Shown piece after piece: positions 1 to 64,000 of a stretch of DNA of 64,000 bases (positions within the stretch are counted from its first letter, which is position 1; each line of letters begins with the position of its first letter). The notes under the pieces are model-generated. The model saw only the letters and a list, made by a program, of their open reading frames with translations. It searched no databases and had not been told where the DNA came from. Made by a program: the position numbers and the translations under genes. Origin of the DNA: an uncultured delta proteobacterium (GTDB lineage Bacteria > Myxococcota_A > Polyangia > Polyangiales > Houyiibacteriaceae); NCBI GenBank assembly GCA_963699755.1, contig CAVOVB010000005.1, positions 1-64,000 of the forward strand. Direction: 5' to 3'.

Positions 1-2
1 GA

Positions 3-1493
3 GCTTCGCGCTGCTACGTCCACAGACATTCGCAAGACCCGTGTTCGCAACTGCGACGCCCCGGCAATCGAACGGCGAAATCGCCCTCCCCTGCAGCGCG
101 AAGCTCGCTGGGGAGAGCCGAGTGTGCCAGACCCGGAGCCATGCCGCAGCCCCTGCGAAGCCGTCGTCGCTACGACCATCGGATCCGAGAGATCGTCTGC
201 CGGACAGGTAACCCACGGATCTTTCAGCACCTTCGCATCTCCGCGTTCCACGACCGCCAGTTGGCTGTCACGCGGACGCCTGAGCGTGGTGTGCCTCGAT
301 TGGACCCACGACATAGCGTCGGTACTGGACGAAAACGAAAAGCTGAAGCGCCGCACCGAACGGCAGACCGCCATCATCTGGCTACTGGTGGTGTTGCTCA
401 AGCTCTCCGGCTTTCGCCTCGATGAGCAGCGGCTGCCCGACGGAGCGGCCAAGGCCAAGATTCTGCGTGCAGTCGATCGCTGCAAAGAGGTCCTTTCCCT
501 GAAGACCACGCTACGCCTGGTGCGCCTCTCGCCAGCTCGCTATCACGCTTGGAGCTGAGCCGACAAACGCTGCGAGCTCGATGACCGGTCGAGCTGCCCA
601 CGCTCTCATCCAACGCAACTCACGCCCGCCGAGGTGAGCGCCATCAAGGAGATGGTCACCGCGACCGAGTATCGTCACATGCCGCTTCGAACTCTGTCGC
701 TCTGCGCGCAAAGAGCCGGCCAGGTCTTTGCGTCGGCGACAACCTGGGCCAAGCTCGTCCGGCAGCGGGGTTGGCGGCGACCACGTCGCCGTGTGTACCC
801 TGAAAAGCCCAAGACGGGCATCCGGGCAACGCATGCCAACGAGTACTGGCATATCGACGTCACCGTGATCCGACTCGTCGATGACACGAAGGCGTACCTC
901 CACGCCGTCATCGACAACTTCTCGCGCCGGATCTTGTCGTGGCGCCTTGCGAAACGGCTCGCGCCCGCAACGACGTGTGAGATCCTGAAGGAGGCGGGCA
1001 AGAATCTCGACCAGAGGCCAACCGTCATCGCCGACTCCGGCGTCGAAAACGTGAACACCGGAGTCGACCAACTGATGGCCGACGGCATCGTCCGCCGTGT
1101 GCTTGCCCAGGTGGAGGTCAGCTTCAGCAATTCCATGATCGAGGCATTCTGGCGTTCTCTACGTCACCAGTGGCTCTACCTGCATTCACTCGAGACCTTC
1201 GGGCAGCTCGAACAGCTCATCGATTTCTACGTCCGGGAGCACAACACCCAAATGCCCCATCGACGCTTTCGATGGACAAACGCCCGACGAGGTCTACTTT
1301 GACCACGCCGATCGTGTCCACGATCGCCTCAGGATTGCTCGGCGTCAGGCTCGCCGCGCGAGGATGGAGGCAAACCGAGACGAATCCTGTCGCGCTTGCG
1401 CACCATCCGCTCACCAATTTGTCAGTGTTCTCAATGCCGTCGCAAATGCGCCGCCGTAACTCCAGAATGTTCTCGGACGCAGCAGCGCGGAGC
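3..1493 (+). mobile_element. Degraded insertion sequence with DDE/rve (integrase core) transposase, bounded by imperfect 29-bp inverted repeats
   Basis: Reverse complement of 3-31 (GAATGTCTGTGGACGTAGCAGCGCGAAGC) matches 1465-1493 (GAATGTTCTCGGACGCAGCAGCGCGGAGC) at 23/29; the repeats enclose the transposase pseudogene. The left end could extend beyond the window. Confidence 0.7.
141..1459 (+). pseudogene. Transposase (integrase core domain) pseudogene
   Basis: rve motifs WHIDVT, VIDNFSR, ADSG, NSMIEAFW. Broken by a frameshift near 240, an in-frame TGA at 556-558, and a frameshift near 1260 (continues AFDGQTPDEVYF to TAA at 1457-1459). Confidence 0.85.
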
Positions 1494-1625
1494 ACAGATC
1501 GATACGCGCACCTGAGCAGCGGCGCGCAGCTCCGACTCGTGGAGTCCCTGGAGCCTCAAGCGCCCCCACACCAGGATCGGCACGTCCCCCTGACGTCCCC
1601 CGGTTCACACGGCGGCAAGCGATGA
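1491..1625 (+). pseudogene. C-terminal remnant of a tyrosine recombinase/phage integrase
   Basis: STDRYAHL catalytic-Tyr box followed by a short tail and stop; converges on the tRNA 3' end; starts at the IS right repeat. Confidence 0.65.
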
Positions 1626-1676
1626 GTCACGCAAGCCGCGGCAATCACAAACCAAACGCGCGATCGAACGCCTAGG

Positions 1677-1757
1677 TGCCGGGGGCGGGATTCGAACCCG
1701 CACGTGTTTCCACGAGCGATTTTAAGTCGCCTGCGTCTGCCATTCCGCCACCCCGGC
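1677..1757 (-). tRNA. tRNA-Leu (anticodon UAA)
   Basis: GCCGGGGTGGCGGAATGGCAGACGCAGGCGACTTAAAATCGC...GGTTCGAATCCCGCCCCCGGCA: cloverleaf with long variable arm and TAA anticodon; CCA not fully encoded (CCT follows). Confidence 0.95.
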
Positions 1758-1777
1758 GATACCGGGAGAGCATCGCG

Positions 1778-2185
1778 CTAATGAATGAGCTCGTCCACTC
1801 GGCGGGGCATTTGTGGGCCCGGGCGCTCGGGGCCGGTGTCCACGATCCGGTTCTTACTGTCGACAAGCACAACCTTGGGTTTGTGCGCTCGTGCTTCTTC
1901 GTCGCTCATCTCGCCGAAGCTCGCGATGATCGCCAGGTCGCCCGGGGCCATGTGATGCGCGGCGGCGCCATTGACGCAAATCACACCGGAGCCTCGGGGC
2001 CCCTCGAGCGCGTAGGTCGCTAAGCGTGTGCCCTGTGTGACGTTCCAGATTTGGACTTCTTCGTGCTGGAGGATGCCGGCAGCATCGAGCAGGTTTGCAT
2101 CGATCGTGACGCTGCCTTCGTAGTCCAAGTCAGCGTGGGTGATCGTAGCTCGGTGAATCTTTCCGAGGAACATTCGTCGGCGCAT
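1778..2185 (-). CDS. panD: Aspartate 1-decarboxylase
   Basis: [21 protein letters not shown] (G-S cleavage site), RLATY, NGAAAH. Confidence 0.95.
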
Positions 2186-2308
2186 GTTTTGAACCTCCGT
2201 AGCGTCCCGAAATGGGTACGCTCAGATGCTCCCAGAAGTTAACCCCTGAGCGCGCAGGCTGCAAGCAATCGCATCATTCGCGATCCCCGGGGCCAAAACT
2301 CAACAATT

Positions 2309-2650
2309 TCAGGCCGAAGAAGGTGCCGCGATGAACTCGAGACCAAGCAAATAGCCGTCTGGGCGCGCCTGGGACCAGACAACCCTCGCGTGCTCGACCG
2401 TCGCATGGTCGGGCGCAGTCCGAACGCGGAGCGTGCAGACGTGGTCGAGGGGCACCCCCATATCCACGGCGACCCGGAGGCCGCCGACGCTGGCGTTGAT
2501 CGCAAGGCCCACACCCCGCGCTGGGGTCAAGAGCTCGATCTCGGCGTCGAGTGCCCAGCGGCGGAACTGCCGACGCGCACCACGATGCACGGCGATGTCA
2601 GCGCCGCCCTTCGGCAAAATCGAAGAGAGCCTTTCGGAAACGGGTGTCAC
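2309..2650 (-). CDS. PilZ domain protein
   Basis: RxxxR (RRQFRR), NASVGG, ARVVW...GLEF. Confidence 0.75.
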   Translation of the reverse strand: MTPVSERLSSILPKGGADIAVHRGARRQFRRWALDAEIELLTPARGVGLAINASVGGLRVAVDMGVPLDHVCTLRVRTAPDHATVEHARVVWSQARPDGYLLGLEFIAAPSSA

Positions 2651-2755
2651 AGCAGAGCGGAATGTACCGAAGCCGGTGATCGGTGGCTAGCGTTTTCGTC
2701 GCGCGTTCTTCGAAAAAACGATCTCGCAGCTACCCTTCAGGCGGAGACCTGCCGG

Positions 2756-3661
2756 TCAGTTGTTCGGTGACACACCAAAGCAGACCGAACGCAATTGTTC
2801 GATCCTGTGACTGAGACCTTCGATCGCGCCAGCCATGCGCGTCCCGTACCAGAAGAGATCCTTGCCATCGACGAGCTCGACCCGCAGCGGCGGTGACGCA
2901 TTCAGCTCTGCGAAGGCTGCAACGTCGTCGGTGCCGAACGCGTATGGCTCGTCGGGCAGCAAGACTGCGCGAGTCCCTCGCTCCACCAGCTCTTCCAATC
3001 GAATCCCGGGGTATCGCGTGTCCCGTTCGTCCACCTCCGCCTCGCTCCGAGGCCCCATTTTTCCAAGGTCTGCGGCCAAGGGATATCGGCGCGGTCGGCT
3101 GGCAAACACATTGTGCGCTCCGCAGAGCGCGAGGATGTCGCTGGCATAGGTGCGCCCGTCGAACGTCATCCAAGGGTCTTTCCAAATGGGAACGAACACC
3201 GGGACCGCCTCAGCCTGCGAGACGCGATGTGCACGCAGAACAGCTCTGCAACAAGCGTTCACCGACTCGCTGTGTTCGGGATCGACCCCGAGCAAGATTG
3301 CGAGGGACTGGAGATAGGCAAGCGATTCGTCGACCGTGCAAGGAAAGCTGACGTGCACCGTCAAGCCAGCGGCAATCAGTGCTTGAACCAGAGGCCTGCT
3401 ATTCTCTTCCTTGTTCGCAAGCACAAGGTCCGGTTGGAGCGCCATGACCGCACCCACGTCGAAGCGCTTGGTTCCTCCCACCGATGGAATCGTTTCGACC
3501 AAGTTCACCGGCTCGACACAATAGTCCGTCCGGCCGACCAGCCGTTCGACGCCGAGCAGATCGGCAACCGACGCCGTCTCGCTGGGGACCAGCGAAACCA
3601 CGCGCTCTGGAGGCTGTGCAAGACGCACTGGCCGATCAATTGCATCCACGACTTCGTTCAT
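2756..3661 (-). CDS. Helical-backbone metal receptor (BtuF/TroA-like substrate-binding protein)
   Basis: PPERVVSLVPSET, VGRTDYC, VGGTK, PDLVLANKEEN, EPYAF. Confidence 0.85.
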   Translation of the reverse strand: MNEVVDAIDRPVRLAQPPERVVSLVPSETASVADLLGVERLVGRTDYCVEPVNLVETIPSVGGTKRFDVGAVMALQPDLVLANKEENSRPLVQALIAAGLTVHVSFPCTVDESLAYLQSLAILLGVDPEHSESVNACCRAVLRAHRVSQAEAVPVFVPIWKDPWMTFDGRTYASDILALCGAHNVFASRPRRYPLAADLGKMGPRSEAEVDERDTRYPGIRLEELVERGTRAVLLPDEPYAFGTDDVAAFAELNASPPLRVELVDGKDLFWYGTRMAGAIEGLSHRIEQLRSVCFGVSPNN

Positions 3662-3799
3662 GGGAACCTTGCATCGTCCAAATCAGGCGCTTGGTCGAGT
3701 AGTAGCACCAAGACGCGGCTGATTTGCGCGGCCGGTGTTGAGGGTGGTACGTTCCTCGACCCGAAACGCTTGTTTGGCGCTCGTGGTGGGGAGGAAAAG

Positions 3800-4222
3800 C
3801 TGACAATTCAGGAGATTCAGCAGGCGCTTGCCGACGCCGGAGTGGAGATCTACCGGGCCGAGGACCGGGAGCTTCAAATTGCGGAGCGCGTTCGCCTTCA
3901 CATCATGGATTCCGGAGTCCGGGTGGTGCTCAATGGCGGGCTGGTGGTGCAATTCACCGCGCGCACCCAGCGCTCCGATGCGCCGTCCGCTCAGTCGGCG
4001 GAGCTCTTTCGCAGAGTGCGCGAGGAAATCGGCGCGCAGGCGGGTAGCCGCGGCTACGAAGAGTCCGGCGCGGAGATCGTCGAGGTGAAAGACCCCGTCG
4101 ACCAAGCACGGGTCCTCGACGTCTGGCACGAAGTCACCTATCGCAAGCCGCTCGCAGGGATCGACGACGCTGTCGCCGAAGTTCGTTGGGCGCTCGATCT
4201 CGAAAAATACATACAACCCTGA
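3800..4222 (+). CDS. Hypothetical protein (start uncertain: CTG 3800 or TTG 3770)
   Basis: Protein-like composition from LTIQEIQQALAD onward; GGAGG at 3790-3794; the upstream part of the ORF lies antisense to the metal receptor gene. Confidence 0.65.
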   Translation: MTIQEIQQALADAGVEIYRAEDRELQIAERVRLHIMDSGVRVVLNGGLVVQFTARTQRSDAPSAQSAELFRRVREEIGAQAGSRGYEESGAEIVEVKDPVDQARVLDVWHEVTYRKPLAGIDDAVAEVRWALDLEKYIQP

Positions 4223-4226
4223 GCGC

Positions 4227-5261
4227 TCAACTCGTCAGCAGGTGGTTTTGGGCTATGTCCGACCAGGCGCCCTCGGGCTCCAGGGCTAGGTATTGTTGCC
4301 AGTGCGGCTTCGCTGCTGCCTGCTCGCCGCGCTCCTCGAGCGCCATCGCGAGATTGAAGTGCGCGTCGGCAAACGATGGGTCGCTCCTCAGCGCGTCGCG
4401 AAATAGGTCGACGGCCTCATCCACTTCGTCTCGCTCGAAGCACAGAAAGCCCAGATTGTAGAGAGCTTCGGGCTGTTCTGGGTCGGTCTCGAGCGCCTGC
4501 CGGTAGTACCGCTCGGCGGCTTCGAGCTGCTGGCGACGGTATTCGAGGTTCCCGAGATTGGTGAGCGCGTTGGAGAGCGTTGGATCGAGCGAGAGGGCCT
4601 TCTTATATTCCTGCTCTGCCTCGTCGAAGGTGTTCTCATCCTCGTCGAGGCGGCAGCCTTCGAGGTAGTGCTCGTACGCTCGAGCACGGTCATCATCGTC
4701 GAAATGAAGCAGCCGAACCACGTCCGATGCCAGGCCTTCGATGCGAAAGTCGAGCACGGCTTGGCCGCTCGTCGGCTCATAGGCGCCGGTCTCGTCTTGC
4801 ACGAGAACCGTTTGTCCGTCCGCCAAGACGCGAAGCTCGGACAGCGGTCTCGTGGTCTTTGGAAAGGCCTCGCGCAGGGACTGCACCGAACGCCGCACCC
4901 GACGGAGCGGCACCCCCTGCTCGAGGAGCCCCTTGGCTGCCCGTATCCCGACCAGGTCCTGAAAGCTGTAGTAATTCCGGCCGGCCACCCGCACCGAGGG
5001 ACCGAGCACTCCGGAGCGATGCCAGTATCGAAGCTGCGATGGCTTGTAACCGAAAAGCCGAGCCACCTCTGCCACGGTGTAGAGCCCCTCGCACGGATCG
5101 CTTCTCGGAGGCGCCGGCTGGGACGGCGCCGGCTCCAGGTTCGTAGCCCGGGTTAGCTTGCCGTCCGTCCCGAAACCAACGCGAATGATGTTGTCCCGAT
5201 CGCTGCCTTCGTTCAACTTCCTCTCCCCCGCGGAGAATAGGCGGACCTTGGCCCGGTGCAA
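4227..5261 (-). CDS. MerR-type HTH plus tetratricopeptide-repeat protein
   Basis: YTVAEVARLFG...QLRYW...YSFQDL HTH; TPR repeats (ALTNLG, ALYNLG, AHFNLA). Start uncertain. Confidence 0.85.
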   Translation of the reverse strand: MHRAKVRLFSAGERKLNEGSDRDNIIRVGFGTDGKLTRATNLEPAPSQPAPPRSDPCEGLYTVAEVARLFGYKPSQLRYWHRSGVLGPSVRVAGRNYYSFQDLVGIRAAKGLLEQGVPLRRVRRSVQSLREAFPKTTRPLSELRVLADGQTVLVQDETGAYEPTSGQAVLDFRIEGLASDVVRLLHFDDDDRARAYEHYLEGCRLDEDENTFDEAEQEYKKALSLDPTLSNALTNLGNLEYRRQQLEAAERYYRQALETDPEQPEALYNLGFLCFERDEVDEAVDLFRDALRSDPSFADAHFNLAMALEERGEQAAAKPHWQQYLALEPEGAWSDIAQNHLLTS

Positions 5262-5310
5262 GCCTGGGCGGGCGCCGACCGGACCCCAAGGACGGTGCTA
5301 GGGTTCTGCC

Positions 5311-5982
5311 ATGGCGCATCCTCCGGAATCGAGCCCGATCGCGTTTCTCTCGGACGTGCACGGCAATCTCACGGCTCTAGAGGCGGTCCTGGCGGAGCTC
5401 GATCGGCTCGGTGTCAAGCGCATCTACGTCGCTGGCGACCTGCTATTGGGTGGCGACGAGCCGCTCGAAGTCTGGCATCGCCTCCAGGCCTTGGGCGCGA
5501 TCTGCACACGTGGTCCGTCGGACATGGCGCTCGGCTCGATCGATCCGAGCAGCCTCGTCCCCATCGACAACGAGCAGCGCAAGCAGGCGCGACTCTTTTC
5601 AGATACGAGAGCGGCCATCGGAGACTTGGTAGCGGAGCGGCTTCGCCGCCTGCCTGAGCAACAGCGGATCCCTCTGATCGACGGCCGTGAAGTTCTCATG
5701 GTGCACGGCTCCCCGGCAGATGGCAGTCGCGAGATCAGCCACGACCTGACGGACGACGAAATCCTCGCGTTGCTCGATGACGACCCCGCAGACATCATCA
5801 TCTGCGGCGCCACTCACGTCCCGTTTCAGCGCTCCGTCGAGGAGTATCACATCGTGAATGTCGGATCGGTCGGCGCTGCTCCCGAGGGCCAGGTCGCCCA
5901 CTACACGGTTCTCACCCCGCGCATGAGCAGCGCGGACATCCTCCAGGACTGGGTCAGCTACGCGGAACCCGATGCTTCCTAG
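5311..5982 (+). CDS. Metallophosphoesterase (calcineurin-like, YfcE type)
   Basis: SDVHGN, GDL, VHGSP, THVP, NVGSVG; canonical GNH(D) and GHTH motifs are degenerate (GPSD, GATH). Confidence 0.8.
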   Translation: MAHPPESSPIAFLSDVHGNLTALEAVLAELDRLGVKRIYVAGDLLLGGDEPLEVWHRLQALGAICTRGPSDMALGSIDPSSLVPIDNEQRKQARLFSDTRAAIGDLVAERLRRLPEQQRIPLIDGREVLMVHGSPADGSREISHDLTDDEILALLDDDPADIIICGATHVPFQRSVEEYHIVNVGSVGAAPEGQVAHYTVLTPRMSSADILQDWVSYAEPDAS

Positions 5983-7325
5983 CCGGCCACCACTTTGGGC
6001 TCGTCCGGCTCCTCGTTGCTCGCCCGAACCATCTCGACATGCCGAACGCACCGCTCGTCCGCGTCGAGGATCACGAAGCGATACGGCCCCGCAACGACCG
6101 TATCCCCGAGCGCCGGAACCTGACCGAGGAGATGAGCCAACATGCCGCCGAGCGAATCGAAATCGCTTTTTTCCTCGCAAATGGACTCTCCGAGCTGCTC
6201 CTCCAGGTCGTACAGCGAGATGCTCGCGTCGACGAAATAGTGGCCGGGGGCACGCTCGTGGACCAGGGGCGCCTCTTCGTCGTGCTCATCCTGAATCTCG
6301 CCGACGATTTCTTCGACGATATCTTCCAGGGTGACGATGCCGGCGGCGCCACCAAACTCGTCGACCACCACGGCAAGATGCGAACGCCGCCGCTGCATCT
6401 CTCGAAGCAGCACGCCGATCTTCTGGCTCTCCGCAGCAAAGAAAACGGGCTTTCGAAGAACGTCCTCCAAGATGACGTCGGTCGTACTGGAGCTTCGGTG
6501 TAGCAGCTGGAAGAGGTCTTTCGCATAGAGGATGCCTTCGACGTGATCGATTTGCCCGCGGTAGACCGGATAGCGGCTGTGGCCTGACTCGACGATGCTC
6601 GCGAGCACCTCATCGATGCTGGTGTCGATCTCGAAACCGACGACTTGCGTCCGTGGGACCATGATCTCTCGTGCGACCGTGTTCTTGAACTCCAGCACGC
6701 TTCGCAGCATCTGCGCGTGCTCCTCGGCGATCGTGCCGGTTTCTGCACCTTGCTCGATGACGTGCTCGACGGTCAGCTCGGCAAGGCGACCCGCATCGTG
6801 CGGATGTACGGTGGGTACGACCTTCTGCACGAGATCTTCGATCCAGTTGAGGGGCGCCGCCAGGGGTGTGAGCAGGAGGTCGACCGGGCGCAGCCATTTC
6901 CAGATTCGCAACGTAGCCTGTCCCGAGCGCTGGCGAACGACTGCGCCGGCAACCGTTGCCGCGAGCGCGTAGGCCACCGCCACGGCGACCACCCCGAGGA
7001 CTGCGCTCCATACTCCGCTGGACTCGAAAAGGGAATGGGCCGCGAGAGCCGCACTCAGGGTCACGCACAGCACCCGGCCCAACAGGAGGCGCGAGTGCAC
7101 GGCCTTGAGGTCGTGAAGGACACGCTTGGAGACTTTGCTGTCGTACCCGTTGGCCTCCAGTAGCGCCCGGAGCCCCGCTTCGCCGAGCATGTGTAAGCCT
7201 GCACTAACGGCTGCAAGCAGCGCCCCTAGACCCACGCCGCCAGCAATCGCGGCGGCAGACTGTATACTTGGAACGTCCAAGACCTTGTGAGCTTTTAGGT
7301 TACAGAGGAGTGCAATGGGCGGCAA
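5979..7325 (-). CDS. Hemolysin/CorC-family (CNNM-CBS-CorC) membrane protein
   Basis: N-terminal TM segments, AREIMVPR, HSRYPVY, VVDEFGGAAGIVTLEDIVEEIVGEIQDE. Start may be 7280. Confidence 0.9.
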   Translation of the reverse strand: MPPIALLCNLKAHKVLDVPSIQSAAAIAGGVGLGALLAAVSAGLHMLGEAGLRALLEANGYDSKVSKRVLHDLKAVHSRLLLGRVLCVTLSAALAAHSLFESSGVWSAVLGVVAVAVAYALAATVAGAVVRQRSGQATLRIWKWLRPVDLLLTPLAAPLNWIEDLVQKVVPTVHPHDAGRLAELTVEHVIEQGAETGTIAEEHAQMLRSVLEFKNTVAREIMVPRTQVVGFEIDTSIDEVLASIVESGHSRYPVYRGQIDHVEGILYAKDLFQLLHRSSSTTDVILEDVLRKPVFFAAESQKIGVLLREMQRRRSHLAVVVDEFGGAAGIVTLEDIVEEIVGEIQDEHDEEAPLVHERAPGHYFVDASISLYDLEEQLGESICEEKSDFDSLGGMLAHLLGQVPALGDTVVAGPYRFVILDADERCVRHVEMVRASNEEPDEPKVVAG

Positions 7326-7334
7326 TACCCGGGG

Positions 7335-8549
7335 TCAACCACCGCGGCGCTGGTCCCGAAGAGCCCGAATTCGCAAGCGAAGTGCGTTCAGGCGAATGAA
7401 CCCAGTGGCGTCTTGTTGTTCATAGACCTCATCCGCCTCGAAGGTCGCGAAATCGGAGTCGTAGAGACTGTTGGGGCTCCGGCGCCCCACCACATGGGCG
7501 CTCCCCTTGTATAGCTTGATGCGCGCCTCCCCTGTCACGTCCTTTTGAGCGTCGTCGATGAGAGCCTGGAGCATCTCTCGTTCCGGCGCGTACCAGAAAC
7601 CCCGATAGACAAGCGAAGCATACTCCGGAATCAGACCGTCGCGAATCCGCAACGCCTCCCGGTCGACGGTAATCGATTCGACCGCCCGGTGCGCCTTGTG
7701 GAGAATCGTGCCCCCAGGTGTCTCGTACACTCCCCGCGACTTCATGCCGACGAAGCGGTTCTCTACGATGTCGACGCGACCAACGCCATGCATCGAGCCG
7801 AGCTCGTTCAGGCGCGCGATCAGGGAAGCGGGGGACAGGCGCTCGCCGTTGACGCTGACGGGGTCACCCTTCTCGTACCCTACGATCAGATACTCGGGGG
7901 TGTCTGGCGCGTCCTCGGGGTCGGTCGTCCAGCGGAACATGTCCTTGAGTGGCTCGTTCCAGGTGTCCTCGAGCACGCCGCCCTCGTAGCTGATGTGAAA
8001 CAAGTTTGCGTCCATCGAGTACGGCTTCTCGGCGGTGACCTCTATTGGGATCTTCCGGTCCTTGCAGTACTCGATGCAGTCGCTCCGGGATTTCAAGGAC
8101 CAGGTCCTCCAGGGTGCGATGACCTCGATCCGCGGGTCGATGGCCATTGCGGTGAGCTCGAATCGAACCTGATCGTTGCCCTTGCCGGTTGCCCCATGCG
8201 CAATCGCGGTGGCTCCTTCCTGACGGGCCACGTCCATCATCGCCTTGGCTATGATAGGCCGAGCAATCGAGGTCCCGAGCAGATAGTCGCCCTCATAGAC
8301 GGCGTTGGCTCGAAGCATGGGAAAGCAGAAGTCACGCGCAAACTCTTCTTTTAGGTCCACGATGATGCACTTGGACGCGCCCGTCGCTTTGGCCTTCTCA
8401 TCGAGCCCTCCGAGCTCTTCGCCTTGGCCCACATCCGCGCAGAACGCGATCACCTCGGCATCGTAGGTCTCTTTGAGCCAGGTCAGAATGACCGATGTGT
8501 CCAGGCCGCCGCTGTAGGCAAGCACGATCTTCTTGGGGGAGCCAACCAT
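7335..8549 (-). CDS. argG: Argininosuccinate synthase
   Basis: [42 protein letters not shown]. Confidence 0.97.
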
Positions 8550-8597
8550 GGGGCCCGATGGTAGTGGTCCGCGCACCCAGTGCAAGCGCTCGCCGCG

Positions 8598-9200
8598 CTA
8601 GGCAACTCGGATGATAGCCTTGGCGTCCAGAAGCTCGGTAAAGACGCGAAGGGCCTCTAGCCGGCTCATCTGGCAAATATCGAGCACCTCCGCGACCGTC
8701 GTCTGGCCGTCTACCAGAGACAGGAGAAATGCGGCCTGGGGATCCAAGCCGAGCCACTTCACCTTGGCCGGCGCCACCGCGAGATTGAAGACGTAGTCGA
8801 GGGACCCGATTCGAGTGATGTACCGAGTCTCGAGGCGGGCCCGGCTGTTGACCGCATATTGGCGGGCGCTCTCGTCTTCCGGGTTGAGGCCGAGCTGAAG
8901 CTCTGCGGCGCTCAACGACCTCGCGTAGTCCCCAAGCGCGAAGCAGTCAGCGATCTCGGCATGGATGAGATCGGGGTTCAGCTCGTCGGTTCGCCCGGCG
9001 GCCCGATCGTCGGGCGGCCGGATGGTCGGCGGCAAGGTGCGTCGATCGCGATCGAGGACCCAGGCGTCTGCAGAAATCCGACGGGTTGGCCGCTCGTGAA
9101 TATCAAGCTCGGCCGGCGCCACGGTGAGGTCAATCGTGCCATTCTCGCCGAGCACGCTCGGGAAGGAGGATTCTCCGGAGCCGGATTTACCCGAAGCCAT
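8598..9200 (-). CDS. Hypothetical protein with C-terminal winged-helix-like (DUF4388-type) motif
   Basis: LDPQAAFLLSLVDGQTTVAEVLD...ALRVFTELL; starts 3 nt after the dnaK stop. Confidence 0.7.
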   Translation of the reverse strand: MASGKSGSGESSFPSVLGENGTIDLTVAPAELDIHERPTRRISADAWVLDRDRRTLPPTIRPPDDRAAGRTDELNPDLIHAEIADCFALGDYARSLSAAELQLGLNPEDESARQYAVNSRARLETRYITRIGSLDYVFNLAVAPAKVKWLGLDPQAAFLLSLVDGQTTVAEVLDICQMSRLEALRVFTELLDAKAIIRVA

Positions 9201-9203
9201 CGA

Positions 9204-11036
9204 TCACGCCGACTTGCCGACCACGCCCTTGAACATGCGCTGCGTGCGGCCGAGCGACTCCAGCTCGTCCTTGAGTCCCCCGATGTCGCCTCGTTCGAGC
9301 AGCGTGCGGGCATTGTCGACCACGCCCCTGGCTTTGTCGATGGCGTCGCGCCCGAAGTCACTGCCAGCGACGATTGACTCGACCTCCGGAAAGAGGCGTT
9401 CGATCTCGGCCATCAGTGTTTCGGCTTCCTGCCGGACCTTTTCGGAAGCCTCGTCCTGACGTCGAGAAACTGCGAAGTCCGAAGCGTCCACCATCATCTC
9501 GTTGATTTCGTCCTCGGTGAGGCCGCTGGTCGCCGTCACCGTGATCGACTGCTCTTTTCCGGTCTCGACGTCCTTCGCGTGCACGCTGACGATACCGTCG
9601 GCGTTGATCTCGAAGGTTACCTCGACCTCGACCTGGCCCGCAGGTGCACGGCGAAGGCCGGTCAAGATGAACTCGCCTAGCAGCTCGTTGTCCTCCGCGC
9701 GTCGCGACTCGCCCTGCAGGACAAGGATCTTCACGGCCGTCTGGTTGTCGCGCACCGTGGTGAACGGCTTGCTGCGCGACGTCGGGACGGTCGTGTTCTG
9801 CGGAATGAGCTCTTCGAAGTAGCCGCCGACGACCATGATCCCAAGCGTGTGCGGAGTCACGTCGAGCAAAACCATGTCCATCTCGGGCGAATCGTCGACG
9901 AGCGCGGCGCCTTGAATCGATGCGCCAAGTCCGACGACCTCGTCAGGGTGAACGCCCTTGCAGGGGTCACGCTGAAAAAACTTGCTAACCCGTTCTTGCA
10001 CCTTTGGCATTCGGGTCATGCCGCCAACGAGAATGACGTCCTCGATTTCGTCTTTGTCGAGACCCGCTTCGCCGAGCGTGAGCTCGCAAATCTGAATCGT
10101 GCGGTCGACCAGGTCTGCGGTCAGCTCTTCGAGCGTAGCGCGGGTGAGTAGACGCTGAAGATGGAGTGCCTCATTGCGCGCGCTCGAAATGATGAAGGGC
10201 AGGTTTACCTCGGTTTCGGTGACCGCCGAGAGCTCGCACTTCGCTTTCTCCGCCGCGTCCTTGAGCCGCTGGAGCGCCATGCGGTCTTGCCGGAGATCGA
10301 TTCCGTGCTCGTGTTGGAAGCCCTCGACGAGCCAGTCGATCACGCGCTGGTCGAAATCCTCGCCGCCGAGGAACGTGTCACCGGCCGTACTGATGACCTT
10401 GAACACACCGGTGCTCGCAATCTCCAGGATCGAGATGTCGAAGGTGCCGCCGCCCAGATCGAAGACCGCGACGGTGCGATCGATGTTCTTGCCAAAGCCG
10501 TACGCGAGCGCAGCCGAAGTTGGCTCGTTGATGATGCGAATCACGTCGAGGCCAGCGATTGCGCCAGCATCCTTGGTTGCTTGCCGCTGGTTGTCGTTGA
10601 AGTAGGCGGGTACGGTCACGACGACCTTGTCGACCTCTTCACCGAGGTAGTCTTCGGCGACCATCTTCATTTCCTGAAGGACCATCGCGCTGATCTCAGG
10701 GATGCTGTAGACCTTGTCCCGCATCTTGATGCGGCAGTCGCCATGTGGGCCTTCGACGATGTGGAACGGTGTGGTCTGAATCGCGTTCTTGACCTGCGGC
10801 GTGTCCCACTTTCGGCCGATGAGCCGCTTGCAGGCGAACACCGTGTTCTCGGCATTGGTCACGGCCTGTCGCTTTGCGATATGGCCCACCAAACGCTTGC
10901 CTCCCTCGGTCACGGCCACCATCGACGGGGTGACCTTGTATCCCCCTCGATTTGCGATGACCACGGGCGTGCCGCTTTCGACGACGGCGACGCACGAGTT
11001 GAACGTACCTAGGTCAATCCCGATGACTCTTTCCAT
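9204..11036 (-). CDS. dnaK: Hsp70/DnaK-family chaperone (probable paralogue)
   Basis: IGIDLGT, TVPAYFND, RIINEPT, DLGGGTFD, LGGEDFD; 610 aa with a short C-terminus; no grpE or canonical dnaJ adjacent. Confidence 0.92.
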   Translation of the reverse strand: MERVIGIDLGTFNSCVAVVESGTPVVIANRGGYKVTPSMVAVTEGGKRLVGHIAKRQAVTNAENTVFACKRLIGRKWDTPQVKNAIQTTPFHIVEGPHGDCRIKMRDKVYSIPEISAMVLQEMKMVAEDYLGEEVDKVVVTVPAYFNDNQRQATKDAGAIAGLDVIRIINEPTSAALAYGFGKNIDRTVAVFDLGGGTFDISILEIASTGVFKVISTAGDTFLGGEDFDQRVIDWLVEGFQHEHGIDLRQDRMALQRLKDAAEKAKCELSAVTETEVNLPFIISSARNEALHLQRLLTRATLEELTADLVDRTIQICELTLGEAGLDKDEIEDVILVGGMTRMPKVQERVSKFFQRDPCKGVHPDEVVGLGASIQGAALVDDSPEMDMVLLDVTPHTLGIMVVGGYFEELIPQNTTVPTSRSKPFTTVRDNQTAVKILVLQGESRRAEDNELLGEFILTGLRRAPAGQVEVEVTFEINADGIVSVHAKDVETGKEQSITVTATSGLTEDEINEMMVDASDFAVSRRQDEASEKVRQEAETLMAEIERLFPEVESIVAGSDFGRDAIDKARGVVDNARTLLERGDIGGLKDELESLGRTQRMFKGVVGKSA

Positions 11037-11071
11037 GCCCCACTTCCAAGCGCTCCGATGCGTTTGTCACA

Positions 11072-12499
11072 TCACCCCCCGAGCTGCTTCCTAAGATTTT
11101 TCACCATCTCGTGGCCCGGGTCCAGCTTTGCAGCCTCGTCGAGCTCTTTTGCCGCACTGTTGTCCATGCCGGCCTGGATGTAGATTCGGGCCAGGAGCAG
11201 GCGCGCTTCGAGGGAATCCGGAGCCAACTCGAGGCTCCGTTGTGCGAAATCGCGGGCTTTTCGTAGGTCACCACCTGCGCTCAAGAGCGCCCTGGCGGCC
11301 CGGCGAGGCGCAATTGGATCCTCCGGCACAGCGTCGGCCACCTTCGCCCAGGAAATGCTGGCAGCGGCCCAAAGATTGTTGTTTTCCTCGTAGCTGGCCT
11401 GCTCCCGATGGATGTCGACGAGTTGCACGCGCAGGTGCGAGTTGACGCGGCGGTACTGTTCCTGAATGTCGCGGCGACTGGAATCCAAGGTGATGGCCAT
11501 TCTCAGTGCCGTGGCCGCGGCCGCCAGGTCGCCTTGAGCCTCTGCTAGCCGCGCCGACTCGATGTGGTGTTCTGCGCGGTCAACGCCACCGGTGAGCCCA
11601 GCGGTATGCTTGAGTGAGCGAGTGAGATCCCGGAGCGCGGTTTTCGCACCGACCTTGGTGGTGGGTGCAGGCATCGATCGCACCGATTCCTTCTTCTTCG
11701 ACGGCTGGATGGATCGGCCTCCAAGCCTTCGCTCGAGCAGCTCGCGTTTGCGCTGCATGCGATCGTACTCCGGCGTCCCGGGTATGGCGCGAACCGGTTG
11801 CTTCGATGGAGCCTGACTTGGCTGCCACTGCCTGGACGCAGCCGCCGCGTCGATCGGCCCGGCTTGGCGTTCTACGATGGGCGGTCGCGTGAGAGCCCTG
11901 GACATGGCCTCCGCACGTTCCTCGACACGGCTGATCTTCTCCTCGGCCGCGGACACAGCGATGCTTCTCTCGAGATACTGATCGTATGCCTCGCGCTTCT
12001 TCTGGCGACCGAGTGCTTCATACGCATCGGTGATCTTGCGAAAGATCACTTCCATCTGCGCTTTGAAAGAACCAAGGTGCTTTCCGTAGTAGGAGTCGGG
12101 GTGGAAGGTCTTGGAAAGCTCAAAGTACGCCTTGCGAATCTCGGCGCGGTCGGCATCCCTCGCTACCCCGAGAAGCTCGTAGTGGTTGAGCCTGTCAGCA
12201 CGTTTGAAAGTTCGTACGATCTTCTCTTGGAGCGCTTGGTCGATCTCCACATCCTCGATCAGCTGCGGCGCGGGTGGCGCACTAGAGATCTTGGGGCTGA
12301 CCCACTCGACGACCCCCAACGAGATCAGCCGCTCGATCGACTCGGAGACGCGCCCAGATTCGAGCACGATAAGGTCGGAGATGTCGTCGACGTTGAGGAC
12401 GCCGTCGATGCAGGAGTGCACGAACGCCTCCTCCGGGCTCATCTCGAGCGCCGTCACGTCCACCCCTTCGATCGGTCGTGGAACCCTCTCCTCCGACAT
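11072..12499 (-). CDS. Atypical J-domain protein with C-terminal TPR repeats
   Basis: NHYELLGV...EIRKAYFELSKTFHPD...ITDAYEAL J-domain with HPD; TPR-like helices at the C-terminus. Confidence 0.88.
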   Translation of the reverse strand: MSEERVPRPIEGVDVTALEMSPEEAFVHSCIDGVLNVDDISDLIVLESGRVSESIERLISLGVVEWVSPKISSAPPAPQLIEDVEIDQALQEKIVRTFKRADRLNHYELLGVARDADRAEIRKAYFELSKTFHPDSYYGKHLGSFKAQMEVIFRKITDAYEALGRQKKREAYDQYLERSIAVSAAEEKISRVEERAEAMSRALTRPPIVERQAGPIDAAAASRQWQPSQAPSKQPVRAIPGTPEYDRMQRKRELLERRLGGRSIQPSKKKESVRSMPAPTTKVGAKTALRDLTRSLKHTAGLTGGVDRAEHHIESARLAEAQGDLAAAATALRMAITLDSSRRDIQEQYRRVNSHLRVQLVDIHREQASYEENNNLWAAASISWAKVADAVPEDPIAPRRAARALLSAGGDLRKARDFAQRSLELAPDSLEARLLLARIYIQAGMDNSAAKELDEAAKLDPGHEMVKNLRKQLGG

Positions 12500-12559
12500 C
12501 GACTGCTTAACTGCCCCTCCCTTCGATAGTCTAGCGCGACGCCTCGGGAAGCACCCACT

Positions 12560-13476
<917 letters not shown>

Positions 13477-13480
<4 letters not shown>

Positions 13481-14688
13481 GGCTTCCTCGGAGCGTCGGA
13501 AAGGACTTTCTCCAAGATCGATAGACCTTCGTCGAGCTCGTCTCGCGTGACGTTGAGCGCCGGTGAGATTCTGACGACGTTGCCGCCAGCGAGCGTGAGC
13601 AGCAGCCCAGCCCCATGAAGTGCAGCGAGCGTCGCTCCAGGATCCACATCGTCGGCCAGAACGATGCCTCGCAGTAAGCCCAGGCCCCGAGTGCCCGAGG
13701 TGCTGGAGAGACGGGCATCGAGCTCGGCGAGCCGACCAGCCAGATACTCCCCGAGGCGCTCCGCATTTTCGACGAGCCCTTCTTCATCAATGATGTGCAG
13801 CACGGCAAGGCCCGCGGCACAGGCGAGCGGGTTCCCGCCAAAGGTGCTGGCGTGGCTCCCCGGAGGAAGGCCTCCGGCGAAGCGCTCGGTGACCGCCATC
13901 GCGCCGAGTGGAAAGCCGCCGCCGATGCCTTTCGCAAGCGAGCAGGCGTCTGGGACGGTATCGAACCATTCTTGTGCGAGGAAGCGGCCAGTTCGACCGT
14001 ATCCGGTTTGGATCTCGTCGAAAAAGAGCAAGGCGCCCCGCTCGTCACAAACGCGGCGCGCCCCTCTCACGAACTCCTCCGTGCCGACGATGATCCCACC
14101 CTCGGCTTGAATCAGCTCGAAGATCACCGCGGCGGTCCGGTCCGTCACTGCAGCGTCGAGGGCGGCGAGATCATTGAAGTCGACGAAGCGCACGCCCTGC
14201 AACAAGGGCTGCATTCCGACGTGGTATTTGGGTTGTCCGGTCAGCGAGAGCGAGCCCATCGTCCTGCCGTGAAAGCTCTTATGTGTGGAGACGAGCTCGG
14301 TCCGCTTCTCGTCACTGCGGTCGTGGTGGTAGCGGCGCGCGAGCTTGAGCAAGGACTCATTGGCTTCGGAGCCGCTATTGCAGAAATAGACCTTATCGAA
14401 CGGAGTCCGCCTGCAAATCGCTTCCGCGAGCTCGATGGCACGGTCGTTGTAGAAGACGTTCGAGACGTGCATCAGTCGAGCTGCTTGATCGGCAATCGCG
14501 GCGCTCAGGGTCGGGTGGCTGTGCCCCACCGAAAGGACGGAAATCCCTCCGGAGAGGTCCAGATACTCGCGGCCGGACGCATCGGTCACGCGACGGCCGC
14601 GCCCATGCGTCAGAACGAAGGGCGCAGGCGCGTAGTTACCGAGCTGAACCTCTTTAGCGGTCCGGAGCATGTCATCCTGCCTGGTCAT
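13477..14688 (-). CDS. argD: Acetylornithine aminotransferase
   Basis: NSGSEANE, SFHGRT, FDEIQTGYGRTG, AKGIGGG, HASTFGGNP; lies between argB and argF. Confidence 0.93.
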
Positions 14689-14756
14689 GCGATGCCTTTT
14701 GGGAAGCTCGCGACATACCACCATTGCTCTGGGCCGTCGAGCCTGGCTCGGCGGGC

Positions 14757-15626
14757 TCAGCGAGTGATTTCAGTGCCGATGCCTTCGTCGGTGAAGATCT
14801 CGAGGAGCACCGCATGACGCACCCGCCCATCGATGATGTGCACCTTGCGGACGCCCCCGGCTAAGGCGCTCAAGGCACAGTCGACTTTCGGGATCATTCC
14901 GCCTTCAATCACGCCTAGCTGCTTGAGAGCGTCGATCTCCGATGCGCTGAGCGAGCTCGCGACTTCGCCGTCTTTGGCTCGCACGCCTTCGATGTCGGTG
15001 AGCAGGACGAGCTTCCTCGCCGAAAGCGCCTCCGCGACCTTGCCCGCGACCGTGTCAGCATTGACGTTGAGCGATTTGCCTTCGGCGTCGACCGCTATCG
15101 GCGCGATGACCGGAATGAAGCCGTCTTCGACGAGTCGACGAAGAATGTCCGGATTGACGTGGGTAACGGTGCCGACGCGGCCCGGATCGACCCAGCTCCC
15201 GCTCTTAGTCTTCATTTTGTCGACCTTCTTCGCCCGGAGGAAGGCGTCGTCCTTGCCGGTGAGCCCAATCGGCCGCCCTCCGTGGCCGGCGATGAGTGAG
15301 ACGATTTCCGAGTTGACCTTGCCGCCGAGGACCATCTCGACGACCTCCATCGTATGCTCGGTCGTCACGCGAAGCCCTTCCAGGCGCTGCGACACCACGC
15401 CGAGGGCTTTGAGCATATCGTCGATCTGCGGCCCTCCACCGTGCACCACCACCGGATGCAGCCCGACGTATTTCATCAGTACGACATCGCGCGCAAAGCT
15501 ATCCCGCAACTCGGGATCGACCATGGCGTTGCCACCGTACTTGATGACGAAGATGTCCCCATGGAAGCTCCGAATGTAGGGAAGCGCCTCTTGAAGGGTT
15601 GCGGCTTTCCGGATCAGGTCGTCCAC
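14757..15626 (-). CDS. argB: Acetylglutamate kinase
   Basis: [37 protein letters not shown] start inferred. Confidence 0.95.
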
Positions 15627-15952
15627 GCGACGGCGTATAGCAGACAACCGGGGCGCGGAAAGAAGGCCCGACAAGGAGACGCTCGCGTGGGGGCGGCGGC
15701 GTGGGCGATCCGATGCGGGCGATCGCGCGCTCGTCGGGCATTGCGATTGCACGTGTCAACAGCAACGACTGCCAAGTCCAAGAGGCTCGAAGTAAGTCAG
15801 CATGATGCTCGGCCGAGCCGTAGACGGCCTCATCTCCGGCGGCGAGACTGGGTTCTCCATCCCGAGCTGCTTCTTCCTCGCCGAGGTACGCGCGAAGCTC
15901 CGATCTCATCTGCTCTAAAGAGCGACTCGCTTGCACTCACTTTGATGCGTGC

Positions 15953-15976
15953 TGTGCCGTTGTGAGTCACGGCACA
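15953..15976. promoter_or_regulatory. Palindromic site TGTGCCGT-N8-ACGGCACA, candidate enhancer for a sigma54 activator
   Basis: Perfect 8-bp inverted repeat about 75-100 bp upstream of the sigma54-type motif, with an AT-rich tract in between. Confidence 0.45.
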
Positions 15977-16051
15977 ATTCCTCGGGCATCGACGTCTCAT
16001 GACAGGGCTTATTTTTTAGGACTTATCGCGTTTTTCCGAGCCGACACGGTT

Positions 16052-16067
16052 TGGCACGACTGCTGCT
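16052..16067 (+). promoter_or_regulatory. Sigma54 (-24/-12)-type promoter of the S8 protease gene
   Basis: TGGCACGACTGCTGCT: GG (16053-54) and GC (16065-66) at canonical spacing, 55 nt before the ATG. Confidence 0.6.
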
Positions 16068-16121
16068 CTAGTGCTCCTCGTCCACCCGAGGCCCAGCGGC
16101 CTCCCAACGAGGAGCAGAATC

Positions 16122-18695
16122 ATGAGAACGCATTTCACTTCCTTCACTTCGCGAGTCCTTGCCCTTTTTCTTTTCATCTCGCTCATCGCATGCGGTGGCG
16201 GCAGCACCAAGACAAGCGACCCGAGATTCGAGGTCGACGACTCCCTCGAGCCCGAGGTCCCGACGCTGCGCTTCATCGACGATTCGGACGAACGGCCCGT
16301 CGCGGTGATCGCGGACGACCGCGGAAGACGGGTCGACTTCGTCGAGGACGAGGTGATTCTCGCCATCGAAGACCGTGACGCGCTGCCCGGGATCATCGAG
16401 CGGCTCAATGGCACGGTGCTGCGCCAGATCGATCCGGTTCTGCGCGGTGCGCCTGCGGACACACCGCTGTTCGTGCTGCTTCGGATCGACCCAAGCGAGG
16501 CGGACCCTGAAGAGCTTCGCGAGCTCATCCTCAGCAGCGAGGGTGAGAACGCGAGGCACCATCGTGTCTCTTCACAGCGAGCGCTAGACTCGCTGACAGC
16601 GATGGCGCGCGAGTCGGTCGGCGAGGGCACTGAGCTCGGCGCCAACTTCCTGTTCACCTATGACGGCTTGAGTGAGCGGGAGACTGCCGAGGCAGCCATC
16701 GGGAGCGGCGGAGGGTACTCGCCCAACGCGTTCGAGCTCCCATACATGGATCTCGGTTCCGCGCAGGACATCGGCGCGGCCGAAGCGGCCCGCATGGTGC
16801 ATGACGCTGGACGGGTCCCAGCAGATGGCAGCAAGGTCGAGCTGTTGATCATGGACGGCGGCTTCTTGAACCTTCCGGACTACCCGGCGGCCGAGATGAT
16901 CCCACGTGGGCGTTTCTCGCAGCCTAACCCCAACAGCTGCGGCGGAAGCGACTGCTTCTGGCATGGCACCAACGTGGCGTCGGCTGCGCTCGGGATCTTC
17001 GATGACGGCATCGGTGCGGCTGGCCCTGCCTCGGAGGTCGTTCGGCCGATCTTCGCGCAGAGCCCCAACCCCAACCTCTGGGACTACCTCGAGTACATCT
17101 TCGACACGGTCCCCAGCGCGATTGGTCATTTCCCGGAGATCGTGAACATTTCGGCATCGGGGAACATCCCGGCAGGCCTTTGTCTGGTTGGGGTCTGCAC
17201 TGCGGTCAACGTAGTCGCGCGCTCCGTCCGGGCCGCGGGCATTCTCGTCTTTGCGTCTGCCGGTAATGACAGCGCAAACGTCGACGCGGAAGATTGCTTC
17301 CTTGCCTGCTGGGAAGAGGAGTACCGCGTACCTTGCGAGGCGCCGGGTGTCATCTGCGTCGGCGGCTTGCAACACGACACGAACACCAAAGCGGGCGGCA
17401 GCGCGTACGGACGCAAGCAACGGGAGTCAGCGGACTCTGTCGACATCTACGCCCCCTACTCCGTTTTCGTACACGACACGCCGAGCGACTCGAGCATCAT
17501 TGCGCCGTCGACGAACGCGGTGCTCAAGTCCGGCACTTCGTTCTCATCTCCCTTCGCCGCGGGGATCGGAGCGCTGATTAAGGCCGCCAATCCGAGCCTC
17601 AACGCCGCGGGGATCTGGGAGGTGATGCGGGACACTGCACATACCTCTGACCGGGTAGACATGCACCGCTGGGTCGATGCCTTCGGCGCCATTCACCGAG
17701 CGCTTGGCGATGCGGCGCCGCCCCACGTGCGCATCCTGGCGCCGACCGCCGACGGCAGCTACACCTTCGGGGGTTCGAGCGTTCCGCTGAGCTGCGAGGT
17801 GGATGACCCGGACGGCATGGGCGACGTCGAAGTGAGCTGGACCAGCAGCCGCGATGGCATCATTTCAGACCGGGCCACGACCTCGTCGAACCGGCTGAGC
17901 GAAGGGGAGCACACGCTCACCTGCACGGCGACGGACGGCAGATTCACCGTCAGCGACTCGGTGACCATCTCGGTGAGTAACGTGGCGCCCACGGTGACGA
18001 TCACCAACCCGGACGTCGATGGGGCGCTTCGGTTTTACCGGGGTCAGTCGATCGGTCTCTCGGCCAGGGTCTTCGACATCAACGGCAACGAGGACAGGAG
18101 CACGGTTCGCTGGACCGCTTCACAAGACATCGAGCTTCGGTTCGGTGGGACGATCCCGTTTGCGTACTGGGATGGCGAAGGCTTGAGCGAGGTGATCGAG
18201 ACGGACTCGCTGCACGCCGGATTCTTCGACCTGACGGTGACCGTGCTCGACGAGGGCGGCCTTCGGGGCGTCGATACGATTCGGATCGAAATCGTGGACA
18301 ACCCCCCGGGCGACAACCTGCCGCCTACCATGACCGGTAACAGCGCGAGTATCGTTCCGTTGCCACTGGGGGACTTCGACGACCCGCCCGAGTCGTTCTG
18401 GCTCGACCAGTGCGACTACGACGCGGATGGGAACGGCCGCGTGGATAGCAACGATTTGTGTCAGCGCATTCGCTTCACCCCCACCGTGCTCGACGACCAT
18501 GACGCGCCTGGCGACATGACCTACGAGTGGACGGTTCAGCGATACGGCGAACTCGCCGAAACCTATCCGGGCACTGAAACATTCGAAGGCGACTTCGAGT
18601 ACGGGACGTACACGGTGACCGTCTGGGCGACCGACACCGAGGGCTTGCGAAGCGCGCCCTGGAGCTGGACCTTCCATGTCACCACCCTGATCTAG
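16122..18695 (+). CDS. S8 (subtilisin-like) serine protease lipoprotein with C-terminal Ig/PKD-like domains
   Basis: Lipobox LIAC; catalytic D (IMDGG), H (WHGT), oxyanion SAGN, S (SGTSFSSP); beta-rich repeats and a DxDxDG Ca-binding-like loop; GGAG RBS. Confidence 0.88.
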   Translation: MRTHFTSFTSRVLALFLFISLIACGGGSTKTSDPRFEVDDSLEPEVPTLRFIDDSDERPVAVIADDRGRRVDFVEDEVILAIEDRDALPGIIERLNGTVLRQIDPVLRGAPADTPLFVLLRIDPSEADPEELRELILSSEGENARHHRVSSQRALDSLTAMARESVGEGTELGANFLFTYDGLSERETAEAAIGSGGGYSPNAFELPYMDLGSAQDIGAAEAARMVHDAGRVPADGSKVELLIMDGGFLNLPDYPAAEMIPRGRFSQPNPNSCGGSDCFWHGTNVASAALGIFDDGIGAAGPASEVVRPIFAQSPNPNLWDYLEYIFDTVPSAIGHFPEIVNISASGNIPAGLCLVGVCTAVNVVARSVRAAGILVFASAGNDSANVDAEDCFLACWEEEYRVPCEAPGVICVGGLQHDTNTKAGGSAYGRKQRESADSVDIYAPYSVFVHDTPSDSSIIAPSTNAVLKSGTSFSSPFAAGIGALIKAANPSLNAAGIWEVMRDTAHTSDRVDMHRWVDAFGAIHRALGDAAPPHVRILAPTADGSYTFGGSSVPLSCEVDDPDGMGDVEVSWTSSRDGIISDRATTSSNRLSEGEHTLTCTATDGRFTVSDSVTISVSNVAPTVTITNPDVDGALRFYRGQSIGLSARVFDINGNEDRSTVRWTASQDIELRFGGTIPFAYWDGEGLSEVIETDSLHAGFFDLTVTVLDEGGLRGVDTIRIEIVDNPPGDNLPPTMTGNSASIVPLPLGDFDDPPESFWLDQCDYDADGNGRVDSNDLCQRIRFTPTVLDDHDAPGDMTYEWTVQRYGELAETYPGTETFEGDFEYGTYTVTVWATDTEGLRSAPWSWTFHVTTLI

Positions 18696-18726
18696 AGGCA
18701 GGGCCCATCAGGCCGACAAACGGACA

Positions 18727-18772
18727 ACGCGCCGCGCGGGACCATCGTGTCCTGCGCGGCGCGTCATTTTTT
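18727..18772 (+). terminator. Rho-independent terminator
   Basis: 16-bp GC stem (18727-18742/18749-18764, one G-U pair) followed by a T6 tract, between convergent genes. Confidence 0.85.
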
Positions 18773-18799
18773 GCCGACGCCGAGATGAACGATCGCTGC

Positions 18800-20590
18800 C
18801 TACTTGCTATGGACCCGTTGGAGTCGACTCAGCGTGTCGAGGTCGTCGACGATCTGGCGAAGATTCTCGGCAAAGGCCTTTCGCCGTTGACGAATGTCTC
18901 GCCCAGTGCCTGCGACCAGGCCGCGGTGGTCGGCGAGCGTGAGCGCGTTCCGAAAAAGCTCGAGTGTCACGGACTCGGCGCTGTGGAGCTTGCCTTGAAG
19001 GACTTGCTGCTGGCCGAAGCCGAGACAGCGCTCGAGGAACTTGTCGTGGTCGACCTCGCGGTCGTGCGGCCAAAGAACGAGCTCGTCGGCGACCACACGA
19101 TAGGCATCGAAGAACGGCCGAAGGATGAGATGCGCTAGGTGCGGTCGTGACCGTTCAAACCAACGCTCGAGCTGTTCGCGCGTGACAACCGGCTCTCGAA
19201 CTCTCCGCCCCTCCCAATCCGGGTCGAAGAGCGCGACCTCGGCCCGGAGCTCTTCGTTGAAGTCGGCGCGCGAGGCGAAGAAGAACTCAAACTTGAGAAG
19301 CTGCCTCAAACTCATGGCGTAGTTCCAGATCGACTCGCGCAAATCGCCCGTCGAATGCTCGCGCGCCATGAAGGTCGCAAGCTCGGCGATGGCGCGATTC
19401 ACCAAGAGGTGAATGAGCGTATTGCGATAGAACGCGGCGACCAGATGCTGCTCGGGAGCGATGTACCAGACGGTCTGCTCGCCGCCGGTGAAGCAGCGCA
19501 GCACCCCCGACTCGGTCAGCTTGTCGAGCGCACCGCTGACCCATCCAGCATCTTCGAGTTGTGCGCCCAGGGTCGTCGGCGTCGTCGGATGGTCTCGGAG
19601 ATAGCCCAGGATCGGGGCCATGGCCTCGAGCGTTTCATCGAGCGTCAGAGCGCGCTCGGCGCCGAGGAGCGCGAAGGTGACGATGGCGGTTGGAATCGCA
19701 GGGGTGACGCGGTTGATTCGGTGACAGACTTCGACGGCGAAGCGCTCGACTTCCTTGCCGTTGACGCGAGGGTCGCGCTCGATTTCGCGGATGCGCTCAC
19801 GCATGCCGATCGGTTCGCCGAAGTCGATGCGAACGCCGCTCATTCGCCCGGGCTGCGTCCGCGCGAACCTCAGAAGCCAGGCAATACCTTCGGGCTTCTT
19901 GCTTCCTCCGAGTGCCTCAGCCGTCATCGAGGCGACCTCGGCAAGCTGCTCGTACACCACCGACACCGGCACCACCATCGCGTCGGGCCCCTCGCTTTGC
20001 CGTACCGCATCGACCACGTACCGCAACGCTCCATAACGCGGGGGGCGAAGCTTACCGGTTCGGCTTCGGCCTCCTTCAATCGACCAACTCAGGTTCTGGC
20101 CGGTTTCGACCAGATGGCCGAGGTAGGAACGAAGCGCGAAGCGGTAGACGGGGTTGTCCTGCGTGTCGCGACGGATGTAGAGCACTCCGGCTCGTCGCAG
20201 AATCGGCCCGATCGGCCAGAAGTCGAGGTTGTCGCCGCCGAGGACGTAGGCCGGCTTGATGCCAACCTCCTGCGCGACCTGTTCCAGGTAAAACATGTCG
20301 AGATAGGAACGGTGGGACGGAAGCCAGATGAGCGCGTGCTCCTGGTCGAGCTCGCGCAACCTGGCCAGAGATTCCCGGTCGACATCGATCCGATAGCGAC
20401 GTGAAAGGACGGCGCCGATCCCCCGATAGGCCGCGGTTGCAGCCGCGTCATGCCGGGCGATCATCTCGCCGAATGCGCGAATCGCCAAACGTTCGAGCTC
20501 GAGCGGTGACTTGCCGAGCTCTTCGGACAGTCTCGCCAGGCCGTCTTGAAAGCGATGGCTCCCCAGGATCTCGTGAACGATGGGCTCCAT
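18800..20590 (-). CDS. plsB: Glycerol-3-phosphate acyltransferase (PlsB-like)
   Basis: PSHRSYLD (HxxxxD), GVLYIRR, IEGGRSRTGKL, LKFEFFF. Confidence 0.85.
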   Translation of the reverse strand: MEPIVHEILGSHRFQDGLARLSEELGKSPLELERLAIRAFGEMIARHDAAATAAYRGIGAVLSRRYRIDVDRESLARLRELDQEHALIWLPSHRSYLDMFYLEQVAQEVGIKPAYVLGGDNLDFWPIGPILRRAGVLYIRRDTQDNPVYRFALRSYLGHLVETGQNLSWSIEGGRSRTGKLRPPRYGALRYVVDAVRQSEGPDAMVVPVSVVYEQLAEVASMTAEALGGSKKPEGIAWLLRFARTQPGRMSGVRIDFGEPIGMRERIREIERDPRVNGKEVERFAVEVCHRINRVTPAIPTAIVTFALLGAERALTLDETLEAMAPILGYLRDHPTTPTTLGAQLEDAGWVSGALDKLTESGVLRCFTGGEQTVWYIAPEQHLVAAFYRNTLIHLLVNRAIAELATFMAREHSTGDLRESIWNYAMSLRQLLKFEFFFASRADFNEELRAEVALFDPDWEGRRVREPVVTREQLERWFERSRPHLAHLILRPFFDAYRVVADELVLWPHDREVDHDKFLERCLGFGQQQVLQGKLHSAESVTLELFRNALTLADHRGLVAGTGRDIRQRRKAFAENLRQIVDDLDTLSRLQRVHSK

Positions 20591-20592
20591 GC

Positions 20593-22029
20593 CTATGCCC
20601 CTTCCCCGGAGCCAGCCAGGACTTCGATGTACCGCTGGCGGATCTCGGCGATCTTCTCGTCGAGCGTGCCGAGTGTCCACGAGGAAGTATCGACGGGAGG
20701 CAGGACCACCGCTTCGATGACCGCCGGACGAACCACCAGAGCGCCCTTGGGCAAAGCGTCTAGGACGTTACGGAATACCACCGGCACGACGGGCACGTCC
20801 GCATCCATGGCCAGACGAAACGCACCTTTCTTGAAGGCACCGATGGACGCCGTGATCGAACGGGTGCCTTCGGGCGCGATGATCAACGAACGCCCGTGGC
20901 GAAGGGCTTCAATCGCGGGCCCTAGCGCTTCGATCGCCTTGGCGGTATTCGATCGGTCGACAAACACGACCCCAGCCGCCCTGAACAGCGGACCGAAGAT
21001 CGGGTTGTGACGGAGCTCCTCTTTGGCAATGCCGGTGAAATCACGGCGCAGCAGCTTGAGCATCAACACCAGCTCAAGCCCGCTTTGGTGATTGAAGATG
21101 AAGACCGCTGGCCGGTGCGACCAGAGGTTCTCCTGGCCTTCAACTCGAAGATCGATCCCCGCGGCGGACGCGGCGAGGTCTCCCCAGACCGAGCCCATGA
21201 CGTTCACCGCTTCGCGCCTCGAGCGGTTGAGCAGGCCCGCAGCCAATCCGAACGCCACGGACGGTGCTAGGCTGCCGTAGAGCAGGCCGGTGCGGACGAC
21301 GTCGCCCATAGTCGGCGTCCCACGGCTCGTGAAGCGGCGAACCGGCCACTGCCTTTCCTTGGCGATCTGGGCGAGCTTTCGATTGGGGTTGAGCGGACGC
21401 GGGTGGCCGACGATCTCGAAGAGCGGAAGGTCTTCGTGACTATCGGAATAGAAGTAGCTCTGGTCGAGGTCGAGGTCGTACTTGGCTGCGAGGCTCCGGC
21501 CGGCGCTGGCTTTGCCCTCGCCGTAGCAAGTGGGCCGCACGACCTTGCCAGTGAGGACACCGTCTTTGACGCCTAGCTGCGTGTAAAGGAGATGTTTGAT
21601 GCCGAGCTCGTGCGCGACTGGTTCGGCTTGGTAACGCGTTGCTGAAGTGATGATCGCGACCGTGTGGCCCATGTTTTGGTGCGCCTTCACCAAGGCGCGC
21701 GATTCCGGATAGATTGCGGTCGCAAGATGCTTCTCGAACGCACGCTGCCCGGCTTCTTCGAGGACGCTTTCTGCCATGCCGCGATAGACTGCCGAAGTCG
21801 CGGTCACGAACGAGGAGAATCCGGTACGCCCCATGGTGAAGGAAATCGTCGCGCGAAGCGAATCCGCGAGGTCGCGGGGTGTCAATCGGCCCGAGCTGAA
21901 CTGGTCGCGCGTGAATGCCGTCGCAGAGAAGCCTGCAAAGAGCGTCTGATCGAGATCGAAGAACGCCCCGACTTCCGGACCCGCCGGACCGCTTCGGATT
22001 TCCTTGGTCAGCTGCTCGTGGAGCGCCAT
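20593..22029 (-). CDS. HAD-IB phosphatase / 1-acyl-glycerol-3-phosphate acyltransferase fusion (PlsC-like)
   Basis: FFDLDQT and YSDSHEDLP HAD motifs; NHQS, FVDR, PEGTRS, FKKGAF acyltransferase motifs. Confidence 0.9.
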   Translation of the reverse strand: MALHEQLTKEIRSGPAGPEVGAFFDLDQTLFAGFSATAFTRDQFSSGRLTPRDLADSLRATISFTMGRTGFSSFVTATSAVYRGMAESVLEEAGQRAFEKHLATAIYPESRALVKAHQNMGHTVAIITSATRYQAEPVAHELGIKHLLYTQLGVKDGVLTGKVVRPTCYGEGKASAGRSLAAKYDLDLDQSYFYSDSHEDLPLFEIVGHPRPLNPNRKLAQIAKERQWPVRRFTSRGTPTMGDVVRTGLLYGSLAPSVAFGLAAGLLNRSRREAVNVMGSVWGDLAASAAGIDLRVEGQENLWSHRPAVFIFNHQSGLELVLMLKLLRRDFTGIAKEELRHNPIFGPLFRAAGVVFVDRSNTAKAIEALGPAIEALRHGRSLIIAPEGTRSITASIGAFKKGAFRLAMDADVPVVPVVFRNVLDALPKGALVVRPAVIEAVVLPPVDTSSWTLGTLDEKIAEIRQRYIEVLAGSGEGA

Positions 22030-22294
22030 GTGAGCTGAGGAGCATACCCCAACTCGGTGCGGTGCCGTGGACCTCCGATGGACCTAGGCCGCTTTTTCCT
22101 CGACCGAGCTCTTCGAGGCCACGACGAAAACCTGGGGATCTCGCGCGCACGGAATCAGGTTCGAGGAGCCGAACCTAGTGATTTTCATGCGCCACCGCGC
22201 GATCCTCGTCGCGGTAGCCGCGCTAGCCGTCGCCGCGCTGATCGACTTCGCGCCCTTCGCGGAAACCCAGACTCGGCTATAGTCGGGGCACGAG

Positions 22295-23356
22295 ATGTAC
22301 ACCAAGAGAAACTACTCCCTCCGAGACATGGCCTGGTGGACCCGGTATGACACCTTCGTCTTGACCCTGGTCGCGCTGGTTCCGGTCGTCATCTACGAAG
22401 TCCTCGATCAGCGCTGGCTTCGTTTGCCCTGGTTGCCGATCGCCGTGGTGGGCACTGCTGTCGCCTTCATCATCAGCTTTCAGAACAACGCGAGCTATGA
22501 TCGTGTTTGGGAAGCGCGAAAGATCTGGGGCGGAATCGTCAACACCTCGCGCACCTGGGGGATCGTGGTAAACGACTTCATTACCAACGATTTCACAGAC
22601 GAGCAGGCGAGCGCGGCCGAGCTTCGAGCGATGCGCCGGAAGCTGATCCTCCGCCACGTCGCCTGGCTGACCGCGCTCCGGCACGCGATGCGACAGCCGA
22701 AGCCTTGGGAGCACGTTATGAAGCACCCTTCCAACAGGGAATGGGGGGACGCGATTGGCGTGAGAGAGCATCGCTATTCCCTCGAAGACGAGCTCGGACC
22801 CTATCTTTCGGAGACGGACCTCGCGTACGTACTGTCGAAATCGAATAAGGCCACGCAGCTCATTTCCCTTCAGTCGAAAGCGCTCCGCGAGCTCCGAGCT
22901 CGCAGCTTGATCGAGGACTTCAGGCACATGGAAATGGAGAGCGTGCTCAGCGAGCTCTACGGGCTCCAAGGAAAGTCGGAACGGATCAAGAACTTCCCCT
23001 ACCCCAGGCAATACGCGACGCTCAACTCGTTCTTCTTGTGGATTTTCGTGATCCTGCTTCCCTTCGGAGTCATGTTCGAGTTCGACAAGATCGGCGCTGG
23101 GCTGGCCGACAGCTACCCGCTGATTGGCGCAAACTTCGTCTGGCTGAGCGTGCCGTTCAGCGTTCTGGTCATGTGGATCTTTCACACGATGGAACGCATC
23201 GGCCGAGTCAGCGAGAATCCATTCGAGGGCACGCCGAACGATGTGCCGATCACGACGATCTCACGGGGCATCGAAATCGACCTGCGCGAAATGCTCGACG
23301 AGGACCCCGAATCCATCCCGCCTGCTATCGAGGCTGTACACGCGACGCAAACCTGA
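22295..23356 (+). CDS. Bestrophin-family ion channel
   Basis: FQNNASYDRVWEARKIWGGIVN, ERIKNFPYPRQY, ENPFEGTPNDVP. Confidence 0.88.
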   Translation: MYTKRNYSLRDMAWWTRYDTFVLTLVALVPVVIYEVLDQRWLRLPWLPIAVVGTAVAFIISFQNNASYDRVWEARKIWGGIVNTSRTWGIVVNDFITNDFTDEQASAAELRAMRRKLILRHVAWLTALRHAMRQPKPWEHVMKHPSNREWGDAIGVREHRYSLEDELGPYLSETDLAYVLSKSNKATQLISLQSKALRELRARSLIEDFRHMEMESVLSELYGLQGKSERIKNFPYPRQYATLNSFFLWIFVILLPFGVMFEFDKIGAGLADSYPLIGANFVWLSVPFSVLVMWIFHTMERIGRVSENPFEGTPNDVPITTISRGIEIDLREMLDEDPESIPPAIEAVHATQT

Positions 23357-23363
23357 GGCCGAT

Positions 23364-24002
23364 ATGCGCAAGTACGAGCAAATCTTCGAAAACAACCGCA
23401 AATGGGTCGCGTCCCACGTCGAGCGAGATCCAGATTTCTTCAAACGGCTCGCGGCCGGGCAAGATCCCGAGTTCCTATTCATCGGCTGCGCCGACAGCCG
23501 TGTTCCCGCCAATGAGATCATGGGGCTCAATCCCGGAGAGGTGTTCGTCCATCGGAACGTCGCCAACTTGGTCGTCAGCACGGACATCAATGCGCAGTCG
23601 GTCATCGAGTACGCGGTCCGCCATCTCGACGTGAGGCACATCATCGTCTGCGGACACTACGGCTGCGGCGGCGTTGCGGCCGCCATGCAGCCAGCGGACC
23701 TCGGCTTGCTCAACGGTTGGCTTCGCGAGATTCGAGACGTCTACCGGCTCTATCAAGACGAGCTGGACGCTATCGAAGACCAGCAGGCTCGCTACCGGCG
23801 GCTCATCGAGCTGAACATCCAAGAGCAGTGCGTCAACGTCATCAAGACCGCCGTCGTCCAGAAAACCTACCTGCAGACCGGTCATCCCACCGTGCACGGC
23901 TGGGTGTACGACCTTGCTGATGGGCTTCTCCATGACCTCGAGATTCCCTTCGCCGAGATCCTCGCGAAGATCCAGAAGATCTACGACCTCGGCGGAAAGT
24001 AG
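23364..24002 (+). CDS. can: Beta-class carbonic anhydrase
   Basis: IGCADSRV, HRNVAN, CGHYGCGG zinc ligands; starts 7 nt after the bestrophin stop. Confidence 0.95.
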   Translation: MRKYEQIFENNRKWVASHVERDPDFFKRLAAGQDPEFLFIGCADSRVPANEIMGLNPGEVFVHRNVANLVVSTDINAQSVIEYAVRHLDVRHIIVCGHYGCGGVAAAMQPADLGLLNGWLREIRDVYRLYQDELDAIEDQQARYRRLIELNIQEQCVNVIKTAVVQKTYLQTGHPTVHGWVYDLADGLLHDLEIPFAEILAKIQKIYDLGGK

Positions 24003-24023
24003 ACGACGCCACGAACGGGCAGG

Positions 24024-25439
24024 TCAGAGGATGTACTTCGCGAGATCCTCGTCTGCGAGGATCGGGTCCAAGGTGGCCTTCACGCGGTCCACGTCCACCA
24101 AGTACTTCGATTGCGCACGCTCGGACGCATCATAGGAGAGCTCCTCGAGCAGGGCTTCCATGATCGTGTAGAGGCGGCGAGCTCCGATGTTCTCGGCCCG
24201 GCGATTCGCCTCTGCGGCATAGCCGGCGAGCGCCTCGATCGCCGCAGGCTCGAATACCACCTCAATGCCCTCGGTGGCCATCAGCGCCTGATACTGCTTG
24301 GTGAGCGCGTTCTTCGGCTCGGTGAGAATCCTGATGAAATCGTCCTTCTCGAGCGAGTCGAGCTCGACCCGAATCGGGAAGCGGCCCTGAAGCTCGGGAA
24401 TCAGATCCGACACTTTGGAAACGTGAAATGCGCCGGCCGCAATGAAGAGGATGTGGTCGGTTTTGACGGTTCCGTACTTCGTGCTCACCGTCGAACCCTC
24501 GACGATGGGAAGCAGGTCGCGCTGCACGCCTTCCCTCGACACGTCGGGACCTCCATGGCTGCGGTCCGAACCCACTTTGTCGATCTCGTCCAAGAACACG
24601 ATGCCCGCCTGTTCGGTCCGTTTCACCGCGTCACGTTGCACCTTGTCGTGGTCGATCAGCTTTTTTGCTTCTTGCTGCTGGAGAACCTCCAAGGCATCGG
24701 GAACCTTGAGCCGACGTCGCTTGGTACGGCCTTTGAAGCCGGGCATCTGAGACATCATGTCTTGCAGGTTCACCTCCTCGGTTCCCTGGGCACCGAAGAT
24801 CGTCATGAACGGGTTCTGGGTGTCGGTCACGTCGAGCTCGACCTCCTCCTCATCCAGATCCCCGTTGCGGAGCTGCTGACGGAGGTCGTTGACCTCGCTC
24901 TCCGAGTAGAAGGGCTGTGGCTGCGCCGCTGGCGGCGGGGTGATTTGGAAGCTCAAGGGCCCGAACTGATGGGTTTGAGCGCTCGGCTGCGCTTGCTCTG
25001 GCTGGGCCGGCGGCCGTCGTGCGCCGAGGATCATTTTGGCCAAGCGTTCTTCGGCTGCGTCTTGTGCCCGGGTTTGCACGGCGTCGAGCGCCTCTTTTTC
25101 GCAGATTTGAATCGCGTTTTCGACCAGATCCCGGATCATCGACTCGACGTCGCGTCCCACGTAACCGACCTCTGTGAACTTCGAGGCCTCGACTTTGACG
25201 AAAGGCGCGCGCGCCAGCTTGGCGAGCCGCCTCGCGATTTCAGTCTTACCGACCCCGGTGGGTCCGATCATGATGATGTTGCGCGGCGCGATTTCGTCGC
25301 GGAGCTCGCTCGTCACATGCTGTCGACGCCAGCGATTGCGGAGCGCGATGGCGACTGCGCGCTTGGCCTTTTGCTGCCCGATGATGTAGCGATCCAGCTC
25401 GCCAACAGTTTCGCGAGGGGTGAAGTTGCCTAGTGTCAT
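24024..25439 (-). CDS. hslU: ATP-dependent protease ATPase subunit HslU
   Basis: [37 protein letters not shown]. Confidence 0.97.
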
Positions 25440-25990
25440 CCGCCCATCTCCTCGACGACGATCTCGTTGTTGGTGTAGACGCAGATCTCCGCGGCGATTT
25501 CGAGCGACCGACGCGCAACCTCCGCCGCTGATAAATCCGTGTTGCGGAGCAGCGCCCGGGCCGCCGCCAGAGCATATGAGCCGCCCGAGCCGATCGCGAT
25601 GACGCCTTCGTCGGGCTCGATCACGTCACCGGTGCCGCTGATCAGGAGAGTCGCCTCCTCGTTCATGACCACCAACATCGCTTCGAGTCGCCGTAGATAC
25701 CGGTCGGTGCGCCAATCCTTGGCGAGCTCGACGGCCGAGCGCAGAAGGCTTCCCCGGTGCTCTTTGAGCTTGGCCTCGAAACGGTCGAGGAGCGTGAAGG
25801 CATCTGCCGTCGCCCCGGCAAAGCCAGCCACCACCTTCCCCTCGGCGATGCGCCGCACCTTTCGGGCCTGGCCCTTCATGACCGTTTGGCCCAGCGAGAC
25901 CTGACCATCACCTGCCATAGCGGCTTGACCGTTTCGGCGGACGGCAACGATGGTGGTAGAACGAAAAACGGGGGTGTCCGTGTGATGCAT
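25436..25990 (-). CDS. hslV: ATP-dependent protease peptidase subunit HslV
   Basis: [22 protein letters not shown]; start inferred. Confidence 0.96.
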
Positions 25991-26027
25991 CTCGGGTCGA
26001 AGCAACCTAAGTCGGCGATTTTGCGTG

Positions 26028-26969
26028 TCAACCGCCGGGTTTGTCCTTCGCAAGTGGGTGAGCCTTGTCATAAACCTCCATCAAGCGGTCCACGCTCACA
26101 TGAGTGTACTTCTGGGTGGTCGACAAGCTCGAGTGCCCGAGCAGCTCTTGAATCGAACGAAGGTCGGCTCCAGCATCGAGCAGATGCGTCGCGCAAGTAT
26201 GCCGCATCGCGTGCGGATGAAGATCTCCTCGCCCCGCTCCCAGCGTCCCATGCCGACGAACGATGTTCTGCACCTGACGAACACTCAGCCTCCGGCCACC
26301 TTGTGAAAGCCAGAGTGCATCGGGATCGCCAGCCTTGGCCTTCACTTGCAGGCCGCGCCGGGCAGGCAGGTACCCATGGAGGGCATCGAGCGCCGCCTTG
26401 CCGAGAGGCACGATCCGTTCCTTGCCACCCTTGCCGAGGACCCGCACCGTCGATTCGCTCAGGTCGCAATCGTCGAGGTTCATCGATGCAAGCTCGCCCA
26501 CGCGAACCCCGGTACCGTATAGCGTCTCCAAGAGCGCTTGGTCACGCGCCTGAAGTGGCATGGCTCGCTTCTTCTCCTTCGGAGGGGCATCCATCACCCG
26601 AAATGCTTGTTCTACGGAGAGAAACCGAGGCAAGGACTTTGCGATTTTCGGTGAGCGCAAACCCGAGGCCGGGTTGGTCTCGATGATCCGACGCTTCAAG
26701 AGGAACTTGAAGAAGGAGCGAATCGCACTCACCTTCTTCTTCATCGTGCTCGCCTGATTGTCGCGAAACAGGCTGGCGAGAAAACCCCTCAAGACCGTGA
26801 CGTCGAGCTTGCGCGCGTCGGCCGGTAAGCTCTGCTCACCAAGGTAGTCGCGGAAGCTTCGCAGGTCGCGAATGTATGTCTCGACGGTGCGTACCGAGCT
26901 CCTCCGCTCATCCGCCAGATATTGAGCGAAGGCGTCGATCTGCTGGTCGAGCGGAGCGATAGCGCTCAT
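26028..26969 (-). CDS. xerC: Tyrosine recombinase XerC
   Basis: [34 protein letters not shown]; trmFO-xerC-hslV synteny. Confidence 0.92.
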
Positions 26970-28284
26970 CGTTAGACTCTACCACGTCGCTCAGCCAGGC
27001 CCCGAGATCCTGCAGGGCACGCTCCGACTGCGCATCGCGTCGGGCACGCTTGTTCAGCCGTCGCCCTTCGATCGTGGGGACCATGCTGAACATCACGTTG
27101 GACGGTTGGAAGTCGTCGTTCGGCTTCCGAAGATGCCCGACCAGGCCGCCGAGCATCGTCGTCGGGGGCGGAAACGAAGACGTGAGCCCCTGGACTTGGT
27201 GAGCGAGCTTGATCCCAAGCAGCATGCCGCACGCAGCGCTCTCGACGTAACCCTCGACGCCACTGATCTGACCCGCGAGGTAGACCCCGGGCCGCGCCCG
27301 AAGCGCCAAGTCGTCGTCGAGCACCTCAGGCGCGTTGACGAAGGTATTGCGATGAATGCTGCCAAATCTTTCGAACTCGGAATTCTCCAGTCCGGGAATC
27401 ATCCGAAAGACGCGCTTCTGCTCGGGCCAGGTCATGCGCGTCTGAAAGCCCACCATGTTGAACGCAGTCCCCGCCTGGTCTTCTTGCCGGAGTTGCACCG
27501 CGGCATGCGGCCAGCGCCCCGTCCTTGGGTCAGTGAGCCCAACTGGCTTCATGCAGCCAAACGAAAGGGTCTTGTGCCCCCTCGCAGCCATGACCTCGAT
27601 CGGAAGGCAGCCCTCGAAGTATCGGACGTTCTCGAACTCTCGCGGCGTCACCTTCTCGGCGTCGAGAATCGCCTGCACGAAGGCTTCGTACTCCTCTTTG
27701 TCGAGGGGGCAGTTCACATAGGCGGCATCTCCGCCCTTGTCGTAGCGCGATGCCCGAAATGCCCGTTCAAAGTTGATTGAGTCGGCGGCGATGATCGGCG
27801 CAATCGCGTCGTAATAGGCTAGGTGCTCGACGCCGACCGCCGCCGCGATGTCATCGGCGAGGCCCCCGGAAGTCAGCGGCCCCGTCGCGATGACCAGCGG
27901 GCGCGCCTCGGGAATCCGATCGACCCGCTCATGGACCACTTCAATGAGCGGATGAGCGTGGATCCGGCGCGTTATTTCCGAACTAAACTGCTCGCGGTCG
28001 ACGGCAAACGCACCGCCTGCCGGCACCCGGTATAGAGCTCCGACCTCCATCACGAGCGAGCCCACCCTACGCATCTCTTCCTTGAGAAGCCCGACCGCGT
28101 TGTACAAAGCAGCGCCTCGAAACGAGTTGGAGCAGACCAGCTCGGCCATTTCATCGGAGTGTTGAGCAGGTGTGCGAGACACGGGTTTCTGCTCGATCAG
28201 GCGAACCGAGACACCTCGCGCGGCGAGTTGCCAAGCACACTCGCTGCCGGCTAGACCCGCACCAACGACGACCAGCCCCGACAC
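26908..28284 (-). CDS. trmFO: tRNA (uracil-5)-methyltransferase TrmFO
   Basis: [35 protein letters not shown]. Confidence 0.95.
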
Positions 28285-28293
28285 CGCCGACCC

Positions 28294-30690
28294 TCAGCCC
28301 GCCGCGGAGCTGGCCGAAGGCGGCGCCCCTTCCGACTCGCTCTCCTCGAGCAGCTCCGAAGGATCGTAGGGGCGCTCGAAGTCGCAGGTTTCGTTTGCAC
28401 ACTTGAGCTTGGGGTTCTTTTTGCCGCCCATCAGGAGGAGGAAATCGCTGCCGCAGGTCGGGCATGGGATCCCAACCGGCGCCTGCCAGATACGGAAGTC
28501 GCAGGGCTCTTCGGAACGGTAGTTGGTGCAGCCGTAAAAGGGACGCCCGCGGCCCTTGGGCTTGATCGGAACGATGTCGCCCGTCTTGCACTTGGGGCAC
28601 TTGTACCCGAGCGGCACGGCCCGCGTGTGCTTGCACTCTGGATAACGAGAGCAGCCCAGGAACCAACCGTTGCGGCCCCAACGTTTGGTCATCTTCGCGC
28701 CACACTCGTGGCAATCGTATTCGGTGAGCTCCGGCTCTTTGGGCGCTTCGACCTCGCCGTCCGCACCGATGTTGAGCGTGTAGCGGCACTCCGGGTACTT
28801 CGTGCAGCCAATGAAGGGCCCGTTCCGCCCCCAGCGCTTCACCAGCGGGTCACCGGATTCCGGGCAGGTCTCGCCGGTCTCGACCGGGTCGGGCCACCAC
28901 TTGCCCTTTTGCTCGATCGCATGCGAGATTTGCGCCTGCAATCGGTCGTGGAATGGTTGAAGAACATCGAGGCGTTTCGCCCGCGCCTCTCCGACGGCAT
29001 CGAGGTCCTCCTCGAGCTTCCGAGTGAACCCAATGTCCGCTAGATCGAAGTTGTCAGCCACCAGCTTCTCGATGACTAGCGTCCCAAGGGGCGTCGGCAC
29101 GAGCTTGTTGCCGTCCTTTTCGACGTAGGAACGCTGCTCGACCTTGCTGATGATCTCCGCATAGGTGCTCGGACGTCCGATCCCCTCTTCTTCGAGCTTC
29201 TTGACGAGCGTCGCCTCGGTGAACAGCGGCGGAGGCTCGGTTTGCTTGTGGTGTCCCTCGACCCCTGGCGGAATCACGAGGTGCAGCGACTCGCCTTCAT
29301 TGAGCTCGGGCAGGCTGTCATCGTCCTCCGTTCGATCCGATGGGCTCGGCTCCTCGCCGGCAAGCTCCGTGCTCGCGCCGTACACCGCCCGCCACCCGGG
29401 AACTTTGAGGACGCTGCCGCTCGCCCGAAGCCCATAGACGTGACTGCACGTCTTTGCTTCGATTTCGACGCTCGTCTGATCGAAGACCGCCGGCGTCATC
29501 TGCGATGCCACGAAACGGTCCCAAATGAGCTTGTAGAGCTTGCGCTGGGGATCGTTCAGGTACTTGCTGACTTCTTCGGGCGGCAAGTCGAGGCGGGTCG
29601 GACGAATCGCTTCGTGCGCGTCCTGTACGTTCTGCTTCTTGCTCTTGAAGAAATTCGGCTCGTCGGGAACCGAGCCCTTGCCGTACTTCTTGGCGATGTA
29701 GTCGCGGCAGTCGTTCACCGCGTCGGGTGAAAGCCGCACGCTGTCCGTACGCATGTAGGTGATGAGCCCAACCGTCTCCGAGTTTTTCCCGCGGCCGAGT
29801 GTCATGCCTTCGTAGAGTTGCTGCGCGATTCGCATGGTGCGCTTCGGCGGCATGCTCAAGCGGTTGGCGGCGTCCTGCTGGAGCTTTGATGTCGTGTAAG
29901 GAGCCGGCGCTTTGCGTGACGCCTTGCGCTTCGTGACCTCCTTGACGGAGTAGTCTGCTTTCTTCAGGTCCGAAACGTAGCGCGCGGAGTCTTCCTCGTT
30001 GAGGACAGCGAGCCGCGAGCCGACCCTGTCGAGCTTCTGGCCGTCGACACTCTGCAGCAAGGCCGTGAAAGAGTGGGGCTTCCCCCCTTTTAGCCGTGCA
30101 TCGACGAGCCAGTAGTCCACCGCGACGAATGCATCGCGCTCGTGCTGCCGGTCGACGATGATGCGGAGCGCCGGTGTCTGGACGCGGCCGGCCGAGAGGC
30201 CGAAGGCAAGCTTCTTCCACAGAAGACTCGAGAGCGGATAGCCACCGATTCGATCGAGCACCCGACGGGTGCGTTGCGCTTCGTAGAGGTTCGAATCAAG
30301 GTCGCGAGGCGCTTCGAGTCCCTTTTTGACACCACGCTTGGTGATCTCTTCGAAGAGAACTCGCTTGATCTCGGCATCCTGGTTCGCCTTCTTCGCCACC
30401 TCCATCAGATGGTAAGCGATCGCCTCCCCTTCACGGTCGGGGTCGGTTGCCAGCAGGACCCTGTCCGCTTTCTTGGCCGCCGCCCGAATCGCTTTGACGA
30501 CCTCGGGCTTGCCCTTCTCCTCGAGGAGCTCGTAGGTTTCCTGGAAACCATTCTCGATATCCACGCCCCCCTTCTTGGGAAGGTCTTTGATGTGGCCCTT
30601 GGACGCGAGAACCTCGTAGCCGTCACCGACATACTTCTTGATGGTCTTCGCCTTGGCAGGGGACTCCACGATGAGGAGGATTTTGGACAT
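28294..30690 (-). CDS. topA: DNA topoisomerase I with C-terminal zinc ribbons
   Basis: IVESPAKAKTI, DPDREGE, SAGRVQ, ITYMRTD, GIGRPSTYA, several CxxC ribbons. Confidence 0.97.
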   Translation of the reverse strand: MSKILLIVESPAKAKTIKKYVGDGYEVLASKGHIKDLPKKGGVDIENGFQETYELLEEKGKPEVVKAIRAAAKKADRVLLATDPDREGEAIAYHLMEVAKKANQDAEIKRVLFEEITKRGVKKGLEAPRDLDSNLYEAQRTRRVLDRIGGYPLSSLLWKKLAFGLSAGRVQTPALRIIVDRQHERDAFVAVDYWLVDARLKGGKPHSFTALLQSVDGQKLDRVGSRLAVLNEEDSARYVSDLKKADYSVKEVTKRKASRKAPAPYTTSKLQQDAANRLSMPPKRTMRIAQQLYEGMTLGRGKNSETVGLITYMRTDSVRLSPDAVNDCRDYIAKKYGKGSVPDEPNFFKSKKQNVQDAHEAIRPTRLDLPPEEVSKYLNDPQRKLYKLIWDRFVASQMTPAVFDQTSVEIEAKTCSHVYGLRASGSVLKVPGWRAVYGASTELAGEEPSPSDRTEDDDSLPELNEGESLHLVIPPGVEGHHKQTEPPPLFTEATLVKKLEEEGIGRPSTYAEIISKVEQRSYVEKDGNKLVPTPLGTLVIEKLVADNFDLADIGFTRKLEEDLDAVGEARAKRLDVLQPFHDRLQAQISHAIEQKGKWWPDPVETGETCPESGDPLVKRWGRNGPFIGCTKYPECRYTLNIGADGEVEAPKEPELTEYDCHECGAKMTKRWGRNGWFLGCSRYPECKHTRAVPLGYKCPKCKTGDIVPIKPKGRGRPFYGCTNYRSEEPCDFRIWQAPVGIPCPTCGSDFLLLMGGKKNPKLKCANETCDFERPYDPSELLEESESEGAPPSASSAAG

Positions 30691-30699
30691 CGATCTCCT

Positions 30700-31617
30700 T
30701 TAGTAGTGCTCGCTGCGGCTTCGGCAACTTTTGTACCGGCCCCCCGGCCTCTCCTCGATCAGTCCCCGAATGAGCAGGCGCACAATAGCCTGCTGAACCT
30801 CGAGCGCCGGGATCCCGGTGCCCTGGCAGAGGTCCTCGGGATGGCGCGCGCGGCCTTGGAGAGATTGGAGAATCGTTTGCTCTGGCTGGGTCAAGTTGTT
30901 GAAATCGTAAGAATTTCCCTTGTTCTTCGGGGCTTTGGCGGGACGGCTTGTCCCGCTTGGAGCGCTCTCGGATAGGACATCGGCGGGACGCACGCAAATC
31001 CTCGCCCCCTTGGAAAGGAGCCGGAGATTGCCCGATCCCCTCGGATCCCAAGGGGAAGCGGGCACCGCAAAAACCAGCCGGCCGAGCCGTTGAGCGAACC
31101 TGGCGGTCGACAGGGCCCCCGATCGAGCGGGGGCCTGAACGACGATCGTCGAGCGCCCGAGCGCAGCGATCAGCCGGTTTCGGGTGAGGAAGCGCCCTGG
31201 CTGGGCATCGGCTCCGTCTTCGACCTCGGTTAATAGGCAGCCGTTGTCGATGACCCGCTCGAACAGGTCGTGGTTCGCCCAAGGGTATGGCGGATCGAGC
31301 CCGGTCGGGAGCACGACGAGGGTACGCCCTCCCCCATCGACCGCCCCTTCATGAGCAGCCCGATCGACCCCAACGGCTCCACCGGAGACGACGGTGAATC
31401 CGTTGAGCACCGCCGCACTCGCAAGCGAGTAGGCGAAATCGAGCGCCTCGTCGTCGGCTCGACGTGTGCCGACGATCGAGACGGCGCGTCGGAGATCGGG
31501 AAGCTCTCCGACGATTCGGATTTCGCCGGGGGTGTCCGAAAGATCGCGTAGACCGATAGGGTAATCCTTCTCGCCAAGAGTCAGCGAGCGGGCGCGCGCA
31601 GGCAGATCGTCGAGCAT
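30700..31617 (-). CDS. dprA: DNA-processing protein DprA
   Basis: IVGTR, VSGGAVGVD, RNRLIAAL, SGALST; upstream of topA. Confidence 0.92.
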   Translation of the reverse strand: MLDDLPARARSLTLGEKDYPIGLRDLSDTPGEIRIVGELPDLRRAVSIVGTRRADDEALDFAYSLASAAVLNGFTVVSGGAVGVDRAAHEGAVDGGGRTLVVLPTGLDPPYPWANHDLFERVIDNGCLLTEVEDGADAQPGRFLTRNRLIAALGRSTIVVQAPARSGALSTARFAQRLGRLVFAVPASPWDPRGSGNLRLLSKGARICVRPADVLSESAPSGTSRPAKAPKNKGNSYDFNNLTQPEQTILQSLQGRARHPEDLCQGTGIPALEVQQAIVRLLIRGLIEERPGGRYKSCRSRSEHY

Positions 31618-31712
31618 GGGGACGGTATCGACCAGCCACCAGGACGGTTGCGCTCGCGTAGGCCTCGCTCCCGCCCAAGCGACCACGCGAATCGACGTGG
31701 GTGGGCGCGTTC

Positions 31713-32201
31713 CTAGAACACGAAGCGCGACGAGCGTTCATCCCATCGAACGGCCCGCGCCCTGCTAGATGAGAAGCTGTCATTCATGCGACGGATCTTC
31801 CCTTTGCGAACGCCGAGGATGATGCCCGAGACGACGGCACCCGTGAGACCGCCGAAGACGAGCGGCGAGCCGATTCGGTAAAGTACGTCGCCTGCACGGG
31901 TACATTCGTATTCGTCCTGTCCGTTGATCTGGACCGAGTCGCACTGACTGCCGGCTGCAGGAATCACGAGCGCAAGTCCGACAGCGGCCGCCACCGACGT
32001 GCCGATCAAGGCGTTGCGCGATCGTAGCGATGTGCGCTGGAGCTCCTGGAGCTTGTACTCCTGGTAGCTGAGCTCGTGCTTGAGCAGGGTGTCTGGGTTG
32101 AGGTCTAGAACGAGCTCATCATCGGCCCGCGCAACGCCGAACGAAAGGCTCGGGCAGAGAGCAAGGACGAAGACGAGACTTAGGGAACCGAGATGTCGCA
32201 T
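31713..32201 (-). CDS. Hypothetical exported/membrane protein
   Basis: Signal peptide, two hydrophobic segments, GGAG RBS. Confidence 0.65.
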   Translation of the reverse strand: MRHLGSLSLVFVLALCPSLSFGVARADDELVLDLNPDTLLKHELSYQEYKLQELQRTSLRSRNALIGTSVAAAVGLALVIPAAGSQCDSVQINGQDEYECTRAGDVLYRIGSPLVFGGLTGAVVSGIILGVRKGKIRRMNDSFSSSRARAVRWDERSSRFVF

Positions 32202-32295
32202 GGCTTTCTCCTCCGGGATCTGGGGACCGAAGGATCATAGGCCTTCATGGCCGAATGGAAGGTCGATCAGCCATGAATCTCCTTCATATGCCCCA

Positions 32296-33261
32296 TCAAC
32301 GTGGGCTCCCTACGAGTCGAAGGAGCTCGTCACGGAACCAGCGGTGTCCCGGGTCGTGGTGCATTCGGTCGTGCCAGAAGAGGAAGATCTTGGTTGTCGG
32401 GAGCTCAATCGGCGGTTTGAAAACCTGTAGGTCCAAGGGTGCGCTCGTCGCCATGGCAAGGCTGGTCGGGCAGGTCAGCAAATAGTCGGTGCCGGCTACG
32501 AGGAAAGGCGCGCTCAGGAAGCTTGCGACCTGGGCTGCAATGTGGCGCCGCGCGCCGTTCCGCGCGAGCACAGCGTCGACGAGGCCTCCCGGTGCACCCT
32601 GCGGGGCGACCAGCACATGGCTCTCGGCGAGATAGCGCTTGATGGTGAGCCGCCCCCGAAGCCTCGGGTGGCCGCGCCGCGCCATGACCGAGAACCCATC
32701 CGCGACCAGCATTCGCTGGCGAATTCCACGGGTCTCCTGAAGGCTCACACCGGGGACGCTGCCCTCGCCCGGGGCGACGGCGAAGTCGGCCTTGCCGCCA
32801 GAGAGCGCCTCGCCATCGACGAAGCCGCGTCCTTTCATTCGGATGCTCACGCGCGGGGCGAGGCGGCTCAGGTGCTCCAACAGGGGCGGAACGAGACTGA
32901 CCTCGGCGAGGTCGGCGGAGGCGATCACGAAGATGCGTTCGGCCTGCGCCGGGTCGAACTCGGCAACTGGGAGGACCGCGTCGCGGAGCTCTCGGAGCGC
33001 AAGCCGAAGCGGCGTCTGCAGCGCCTCGGCCTTCGGCGTGAGCACGAGCTCCTCGCCGGCGCTCACGAGCAACGGGTCGTCGAAGAAATCGCGGAGGCGC
33101 GCGAGGCGATGGCTCACCGCCGACTGCGTGACCCCCACGCACTCTGCGGTGGCGGTCACGTTTCGGATCTCGAGCAGTACGTCGAGGGTCAGCAGCAGAT
33201 TGAGATCGAGCCCGGTCAGTGACGCTTGAAGCTCGACCGGCGAGAGGGGGGAGGCTTCCAT
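32296..33261 (-). CDS. LysR-family transcriptional regulator (NodD/NahR-like)
   Basis: LDLNLL...TQSAVSHRLARLRDFFDDPL HTH; WHDRMHHDPGHRWFR tail. Confidence 0.92.
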   Translation of the reverse strand: MEASPLSPVELQASLTGLDLNLLLTLDVLLEIRNVTATAECVGVTQSAVSHRLARLRDFFDDPLLVSAGEELVLTPKAEALQTPLRLALRELRDAVLPVAEFDPAQAERIFVIASADLAEVSLVPPLLEHLSRLAPRVSIRMKGRGFVDGEALSGGKADFAVAPGEGSVPGVSLQETRGIRQRMLVADGFSVMARRGHPRLRGRLTIKRYLAESHVLVAPQGAPGGLVDAVLARNGARRHIAAQVASFLSAPFLVAGTDYLLTCPTSLAMATSAPLDLQVFKPPIELPTTKIFLFWHDRMHHDPGHRWFRDELLRLVGSPR

Positions 33262-33305
33262 GAATGAAACTGATACTACCGTTCGAGAGTATGCGCCTCA
33301 AGCAT
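33260..33305. promoter_or_regulatory. Two T-N11-A LysR-type boxes in the divergent promoter region
   Basis: ATG-N9-GAT at 33260-33274 and palindromic ATGC-N7-GCAT at 33291-33305. Confidence 0.4.
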
Positions 33306-33427
33306 GCAGATCCCAAGCCCGCTTCCCACCATCGAAAGCGTTGCCTGGCTGCGATCGATGGAGGCGCGGCCCTGACTCGAACCGCGACGTCATACCCTCC
33401 TCGACCGGGCGAACGAAGGAGACACCA

Positions 33428-33529
33428 ATGGCAGAGAAGATCGCATGGCTAGAGCGGCGGAGGGAAGGTTTCCAGATCCTGAGCGGCGAGGACGAAATCC
33501 TGTATCGGCCCAACAGAGCCTTGGCGTAG
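33428..33529 (+). pseudogene. 33-codon ORF with strong RBS, probable truncated LysR target gene
   Basis: GAAGGAGA RBS, divergent from lysR, stops abruptly. Confidence 0.4.
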
Positions 33530-33538
33530 AGTACCGCG

Positions 33539-34270
33539 GTGGCCGCGCCCGGGGAGCTCAACGTTTCACGACATCGCCTTGCCTGGGCCCTCGGCGCCCT
33601 GCTCATCGTGTTGCTCGCGGTCGAGGGCCACCGCGTCGCGAGCTTTCTTCCCAAGATCGAGCACGCCGTCGAAGAGCTCGGACCTTGGGGGCCCGTTCTC
33701 TACGTCGCTGCGATCCTCGTGTTGGAGCCCTTCTTCTTTCCCAATTTCATCTTCGGAATGATTGCGGGGGTAGTGTTCGGTTTGTGGAAGGGCTACCTCT
33801 ACTACTTTGGAGCCGTCTACTGCGCGAACATGCTCGTATACCTCATCGGTAGGCGCCTCTTGACGAAGCCTGTGCTCCGGCAGCTCGAGCGAAAGCCCAA
33901 GGTCCGCGAAGCGGCCGTTGCCGCAAGCACGGAGGGAACGGGTCTCGTGTTTTGGCTACGCCTGATCCCGGCCAATCCAGCGATTCTGAGTTATGCGCTA
34001 GGCGCGCTCCGAGTCCTTCCTCGTTCGGTGGCGATCGGAACCTTGGGCATGGCTCCGCACATGTTTGTCGACGTCTACCTCGGCACCGCGGCGTCGCACG
34101 TGACGCGAATGGCCGGACAAGGTCATACGAGCTGGGAGAACAAGGGCCTGGGCCTGCTCCTCGGGCTAGTGGCCGTGGCCGTCGTTTCCTGGCGTATCGC
34201 ACGCATCGCGCGCGCCCAAATCCGCGCCGCCGGAGTCGCGCAACAACCAGTCGATGCCGGGACCCCGTGA
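33539..34270 (+). CDS. TVP38/TMEM64 (VTT/DedA) family membrane protein
   Basis: AGVVFGLWKG, WLRLIP, SYALG, GTLGMAP; multiple TM helices. Confidence 0.8.
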   Translation: MAAPGELNVSRHRLAWALGALLIVLLAVEGHRVASFLPKIEHAVEELGPWGPVLYVAAILVLEPFFFPNFIFGMIAGVVFGLWKGYLYYFGAVYCANMLVYLIGRRLLTKPVLRQLERKPKVREAAVAASTEGTGLVFWLRLIPANPAILSYALGALRVLPRSVAIGTLGMAPHMFVDVYLGTAASHVTRMAGQGHTSWENKGLGLLLGLVAVAVVSWRIARIARAQIRAAGVAQQPVDAGTP

Positions 34271-35373
34271 AAGGAGCTCTGCCCTTTGCGCTCCTTTGCT
34301 GCCTTTGGCTTCCCGGACGGGCTGCTGCGCAGGACCAGGCCGAGACTGATGAGACCACGGGCAGCTCATTTCTGGACGACCTCCACTGGTAGGTGATGGC
34401 TAGCGGCTTCTATCTGTTCGATGCCCACCGCGTCGCCGGGCCCTACGACGAGCTCGGATACCCGTTCACGAACTACATGGGATTCGGGCTCAACTTCGCC
34501 GGTGGGGATCTCAGCTACACCAGCGAGAAATTTGCGCTCACGATCGGCCTGTCTTTCAGAACCGCAGCGCTGCAGTTGAGCTCGTTGGCCCCTCTGAAGC
34601 AGGGTTTCGTCAGCTGGCTTCCACACCGAAAGCTGACGCTCGACTTCGGTTGGTTCGACACGGTACTCGGCGCTGAGGTCGCAGATGAATGGCAGAACCC
34701 GACCTTTACACGCGGGGCGCTTTGCTTTCTGCAGCAGCCGTTCAAGCACATGGGCGTTCGGATCGGAGCAACGCTTACGGAGAAGGTGACGCTCAAGTTC
34801 ATGCTCGTGAACAATAGCGTTCGCGTCGGAGAGCTCGGTGGCTCCCCAAGGAGCAACAACGGCACGCCGGCCATCGCCGGACAGCTCAATCTCTTGCCCG
34901 TCGGCGAGTTGACGCTCCAAATCGGTTACATGGCCGGCGCCACCGGGCAAAGGGGAAACCGTGCCTGGGGCCAGTTCTTCGATCTGATCTTGAGCGCGAA
35001 AATCCAACGTTTCACCCTGATCTTCAATGGCAGCGCGACTCTCGACTCCCCAGCCGGTGGCGGGCAGTACTCGTATGGGATGGAGCTCCAAGGCGACATG
35101 CTGGTCCACGGTCACTGGAGGGTCGGCGCGCGCGTCGAGGACCTCGGTGAAACGGTCGATGTCGTTACCGGCTTGGATCCGGACCTGCTCACCGTGACGG
35201 CGAACGTGCGCTACCTTCCGGTCCAATACCTCATCATCTCGCTCGAGCCGCGGTTCGAGCTCTCGCAGCAAGACCTCTTCTTCACACGCGGCTCGCCCAC
35301 CGACACGACTACGGGCGGCCGAATCGCCAATTCCAAGATCTACTTCGGCGTCATTCCGGGTGTCAGCGCCTAG
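34267..35373 (+). pseudogene. Outer-membrane beta-barrel (putative porin) interrupted by one in-frame TAG
   Basis: Signal peptide from GTG 34267 (GTGA overlap with the upstream stop), TAG at 34390-34392, same frame continues with amphipathic beta strands (GWFDTVLGAE, QPFKHMG). Confidence 0.65.
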
Positions 35374-35402
35374 ATCGGCAACTAGGGGTGCTTCGAGGCG
35401 GA

Positions 35403-37253
35403 TCAAAGCACCAAGCGAACGCCGCCCAGCTCTTCGATTCGGTGCGGAAAGTGGTCGCCGGGAGTGCCGATGAACATGTAGTTCTTCGGAATCTGGAAGC
35501 GGCGGGAAATCGCCTCGATGGTTTCCGGGGTAAAACGGCCCTTCACCGCGACGAAATCGATTCGAAGCTGTGGATAAAGATGGTCGATCGTTTTCAAGTG
35601 ATCGGCCAGGCCGTGAGGGATGTCCGATTCATTCTCGTAGACGTGGATCACCTTGAGACTCGAGGTTTGCTCGTTTGCCAACACGTAGAGAACGGCCGTA
35701 TTGAGGGTGACCATGCTGTCCCCGCGCGTGAAGTACACCACCCCGGACTCGCTGATCCGGTTGATTTCTCCCATGATCGCTTTGTGAATCTTGGTGCTGG
35801 CCGAGCCGAGCTTCTCGACGATTGCCCGCGAGACATAGAGCGCGACCTTCAGAATCTCGCGACGCAAGAACATGACTGCGACCAGCGCCGCAGTAGCCAG
35901 GAAGTAGGTCTCGAAGATCTCGACGTTGATGGGATCCAAAATGATGTTTCCGATGAGCCCCAAGAGCACTGCGATGAGTCCCATGGTCACGGTGGGCCAG
36001 CCCGCACGGACCGCACGAGGAAGCCTCGATCGCTTGACTTTGAGGAGCATGTTTCCAACGGCAAAGAGAGCCATCACGCTCAAGAATGCGAGGGTATAGA
36101 CGCCAGCAAGCGATGAGATTTCTCCGCGTGTGATCAAGAGAATCGAGACGCACAGAACGAAGAAACCAATGAGGATCCAATGGTTGGTCCCTCTCGTCTT
36201 GTTCTCGCGGAGCAGGAACTGCGGGAGCACTCGATCGAGCGCCATTCGGCGCACGAGCCCTGTGACTCCTACGAAGCTAGTGAGGACGGCGCCCGATAGC
36301 ACCAGCACCGCATCCAGGCTGACGAGAAGTCCGAGCTCTCTTCCCATGGCTACCTCTCCCATCTGGGCGAGCAGGTCCGGCGGGACCTCTTGAATGTCCG
36401 CCAAGGGAAGCAGTCCCAGTGATAGGAGGCTCATCAAGGGATTGAAAATCGAAACGGCGATCCACATGTTGCGCAGCGTCTTTGGAAAAACGCCCGGCTT
36501 TTGCTCCTCGATGAAATTGGCAGAGCTCTCGAACCCACTGATCCCCAACATCGCTGCGGCGAATCCGAAAAAGAGCGCATGAGGAATGCTGGTGGCCGAT
36601 GGGAGACGCCAATTGTCGATCAAGAGTGACGGATCCTGCGCCACCACCGTGGCGCCGGCCACCGCCAAGATGGTGAGCACAGTGATATGGAAAACGAAAA
36701 TCACGACGGCCACGACCGCCGATTCTCCGATGCCGACGATGCCAAGAAGAGCAAAGGTCCCGAGCACGCCGACCGTCGCCCCGAAGACATCCAAACCGCC
36801 CCAGAGGTTGTGGGCGTAGTGCATCCCCTCACTTGCGCTGATGACCGCCGTTGCGATGTAGGAGAGCAGCGTGAGGCAGGCTGCCCCTGCTGCGACGCGC
36901 TTGTTCGTGGTGTTCAGAAGGACTGTGTAGGTTCCGCCATTGAGGGGCAGCGCACTGCCGACCTCTGCATAGACCTTTCGATACAGGTACAAGACCACTG
37001 CGACGATCAACAGCACGATTGGTGCGAGCGCACCCGCTTGAGCAGCGCACAAAGCAGACACGTAGAGAACGCTGGAGGTGATGTCGTTGCCGCAAATCGC
37101 CGTGGCTCTCCAGGCTCCGAGCGAATGTTTCTCTGCTTGATCGAGGTGCTTGAGCTCGATGTCTGTGGTATCGAGACTCGTAATTCGCTCGGCACGCCCC
37201 CAGCCTGCGAACTCCCAAGGCCTATCTGCATTTCCTGACGATTTGTCGTTCAT
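35403..37253 (-). CDS. APC-family (amino acid/cation) permease
   Basis: ATAICGNDITSSVLY, NGGTY, SGFESSANFIEEQ; ~12 TM segments and a soluble C-terminal domain. Confidence 0.88.
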   Translation of the reverse strand: MNDKSSGNADRPWEFAGWGRAERITSLDTTDIELKHLDQAEKHSLGAWRATAICGNDITSSVLYVSALCAAQAGALAPIVLLIVAVVLYLYRKVYAEVGSALPLNGGTYTVLLNTTNKRVAAGAACLTLLSYIATAVISASEGMHYAHNLWGGLDVFGATVGVLGTFALLGIVGIGESAVVAVVIFVFHITVLTILAVAGATVVAQDPSLLIDNWRLPSATSIPHALFFGFAAAMLGISGFESSANFIEEQKPGVFPKTLRNMWIAVSIFNPLMSLLSLGLLPLADIQEVPPDLLAQMGEVAMGRELGLLVSLDAVLVLSGAVLTSFVGVTGLVRRMALDRVLPQFLLRENKTRGTNHWILIGFFVLCVSILLITRGEISSLAGVYTLAFLSVMALFAVGNMLLKVKRSRLPRAVRAGWPTVTMGLIAVLLGLIGNIILDPINVEIFETYFLATAALVAVMFLRREILKVALYVSRAIVEKLGSASTKIHKAIMGEINRISESGVVYFTRGDSMVTLNTAVLYVLANEQTSSLKVIHVYENESDIPHGLADHLKTIDHLYPQLRIDFVAVKGRFTPETIEAISRRFQIPKNYMFIGTPGDHFPHRIEELGGVRLVL

Positions 37254-37441
37254 GTTTGAGCTGGCCCAAAATCTGAGTTGCAGGAGCCCGACAACGATCG
37301 GTGGGAGTCGCGGTCGACCGGCACGATAGCCTGAGAGCTCCACCGATGGTCGAATTTCTGCTTTGGAGGCTGGTCGTCCCCTCATGCTATCGTCATCTTG
37401 GTCGCGAGCCCCGGTGTCGCTTGGATCGTGAGGAGTGAAGG

Positions 37442-38803
37442 ATGACTGTCGCACCAAGTAACGGTGCCCGCGGCGTGTTCGCACGGTTCGTCCAGTCCGA
37501 GGCCACCGCCAGCATCGTCCTCTTGGCGTGCACCATCGCCGCCCTGGTCTGGGCCAACTCGCCCTGGGCGGACAGCTACTTCCGCCTCGGCCACACCGAG
37601 CTCGGCTTCAAGATAGGTCCGACGGAACGGACGCTATCGCTTCACGATTGGATCAACGACTTCTTGATGGCGATTTTCTTCTTCGTCGTGGGGCTCGAAA
37701 TCAAGCGAGAGATGGTCGTCGGCGCGCTGTCGACCTTCAAGACGGCCGTCTTGCCGGTCGCAGCCGCCCTGGGCGGCATGGTCGCGCCCGCCATCCTGTA
37801 CGTCATGTTCAATCCACGCGGGGAGGCGAGCCAGGGCTGGGGCGTCCCGATGGCCACCGACATCGCTTTCGCCCTCGGGGTGCTGGCGCTTTTCGGGAAA
37901 CGGGTGCCGGTGGGGCTCAAGGTATTCCTCACGGCCCTAGCGATTGCCGACGACCTCGGAGCGGTCCTCGTGATCGCCCTGTTCTACACGAGCCAGCTCG
38001 ACTTCACGGAGCTCATCGCCGCTGGCTCTTTCCTCGTCCTGATCATCCTTGCCTCGCGCTTCGGCATCCGCAGCCCAGTCATCTACGTCGTCCTCGCACT
38101 GGGGGTCTGGGTCGACGTCTTCGCCTCCGGGATCCACGCCACCGTGGCCGGCGTCATTCTGGCCATGCTGATGCCGGTGCGAGCCGGCCGCGATCCAGAG
38201 CGTTTTTTTTCCGAGGTGAAGGAACGCTTCGAGGCCTTGCGCGCAAGTCGGCTCACGCGCGACAGTATGATTCACGACCGCACCCAGCTGGACGCCATCT
38301 CCAACTTACGTCGAGCCGCGCAGGACATGCAGCCGCCGGGGCTGATCCTCGAGGAGCTCCTGCATCCCTTCGTCGTCTTTTTCATTTTGCCCCTTTTCGC
38401 GTTCTTCAACGCAGGGGTTCGAATCGATGGTGGTGTCGCCCAGACGCTCCTCCAGCCCGTCGGCTTAGGTGTGATGCTCGGTCTCGTCTTTGGTAAGCAG
38501 ATCGGCATCATGTTCTTCAGCTGGCTCGCGGTTAAGAGCGGAAAGGCGGAGCTGCCCGAAGGCGTCGGCTGGGGCGAGCTCTACGGCGCAGCCTGCCTCG
38601 GCGGCATCGGCTTTACGATGTCACTGTTCATCTCAGACCTCGCCTTCGCGACCCCAGCCCTCGTGGCGGAGGCCAAGATCGGCATTCTGAGCGCTTCGCT
38701 GCTCGCCGCGGTCTGGGGATCAGTGGCGTTGTCGCTTAGCCTGCGTCGGAAGACGAGCGCGAGTGCGGGGCCTAGTGGCGCTGCTCGAGATTCTGTACGA
38801 TAG
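37442..38803 (+). CDS. nhaA: Na+/H+ antiporter NhaA
   Basis: WINDFLMAIFFFVVGLEIKRE, ATDIAF, AIADD, GIGFTMSLFI. Confidence 0.95.
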   Translation: MTVAPSNGARGVFARFVQSEATASIVLLACTIAALVWANSPWADSYFRLGHTELGFKIGPTERTLSLHDWINDFLMAIFFFVVGLEIKREMVVGALSTFKTAVLPVAAALGGMVAPAILYVMFNPRGEASQGWGVPMATDIAFALGVLALFGKRVPVGLKVFLTALAIADDLGAVLVIALFYTSQLDFTELIAAGSFLVLIILASRFGIRSPVIYVVLALGVWVDVFASGIHATVAGVILAMLMPVRAGRDPERFFSEVKERFEALRASRLTRDSMIHDRTQLDAISNLRRAAQDMQPPGLILEELLHPFVVFFILPLFAFFNAGVRIDGGVAQTLLQPVGLGVMLGLVFGKQIGIMFFSWLAVKSGKAELPEGVGWGELYGAACLGGIGFTMSLFISDLAFATPALVAEAKIGILSASLLAAVWGSVALSLSLRRKTSASAGPSGAARDSVR

Positions 38804-38889
38804 AGCCCGACGAGGGCGCTGTATGTCATGGTCATGGGTAGACGAGCAGGCGTGGAGACGGCATCGTTGCCGATTACGGCCTTTGCGAC

Positions 38890-39218
38890 CACCTGGCTGG
38901 CCGCTACGTTGATGCGCGGGGTACGTGCGGAGCAACCGGCCCGCGCCCGCGGGCATCCTGCTATTTTCCCCGGAGGTGGGCCTTGCCCTGGGCGAGGGCG
39001 AGATTTTTCGAGATGCGATACGCGAGCTCAGCGATCGCCTCGCGGAGAGCGGCATCGAAACCGTTGCCGTCGAGGAGCTGCATATGTTCCACGTGTTTCT
39101 GATTCTGATGCCGTGCGCTCAGGCTCGCCAAAGAGTGTACAAGACGCTGAAGCAGTTCGTCAGCGGGGAATTGTCGCGAGCGGCGAGCGATGCGACCCGT
39201 AGCGTCCTTCCGGCCTGA
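38890..39218 (+). pseudogene. Alpha/beta-hydrolase (esterase) remnant
   Basis: PAPAGILLFSPEV joined directly to GEGEIFRD...MFHVF; the GDSAG region and the middle are missing; frameshift near 38925. Confidence 0.55.
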
Positions 39219-39600
39219 TCTGGAAGCCGATGCACATGTAGAAGACCACCGTGCTCAATCCTCATGCGCCTTTCGCCAACCCGAAAATCCGCGACCTGGT
39301 CGCAGAGCGGGTCTCCGAGGAAGCCCAAGACGGCTCGTTGTTTGATCATAGACTGAGCCAGGAGGACCGCTACATTGCGGGCGGTGTTCTCGAACAGTCA
39401 CCCGCGATGGTGTGGAGCCGCCAGGCCGCGCGCATGTTGGGAATCATCATCCTCGGCGCGGCCGCAGTCGTTGCACTGGGGTGGCTCCTCGGGATGCTCA
39501 CGCCGGACACCGTCCCCAACGAACAAATCCTGGCGCGCACATCTTGCGTAGGATGCTCGGTCCCGATACTACGGTGGCGCTCGAAGAGTAAGACTGAACT

Positions 39601-41058
39601 ATGCTCGACCAGTCCAATCAGTCGCTGATCGCCATCATCCTGGTTGTGCTTCTCGAGCTCGCGGTCCTCGTGCGCATCCTGCTGCGGCCACATCGCGACC
39701 CCGCTTCTCGAATCGCCTGGGTGGTCGTCGTCTCCGTGCTGCCTCTGTTCGGCATGCTCGCCTACCTGCTACTCGGCGAAACCAACATTGGTCGGAGTCG
39801 GATCGCGCGCCTGCGTGCCGTGTTGGCGGAGATGCCGCCCACCTCGAGTACGGGCGATGGGTCCGGAACGGGCGCCGTGAGCGCCCTGCCCGAGCGTCAC
39901 CGCCATCTATTCGAGCTCGGACAGTCGATCAGCGGGTTTCATCCAGTGGACGGCAACACCGCGCGTTTGCTCCCCGACTCCAACGCCACGATCGATGCCA
40001 TGGTCGCCGACATCGATGCGGCTGAAGATCACGTGCACGTGCTCTTCTACATCTGGCTGGCCGACAACAACGGCTGCAAGGTCGTCGAGGCTTTGAAGCG
40101 CGCAGCGGCCCGCGGTGTCACTTGCCGAGCCATGGCGGACGACCTCGGATCCCGAGCAATGATCCGCTCCAAGCATTGGGCGTCGATGCGAGACGCGGGG
40201 GTGCACGTGGCCGCGAGCCTGCCGATCGGCAATCTGCTGCTCCGAGCGTTTAAAGGGCGCATCGATCTGCGAAACCATCGCAAGATCGTGGTCATCGACG
40301 ACCGCATCACCTACTGCGGCAGCCAGAACTGCGCCGACCCCGAGTTCCGCGTAAAGCCCAAGTACGCGCCCTGGGTCGACGCGGTGATGCGCTTCGAGGG
40401 CCCGATCGCGCGCCAGAACCAGTTCTTGTTCGCGAGCGACTGGATGACCTATGTCGACGAAAACCTCAACGACCTGCTGAGGAAGCCCCTTCCTATGCCA
40501 GCCACCGGTGGGCTGCCGGCCCAGGTCATCGGCACCGGCCCGACGGTGCGGTATTCGGCTATGCCTGAAGTGTTCGAGGCGCTCTTGTTTGCAGCGCGGC
40601 GAGAGATCATCATCTCCACCCCTTACTATGTGCCCGACGACTCCTTGCAGACGGCGCTCTGCACCACGGCCTATCGGGGCGTAGACACCACAATCATCTT
40701 CCCCGCCAGGAACGACTCCTGGGTCGTCGGGGCGGCCAGCCGGAGCTACTACGCGGACCTGCTCGCGGCGGGAGTGAAGATCCACGAGTACGTGGGCGGC
40801 TTATTGCATACGAAATCGCTCACGCTGGACGGAGAAATCACCCTGATCGGCTCGGCGAACATGGACCGGCGAAGCTTCGAGCTCAACTACGAAAACAACA
40901 TCCTTTTCTACGATCCCGCGCTCACCAGCGAGATGCGGGAGCGCCAGCAGAGCTACATCGCGAAGTCGAATCCCGTCACCCAGCAAGCCGTCGACGCCTG
41001 GCACATCTCACGGCGACTCTTGAACAACAGCATCGCCACGCTTGGTCCCGTGCTTTGA
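39601..41058 (+). CDS. cls: Cardiolipin synthase
   Basis: Two HKD motifs (RNHRKIVVID, LHTKSLTLD), GSANMDRRS, N-terminal TM anchors. Confidence 0.95.
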   Translation: MLDQSNQSLIAIILVVLLELAVLVRILLRPHRDPASRIAWVVVVSVLPLFGMLAYLLLGETNIGRSRIARLRAVLAEMPPTSSTGDGSGTGAVSALPERHRHLFELGQSISGFHPVDGNTARLLPDSNATIDAMVADIDAAEDHVHVLFYIWLADNNGCKVVEALKRAAARGVTCRAMADDLGSRAMIRSKHWASMRDAGVHVAASLPIGNLLLRAFKGRIDLRNHRKIVVIDDRITYCGSQNCADPEFRVKPKYAPWVDAVMRFEGPIARQNQFLFASDWMTYVDENLNDLLRKPLPMPATGGLPAQVIGTGPTVRYSAMPEVFEALLFAARREIIISTPYYVPDDSLQTALCTTAYRGVDTTIIFPARNDSWVVGAASRSYYADLLAAGVKIHEYVGGLLHTKSLTLDGEITLIGSANMDRRSFELNYENNILFYDPALTSEMRERQQSYIAKSNPVTQQAVDAWHISRRLLNNSIATLGPVL

Positions 41059-41890
41059 CCCCGTGTTCTCGGGCGCGGCCTTGCGAGACTCATCGCGCAA
41101 CACAGCGGGGCGGGGAAGCCGCTTTCGCGGCTTAGACTCGTTCGACTCGGCGCGATAGTAGACAGATACCATCCACGGTGCATAGCTCGCATCGAGCTGC
41201 TTGAGAGCATTCGCGATCCCTTCTTTGATCGGGCCTTCGATCAACTGGCTCTGACCGGGCCAGACGCGAAACTTGATGCGCACATATCCATAACCTGCAC
41301 TGGTCTCGCGGAAGTTCTCCACCGTCGGCGCAACCAGCAGAACGCCCGGATACTGTTCGTATGCAGCACGTGCCGCTCGGCCGAGGAGCTCCATCGCTTT
41401 GGCGCGTGTGTCCTTGTCGCTGGTCTGAACCCGTGCATCGACGTACGCCCGAATGTAGCCGTGTGGGTAGTTGATGACGTTGGCAATCGTGCGGTTGGGA
41501 ACGAACACACGCTCGCCCGAAAAACCGATCAGCGTCGTGAATCGCATGCCGATGCTCTCCACGATGCCGACCTGTCCCCCGACGTTGGCCATGTCGCCCA
41601 CGTCGAGAAGGTCGGAGAATACGACCGTGAGGCCCGTGATCACGTCCTGCACGACGCCTTGTGAACCGAAGCTCACCGCGAGACCGATTACCGAGGCGCC
41701 TGCGAGATACGTCGTGAGCGGAACCCCGAGCTCGTCGAGCCCAAATCCGAAAGCCCCAAAGTAGAGAACGAAGACCAGGATGCTCTGAGCAAACCCCGTC
41801 ACCGTCTGCGCCTTTGCCTCGGAGCCCAGGCGTGACGCCAAAACCCGACGAGTGAGCTGTCGAATGATGACAACTCCGAGGTGCGCGCCG
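41008..41890 (-). pseudogene. MscS-family mechanosensitive channel lacking its N-terminus, fused in frame to a cydB fragment
   Basis: GLAVSFGSQGVVQDVITG, VGD, GIVESIGMRFT, VPN. Confidence 0.75.
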
Positions 41891-42597
41891 AGCGCGAGCG
41901 GCCATCGCCCACGGGACGCCCACCAGCGAACACCGACCAAACCGCCAATAGAGAGAGTCGGAGCGATCCAGCCAAGCGGATAGGCGCCGAGATTGTGACG
42001 CATCTGGGACTGAACCACGTACGTAGCCGCCGTAGTCAGCGCCGTGAGAAGCAGCACGATCGGCCACAATCGGACGAGTGTCGTTTGCGACCGATGCCGA
42101 ACCTTTCCGTCGATGCGCAGGATGAGCCACAGGGCGCCGTGCTGAGCCAAGGCGCCAACGGCGGTCAGTGCCGTGAGAACCGTGTACCAATCGAGGATGC
42201 CGGGATGGGGTCCCACGGCAAAGTCCGTCCACAATGGGGCGAAGAAGTGACCTTCTGCATTCATGTCGACGCCATGCACCACGTTTCCAAGGGCCGCTCC
42301 GAAGAAGATCGCCAGCAGGAGGCTCGATCCGGAGAACACAAGGTCCCAAAACTGCTCCCACAATCGGTGGTGGAGCTGATGCCGAAGCTCGATGCCAAGG
42401 GCGCGAAAGAGCAGCAACCAGAGCACGATCATCAATGGCAAATAGAAGCCGCTGAAGCTCCGCGCGTAAAGCACCGGGAAGGCGAGGACCAGCACGCCAC
42501 CCGTGGCGATCAGCCAGACTTCATTGCCATCCCAGACGGGGCCGATGCTTCGGATGACGGCCTCACGCTCGTCCCCGGTCTTCGATACGCGAAGATA
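41891..42597 (-). pseudogene. cydB: Internal fragment of cytochrome bd oxidase subunit II
   Basis: [12 protein letters not shown]...LAFPVLYA..FSGFYLPL; both termini missing; junction positions approximate. Confidence 0.8.
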
Positions 42598-42890
42598 TCG
42601 AGCCGGCCGTCGACGACTCGGTCATGGATCGCATCCTTGAAATAACCAAGGGCCTGATCCGCGCCAAAGACTCGACGCAGATCGGTTTCGTTCTCGCAGA
42701 AGTAAACCCGGGCGCGGTAGGCTCGGCTTCGGGCGTGGTCGTGGGGAAAGTACTCCCATGCACTGCCGTCAGGACTGTAATCTTCGCGCACCGTTCCCCA
42801 CTGGCGTTCGCTCAGGTAGGGCCCCCGCCTCATCCACGACTGCCGGTCTTGGAGGCGTTTTCGCTCGAGGTTGGAATCGTCTTGGACCAT
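42598..42890 (-). pseudogene. GH63/MGH1-like glucosidase remnant
   Basis: [17 protein letters not shown]...[10 protein letters not shown] joined (~42713) directly to FCENET...GYFKD, then truncated. Confidence 0.75.
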
Positions 42891-42965
42891 GGCTTGTTTG
42901 CAGGGCCGAACGGAGCCGGAAGTCATGATGGCACAGGGAGCGGCGCCGAGTTAGCGTCAGCGGTC

Positions 42966-44042
42966 ATGAGACCAACCAGCAAACTCCATTCGCTCGGCCA
43001 GAGCCTCTGGCTCGACAACATCACCCGCGACCTGCTCAAGAGCGGGACCCTGAAGCGCTACATCGATCATTTCGCCGTCACAGGGCTGACCTCCAACCCG
43101 ACGATTTTCGACCAGGCCATCAAGAACAGCGCGAGCTACGACGATGAGATCCTTCGGAAAGAGTGCGCAGCACAGTCGGCAGAAGAGCTGTTTTTCGGCT
43201 TGGCTCTAGATGACGTGACCCGGGCCGCGGACCTGTTTGAGCCGACCTTCCGACGCACGGACGGTGTAGACGGTTGGGTTTCGCTCGAGGTGTCCCCGCT
43301 CTTGGCCTACGACACCGAGAGCACGCTGGCGGCCGCGAAAAGCCTTCATGACCGCGCGGGCAGGCCCAACCTCTTCATCAAGATCCCCGGCACACCCGAA
43401 GGCCTGCCTGCCATCGAGGAAGCGATCTTTGCGGGCGTTCCGATCAACGTCACCTTGCTCTTCTCGCGCGAGCAGTATGTGGCGGCAGCCGAGGCCTATT
43501 TGCGCGGAGTGGAGCGGCGCATCGCCGCTGGGCTCAATCCAGCAGTCGCATCGGTCGCCTCGCTCTTCGTCAGCCGCTGGGATGTCGCGGTGGCGGGCGA
43601 CGTGCCTGCGCCTCTAGTCAACCGTCTTGGCGTCGCGATTGCTCACCGGACCTACAAAGCGTACCGGGATTTGCTGGACTCGCCGCGCTTTCAGCGAGCT
43701 GCAAACGCCGGGGCACGCGCCCAGCGCCTGCTCATGGCCAGCACCGGCACCAAGGACCCGAAGGCCTCCGACATCCTTTACGTCCGAGCTCTGGCTGCCC
43801 CGTTCACGGTCAATACCATGCCGGAAAAGACCCTTCAGGCCTTTCACGATCACGGCGAGGTCGGCGAGATGCTCGCTGCCGATGGCGGCGATTGCGAAGC
43901 GGTGCTGGCGAGCTTCGGCAAGGCGGGAGTCGACATCGATGCGCTTGCGGCCCGGCTCCAGAACGAAGGCGCGTCGTCGTTTGCAAAGTCTTGGAACGAC
44001 CTGATGGCCCGTATCGAGTCCAAGCGAACCGAAATCCGATAG
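42966..44042 (+). CDS. tal: Transaldolase
   Basis: GQSLWLDN, GLTSNPTIF, VSLEVSP, IKIP, NVTLLFS, ASTGTK. Confidence 0.95.
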   Translation: MRPTSKLHSLGQSLWLDNITRDLLKSGTLKRYIDHFAVTGLTSNPTIFDQAIKNSASYDDEILRKECAAQSAEELFFGLALDDVTRAADLFEPTFRRTDGVDGWVSLEVSPLLAYDTESTLAAAKSLHDRAGRPNLFIKIPGTPEGLPAIEEAIFAGVPINVTLLFSREQYVAAAEAYLRGVERRIAAGLNPAVASVASLFVSRWDVAVAGDVPAPLVNRLGVAIAHRTYKAYRDLLDSPRFQRAANAGARAQRLLMASTGTKDPKASDILYVRALAAPFTVNTMPEKTLQAFHDHGEVGEMLAADGGDCEAVLASFGKAGVDIDALAARLQNEGASSFAKSWNDLMARIESKRTEIR

Positions 44043-44054
44043 CAGGAGAAGTCC

Positions 44055-45692
44055 ATGAGCACACCCATCTTTCGCAAGCGCTCCGCTTGGAACGCGCTCC
44101 AAGTCCATCACCAAGAGACGAAGAGCCTTCATCTCCGGCATCTCTTCGCGGAAGACCCCAAGCGCGGCGAACGAATGACGGCGGAGGCGGCGGGGGTTTA
44201 TCTCGACTATTCGAAAAATCGAATCACCGAAGAAACCTTGAAGCTCTTGCTGCGTCTCGCCGAGGAGTCAGGCCTGCGTGAGCGCATCGATGCCATGTTT
44301 CGGGGCGACGAGATCAATGTTTCGGAAAAGCGCGCCGTGCTCCACGTGGCGCTTCGCGCGCCGCGCGGCGCCTCGATCCAAGTCCATGGTGAAAACGTGG
44401 TGCCCGCCGTTCACGGCGTCCTCGACAAGATGGCTGAGTTCGCCAACCGGCTGCGCGACGGGCGCTTCAGAGGGCACACCGGAAAACGCATCCACAACGT
44501 GATCAACATCGGCATCGGAGGCTCGGACCTCGGGCCGGTGATGGCCTACGAGGCGCTCAAGCACTACAGCGATCGGAATCTCAGATTCCGCTTCGTCTCG
44601 AACGTCGACGGCACCGATTTCGCCGAGGCGGTACACGGGCTCGATCCAGCCCAGACCCTCTTCATCGTCGCCTCCAAGACGTTTACGACGCTCGAGACGA
44701 TGACCAACGCGCATTCGGCGCGGAACTGGACGCTGACGGGCCTCAAGGGTCAAAAGGCCAGCATCGCAAAGCATTTCGTGGCGGTCTCGACCAACGCCAA
44801 AGAGGTAGAGGCGTTCGGCATCGACAGCGCCAACATGTTCGGCTTCTGGGACTGGGTCGGCGGTCGCTACTCGATGGACTCGGCGATCGGCCTTTCGACC
44901 ATGCTGTCCATCGGCCCGGACAACTTTCGCGCCATGCTCGACGGGTTCCACGAGATGGACGAGCATTTCCGCACCGCACCCTTCGAACGCAACCTGCCGG
45001 TGCTGCTAGGGCTGCTTTCCATCTGGTACAACAACTTCTTTGGAGCCGAGACGGTCGCCGTTCTTCCCTACGATCAATACCTGAAGCGCTTTCCGGCGTA
45101 TCTTCAGCAGCTCACCATGGAGAGCAACGGCAAGCGCGTGACCCTCGATGGCGTGCCCGTGGACTTCGACACGGGACCCATCTACTGGGGAGAGCCCGGG
45201 ACGAACGGCCAGCACTCCTTCTATCAACTACTCCACCAGGGCACGCGGCTCGTCCCCTGCGATTTCATCGCATTTGCCGAGAGCCTGAACCCGCTCGGCG
45301 GGCATCACGACATCCTGCTCGCCAACGTCTTCGCCCAGTCCGAAGCCCTCGCCTTCGGCAAGACCGCCGAACAGGTGAAGGCCGAGGGCACGCCGGATTG
45401 GCTCGTGCCGCACCGGGTCTTCGAGGGCAACCGCCCGTCGAACACGATCCTGCTCGACCGCATGACGCCAGCCGCGCTCGGCAAGTTGGTCGCGCTCTAC
45501 GAGCACAGCGTCTTTGCCCAGGGCGCGATCTGGGAGATCGATTCGTTCGACCAGTGGGGCGTGGAGCTAGGGAAGGTTCTCGCCCAGCGCATCATCCCCG
45601 AGGTGGAGGGCCAGACGGAAGCGATCCTCGAACATGACAGCTCGACCAACGCGCTGATCCGGCGGTACCTTCGGCACAAGAGGGAGCACTAG
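44055..45692 (+). CDS. pgi: Glucose-6-phosphate isomerase
   Basis: [33 protein letters not shown]. Confidence 0.97.
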
Positions 45693-45695
45693 CAG

Positions 45696-46721
45696 ATGCA
45701 ACTAGGAATGATCGGCCTCGGCCGGATGGGGGCCAACATGGTGCGTCGCCTGTTGAAGGGCGGCCACGAATGCGTGGCGTACGACGTCTCGGCAGAGGCG
45801 GTTGCCGAGTTGGTCAGCGAGAAGGCCGTCGGCGCTGCCTCCCTGGCGGAGCTCACGAAGAAGCTCACGAAGCCGCGCGCGGTCTGGCTGATGGTCCCGG
45901 CCGGCGTGGTCGACGCGACGATCGCCGATCTGGTTCCTCATCTGGATCGAGGCGATATCATCATCGACGGTGGCAACAGCTACTACATCGATGATATCCG
46001 CCGGGCGAAAGAGCTCGGGTCGCAAGGCATTCACTACGTCGATGTCGGCACCAGCGGTGGCGTCTGGGGGCTCGAGCGGGGTTATTGCATGATGATCGGC
46101 GGCGAAGCGAAAACGGTGGAGCACTTGGATCCCATCTTCGTCACCCTGGCTCCGGGACGAGGTGACATCCCGCGTACCCCGGGACGAGAACAGGCAACGG
46201 GTACGAGCGAGAAAGGCTACTTGCACTGCGGTCCGAGCGGCGCCGGTCATTTCGTCAAGATGGTCCACAACGGGATCGAGTATGGCGTGATGGCTGCATA
46301 CGCCGAGGGGATGGCGGTCTTGAAAGCGGCCAACATCGGGAAGAAGACCGGCGCCGTCGACGCCGAGACCACTCCCCTCCGAGACCCGGAGCACTACCAA
46401 TACGACTTCGATCTGCCGGACATCGCCGAGCTCTGGCGGCGCGGCAGCGTCATCGCGTCATGGCTCCTCGACCTTTCCGCAGCCGCGCTGCTCGAGGATC
46501 CCGCGCTCTCGGCCTTCGAAGGACGCGTTTCGGACTCCGGCGAAGGACGTTGGACGATCAAAGCGGCTATCGACGAGGCGGTGCCTGCCCACGTGCTGTC
46601 CTCGGCCCTCTACGAGCGCTTCAGCTCCCGGGGCCAGGCGGACTTTGCCGACAAGCTGCTTTCGGCGATGCGCCACCAGTTCGGTGGGCATGTCGAAAAG
46701 CTCGCGAAACAACCAGGATGA
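45696..46721 (+). CDS. gnd: 6-phosphogluconate dehydrogenase (short, decarboxylating type)
   Basis: [38 protein letters not shown]. Confidence 0.93.
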
Positions 46722-47302
46722 CCAGGGACGAGCTCGATCAGCTTTCGATCAACACGATCCGAACGCTCTCGATCGATGCCGTCCAGCAGGCGCAGTCCGG
46801 ACATCCCGGCACGCCCATGGCGCTCGCGCCTCTGCTTTACGCGATCTGGAATCGAGTCCTGCGCTTCGATCCGCAGGACCCGATCTGGCCCGACCGGGAC
46901 CGCTTCGTGCTCTCGAACGGCCACGCCTCGATGCTGCTCTGGTCGGTGCTGTATCTATCGAAGACTCGAGCGGTGAACGCCGACTACGAGCGCCTCGGGC
47001 GGCCCTCGGTGACGCTGGATGACATTCGCCATTTCCGACAGCTCGGCAGCAAGTCGCCCGGACATCCCGAGTATCACTGGGTCTCCGGGGTGGAGACCAC
47101 GACCGGTCCGCTGGGTCAGGGGATCGCGACGAGCGTCGGCATGGCGATCGCGCGAACCTGGTTGGCCAGCCGCTACAATCGGCCGGGCTTCGAGATCTTC
47201 GACTACGACATCTATGCCGTCTGCGGCGACGGATGCCTGATGGAGGGCGTGGGCTCGGAGGCCGCCTCGCTTGCAGGTCACCTCGAGCTCGAGAGCCTGT
47301 GA
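46718..47302 (+). pseudogene. tkt: Transketolase, N-terminal ~194 codons only
   Basis: [31 protein letters not shown]; stops at a deletion junction. Confidence 0.9.
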
Positions 47303-47305
47303 CCG

Positions 47306-47461
47306 AACGATGTGCTCATGTTCGAGCGATCGGGCTTTCGCATCGCCATGGGCAATACCTCCGACGAGGTGAAATCGCGAGCCACCGCGACAACCGATTC
47401 CTACAACGACGAGGGCTTTGCAAAGGCGATGGAGCGCTTCATTCTGGGCGCAGAGAGTTGA
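47306..47461 (+). pseudogene. C-terminal remnant of a Cof-type HAD-IIB hydrolase
   Basis: Own translation: NDVLMFERSGFRIAMGNTSDEVKSRATATTDSYNDEGFAKAMERFI (Cof motif IV). Confidence 0.8.
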
Positions 47462-47469
47462 GGCGATCC

Positions 47470-48189
47470 ATGGACGGAAAGGTCGAGATACTCGAAGATC
47501 CACTGGCGCTCGCGCGGCACGTCGCCGAATGGTTGACGGCCACAGCGCTCGCGTCGAAGGGCCCATTTCGGGTGGCGCTCTCGGGTGGCTCGACACCCAA
47601 GCTGCTGTACGAGGTTCTTGCGTCCGATGAGCTCCGGACGCGTTTCCCATGGCAGCGAGTCCTCTGGTACTGGGGCGATGAACGGTTCGTGCCGCACGAC
47701 CATCCTGACAGCAACTACAGGATGGCGCGCGAGTCGATGCTCGACAAGGCGCCGGTGCCGCCTGAAAACGTCTTCCCGGTTCGGGTCGATGGCAGCCCCG
47801 AGGAGGCCGCGATGCGCTACGAGCGAACCCTGCAACAAGCGTATGGAGGAGCGGCGCTAGAGCCCATGAGGCCCCTTCTCGACATCAATCTGCTCGGGCT
47901 CGGGCCCGACGGCCATACCGCGTCGCTCATACCGGGTGAGCCGGTGTTGCAGGAGCGCAAGCGCTGGGTCGTCGCCGTGCCTCACGGCCGGCCCGAGGTC
48001 CGCATCACGATGACCTATCCAGTGCTCGAGAGCTGCCGGCACGCAGCCTTCATCGTGTCTGGAGAGGCAAAGGCCGCCATCGCCGCCGCCATTCTAGCAG
48101 GCGGAAGCCACGTTCCTGCCGCACGCATCAAACCGATCGGCGAGCTCATCTGGTTCCTCGATCGGGCGGCCGCGGGTCGAATCAGATGA
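47470..48189 (+). CDS. pgl: 6-phosphogluconolactonase
   Basis: ALSGGSTP, WGDERFVP, LGLGPDGHTASL, RITMT. Confidence 0.95.
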   Translation: MDGKVEILEDPLALARHVAEWLTATALASKGPFRVALSGGSTPKLLYEVLASDELRTRFPWQRVLWYWGDERFVPHDHPDSNYRMARESMLDKAPVPPENVFPVRVDGSPEEAAMRYERTLQQAYGGAALEPMRPLLDINLLGLGPDGHTASLIPGEPVLQERKRWVVAVPHGRPEVRITMTYPVLESCRHAAFIVSGEAKAAIAAAILAGGSHVPAARIKPIGELIWFLDRAAAGRIR

Positions 48190-48279
48190 AACCCATGCAG
48201 CCGGTTTCTTTCGCACCGAGGATTACGAGACCGCCATCGCGGCGATCCGCCGAAGTGCCGCTGCCGCCACGGCTGAGTC

Positions 48280-49200
48280 ATGAGCGAAGGGACATCTCGA
48301 TCCAACTCGGAACGTGACTCTCTCAAGCGCGCGGCTGCAGAAGCTGCTGTGGCACTGGTCGAGGATGGCATGGTGGTCGGCCTCGGCAGCGGCTCGACGG
48401 CGGCCTTTGCGCTGGAGGCTCTCGCCCAACGCCAACGCCAGGGCCTCCGTGTCATCGGGATTCCCACCTCCGAAGAGACGGCGGCTCGCGCGACGACAGC
48501 AGGCATTCCGCTCAGCTCTTTCGCCGAGCACCGGCAGATCGACCTCACCATCGACGGCGCCGACGAGGTCGAACGCGGGACGCTGAATTTGATCAAGGGA
48601 CTAGGCGGCGCTCGAAGCACTTGGTGCCAACGCGCGTCTGCGCCTTGCGGCATCGGGCGAGCCTTTTGTGACGGACAGCGGCAACCGGATTCTCGACTGC
48701 AGCTTTGGCGCGATTGCCGATCCGACGAGGCTCGAGGAGCGCATTGGGCGCGTCGTCGGAGTAGTCGAGAGCGGCCTCTTCATCGGTCGGGCGGATTCGG
48801 TTTTCGCGGCCGATGCAGCGCGCGTTCATCGCCTCGAGAGAGAGCGCGCGCACCCGGACGGCTCGCCCATATTGGTCGTCATGGGGGTGTCGGGATCGGG
48901 CAAGACGACCATCGCGAAGCAGCTGGCGGCGCGACTCGGCTGGCCCTTTGAGGAAGGCGATGCGCTTCATCCCGAGTCGAATGTCGCCAAGATGCATGCT
49001 GGGTTTCCCTTGACCGATGCCGACCGCCAACCCTGGCCCGAGGCCGTGGCCGCCTGGATCGATGGCCAACGTGCCAAGCATCGACCCGGAATCATTGCCT
49101 GCTCGGCTCTCAAGCGATCGTATCGCCAAGTCATCATCGGAAACCGGCCCGAGGTCCGGCTCGTCTATCTCCGTGGCAGCAGCGCCCTGATCGCGGACTT
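48280..49200 (+). pseudogene. rpiA: Ribose-5-phosphate isomerase A - gluconokinase fusion, internally deleted and 3'-truncated
   Basis: GLGSGST, IDGADEV, IKGLGGA, then a frameshifting deletion near 48610; VTDSGNRILD...GVVESGLF continues in frame into VMGVSGSGKTT, EGDALHP, ACSALKRSYR; the GntK C-terminus is missing. Confidence 0.85.
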
Positions 49201-49680
49201 GAGCACGCTTGACCTCCAAATGAGAGAGGGATACTTGGCCTCCGATGGCGCGATTCTACAAGAAGCGCGAAGAGAGCCGACTTCGCCAAGACCCAGCCGG
49301 TCACTTGGATCAATGTCGACGGCCTACACGATACGAACCAAATCAGAGAGATCGGAAGGATCTTCGATCTGCATCCCCTTCTCATGGAAGACATCTCGAA
49401 CACGGGGCAACGCCCAAAGATGGAGGAGCTCGACAGCGAGCTCCGCCGCGAGAAGACTTGCGCGAACCTTTCTCGTGACCTCGATCATCCCTATTCCCCG
49501 GAGCGGTTGATTTGGCACAGATACGGAAGCAAGAACCTCTTCTCAGAAGTTTGGAGCGATCGAACCTGCAAGCAGGACCTTCGGCACTTGGCGCAGAAGC
49601 CGTACCGAGCGCTGTCCATCCGAGGCCTGTCCGCGGTAAGGTCCCGCTGAGCAGATGGCTTCGGCCTGGGAGGGGCAGCG

Positions 49681-50286
49681 ATGCGTACGCGACATAGGAT
49701 CGAAATGGCAGCCATGGCCCTTGCGATGGCATTGCTCTTCAGCCCCGAGGGCGCGACAGCGCAGGCCGCTTCAACGCGGGAAGCGCCGCGGCTCTTTGCG
49801 GACATCAGCTCTAGCACCCGCGTCTACCCAAACGCGGACGCCGCGCTCACAGGGTTTGCTTTGGGGTCGATCTGGAGGCCATCGGAGAAATGCGTGCACC
49901 TTGCCGGCGAGCTCTTTGCCCGCTTTGGGCGCAAGGACGCAACGCCCGCCGATCTAAAAATGCGCACTGCCGGAGGAGCCATCGGTGCCCTCTGGGGCAC
50001 CGGAGACTGGGACCGCTGGTTTGGAGCCGGCGCGATGTTTGATCTCGGATGGGGCCGGGTGGGCCCGCGAGATGAGTTTATCTCGAGCGCCTACCTCCGC
50101 GCGCTCCTCTACTGGCGGCTGCGCGGAGAGTTCTGGCTGGGCCTGGACCTACGCGCGGGGTACGTCATTGCCCCCGTTACGGTTGGCGGGATTGGGATGA
50201 AGGGGCCGGTGCTCGGTCTTGGAATCGGGCTGTCCTGGGGCAAGGACGAAGATGAGTACGTGACAGAACCGAGTGCCAGCCGCTAG
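49681..50286 (+). CDS. Hypothetical exported beta-strand-rich (outer-membrane-like) protein
   Basis: Signal peptide ending AQA; alternating aromatic/Gly strands. Confidence 0.6.
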   Translation: MRTRHRIEMAAMALAMALLFSPEGATAQAASTREAPRLFADISSSTRVYPNADAALTGFALGSIWRPSEKCVHLAGELFARFGRKDATPADLKMRTAGGAIGALWGTGDWDRWFGAGAMFDLGWGRVGPRDEFISSAYLRALLYWRLRGEFWLGLDLRAGYVIAPVTVGGIGMKGPVLGLGIGLSWGKDEDEYVTEPSASR

Positions 50287-50362
50287 CCGGCAGCTGAAAT
50301 GGTGTCGCGGGTGACAAGCCTGATGGCGTCCGAGTAAGACCGACTCTAGAGTTCCAGGACGC

Positions 50363-51007
50363 ATGCTGCAGCGAACACGCCGCGCGGTCTTGGCCGCCTC
50401 GATCCTGGCTTCGATCATCCTGACGGTGTGGGTGGGCGTGAGCCTCGCTCGCTTGGTGACCGCGGGATGGTGGCTCGCCGTGCTGATCGCCCTCCCCCTC
50501 GGCGTCGCGGCGGTCGATTTACTGAGCGGAGTCGTTCACTGGGCCTGCGACCGCTTCGGAGACGCGTCCACACCGCTCGTCGGCTCGCTCCTCATCCGTG
50601 CATTCCGGGAGCACCACGTCGATCCAAGGCAGATGGTCGAGCACGACTGGATCGAGACGAACGGTGAGCCGTGCTTCTTCGCCGCCCTGTTCCTAGCAGC
50701 CTTGGCCTTCTTGGCGCCCAACGTTCAGTCCGAGCTCGGCGCGGCGGCAGTGACCCTCGTTTGGACGATGGCCGCCGTCGGGTCCTGGGCCAATCAGGTT
50801 CACAAATGGGCACACATGTCGGAGCCTCCCAGGCTCGCGCGGTTTCTTCAGCGCGTGGGCCTCGCTTTGCGCCCGGACGAGCATGCGTGCCATCATCAGG
50901 CAGCCCACGATTCGGGCTACTGCATCAGCACCGGTTGGATGAATCCGCTCTTGGACCGCACCGGACTTTGGTCTTGGCTCGAACGCTCGCTTAGGAGAAC
51001 GGCTTGA
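50363..51007 (+). CDS. carF: CarF/TMEM189-family lipid desaturase (plasmanylethanolamine desaturase-like)
   Basis: His boxes HWACD, FREHH, HKWAH, HACHH, plus YCISTGWMN; four TM segments. Confidence 0.85.
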   Translation: MLQRTRRAVLAASILASIILTVWVGVSLARLVTAGWWLAVLIALPLGVAAVDLLSGVVHWACDRFGDASTPLVGSLLIRAFREHHVDPRQMVEHDWIETNGEPCFFAALFLAALAFLAPNVQSELGAAAVTLVWTMAAVGSWANQVHKWAHMSEPPRLARFLQRVGLALRPDEHACHHQAAHDSGYCISTGWMNPLLDRTGLWSWLERSLRRTA

Positions 51008-51525
51008 AACTGACAGATTGGCTGACCGAACACATCACCGACGACGCGCGGGCCTTGGGCTGGTTCGATAGCCCCGAGGCGGACGATCGCATCGCGCGTT
51101 GCTACAAAGAACTGCTGAACGGCTACGAGATCGACCCGTCGACGATTTTAAAAACGACGCGGATGGTCGGCCCGGACGAGCCGAGGGGCGCAGTGGAGGT
51201 CCGAGACATCGCGTTCTACTCGATTTGCGCCCACCACTTCCTCCCGTTCTTTGGGCACCTCAGCATTCGCTATGTCCCTGGGGATCGCATTCTTGGGCTC
51301 GGTAAGCTGCCCCGCCTGGTCGACGCGTACGCGCGCCGATTCCAGATTCAGGAAGACCTCGTCCGGGACATCGCTCGAGAGATGATGCAGTCGGGCCACG
51401 CGCGAGGTGTTCTCGTGCAATCGGAAGCACGGCACCTCTGCATGCTGAGTCGAGGCCCCCAAAGTGCTGCCTCGGTCACGCGCACCGAGATCGCACTTGG
51501 ATGTCTCAGCGACCAGGGTGGATGA
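51004..51525 (+). CDS. folE: GTP cyclohydrolase I (short form)
   Basis: CAHHFLPFFG, GLGKLPR, QIQE, HLCM zinc ligands; TTGA overlap with carF. Confidence 0.88.
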   Translation: MKLTDWLTEHITDDARALGWFDSPEADDRIARCYKELLNGYEIDPSTILKTTRMVGPDEPRGAVEVRDIAFYSICAHHFLPFFGHLSIRYVPGDRILGLGKLPRLVDAYARRFQIQEDLVRDIAREMMQSGHARGVLVQSEARHLCMLSRGPQSAASVTRTEIALGCLSDQGG

Positions 51526-52427
51526 GGCTCACCGCGATTGCGTTGGGAGCCTGGTGCCTCCTGGGTTGTAGCCGCGGCGACCTGGGTTCAGCGCCGGATA
51601 GCCAGTCCGCCAAGGTTGCAGCGGCTCCCGCCGAACACCCAAGCGCGCGCTCGCTTGATTTTCTGATCGAGTCGAAGCCGGGGAAGTCGCTGACGGTCGA
51701 AGAGATGTCGAAGAACATCGAGCCTGTTCGCGTCGAGGTATTCGAGCCCTACGAGCACACGAACGTGGTGTTCACTGCGCTCCCGCTCGAGCGAGTGCTC
51801 GACGAAGCGTACGGGCCGTCTTGGCGAACGCACGAAGCAATTCTGTTCAGCTGTCGCGACGGCTACGAGCCCACGATTCCCGTGCGACGCGTCTTGGATC
51901 ACCGGGCGTTTCTGGCGATCGACCGACCAGGCGACGCCGGTTTCACGATCCTGAAGTACGAAGAGGGCGCGAAACGGCGGATCGCGCTCAGCCCTTTCTA
52001 TGTCATCTGGGAAAACCTGGGCAATGCCCGAGTCCGCACCGAGGGCGACTACGGCTGGCCCTACCAGGTCGTTCGAATCGACCTCGTGTCATTCCGATCG
52101 CGGTTCCGAGAGATGGCGCCTCCAGAGAATTCGAATGCAACCGTTCTGGCGGGGTTCGACGCCTTCATCGCGCACTGCTCCAAGTGTCACATGATCAACG
52201 GCCACGGGGGCGCGATCGGACCGGAGCTCAACTATCCGGCCAATCCTACCGAATACATGACCGACGCGTGGCTGCGGAAGTGGATCGACGATCCGACGCT
52301 CATGCGCGTGGCTCCACGAATGCCCCCACTGAACCCGGATTTGCCCAGCCGGGCGCGAATCATCGACGAGATCGTCGCCTATCTCGCTGCGATGGCATCC
52401 CACAAAGTCGAGCGCGGCGCGCCGTGA
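51522..52427 (+). CDS. Cytochrome c lipoprotein with N-terminal molybdopterin-oxidoreductase-like domain
   Basis: Lipobox LLGC; CSKCH haem motif, GPELN, distal Met in RMPP; N-terminal CRDGY...PFYVIW...WPYQV; ATGA overlap with folE. Confidence 0.8.
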   Translation: MRLTAIALGAWCLLGCSRGDLGSAPDSQSAKVAAAPAEHPSARSLDFLIESKPGKSLTVEEMSKNIEPVRVEVFEPYEHTNVVFTALPLERVLDEAYGPSWRTHEAILFSCRDGYEPTIPVRRVLDHRAFLAIDRPGDAGFTILKYEEGAKRRIALSPFYVIWENLGNARVRTEGDYGWPYQVVRIDLVSFRSRFREMAPPENSNATVLAGFDAFIAHCSKCHMINGHGGAIGPELNYPANPTEYMTDAWLRKWIDDPTLMRVAPRMPPLNPDLPSRARIIDEIVAYLAAMASHKVERGAP

Positions 52428-53095
52428 GCTACGCCGAGTTTTACGATTCGTTCATTCAGCACCCGCTGCTCCTCTGGGCGGCTGCGATCCTCGGGCTGTT
52501 GTTGGCGCTGTCCGGCCCCGTCCCGTCCGTCACGGTGCGTAGGTATTGCATCGCGCTCACGAGTCTTTCGCTTCTCGATGCCTGGCTGACCACCGACGAT
52601 GTTCCTGGTATCGGTCCGCTGACCGGCGCAGCAGCCTGGTTGATGCCGCTGGCCTTCGTTCTCATCGGTGACTTTCGGTTCTTCCTCTTCATCGAGAGCG
52701 CGAAACCAGACGGGACCCTTGCAGCGAGCGCGGGTGCGTGGATGCGAGCGTCTGCTTGGACGCTGCTCGTTCCATTGGCGTCACAGCTTGCCGTTTTCGA
52801 GTTGGGTTCGAACGAGCCTCGCATCCTCTTCTTCGTCTACGAGGCGCTCTTCGTCTTGCTGTCCATCGGCTTGACGCAGGTGTATCTGCCTCGCCGCAGC
52901 CGCGCACTCCTATGGACGCGGCGGGTGACTAGGTTCGTCATCGTCTACTATGCGCTCTGGGGCGCAGCCGACGCGATCATCCTCACGACTGGCGCCGATG
53001 CTGGCTTCCTCCTGCGCCTGCTCCCGAATGTTCTCTACTACGGAGGCCTCGTTCCCGCGATCGCTTGGGCTGCGCCCCGCGCACCTGACGTTTGA
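52424..53095 (+). CDS. Hypothetical polytopic membrane protein
   Basis: ~7 hydrophobic segments; GTGA overlap with the cytochrome gene. Confidence 0.7.
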   Translation: MSYAEFYDSFIQHPLLLWAAAILGLLLALSGPVPSVTVRRYCIALTSLSLLDAWLTTDDVPGIGPLTGAAAWLMPLAFVLIGDFRFFLFIESAKPDGTLAASAGAWMRASAWTLLVPLASQLAVFELGSNEPRILFFVYEALFVLLSIGLTQVYLPRRSRALLWTRRVTRFVIVYYALWGAADAIILTTGADAGFLLRLLPNVLYYGGLVPAIAWAAPRAPDV

Positions 53096-53221
53096 GGCCA
53101 GCTCTCTTTGTGTACCGCGCATAACCGAGCAGTTTCCATCGGGAACAATCGGCCAGCCTGAAGAAGGACCGGCCACCGGCGGCCCGCGATGTCTTCGATC
53201 GCGACCTACGAAAGATCTGCC

Positions 53222-54166
53222 TCAGCCGCTCTGGTCCGAGACGAGTGCGGAGGCTGCGATCTGGAAGTCCTCGATCGAGCTGATGAACGTGGCTCTGGGG
53301 ATGCGGGAGGTGAGTGGGTGGTCAGGTGGGCAACCGATCCAAACGGGAACCTTCGGCGACACCGTGTTTACCAGCCGTTCGACCTGCATCATCTCGTCCT
53401 CGCTCATGTGGCGAACCACCGACAAGACCAGGATGTCGGCGTTGCTGCGCGCAACGCTCCAGATGATTTCTTCGGTCGGAAGATCCGGCCCTAGGTAGAG
53501 CACGTCGAATCCGGCCTCCTTGGCAAGGACCGAGCCTGCAAGAATGCCAAACTCGTGGAGCTGGCCGGCTGGGGTCGTGAACAAGAGGCGTCGTGCCCCG
53601 GGGGTCGTAGGAATCTGCTCGAGACGGCTAGTCATCAGGCTCTTCAGCTGCGCCCTCACCAAATGCTCGGGCGCAGTGCCCAGCGTCCCTTCGCTCCAAC
53701 GGCGACCCACTTCCCACATGATCGGGATGGCCACAGCTATGATGAGTTGAAGATTGCCGAGATCTTCGCTCATTGCCTTGAGCTTCTGGAAGGCTTCTCC
53801 GATCTCCAGGTTTTCGATGGCGTCTAGATAGGCCTGCTGTTCCGCTGACAACGGCGGCTGAGTCGGTCGTGGGGGCCGAATCGGCGGCTTCTGGCTCTGG
53901 CGCATCGCAGTGAGCTCATTCGTCGATAGCCCGGCAAGCGTCTGCAGCGCATAGCCGCGCTCCCGCAGCTCCTTGAGACAGATCAGTCGAGTCACATCAT
54001 CCTCGCTGAACTGCCGGGTGCCCCCGTTGCTCCTGGCAGGCTCGATGGCTCGATATCGTCGCTCCCAGGCCCGGATGGTGTCCGGATTCAGGCCTGTCAG
54101 GGCGACGACCGCCCGGATGGGCAGCATTCCGGGTTTGGGGGGCTCGGTCACGTCAAACCTGAACAT
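53222..54166 (-). CDS. MerR-family regulator with cobalamin-binding domain (CarH/CarA/LitR-like)
   Basis: TIRAWERRY HTH; W-x9-EH (WSEGTLGTAPEH); B12 His motif QLHEFG; YLGPDLP. Confidence 0.88.
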   Translation of the reverse strand: MFRFDVTEPPKPGMLPIRAVVALTGLNPDTIRAWERRYRAIEPARSNGGTRQFSEDDVTRLICLKELRERGYALQTLAGLSTNELTAMRQSQKPPIRPPRPTQPPLSAEQQAYLDAIENLEIGEAFQKLKAMSEDLGNLQLIIAVAIPIMWEVGRRWSEGTLGTAPEHLVRAQLKSLMTSRLEQIPTTPGARRLLFTTPAGQLHEFGILAGSVLAKEAGFDVLYLGPDLPTEEIIWSVARSNADILVLSVVRHMSEDEMMQVERLVNTVSPKVPVWIGCPPDHPLTSRIPRATFISSIEDFQIAASALVSDQSG

Positions 54167-54370
54167 GTATAGAAAATCGTGAAGTCGCAACCCTTGTCGA
54201 TTGCACCAGATCGGGTCAGTTGGCGGATTCAGCCTGCAAATTAGTCAGATCGCTTCCTTGATGGCCCGGGCCACGAAAGCATGAATCTGGACCGTATCCG
54301 GCCATGACTTGGACTTCTCGCAGAGAAATGGGAACGTCCCGCTCGCCCGGGGATTCGCCAGTCGCCTGCC

Positions 54371-54847
54371 TCAGCGCCGGACAGCATCCTTCATGCGTCG
54401 ACTGTAGTCCCAGGAGGCGATCCAGGTGGGCCGTAGTCGAACGACGAGCTCCTCGTCGGCGCGTGCGAGCAGAAAGCGGCCGAGGCCCGAGTCGATAGAG
54501 CCGAGGTACCGTTCGAGGAGATGCTCCAGCAGCGCAGAGGCACCTTCCGAATCGAGGCTGGCCAGCGCCTGTCCCCGCACCCCATGGTACGGAGGCTCGT
54601 TGGGGGCAACCTCGAAGGCGCAGCGTGGGTCTGCCTTCAAGCGTTTCGCGACGCGGGCGTCCCGGTGGACCACGGCCACAAGCTCGTCCTCTTGGCGCGC
54701 GAACCAGACAGAGAGGATGACCGGAAAACCGGAGTCGGTGTTCGCCGCGAGCCGCATGGGGATGCGCGCCTCAGTCAGGAACTCCCGGACACGGGACTCC
54801 GACCAGGGGCCGTAAAGGCGAATCGGTGATGACGGCGCTGCGCTCAT
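54371..54847 (-). CDS. Pyridoxamine 5'-phosphate oxidase-like (split-barrel flavin-binding) protein
   Basis: PMRLA, SVWF, DPRCAFEV, YHGVRGQ, SWDY. Confidence 0.8.
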   Translation of the reverse strand: MSAAPSSPIRLYGPWSESRVREFLTEARIPMRLAANTDSGFPVILSVWFARQEDELVAVVHRDARVAKRLKADPRCAFEVAPNEPPYHGVRGQALASLDSEGASALLEHLLERYLGSIDSGLGRFLLARADEELVVRLRPTWIASWDYSRRMKDAVRR

Positions 54848-54999
54848 AGTCCTCTGTGATCCGTTATGTCGGGCATGAGCGAAACGGGCAAACTGCCGCT
54901 GCGATCACCTCCCCATAGCACCTAGCATCCCGCATTTGTGCCCCTGGAGCCGAGCCGAATCGAGCAGCGCTAGTCCCTGGGCGGACCGAGCCAACGAGC

Positions 55000-55938
55000 T
55001 CATCCATTGCTCGGCGGCAGCTGTCGTATGTCGAGAGGCGTCTTTGGAAAGACTTCGATCGCGGCGGCCGCCAAGGACACGGCGCGTTCGGTCTGATCGA
55101 TGGCCTGGAGGACGCGCGCGCTCAAGAGGTGCTTCGTCGAGCGTCGCCTATCGAAACGCACGGAATAGCGAATCGTGAAAGTTACCCAGTTCTGATCGAA
55201 CACGAACGTTATCGAGGGAGCGGTGGCAGCGTCTTCGAGTGGATAGCGCTTTTGCATGCGCTCCCACACGCGGGCCGACTCTTTTGCGTACTCGCCGCAT
55301 ATCTCGTCCGCGACTTCTTGCAGGAGCGCACGCGCCGCTTCGAGATCACTTCCGAATCGAATAGGAATGTATATTTCGTCCCATAGAAAAGGAAAGTCGC
55401 CCGAATAGTTCACGACCGGCTCTTTGAAGACGAAGCTGTTGGCCACTCGCACCATCCGGCCGTTGTAGAGATCCCCGTTGACCCACTGTCCCAACTCCGC
55501 CAGTGTGGTTCGGAGCACTCCGATGTCGATGACGTCGCCTTTGATACCTCCGAGCTGGATCCGATCCCCCACCGAATAGAAACTGCCGAAAGAGACGGCC
55601 GCCCATCCGGCCACGCTCATGATGACCTCTTGCAGCGCAAACGCGATGCCCGCACCGGCGACGCCAAAGACGACGCTGAGCCGGCCCAGCCGGTCGCTGA
55701 AGACTGCAAGCAGGACCAGCGCTCCCAGAAAGTACCCTAGGAACCCAATCACTTTGCGTGCACGGTACCGAACGGCCTTGTCGCCGATGTAGCGGGTGGC
55801 GAGTCGCTTGACGCCCTGTACGATGGCGATGACGACCACGATCGCGATCACGGTGCTCACCAGCTTCCCCAGGACCGGATCGTCGAACAGCTTGAACATG
55901 TTTTTCAGAGTTTTGTCCACCGCAGAGTCCTCGGTCAT
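55000..55938 (-). CDS. MscS-family mechanosensitive channel
   Basis: GAGIAFALQE, GDRIQLGGIKGDVIDIG, NYS. Confidence 0.9.
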   Translation of the reverse strand: MTEDSAVDKTLKNMFKLFDDPVLGKLVSTVIAIVVVIAIVQGVKRLATRYIGDKAVRYRARKVIGFLGYFLGALVLLAVFSDRLGRLSVVFGVAGAGIAFALQEVIMSVAGWAAVSFGSFYSVGDRIQLGGIKGDVIDIGVLRTTLAELGQWVNGDLYNGRMVRVANSFVFKEPVVNYSGDFPFLWDEIYIPIRFGSDLEAARALLQEVADEICGEYAKESARVWERMQKRYPLEDAATAPSITFVFDQNWVTFTIRYSVRFDRRRSTKHLLSARVLQAIDQTERAVSLAAAAIEVFPKTPLDIRQLPPSNG

Positions 55939-56095
55939 CGTTGTTTTTCCAATCCGCGCTTGGGCTTGTCCGGGGGTGAACTCTACCCCAAACGGGTCGC
56001 ACGCGTCTCGATCCACCGCGCGCGATGGTGATGTCGATGCAAGTACGATGAACGGGGTCGCCTTGCCGCCTATTCGCTATCTCTGCACAATGGGA

Positions 56096-56308
56096 ATGAT
56101 GCATCGACTTCGCCTCGCCGGTATCGTGACTCTCGTAGTCGTGATCCTCGCCTTCATTCTTTCGAACTGGGGTACGGTTCGAGTAGGCATCCTCGGAATC
56201 GACATTCTTCAAGCGCCTGCGAGCGTGGTCATCCTGGTGTCGGTCGCTCTGGGAATGGCACTGGGGTTTCTCGTTCACACGATTCGCGGGGCTCGGCGCA
56301 AGCCGTAG
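56096..56308 (+). CDS. LapA/DUF1049-like small membrane protein
   Basis: Two TM helices separated by FILSN...V.V; basic tail. Confidence 0.6.
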   Translation: MMHRLRLAGIVTLVVVILAFILSNWGTVRVGILGIDILQAPASVVILVSVALGMALGFLVHTIRGARRKP

Positions 56309-56469
56309 AGACCTCGACGGTGGCCTAGGATCACGCGATTCGCGAGGTTAAGTTGATCTGCTGGGCCGGAGGTCATCACGGTCGACTGCAATCTTCTCTG
56401 CTCTGCGCACGAAGCGCTGCATGCGCTGCGGGTGTCGCGCAGCGCCAGCTACCCGAACGCCCTGCCGGG

Positions 56470-56955
56470 GGCGGCTCTCGTGCTTCTCGCCCGCTTTCCT
56501 CTCACGCCGCTGCTCTACAGCCTGCTAGCGGCACACGGAGCCGTGTTGATCGTGGGAGGCACTACACCTACGCGGAGCTTCCCCTGGGCTTCTGGATTCA
56601 GGACGCCTTTGGCTTGGCGCGCAATCACTACGACCGCATCGGCCACTTCGCTCAGGGATTCGTTCCTGCGAGCCTAGCTCGCGAGCTTCTGCTGCGACTG
56701 ACTCCCCTGCGCCCCGGTAAGTCGCTCTTCTTCCTCGTCATCTGTGTATGCCTTGCATTTAGCGCCTTCTACGAGCTGGTTGAATGGTGGGTTGCTGCTG
56801 CCACGGGTTCGGCCGCCGAGGCTTTCCTTGGGACGCAGGGCGACCCGTGGGATACGCAGTGGGACATGTTCCTTGCGCTCATCGGCGCAGTGACCGCCCA
56901 GCTTCTCTTGTCCCGCGCTCACGACCGACAGCTGGCCGAGCTCGTCACGATGTAG
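56470..56955 (+). pseudogene. DUF2238 (YjdF) membrane protein, 5'-truncated and frameshifted
   Basis: FPLTPLLY...LIVGG / HYTYAE (frameshift ~56558), RNHYDRIGHFAQG, FLGTQGDPWDTQWDM. Confidence 0.75.
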
Positions 56956-56972
56956 GCGACCAGGGGGTGTCC

Positions 56973-57884
56973 CTAGTTCTCGGTCCCTAGAATGCCGATT
57001 CCGACGCGCGAAAGTTGTTCACCAAACAAGCTGGTGGCGTAGATCGAGCAAGGGTCGAATTCCCCTCGGCCGAAGGCGATGCTGGCGGCGGATGCGACGC
57101 CCTGAGCGATAATCGCCACGGTACCGTCCGGCTTCACCTGGGCGATCTCGCTCTTGAGGTTGAGAGCGACATAGACGTTTCCTTCACTGTCGATCGCTAC
57201 CCCGTCTGGTGTCGAGACCCCCCCCTCGAAGGTCACCCATTTCTCTGGAGCTCCGGCTTCGCCGTCCTCGCTCACCGGGACACGCCAAAGACCGGGGTCG
57301 TCGAATGTCGCTGCGACGTAGAGCGTCCGATTGTCGAGCGAGAAGACCATCCCGTTCGGGGTCGGTACGCCATCGGACCAGACCGATACATCACCCTCCA
57401 GCGTCACCTCTCGAATGATCGAGGTGCCGATCCTGTCGTCGGATACCAGGGTCGTGCCCCAGGGTGTCGTGACGACGAAGTTGGGCTCGCCAAGCTCGCT
57501 GGCAATGACCTCCGAGCTGCCCGTCTCCGGGTCGATCAGGAGAAGCTCGCCCGTCTCTATGCTCGCCGCCAGGATTCCATCGTCATGGCTGGCCAGACCG
57601 AGAAGTGACTCGGACTCGGCCGCGACCTCGCTCGACCCATCGGCTGCAAAGCGCAGCAACTGGTCGTCTGCGTCCGTGGGGCGCGCGGAAACGAACAGCG
57701 CCCCGTTGCCGTCAAAGGTGAGGCCTTCGCTGAACGTGCCGAGAGGATCCGCGAAAGGCTGCACCTCCCCAACGGCGATATCCGTCGCGCAGGTCCGGGC
57801 GGGCCCGGTGGTCGAGCTCGAGTCCGAGCCGCATCCCAGGAGCCCCAAGACCATCGTCGCGCCTAGCATGGGCCACTTGCTCAT
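56973..57884 (-). CDS. SMP-30/gluconolactonase-family beta-propeller lipoprotein
   Basis: Lipobox LLGC; SEG, PNGMVFS, PDGVAID motifs. Confidence 0.85.
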   Translation of the reverse strand: MSKWPMLGATMVLGLLGCGSDSSSTTGPARTCATDIAVGEVQPFADPLGTFSEGLTFDGNGALFVSARPTDADDQLLRFAADGSSEVAAESESLLGLASHDDGILAASIETGELLLIDPETGSSEVIASELGEPNFVVTTPWGTTLVSDDRIGTSIIREVTLEGDVSVWSDGVPTPNGMVFSLDNRTLYVAATFDDPGLWRVPVSEDGEAGAPEKWVTFEGGVSTPDGVAIDSEGNVYVALNLKSEIAQVKPDGTVAIIAQGVASAASIAFGRGEFDPCSIYATSLFGEQLSRVGIGILGTEN

Positions 57885-57953
57885 CGAATGTCCTCCTCGG
57901 GCGCCTTGCGCGCCAAGTGCTGTATATCACGGCAAGCCTGGATGACGCAGCGC

Positions 57954-58418
57954 TCAGAGAAAATTCGATCCCGTAAGGTCGCAGGAATACATGGTGGCAG
58001 AGCCGAACCAATCCCAGACGATGATCATCGTGTCGCCACTCGGCCGCCACTCGACGGTGAGTCGGTCTCCTGGAATCCTGCTCCAGAGCTCAGCGAAGGA
58101 GTTTTCGCCGTTGATCGAGTAGGTGCGGTCGGGGAGACTCAAGGTGCCGGTCGTGTAGAAGGTGTAATCACCTGTCCCTATGACTCCGGTGATGCTTGGA
58201 TTGGGACCCGGACCCCAGGTGATGCCGGATTGCCCGATGGCCTCGACCTCGAGTGTGAGCGCTCCCGCGAATCCGGCGATGTTGCAATCGAACGTGAACC
58301 TAGCCTTGTTCGAGCCCACCCCGTCCGTCCCTCCCTCGGCGTCCCCGCAGCCCCCCGCGAGCACGGCAACCAAGGCCACGCAATGCGTGCGCCGTAGCGA
58401 GGAAGCCCGTGGAGCCAA
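57954..58418 (-). CDS. Hypothetical lipoprotein
   Basis: LAGGC lipobox-like signal; compact beta-rich domain with a Cys pair. Confidence 0.6.
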   Translation of the reverse strand: MAPRASSLRRTHCVALVAVLAGGCGDAEGGTDGVGSNKARFTFDCNIAGFAGALTLEVEAIGQSGITWGPGPNPSITGVIGTGDYTFYTTGTLSLPDRTYSINGENSFAELWSRIPGDRLTVEWRPSGDTMIIVWDWFGSATMYSCDLTGSNFL

Positions 58419-58642
58419 GCGCCCGCGCGATCATCGTGGCGAACATCTCGCGACGGACGAGGTTCTGAGGAACGACAGCCTTTCGGGTAACCGTGGTGCA
58501 ACGCCTGCGCGCTCCCAATGCAATCGGCATCGGCGACGGTTCCCAGATGGTGAATCAGCACCTAGTCTTATGAAAGAATGGTCGAACGCTCGGCACTGCT
58601 TGGCGGTTTGCTTGTGGTTTCCGCGGGTCGGGAGGCGTCCAG

Positions 58643-59671
58643 ATGACCGGTAAGATCCTTCATGCCTCGCTCTCGCGGATCACGGACCTCGACCGTGTGG
58701 GTTTTGATTGTCAGCCGCTTCCACGCGAGCAATGGGAGCTTGGGGACTACGTCATCGGAAGCGCCACCATTGCGCGCGGCGGTTTCTCGGCCGTCGAGCT
58801 GACGAGTGGTCGCGTGGCTCATGCCGTCAGCGGCGACTCGATCCTCGGGGCGCTTGCGGTTCGCCATGCAACCTTGGAAGTCGTGGGGTCGTGGGAAGCA
58901 GTGGGCGCTGATGGGCGCATGCACCTGCTCAGCGCCGGCGGGTTGCTGGGTCGAACCACGTCGGTCTCTGGCATGCTCGCGTCCCCGATGCGTATCACCT
59001 ATCGGGGCCATGCGGCGCGGGGCGGTGCAAAGCTGCGGATGCAGGACTTCGCAAAGGCGCCCTCGAGAACGCAGCAATACGAGGTTCCTACAATTCTCAT
59101 CATTGGAACCTCGATGTCGGCTGGGAAGACGACATGCGCCAGGATCATCGTGCGCGAGCTCAAGAAGGCCGGGCACCGTGTCGCGGGCGCGAAGCTCACA
59201 GGCGCGGGCCGCTATCGCGACATCCTCGCGATGCAAGACGCGGGAGCCGACACCATCTTCGACTTCGTCGACGTCGGCCTGCCCTCGTCGGTGGTGGATC
59301 ACGAGGAGTTCCGGCCTCGAATGCGCGATCTGCTCGGGCTCCTCGCCGAAGCGAAGCCTGACGTGGTCGTAGCGGAAGCGGGCGCATCGCCTCTCGAGCC
59401 CTACAATGGCGACACCGCACTCGAGGAGCTTCAGGGCGCCGTTGGGCTGACCGTCCTGTGTGCGTCGGACCCCTACTCCGTGATGGGTGTCATGCGCGGA
59501 TACGACATGATGCGGCCTGACGTCGTGGCCGGGGTTGCAACCAGCACCAGCGCCGGCGTCGAGCTCGTCGAGAAGCTGACTGGCACGAAGGCGCTCAACA
59601 TGCTCGACGCAGGGTCGCTCCCCGAGCTTCGCCGCCTTCTGGCCCAAGTAGTCCCACCAGAGCGCGGCTGA
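58643..59671 (+). CDS. DUF1611-like P-loop NTPase
   Basis: GTSMSAGKTT, GAKLTGAGRYRD, DFVDVGLPS; GGAGG RBS. Confidence 0.75.
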   Translation: MTGKILHASLSRITDLDRVGFDCQPLPREQWELGDYVIGSATIARGGFSAVELTSGRVAHAVSGDSILGALAVRHATLEVVGSWEAVGADGRMHLLSAGGLLGRTTSVSGMLASPMRITYRGHAARGGAKLRMQDFAKAPSRTQQYEVPTILIIGTSMSAGKTTCARIIVRELKKAGHRVAGAKLTGAGRYRDILAMQDAGADTIFDFVDVGLPSSVVDHEEFRPRMRDLLGLLAEAKPDVVVAEAGASPLEPYNGDTALEELQGAVGLTVLCASDPYSVMGVMRGYDMMRPDVVAGVATSTSAGVELVEKLTGTKALNMLDAGSLPELRRLLAQVVPPERG

Positions 59672-59904
59672 GACGATCGAAATCTCCGCTCTGCAAACGT
59701 GATCATCGCAGAGTCGCTTTCCGCGCATGTGACCGAGGTCTTGACCGGCTTCGCGCAAGAAGGTGTCCCGGCCGAAGCCGTTGCAGGGCCTCTAGGAAGC
59801 GAAGTGAAAGAGCATCTGCGGGCGGACGTGCAGGCAGGTCCGCATCTGCGACAACTGCCTCCGCTAGGTTTCCTCGATGCCCCGGGCGGTGCTAGCGTCA
59901 CGGC

Positions 59905-60894
59905 ATGCGGCAGATCTTGGGCCGGACGGCGCGTCTCGATCCTCGTTTCCTGATCGAGGACTGCGAGCCCGTGTACGTTCAGACTTGGCGGAACGGCCTG
60001 CTCGACAGCAAAGTCACCGAGGGACTCCAAGAGCTGGAGGAATGCCGCGTGTGCCCACGCAACTGTCGCATCAATCGCCTGAAGGACGAGCGTCGGGTCT
60101 GCAATACCGGGCGCCGTGCAATAGTGAGCTCGGCTTTTCCGCATTTCGGGGAAGAGGACTGCCTCAGAGGCCACCGCGGCAGCGGCACGATCTTCTTTGG
60201 CCTCTGCAATCTACGCTGTGTGTTCTGCCAGAACTGGGACATCAGTCAGCGGGAAACGGGCTTCGAGCTGCAAGCTGAGCAGATCGCCGACCTGGCGCTC
60301 GAGCTTCAGGGCCGAGGCTGCCACAACATCAACTTCGTGACCCCCGAGCACGTCGTTCCTCAAGTCATCGAAGCGCTCGCCGTTGCGATTCCCCGAGGCC
60401 TTCGCATCCCGATCGTCTACAACACCAGCGCCTACGATAGCCTTGCATCGCTTCGACTGTTGGAAGGGCTCGTCGACATCTACATGCCGGACTTCAAGTT
60501 CTGGCACAGGGAGAGCGCGCGCGTGCTGTGCAAAGCGAAAGACTATCCCGTCGTGGCGCGCGCGGCGATCCTGGAGATGCATCGCCAGGTCGGCGACTTG
60601 CGATTCGGACCGGATGGGACCGCGCGTCGCGGCTTGCTGGTGAGGCACCTGGTGATGCCTGGGCAGACCGATGAAGCCGAAGCGATCATGCGGTGGCTCG
60701 CGGACGAAGTCTCTCCGGACACCTACGTCAACGTGATGGGGCAATATCAGCCCCAATATCGAGTCGGTGAAATCGCCCGCGACGGCAAGCCACGCTACGA
60801 GTCGATCGATCGGCGGCCAACCGACCACGAAATAGCCGCAGCACGTGGCGCGGCCCGCGCCGCGGGCCTCTCGCGGCTCGACGCGAGGGCTTGA
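59905..60894 (+). CDS. Radical SAM protein, PflX-like
   Basis: CRVCPRNC, HFGEE, CNLRCVFCQN (CxxxCxxC), YMPDFK, RHLVMPG. Confidence 0.88.
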   Translation: MRQILGRTARLDPRFLIEDCEPVYVQTWRNGLLDSKVTEGLQELEECRVCPRNCRINRLKDERRVCNTGRRAIVSSAFPHFGEEDCLRGHRGSGTIFFGLCNLRCVFCQNWDISQRETGFELQAEQIADLALELQGRGCHNINFVTPEHVVPQVIEALAVAIPRGLRIPIVYNTSAYDSLASLRLLEGLVDIYMPDFKFWHRESARVLCKAKDYPVVARAAILEMHRQVGDLRFGPDGTARRGLLVRHLVMPGQTDEAEAIMRWLADEVSPDTYVNVMGQYQPQYRVGEIARDGKPRYESIDRRPTDHEIAAARGAARAAGLSRLDARA

Positions 60895-60937
60895 CGATAC
60901 GCGCTGGTTTCCGAGCTAGGACGATAGATTCGAGTGG

Positions 60938-61411
60938 TCAACCGCCGCCGATGTCCACGTCGTAGCCCTCGTAGACGAGATCGGCACCACGTTGACGATG
61001 GCGAACGATGGCAACCAGTACCGCCAGAACCTGACTTCTCAGTTCTTCGGGGTCCGATGAACCCTTGGCGCTGGCGATGGCCTCGGCAACTTGCCGAGTG
61101 AGCTCAGGATGCTCGTCCCGAACGCGATCGATCTTGTTGACCAGCCTTGGTGCGTCGTCTGTCAGCTGGGCGAGGAGGCCTTCGGGACTTTCTACTTCCG
61201 CCACATGCTGTTCAAGAGCGATGCGCAGGTTCTCCAGCTCGGTTTGCAGGTTGGAGCGCCAGTTTGGCCCCCCAATCGGGGACGAAGCTGCGATTTCAAC
61301 GTTTGACACCGCTCCTTTCAACTCAACGCGGCGTTGCCGAGCCGCCTCGAGTGCGCGCCCCTGCTGCATCTCACTTTCGCTCACGTGTGTCATCTCCTCG
61401 AACAAGAACAA
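60938..61411 (-). CDS. Hemerythrin-like helical hypothetical protein
   Basis: HVAEVE, DEH, RHRQRGADLVYE; all-helical. Confidence 0.55.
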   Translation of the reverse strand: MFLFEEMTHVSESEMQQGRALEAARQRRVELKGAVSNVEIAASSPIGGPNWRSNLQTELENLRIALEQHVAEVESPEGLLAQLTDDAPRLVNKIDRVRDEHPELTRQVAEAIASAKGSSDPEELRSQVLAVLVAIVRHRQRGADLVYEGYDVDIGGG

Positions 61412-61662
61412 TGGCCGCTGTGGGGCCGCGCGCAGAATCAGGGCAGCGCGTTGGCTCCCGGGAGCCAGAGCATTGCCGGGAAAGCCAGCAACAGCAAGGG
61501 TGTGCTCCCTCAGAACCCCGTCGAGTGCAGAATCGTCGATGTTTGGGCGTTCGGGTCAAGCTGACCGCCCCCCAACAGAGCAGGCTCGCCGAGGCTCTCG
61601 TACTGCTCGAGAGTCGGGACGAACCCGTCGCCGAGCGGGCGGGCTCACCTGGGAGGCAAGCG

Positions 61663-61842
61663 ATGGTTTGCAAAGGAATTGTGGTGTCGATCCTAGCCCT
61701 GGCGCTTGGCGCCTAGGGCTGGGGGGATGGCACCAACGCTTCGGGTGGCGCGGCCGGTACGGGCGGCTCGGCCGGCACGGGTGGCGGTAAACTAACGAAC
61801 GCGTGTAACGACCGAGGGGTCGAGCGACTGCTCAATCTCTGA
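61663..61842 (+). pseudogene. Decayed lipoprotein 5' end
   Basis: GGAGG RBS, signal peptide, in-frame TAG at 61714-61716, then a GGAAGTGGSAGTGG linker. Confidence 0.45.
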
Positions 61843-62246
61843 ACGATGGCGCTCGGGTAGGATGTCCCGCACAACGCTCCCCAGCATCTTCTGTCGAGGT
61901 GTGATGTCCCCTTTCCTCCAGCGGGTCGAATCCTCGTCGAGCCAGGCGTCTTGGTCGAACGGAAGCGCATCGGACCCAATTGGAAGCGGAGGCGAGCCAA
62001 TGGAGCGAAGTCCTACCGCGGCACCGAACACCAGAAGCCCGATCAACGGAATGCTGACGAGATGTGACGAGCGTGGACCGAGTGGCCTCGAAAGCGCGGA
62101 GACCACGACCCAACGAATCCCGCCACACAGGGCGACGCACGCAAGGACCAGTAGCGCGACTGGTGCGGATCCCGCGACAGAGACACGCCGCTTCGCGAGA
62201 GCTGGTGCAGGTTCCCGAATTGGAGCACGATGGAGGCTAGCCATTG

Positions 62247-62483
62247 TTGAGTAACAAGAGTTGATCGCCCGAATCACCGTCAATCCCGAGATCTCCGGCG
62301 GAAAGCCGATCATCGGCGGGAGATGTCTGGCGGTGGAGCATGTCGGCGCGCGAGCAAGGCTCGATATGCGTGGATATACCAAGTCGCTATCGGGAAGAGC
62401 TCGCCACCGGTGCGATTGTTACGGTCGAGCCCGGTCGCATTGGTATCCCCCCAGCAACAACCGGCGAAGAGCCCACGACCTGA
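62247..62483 (+). pseudogene. Collapsed DUF433 antitoxin / DUF5615 (PIN-like) toxin pair
   Basis: RITVNPEISGGKPII (DUF433 N-terminus) joined at ~62343 to SAREQGSICVDIPSRYREELATGAIVTVEPGRI (DUF5615-like C-terminus, own translation). Confidence 0.6.
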
Positions 62484-62826
62484 CGCTGTAAAGTTTCCGA
62501 CGCGATTCTTCTGAAGTTGCTCGCAGTCTTATACGTATGGCAAGAGCCAATCGACCTCTGCCGCCAATCTTTTCACGTCGGAGAGAATCCGTTCGATCAG
62601 CTCGGAGAGGTCGACCGAGCGACCCTCCTCGACCGCACCCGGGTTGGCGTCGAGCAAAGCGCTTGGGCCCTTTGTCTCCAAAACCGGACCTGGCGGCCGA
62701 CGACGGTATCTGGCGAGACGTCAACCCGGGTCGGGTCGTCAACCTTGATGCTGTAGAGCGACCTCCTGCCCCGCATGGCACCGTTGTTGAGTCTGCAAAC
62801 CAACAACCACCAAGGAGGCGGAGGCC

Positions 62827-63335
62827 ATGGAATACTGTGGATTGGATCTGGGTCGAAAGTCGAGCCGATACTGCGTCGTCGATGACCACAAGCACATCAT
62901 CTGGCAGGGCAACGTTCGGCAAACACAGGAGCACTTGCGTAGCGTCTTTCGCTCGGGCTTACCGATGCGCGTCATCGTGGAAGCGACGACACAGGCGTTC
63001 TTGACAGCGGATTTGCTGCGCGAGCTCGGGCACGATGTGCGTGTCGTCGACCGGAATCGCACCAAAGCGATCGGGGCGGCACTCATCCCGGCAACACGAC
63101 CAGACGCGGCGGGATCACCAAACACGGCAACCGCCAAGCTCGATGGGCGCTCACCATGGCCGCGAGCTCAGTTCTGCTCAGCAAAGGCGACAGTGCGCTC
63201 CAACAATGGGGGCGACAACCGGCCGCTCGCGTCAGGCGCAAGAAAGCCTGCTGTGCCATCGCACGCCGCCTGGCAGCGCTTCTGTGGGCCATGCGGACGA
63301 ACGAAACGGCGTTCGACACGCGTCTACCCGCCTGG
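62827..63335 (+). pseudogene. IS110 transposase with central deletion
   Basis: YCGLDLG...IVEAT (RuvC-like DEDD N-half) joined at ~63087 to GNTTRRGGITKHGN...AIARRLA (C-terminal domain) in another frame. Confidence 0.85.
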
Positions 63336-63372
63336 GATTCCGCGCACTACCCGCTCTGTGACGGTCCCCTAT

Positions 63373-63529
63373 TCGAACCCTTCAACGTGGTGCAGTGCGT
63401 ACCCCTCCCTGTCCCGGTCGACCGACCGAGGACGGAACCTTGATTGCACGCACTCTTCGTCCAGCATCCTGTGCCCGGGCAACATAGGCCCGACTAAGAG
63501 CACGTATCGATGGGTGAGTCGCGGTTCGA
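63373..63529 (+). ncRNA. Putative bridge/seek RNA of the IS1111-type element
   Basis: Closing stem TCGAACC/GGTTCGA encloses two internal-loop hairpins whose loop strands match the element's flanks and circle junction; boundaries approximate. Confidence 0.7.
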
Positions 63530-63643
63530 GCAAGGGCATTCATGGGGCCCCTATTCCCTTGTTCTCACCGACCAAACGGGTCTCGGTGCACGGTGGGTCT
63601 TGCTCGATTGACAACAGCCGCTCTATCCAGGGTGAGGTTGTCC

Positions 63644-63692
63644 AGAAGAAGAAGAAGAAGAGGCAGGCAGCTTGGAGCTGCCTGCCTCTTCT
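63644..63692 (-). terminator. Rho-independent terminator of the minus-strand gene
   Basis: Perfect 16-bp stem 63656-63671/63677-63692 followed on the minus strand by a (TTC)n U-rich tract. Confidence 0.75.
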
Positions 63693-63750
63693 CACGTTGA
63701 TGGGGCCGGCGTCACAAGTCGACGGAAGGCCCGAGGCTCCTGTCTAGTTT

Positions 63751-64000
63751 CTAGTCCGGACAAGCGACGGTTCGACGTCGGCGCTTCGACCAGAGCAGAA
63801 GCGCCCCCACGAACAGCAGCAGTCCCAAGCGGTCTCCTTGGTGGAGGCGCGTTGCGCTGCATGCGAGACCCAGTCCCGAGGCTGCCGTGGCATCGCCATC
63901 ACGGGCCTTCGGAGCGGTCGCTTCACAACCCTCCGCAAAGGTCACGACGAGATCGAAGTCGCTCGGCACTGTGTTCTTGTCGTTCCCTTTGAACTCGACT
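63751..64000 (-). CDS. 3' end of an exported protein with MYXO-CTERM-like sorting tail (partial)
   Basis: ...LACSA...LGLLLFVGALLLWSKRRRR: Cys motif, TM helix, Arg cluster; the gene appears to run off the window. Confidence 0.55.
   Translation of the reverse strand, partial: VEFKGNDKNTVPSDFDLVVTFAEGCEATAPKARDGDATAASGLGLACSATRLHQGDRLGLLLFVGALLLWSKRRRRTVACPD

Follow-up and report, generated by a model that had tools for sequence, protein, structure and literature searches.

A conserved and apparently undescribed Myxococcota gene cassette that likely encodes a redox pathway at the cell envelope

Why would a lipid desaturase, a GTP cyclohydrolase I homologue, a haem lipoprotein and a seven-helix membrane protein be encoded together in an uncultured member of the Myxococcota? 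In the window, by which we mean the whole stretch of 64,000 nucleotides that was analysed, the four genes lie on the plus strand. Gene 1 (P0001, 50363..51007, 214 aa) encodes a di-iron lipid desaturase of the CarF/PEDS1 family, gene 2 (P0002, 51004..51525, 173 aa) a GTP cyclohydrolase I homologue of the AzaE clade, gene 3 (P0003, 51522..52427, 301 aa) a predicted periplasmic lipoprotein with a PruR-like domain and a His/Met class I cytochrome c, and gene 4 (P0004, 52424..53095, 223 aa) a membrane protein with seven helices, from a family that has no name. A sequence-only reading of this DNA had described four intact, coupled genes, and a check of the sequence found the overlaps TTGA, ATGA and GTGA exactly where it had placed them (51004..51007, 51522..51525 and 52424..52427). 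An AGGAGA ribosome-binding site inside the desaturase gene (50993..50998, plus strand) precedes the TTG start of gene 2.

The grouping is not chance: a search of GTDB with the cytochrome gave 12 loci, of which 10 have the same four genes in the same order, while the contigs of the remaining two start within the cytochrome gene. The earlier claim that the combination was undescribed is supported, as it is a conserved four-gene module in related loci that has apparently escaped description. We found no literature joining Myxococcota, pterin, cytochrome c and GTP cyclohydrolase, and nothing relevant among the matches listed for GTP cyclohydrolase with CarF and plasmalogen. The outer neighbours are variable: an OMP-like gene was present in 1/12 related loci and CarH-like and PPOX genes in 0/12, which rules out all three as parts of the cassette. 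In the source genome a CarH-like gene adjoins the cassette, and truncated transketolase-like and RpiA-like frames are among the neighbouring open reading frames. Promoter and terminator scans of the cassette were at chance level. Two estuary RNA runs contained short contigs, mostly less than 90% alike, that lie across the cassette and its flanks and do not imply expression or co-transcription.

Among 301 genomes of the Myxococcota phylum, a core bearing the seven-helix protein was found in 56. This core consists of the seven-helix protein, the cytochrome c with its PruR-like N-terminal domain and a slot for a GTP enzyme, with the desaturase outside it. The slot is filled by an AzaE-type enzyme in 23/301 genomes and by an unrelated SIS protein in 22/301, each adjoining gene 4 and never both in one genome; by these profiles, 11 of the 56 core genomes had neither. 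In 35 of 40 wide loci the cytochrome gene and gene 4 are neighbours, and natural single-chain fusions of the two proteins exist. Where the cytochrome has relocated, gene 4 stays beside the desaturase (5/5 genomes tested). The conserved genes of the cassette include neither a pteridine reductase nor any other enzyme for recycling.

P0002 matches PF01227 (E 7e-45, Pfam) and is predicted to adopt a T-fold, and the sequence-only reading had taken it for a FolE making dihydroneopterin triphosphate. That assignment is not supported, as by sequence comparison P0002 belongs to the AzaE clade of GTP cyclohydrolase I-like enzymes, whose characterised member mainly yields triaminopyrimidinone. AzaE is the GTP cyclohydrolase I-like enzyme of azacitidine biosynthesis in Streptomyces mobaraensis, with a Vmax of 10.43 uM/min for 2,5,6-triamino-4-pyrimidinone and 0.79 for H2NTP, some of which it also makes (PMC13749301). 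In our tree, 13 cassette enzymes and a Streptomyces plasmid enzyme, whose gene sits beside a cupin gene, form a clade (100/100, branch 1.5) separate from 22 other FolE homologues; the tree took the Streptomyces sp. 3211 orthologue as a stand-in for the absent AzaE itself, and this AzaE-like protein nests within the cassette clade. The best PDB match of P0002 is 9UJF (216 bits versus 121 for the runner-up; 97/163 residues identical, about 60%), which ranks last of 15 PDB matches for the housekeeping FolE of the same genome. The match of 9UJF to AzaE is indirect, by length and by an N-terminal primer match: the azaE primer encodes M-T-I-A-E-W-L, in agreement with 9UJF residues 23-27, and the lengths are 197 aa for 9UJF and 177 aa for AzaE, a gap presumably explained by a 20-residue tag. 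No literature naming 9UJF was found, and a fold comparison of the P0002 model did not list it.

The zinc ligands C75, H77, H78 and C146 and the guanine-binding E117 are invariant in 26/26 aligned sequences (for the roles of these residues in GTP cyclohydrolase I, see PMC7109123). K101 and R150 are also kept, as are most GTP contacts. P0002 shares with AzaE the CAHH, GLGK and SRGP motifs and a short C-terminus; the Ser of GLSK is replaced by Gly100 in 26/26, and the Glu-His-Leu of 9UJF reads Glu-Asp-Leu in P0002. The protein scores under the curated FolE cut-offs (TIGR00063, 126.3 < 181.6; NF006826, 149.8 < 162). A second, canonical folE lies elsewhere in the genome, so the cassette copy is a spare, and a second PF01227 gene was found in 21 of 22 other AzaE-type genomes. 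Since nearly all these genomes have a second folE, ordinary H2NTP is probably not the missing compound. The product preference of P0002 may nevertheless differ from that of AzaE, since 40% of the residues differ and AzaE makes some H2NTP. Genes for a cupin, TPP enzymes, a phosphoribosyltransferase and for an MFS pump belong to the aza cluster, and not one of them recurs in the cassettes, where the partners are instead the cytochrome, the seven-helix protein and the desaturase.

Some SIS loci carry a creatininase fusion together with a Tyr-less GTP cyclohydrolase II paralogue; among the 40 wide loci, all four SIS-creatininase loci have such a paralogue without the Tyr of the housekeeping RibA. 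No literature backing was found for a Tyr switch in SCO6655. The SIS proteins keep K232/E235/H252-G-P, and we take E235 (GlmS numbering) to correspond to the base of the isomerase in GlmS. Pfam SIS matched 1 of 10 SIS proteins, below its cut-off, and a profile search for solved structures found no relevant relative. It is unlikely that the SIS protein substitutes for the housekeeping folE, given a PF01227 match, in many cases divergent, in 22/22 SIS genomes.

The sequence-only reading had called P0003 a pterin-type cytochrome, and its N-terminal domain is indeed PruR-like. The Pfam matches of the protein are to cytochrome c (E 2e-4) and, weakly, to Oxidored_molyb (E 0.056), and it has the lipobox LLGC with Cys16, a pattern present in only 15 of 34 family members. 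In the cytochrome c domain (52143..52391, plus strand), the haem motif C219-x-x-C222-H223 and M267 are invariant in 34/34 members, all of which match PF00034. The molybdenum-free SUOX-fold domain (residues 44-192; 51651..52097, plus strand) was linked to PruR by its family profile, which at E<=10 matched only 7kom (E 0.0039), 7rkb (0.018) and 7kos (0.037) in the PDB, all PruR proteins, in a weak match whose alignments stop short of the Trp160 region; PruR was not found by single-sequence or whole-P0003 searches. The position of the molybdenum-binding Cys reads P76-Y77, with P76 in 33/34 and Cys at 77 in none. PruR stacks pterin between a Tyr and a Trp (PMC11194511). P0003 has a D113-G114-Y115 motif, with Tyr or Phe at 115 in 34/34, and an aromatic residue at 181 in 34/34 (Tyr in 20, Trp in 12, Phe in 2), the latter lying outside the aligned stretch and placed by position only. 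Asp113 is the counterpart of PruR Asn102 in 34/34. P0003 is likely a pterin-binding cytochrome.

Two known systems are close to P0003. With PruA/PruR/DcpA (PMC11194511, PMC13259868; 7kos, 7kom, 7rkb) it shares an exported SUOX-fold domain without the molybdenum-binding Cys, a conserved Tyr at the ring-stacking position and a gene adjoining that of a membrane partner. However, in P0003 the domain is joined to a haem of the c type, and its partner is a seven-helix protein without a c-di-GMP or kinase domain. The cassette does not fit the PruR-DcpA and PruR-DTB arrangements, in which a stand-alone PruR of about 170 aa is encoded upstream of a cyclase or kinase with two membrane-spanning stretches and a domain in the periplasm. 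It also has no pteridine reductase, and the ligand source would be the dedicated AzaE-type or SIS enzyme. In the SorAB/SUOX family of sulfite:cytochrome c oxidoreductases, a SUOX-fold pterin site is wired to a periplasmic class I cytochrome c. P0003 also pairs a SUOX-fold domain with a class I cytochrome c, predicted to be periplasmic, but it has neither the molybdenum-binding Cys nor the dimerisation domain, and the part of redox partner would fall to the organic ring itself.

P0004 has no Pfam match and belongs to a family of 483 clusters; an Atlas search returned only unnamed Myxococcota clusters, and Foldseek no match at E<=0.001. The predicted structure (pLDDT 95) has seven helices and resembles a bundle of the rhodopsin/GPCR kind (Z 12.7, with an rmsd of 4.3 A across 193 residues), a score within the range reached by unrelated helical bundles. 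The positive-inside count places the N-terminus outside, with short loops only and no output domain. Invariant in the family are D52, G82, D83, R85, E140, Y176, W179, D183, R198, N202, Y205 and Y206, and helix 7 reads R-x-x-P-N-x-L-Y-Y; the family alignment has no conserved haem-binding His. A microbial rhodopsin was rejected, as no column has Lys in at least 10 of 41 rows. The GD, D and YY motifs had prompted comparison with the YhhN/TMEM86 lysoplasmalogenases, in which 0/41 members matched PF07947 and hhalign gave a probability of 0.2% against a shallow YhhN profile of 14 sequences. The role proposed below for P0004 is a guess.

No PF10520 gene other than that of P0001 (E 5.6e-49, Pfam) was found in the genome. 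The reading of P0001 as a desaturase is supported, since it keeps all the residues on which PEDS1 activity is known to depend: it has counterparts of PEDS1 Asp100, Phe118 and eight His, and H59, H84, H85, H147, H151, H174, H177, H178, D63 and F81 are present in 17/17 aligned sequences. A ninth His, H94 (mouse H131 in PEDS1), is found in 15/17. The protein thus resembles the plasmanylethanolamine desaturase CarF/TMEM189 (PEDS1) (PMC9131029, PMC8960569) in its catalytic His, its PEDS1-specific ninth His and its essential Asp and Phe, but it is shorter and far under the CarF equivalog cut-off (NF045946, 147.6 bits versus 500). The genome also carries AGPS-like genes. No ElbD-sized or FAR-acyltransferase frame was seen among the best PF07993 matches inspected.

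Comparison of genomes does not support the desaturase as part of the core. It adjoins the core in only 27 of the 56 core genomes; in 19 the two are unlinked, and in 10 no desaturase was found. It is present in 46/56 core genomes and 41/245 others (kin not being independent), and among 60 metagenome loci that hold enough DNA, 49 have it upstream. The linked desaturases are not one clade, and the starred branches of the tree force at least four changes. The desaturase is a frequent but dispensable partner of the cassette.

We propose, with a probability of about 0.4, that from GTP the core makes a reduced pyrimidine resembling a pterin, which is bound and oxidised by the predicted periplasmic cytochrome, with the desaturase as a partner in the same oxidative-stress setting. 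Gene 2 would open the purine ring, release formate and mostly lose the ribose triphosphate, like AzaE, giving most likely 2,5,6-triamino-4-pyrimidinone. In the SIS version, GTP cyclohydrolase II (the housekeeping enzyme, or the Tyr-less paralogue with a creatininase-type deformylase) would supply a ribosylamino-pyrimidine whose sugar the SIS protein would remove or rearrange. The seven-helix protein, with a buried cavity of Asp, Glu, Arg and Tyr, may export the compound or hold it beside the cytochrome. The ring would then stack between Tyr115 and the aromatic residue 181 and donate electrons to the His/Met haem, making P0003 a molybdenum-free counterpart of sulfite:cytochrome c oxidoreductase that cycles an antioxidant, or reads its redox state, in the periplasm. 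The desaturase, which likely makes vinyl-ether lipids, would be linked through a shared role in oxygen or oxidant stress at the envelope and not by a direct electron wire. No literature was found on triaminopyrimidinone as a hydroxylase cofactor, and a search of the genome gave no phenylalanine hydroxylase. Counting against this reading are the weak PruR match, the Asp in place of PruR Asn102, the lipobox pattern seen in fewer than half of the family members, the 11 core genomes with neither slot enzyme and the lack of a recycling enzyme in the cassette. Of the sequence-only interpretation, the conserved module, the spare folE-like gene, the PruR-like N-domain and the desaturase residues stand; the pterin product, the desaturase linkage and the electron wire are not supported in the form given. 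It is likely that the cassette pathway is a new redox pathway at the cell envelope.

A tentative alternative is that the slot yields a true pterin, dihydroneopterin phosphate, by the full GTP cyclohydrolase I reaction or by GTP cyclohydrolase II and a SIS Amadori isomerase, and that it serves the cytochrome and the seven-helix protein as a bound redox cofactor in an enzyme that faces the periplasm and possibly cleaves the vinyl-ether lipid of the desaturase. The retained zinc ligands and GTP contacts of P0002, the H2NTP made by AzaE and the binding of pterins by PruR (PMC11194511) agree with this, and the retention of SIS E235 would favour an Amadori step giving a true pterin, against the reading that we prefer. 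Plasmalogens can be cleaved by cytochrome c (PMC9131029), and gene 4 has invariant intramembrane acids and keeps its place beside the desaturase when the cytochrome has moved. However, in nearly all these genomes H2NTP already comes from the housekeeping folE, the one tested member of the clade, AzaE, prefers the pyrimidine by about 13:1, PF10520 is missing from the search results of 10/56 core genomes, and the shallow YhhN lysoplasmalogenase profile gave no match. Signalling of the PruR type, in which the haem would sense the redox state of the periplasm by way of the bound ring and a seven-helix receptor would relay it to an unlinked transducer, is improbable. It draws on the PruR homology, the N-out rhodopsin/GPCR-like bundle, the part of CarF in photo-oxidative signalling in M. 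xanthus and the adjoining CarH-like gene, but the latter is absent from 12/12 related loci, gene 4 has no output domain, and no kinase, cyclase or regulator recurs among the neighbours of 45 loci.

The model of the sequence-only reading, in which electrons pass from a pterin-loaded cytochrome through the membrane protein to the desaturase in place of cytochrome b5, is more doubtful still. Translational coupling of the four genes, the need of the desaturase for an electron donor and its enrichment in core genomes and metagenome loci speak for it. A c-type cytochrome lipoprotein is periplasmic, whereas the CarF histidines face the cytoplasm, and the wire is unlikely because the membrane would separate the two redox centres and gene 4 lacks a conserved His as haem ligand. 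The patchy linkage and mixed ancestry of the desaturases also count against it, as do the 41 genomes with a desaturase and no core. Equally doubtful is that the product scavenges NO/nitrite or dicarbonyls, or is the earliest intermediate on the way to an azanucleoside-type metabolite that unlinked genes complete, with the cytochrome regenerating or detoxifying it. The routes to 8-azaguanine and azacitidine begin with GTP cyclohydrolase I-like enzymes, PtnA and AzaE, and ribosylamino-pyrimidines react with NO to give triazoles non-enzymatically, but no cupin, NOS, phosphoribosyltransferase or MFS gene recurs in the Myxococcota loci.

Our preferred reading, a pyrimidine oxidised by the cytochrome, can tentatively be extended. 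A supply of free triaminopyrimidinone may have evolved twice in the Myxococcota, through an AzaE-type GTP cyclohydrolase I or through GTP cyclohydrolase II, a deformylase and a SIS deglycase, as a diffusible redox cofactor. In the periplasm it would be used by the molybdenum-free SUOX-cytochrome c, together with a new membrane enzyme or exporter of rhodopsin fold, to control vinyl-ether lipids, and Streptomyces would have taken the azacitidine entry enzyme from this system. If the preferred reading is right, a purine with an opened ring, so far familiar mainly as an unstable intermediate and antibiotic precursor, would have a primary redox role in the periplasm, across about one fifth of the sampled genomes (56/301) of a major soil and sediment phylum. 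A seven-helix family of several hundred clusters would gain its first function, the azacitidine entry enzyme would have a possible source, and PruR-type binding domains would extend from signalling to haem-coupled redox chemistry.

The four frames of the cassette and the three 4-base overlaps between them, reported in the sequence-only reading, were confirmed in the sequence: a CarF/PEDS1-family desaturase (gene 1, 50363-51007), a GTP cyclohydrolase I homologue (gene 2, 51004-51525), a cytochrome (gene 3, 51522-52427) and a seven-helix membrane protein (gene 4, 52424-53095), all on the forward strand. Their co-occurrence also held up in a gene-neighbourhood check, with the identical four genes in identical order at 10 of 12 GTDB loci, while at the remaining two the contig begins within gene 3. 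The named relatives are MAGs of Polyangiales, Myxococcales and Deltaproteobacteria, on which the phylum is taken as Myxococcota, and the outer neighbours are not conserved among the 12 loci. In a metagenome set retrieved with a gene 2 alignment (80 loci, the best 80 of 281), the cytochrome lies downstream of gene 2 in 57/57 loci with >=700 bases downstream, gene 4 is present downstream in 38 of the 39 with >=1700 bases, and the desaturase lies upstream in 49 of the 60 with >=700 bases upstream.

Linkage counts, fusions and the desaturase tree together indicate that gene 4 and the cytochrome are the core of the system and that the desaturase is a frequent partner. Of 301 sampled Myxococcota genomes, 56 (33/208 genera) have a gene 4 match, 23 a match to the gene 2 subfamily (E<=1e-60) and 93 one to the desaturase family PF10520, or 87 counted once 6 with weak matches only were left out; kin in this sample are not independent, and the profile searches score few candidates in each genome. 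Gene 2 lies within 6 kb of gene 4 in 23/23 genomes carrying it. Among the 56 gene 4 genomes the desaturase was linked in 27, elsewhere in 19 (G203 among them, where the contig breaks off next to gene 2) and undetected in 10; of the 245 genomes that lack gene 4, 41 have it. Wide regions, retrieved for 40 of the 56, hold a cytochrome near gene 4 in 35, and in 5/5 split genomes tested it was located elsewhere in the genome. Gene 4 followed by the cytochrome forms a single chain in 3 of 150 listed gene 4 representatives and at locus L053. In a tree comparing 17 linked desaturases with 20 unlinked ones, the linked state must have changed at least 4 times, which speaks for recurrent recruitment or recurrent loss and not for a dedicated subfamily.

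Several variants were seen. At locus L050 (4949-6514, +) one 522-codon frame encodes the cytochrome and then the seven-helix protein, through either a fusion in reverse order or the loss of a stop codon. Of the 5 split cassettes, 3, all of one genus (L124, L125, L127), have an SDR oxidoreductase gene close to the cytochrome, and a CobW-type metal chaperone GTPase is encoded close to it in 5/40 loci (L072, L073, L074, L076, L084), 4 of which have neither an AzaE-type nor a SIS gene.

Every residue shown to be important for PEDS1 is present in gene 1 by alignment, among them the ninth His, which plant FAD4 and alphaproteobacterial homologues lack (PMC9131029, PMC8960569). The ether-lipid precursor route was only partly seen in the genome, because no ElbD-sized or FAR-acyltransferase frame was found among the top PF07993 matches (3 of the top 4 inspected); AGPS-like genes are present, one tested matching 2uuu at E 1.5e-64. 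Around the cassette, a CarH/LitR-like MerR and B12-binding regulator (53222-54190, -) converges on it; the genome has four such paralogues, and this one is absent from 12/12 related loci. Upstream lies a signal-peptide protein without a family match (49681-50286, +), aromatic/Gly-rich and small beta-barrel-like, with paralogues at other places in the genome, three of them near full length (67-84%) and one a fragment; it is upstream of the cassette in just 1/12 related loci. In a pentose-phosphate cluster (46460-49510), truncated transketolase- and RpiA-like frames run into their neighbours, perhaps because of deletions, perhaps because of indels in the assembly. Marker-based contamination of the genome is 9%, and near-duplicate regions (L211/L212) occur in it.

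The claim of a dedicated folE stood only in part. A canonical housekeeping folE is indeed present on another contig, making gene 2 a spare copy, but gene 2 is AzaE-like and scores under every FolE cut-off. By alignment it retains the Zn ligands, the guanine Glu and the basic phosphate contacts (residue roles from PMC7109123), while the GLSK Ser is Gly in 26/26 homologues and the C-terminus is short. Its top PDB match is 9UJF, at 216 bits vs 121 for the next, with 97/163 residues identical by manual count; for the housekeeping FolE, 9UJF is the lowest of 15 PDB matches (84 bits). No paper found in our literature search names 9UJF. It is 197 aa long, and a 20-residue tag would presumably account for the difference from AzaE. 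The AzaE of S. mobaraensis has 177 aa, and the azaE primer encodes M-T-I-A-E-W-L, which agrees with 9UJF from residue 23 onward (PMC13749301); from the lengths and this match we infer with high confidence that 9UJF is AzaE. The same source gives 4-hydroxy-2,5,6-triaminopyrimidine as the main product of AzaE and dihydroneopterin triphosphate (H2NTP) as a shunt, with Vmax values of 10.43 for the pyrimidine vs 0.79 uM/min for H2NTP. An enzyme encoded on a plasmid of Streptomyces sp. 3211, next to cupin and NUDIX genes, shares 60% identity with gene 2; in an unrooted tree it nests within a clade of 13 cassette enzymes (support 100/100) separate from 22 other FolE homologues, the inner branches of the clade being weakly supported. 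On that plasmid, p3211-2 (L209:3941-7063), cupin, VOC and NUDIX genes accompany the AzaE-like gene amid IS elements, and the locus is a mobile, partial azacitidine-like cluster. In many Myxococcota the sole non-cassette PF01227 gene is divergent, carrying CPHH or CVHH and lacking GLSK (L220, L221, L223-L232); these are two further FolE-like clades.

When the frames of 45 loci were clustered, one other recurrent gene emerged, a GlmS-like double-SIS protein seen only where gene 2 is absent. A profile made with the proteins of 13 such loci matches 22/301 genomes, adjoining gene 4 in 22/22 and occurring in 0/23 genomes with gene 2; with these profiles neither gene was found in 11/56 core genomes. 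The SIS protein retains K232, E235 and H252-G-P in alignment, which we take to be GlmS K485, E488 and H504. In 4/40 wide loci a SIS-creatininase fusion lies beside a GTP cyclohydrolase II paralogue without the Tyr of the same genome's RibA. Tyr-less enzymes of this kind go no further than the formyl-pyrimidine, from which creatininases of the ArfB type remove the formyl group, and SIS proteins act on amino-sugar phosphates either by Amadori rearrangement or, like FrlB, by cleavage; from this chemistry, both occupants of the gene 2 slot may share a route from GTP through a ribosylamino-pyrimidine to free pyrimidine or dihydroneopterin phosphate. The window's genome also holds a second, divergent GTP cyclohydrolase II match within a 452-aa frame (G000:C3:751908-752363, L120).

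Gene 4 has no Pfam or NCBIfam family match. Its model (pLDDT 95) has seven helices and aligns to rhodopsins/GPCRs with Z 12.7 and rmsd 4.3 A over 193 residues, values that the arrangement of the helices can by itself produce in a bundle; among 41 members no Lys is conserved and His13 occurs in just 20. The charge pattern fits N-out/C-in, a predicted topology that agrees with the gene 4-cytochrome fusions. Buried positions with invariant Asp, Glu, Arg, Asn, Tyr and Trp point to a cavity for a ligand, as in a transporter or enzyme.

We rank free pyrimidine first as the slot product, because another folE is retained in nearly all cassette genomes and AzaE favours the pyrimidine. Retention of the SIS Glu argues for a pterin product, and a true pterin cofactor with lipid cleavage, though unlikely, is the strongest of the alternatives. 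Gene 3 has a signal sequence with LLGC (lipobox pattern in 15/34 members) and an invariant CxxCH and Met. Its N-domain profile has three PDB matches, all PruR-type and weak (E 0.004-0.04), and its P-Y aligns to the PruR P-W at the Mo-Cys site and its DGY to NDY. In PruR itself, Tyr104 and Trp160 sandwich the stacked pterin (PMC11194511). Tyr/Phe occupies 115 in 34/34 members and an aromatic 181 in 34/34, the latter matched by position only. Electrons would probably flow from ring to haem, a His/Met class I haem normally being a good oxidant for reduced pterins. A PruR-type receptor would suit this likeness to PruR and is improbable. We give slightly less credence still to the electron wire to the desaturase proposed in the sequence-only reading, and about the same to a scavenger or secondary metabolite.

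Relatives are known for every soluble part, and the whole system appears to be undescribed. The four genes together were not found in the literature searched, which covered few subscription papers, and the supplementary tables of bioRxiv 10.1101/2025.10.10.681575 may list these desaturases; a term search of a 2026 pterin review (PMC13259868) found neither 'cytochrome' nor 'Myxo'.

We tentatively propose, with a probability of about 0.4 for the whole, that the cassette is a private supply of reduced triaminopyrimidinone. Triaminopyrimidinone can substitute for tetrahydropterin, a use for which our literature search found no supporting paper. The seven-helix protein would handle this compound and the periplasmic haem of gene 3 would oxidise it, with plasmalogen synthesis linked to both within one shared oxidant-stress physiology.
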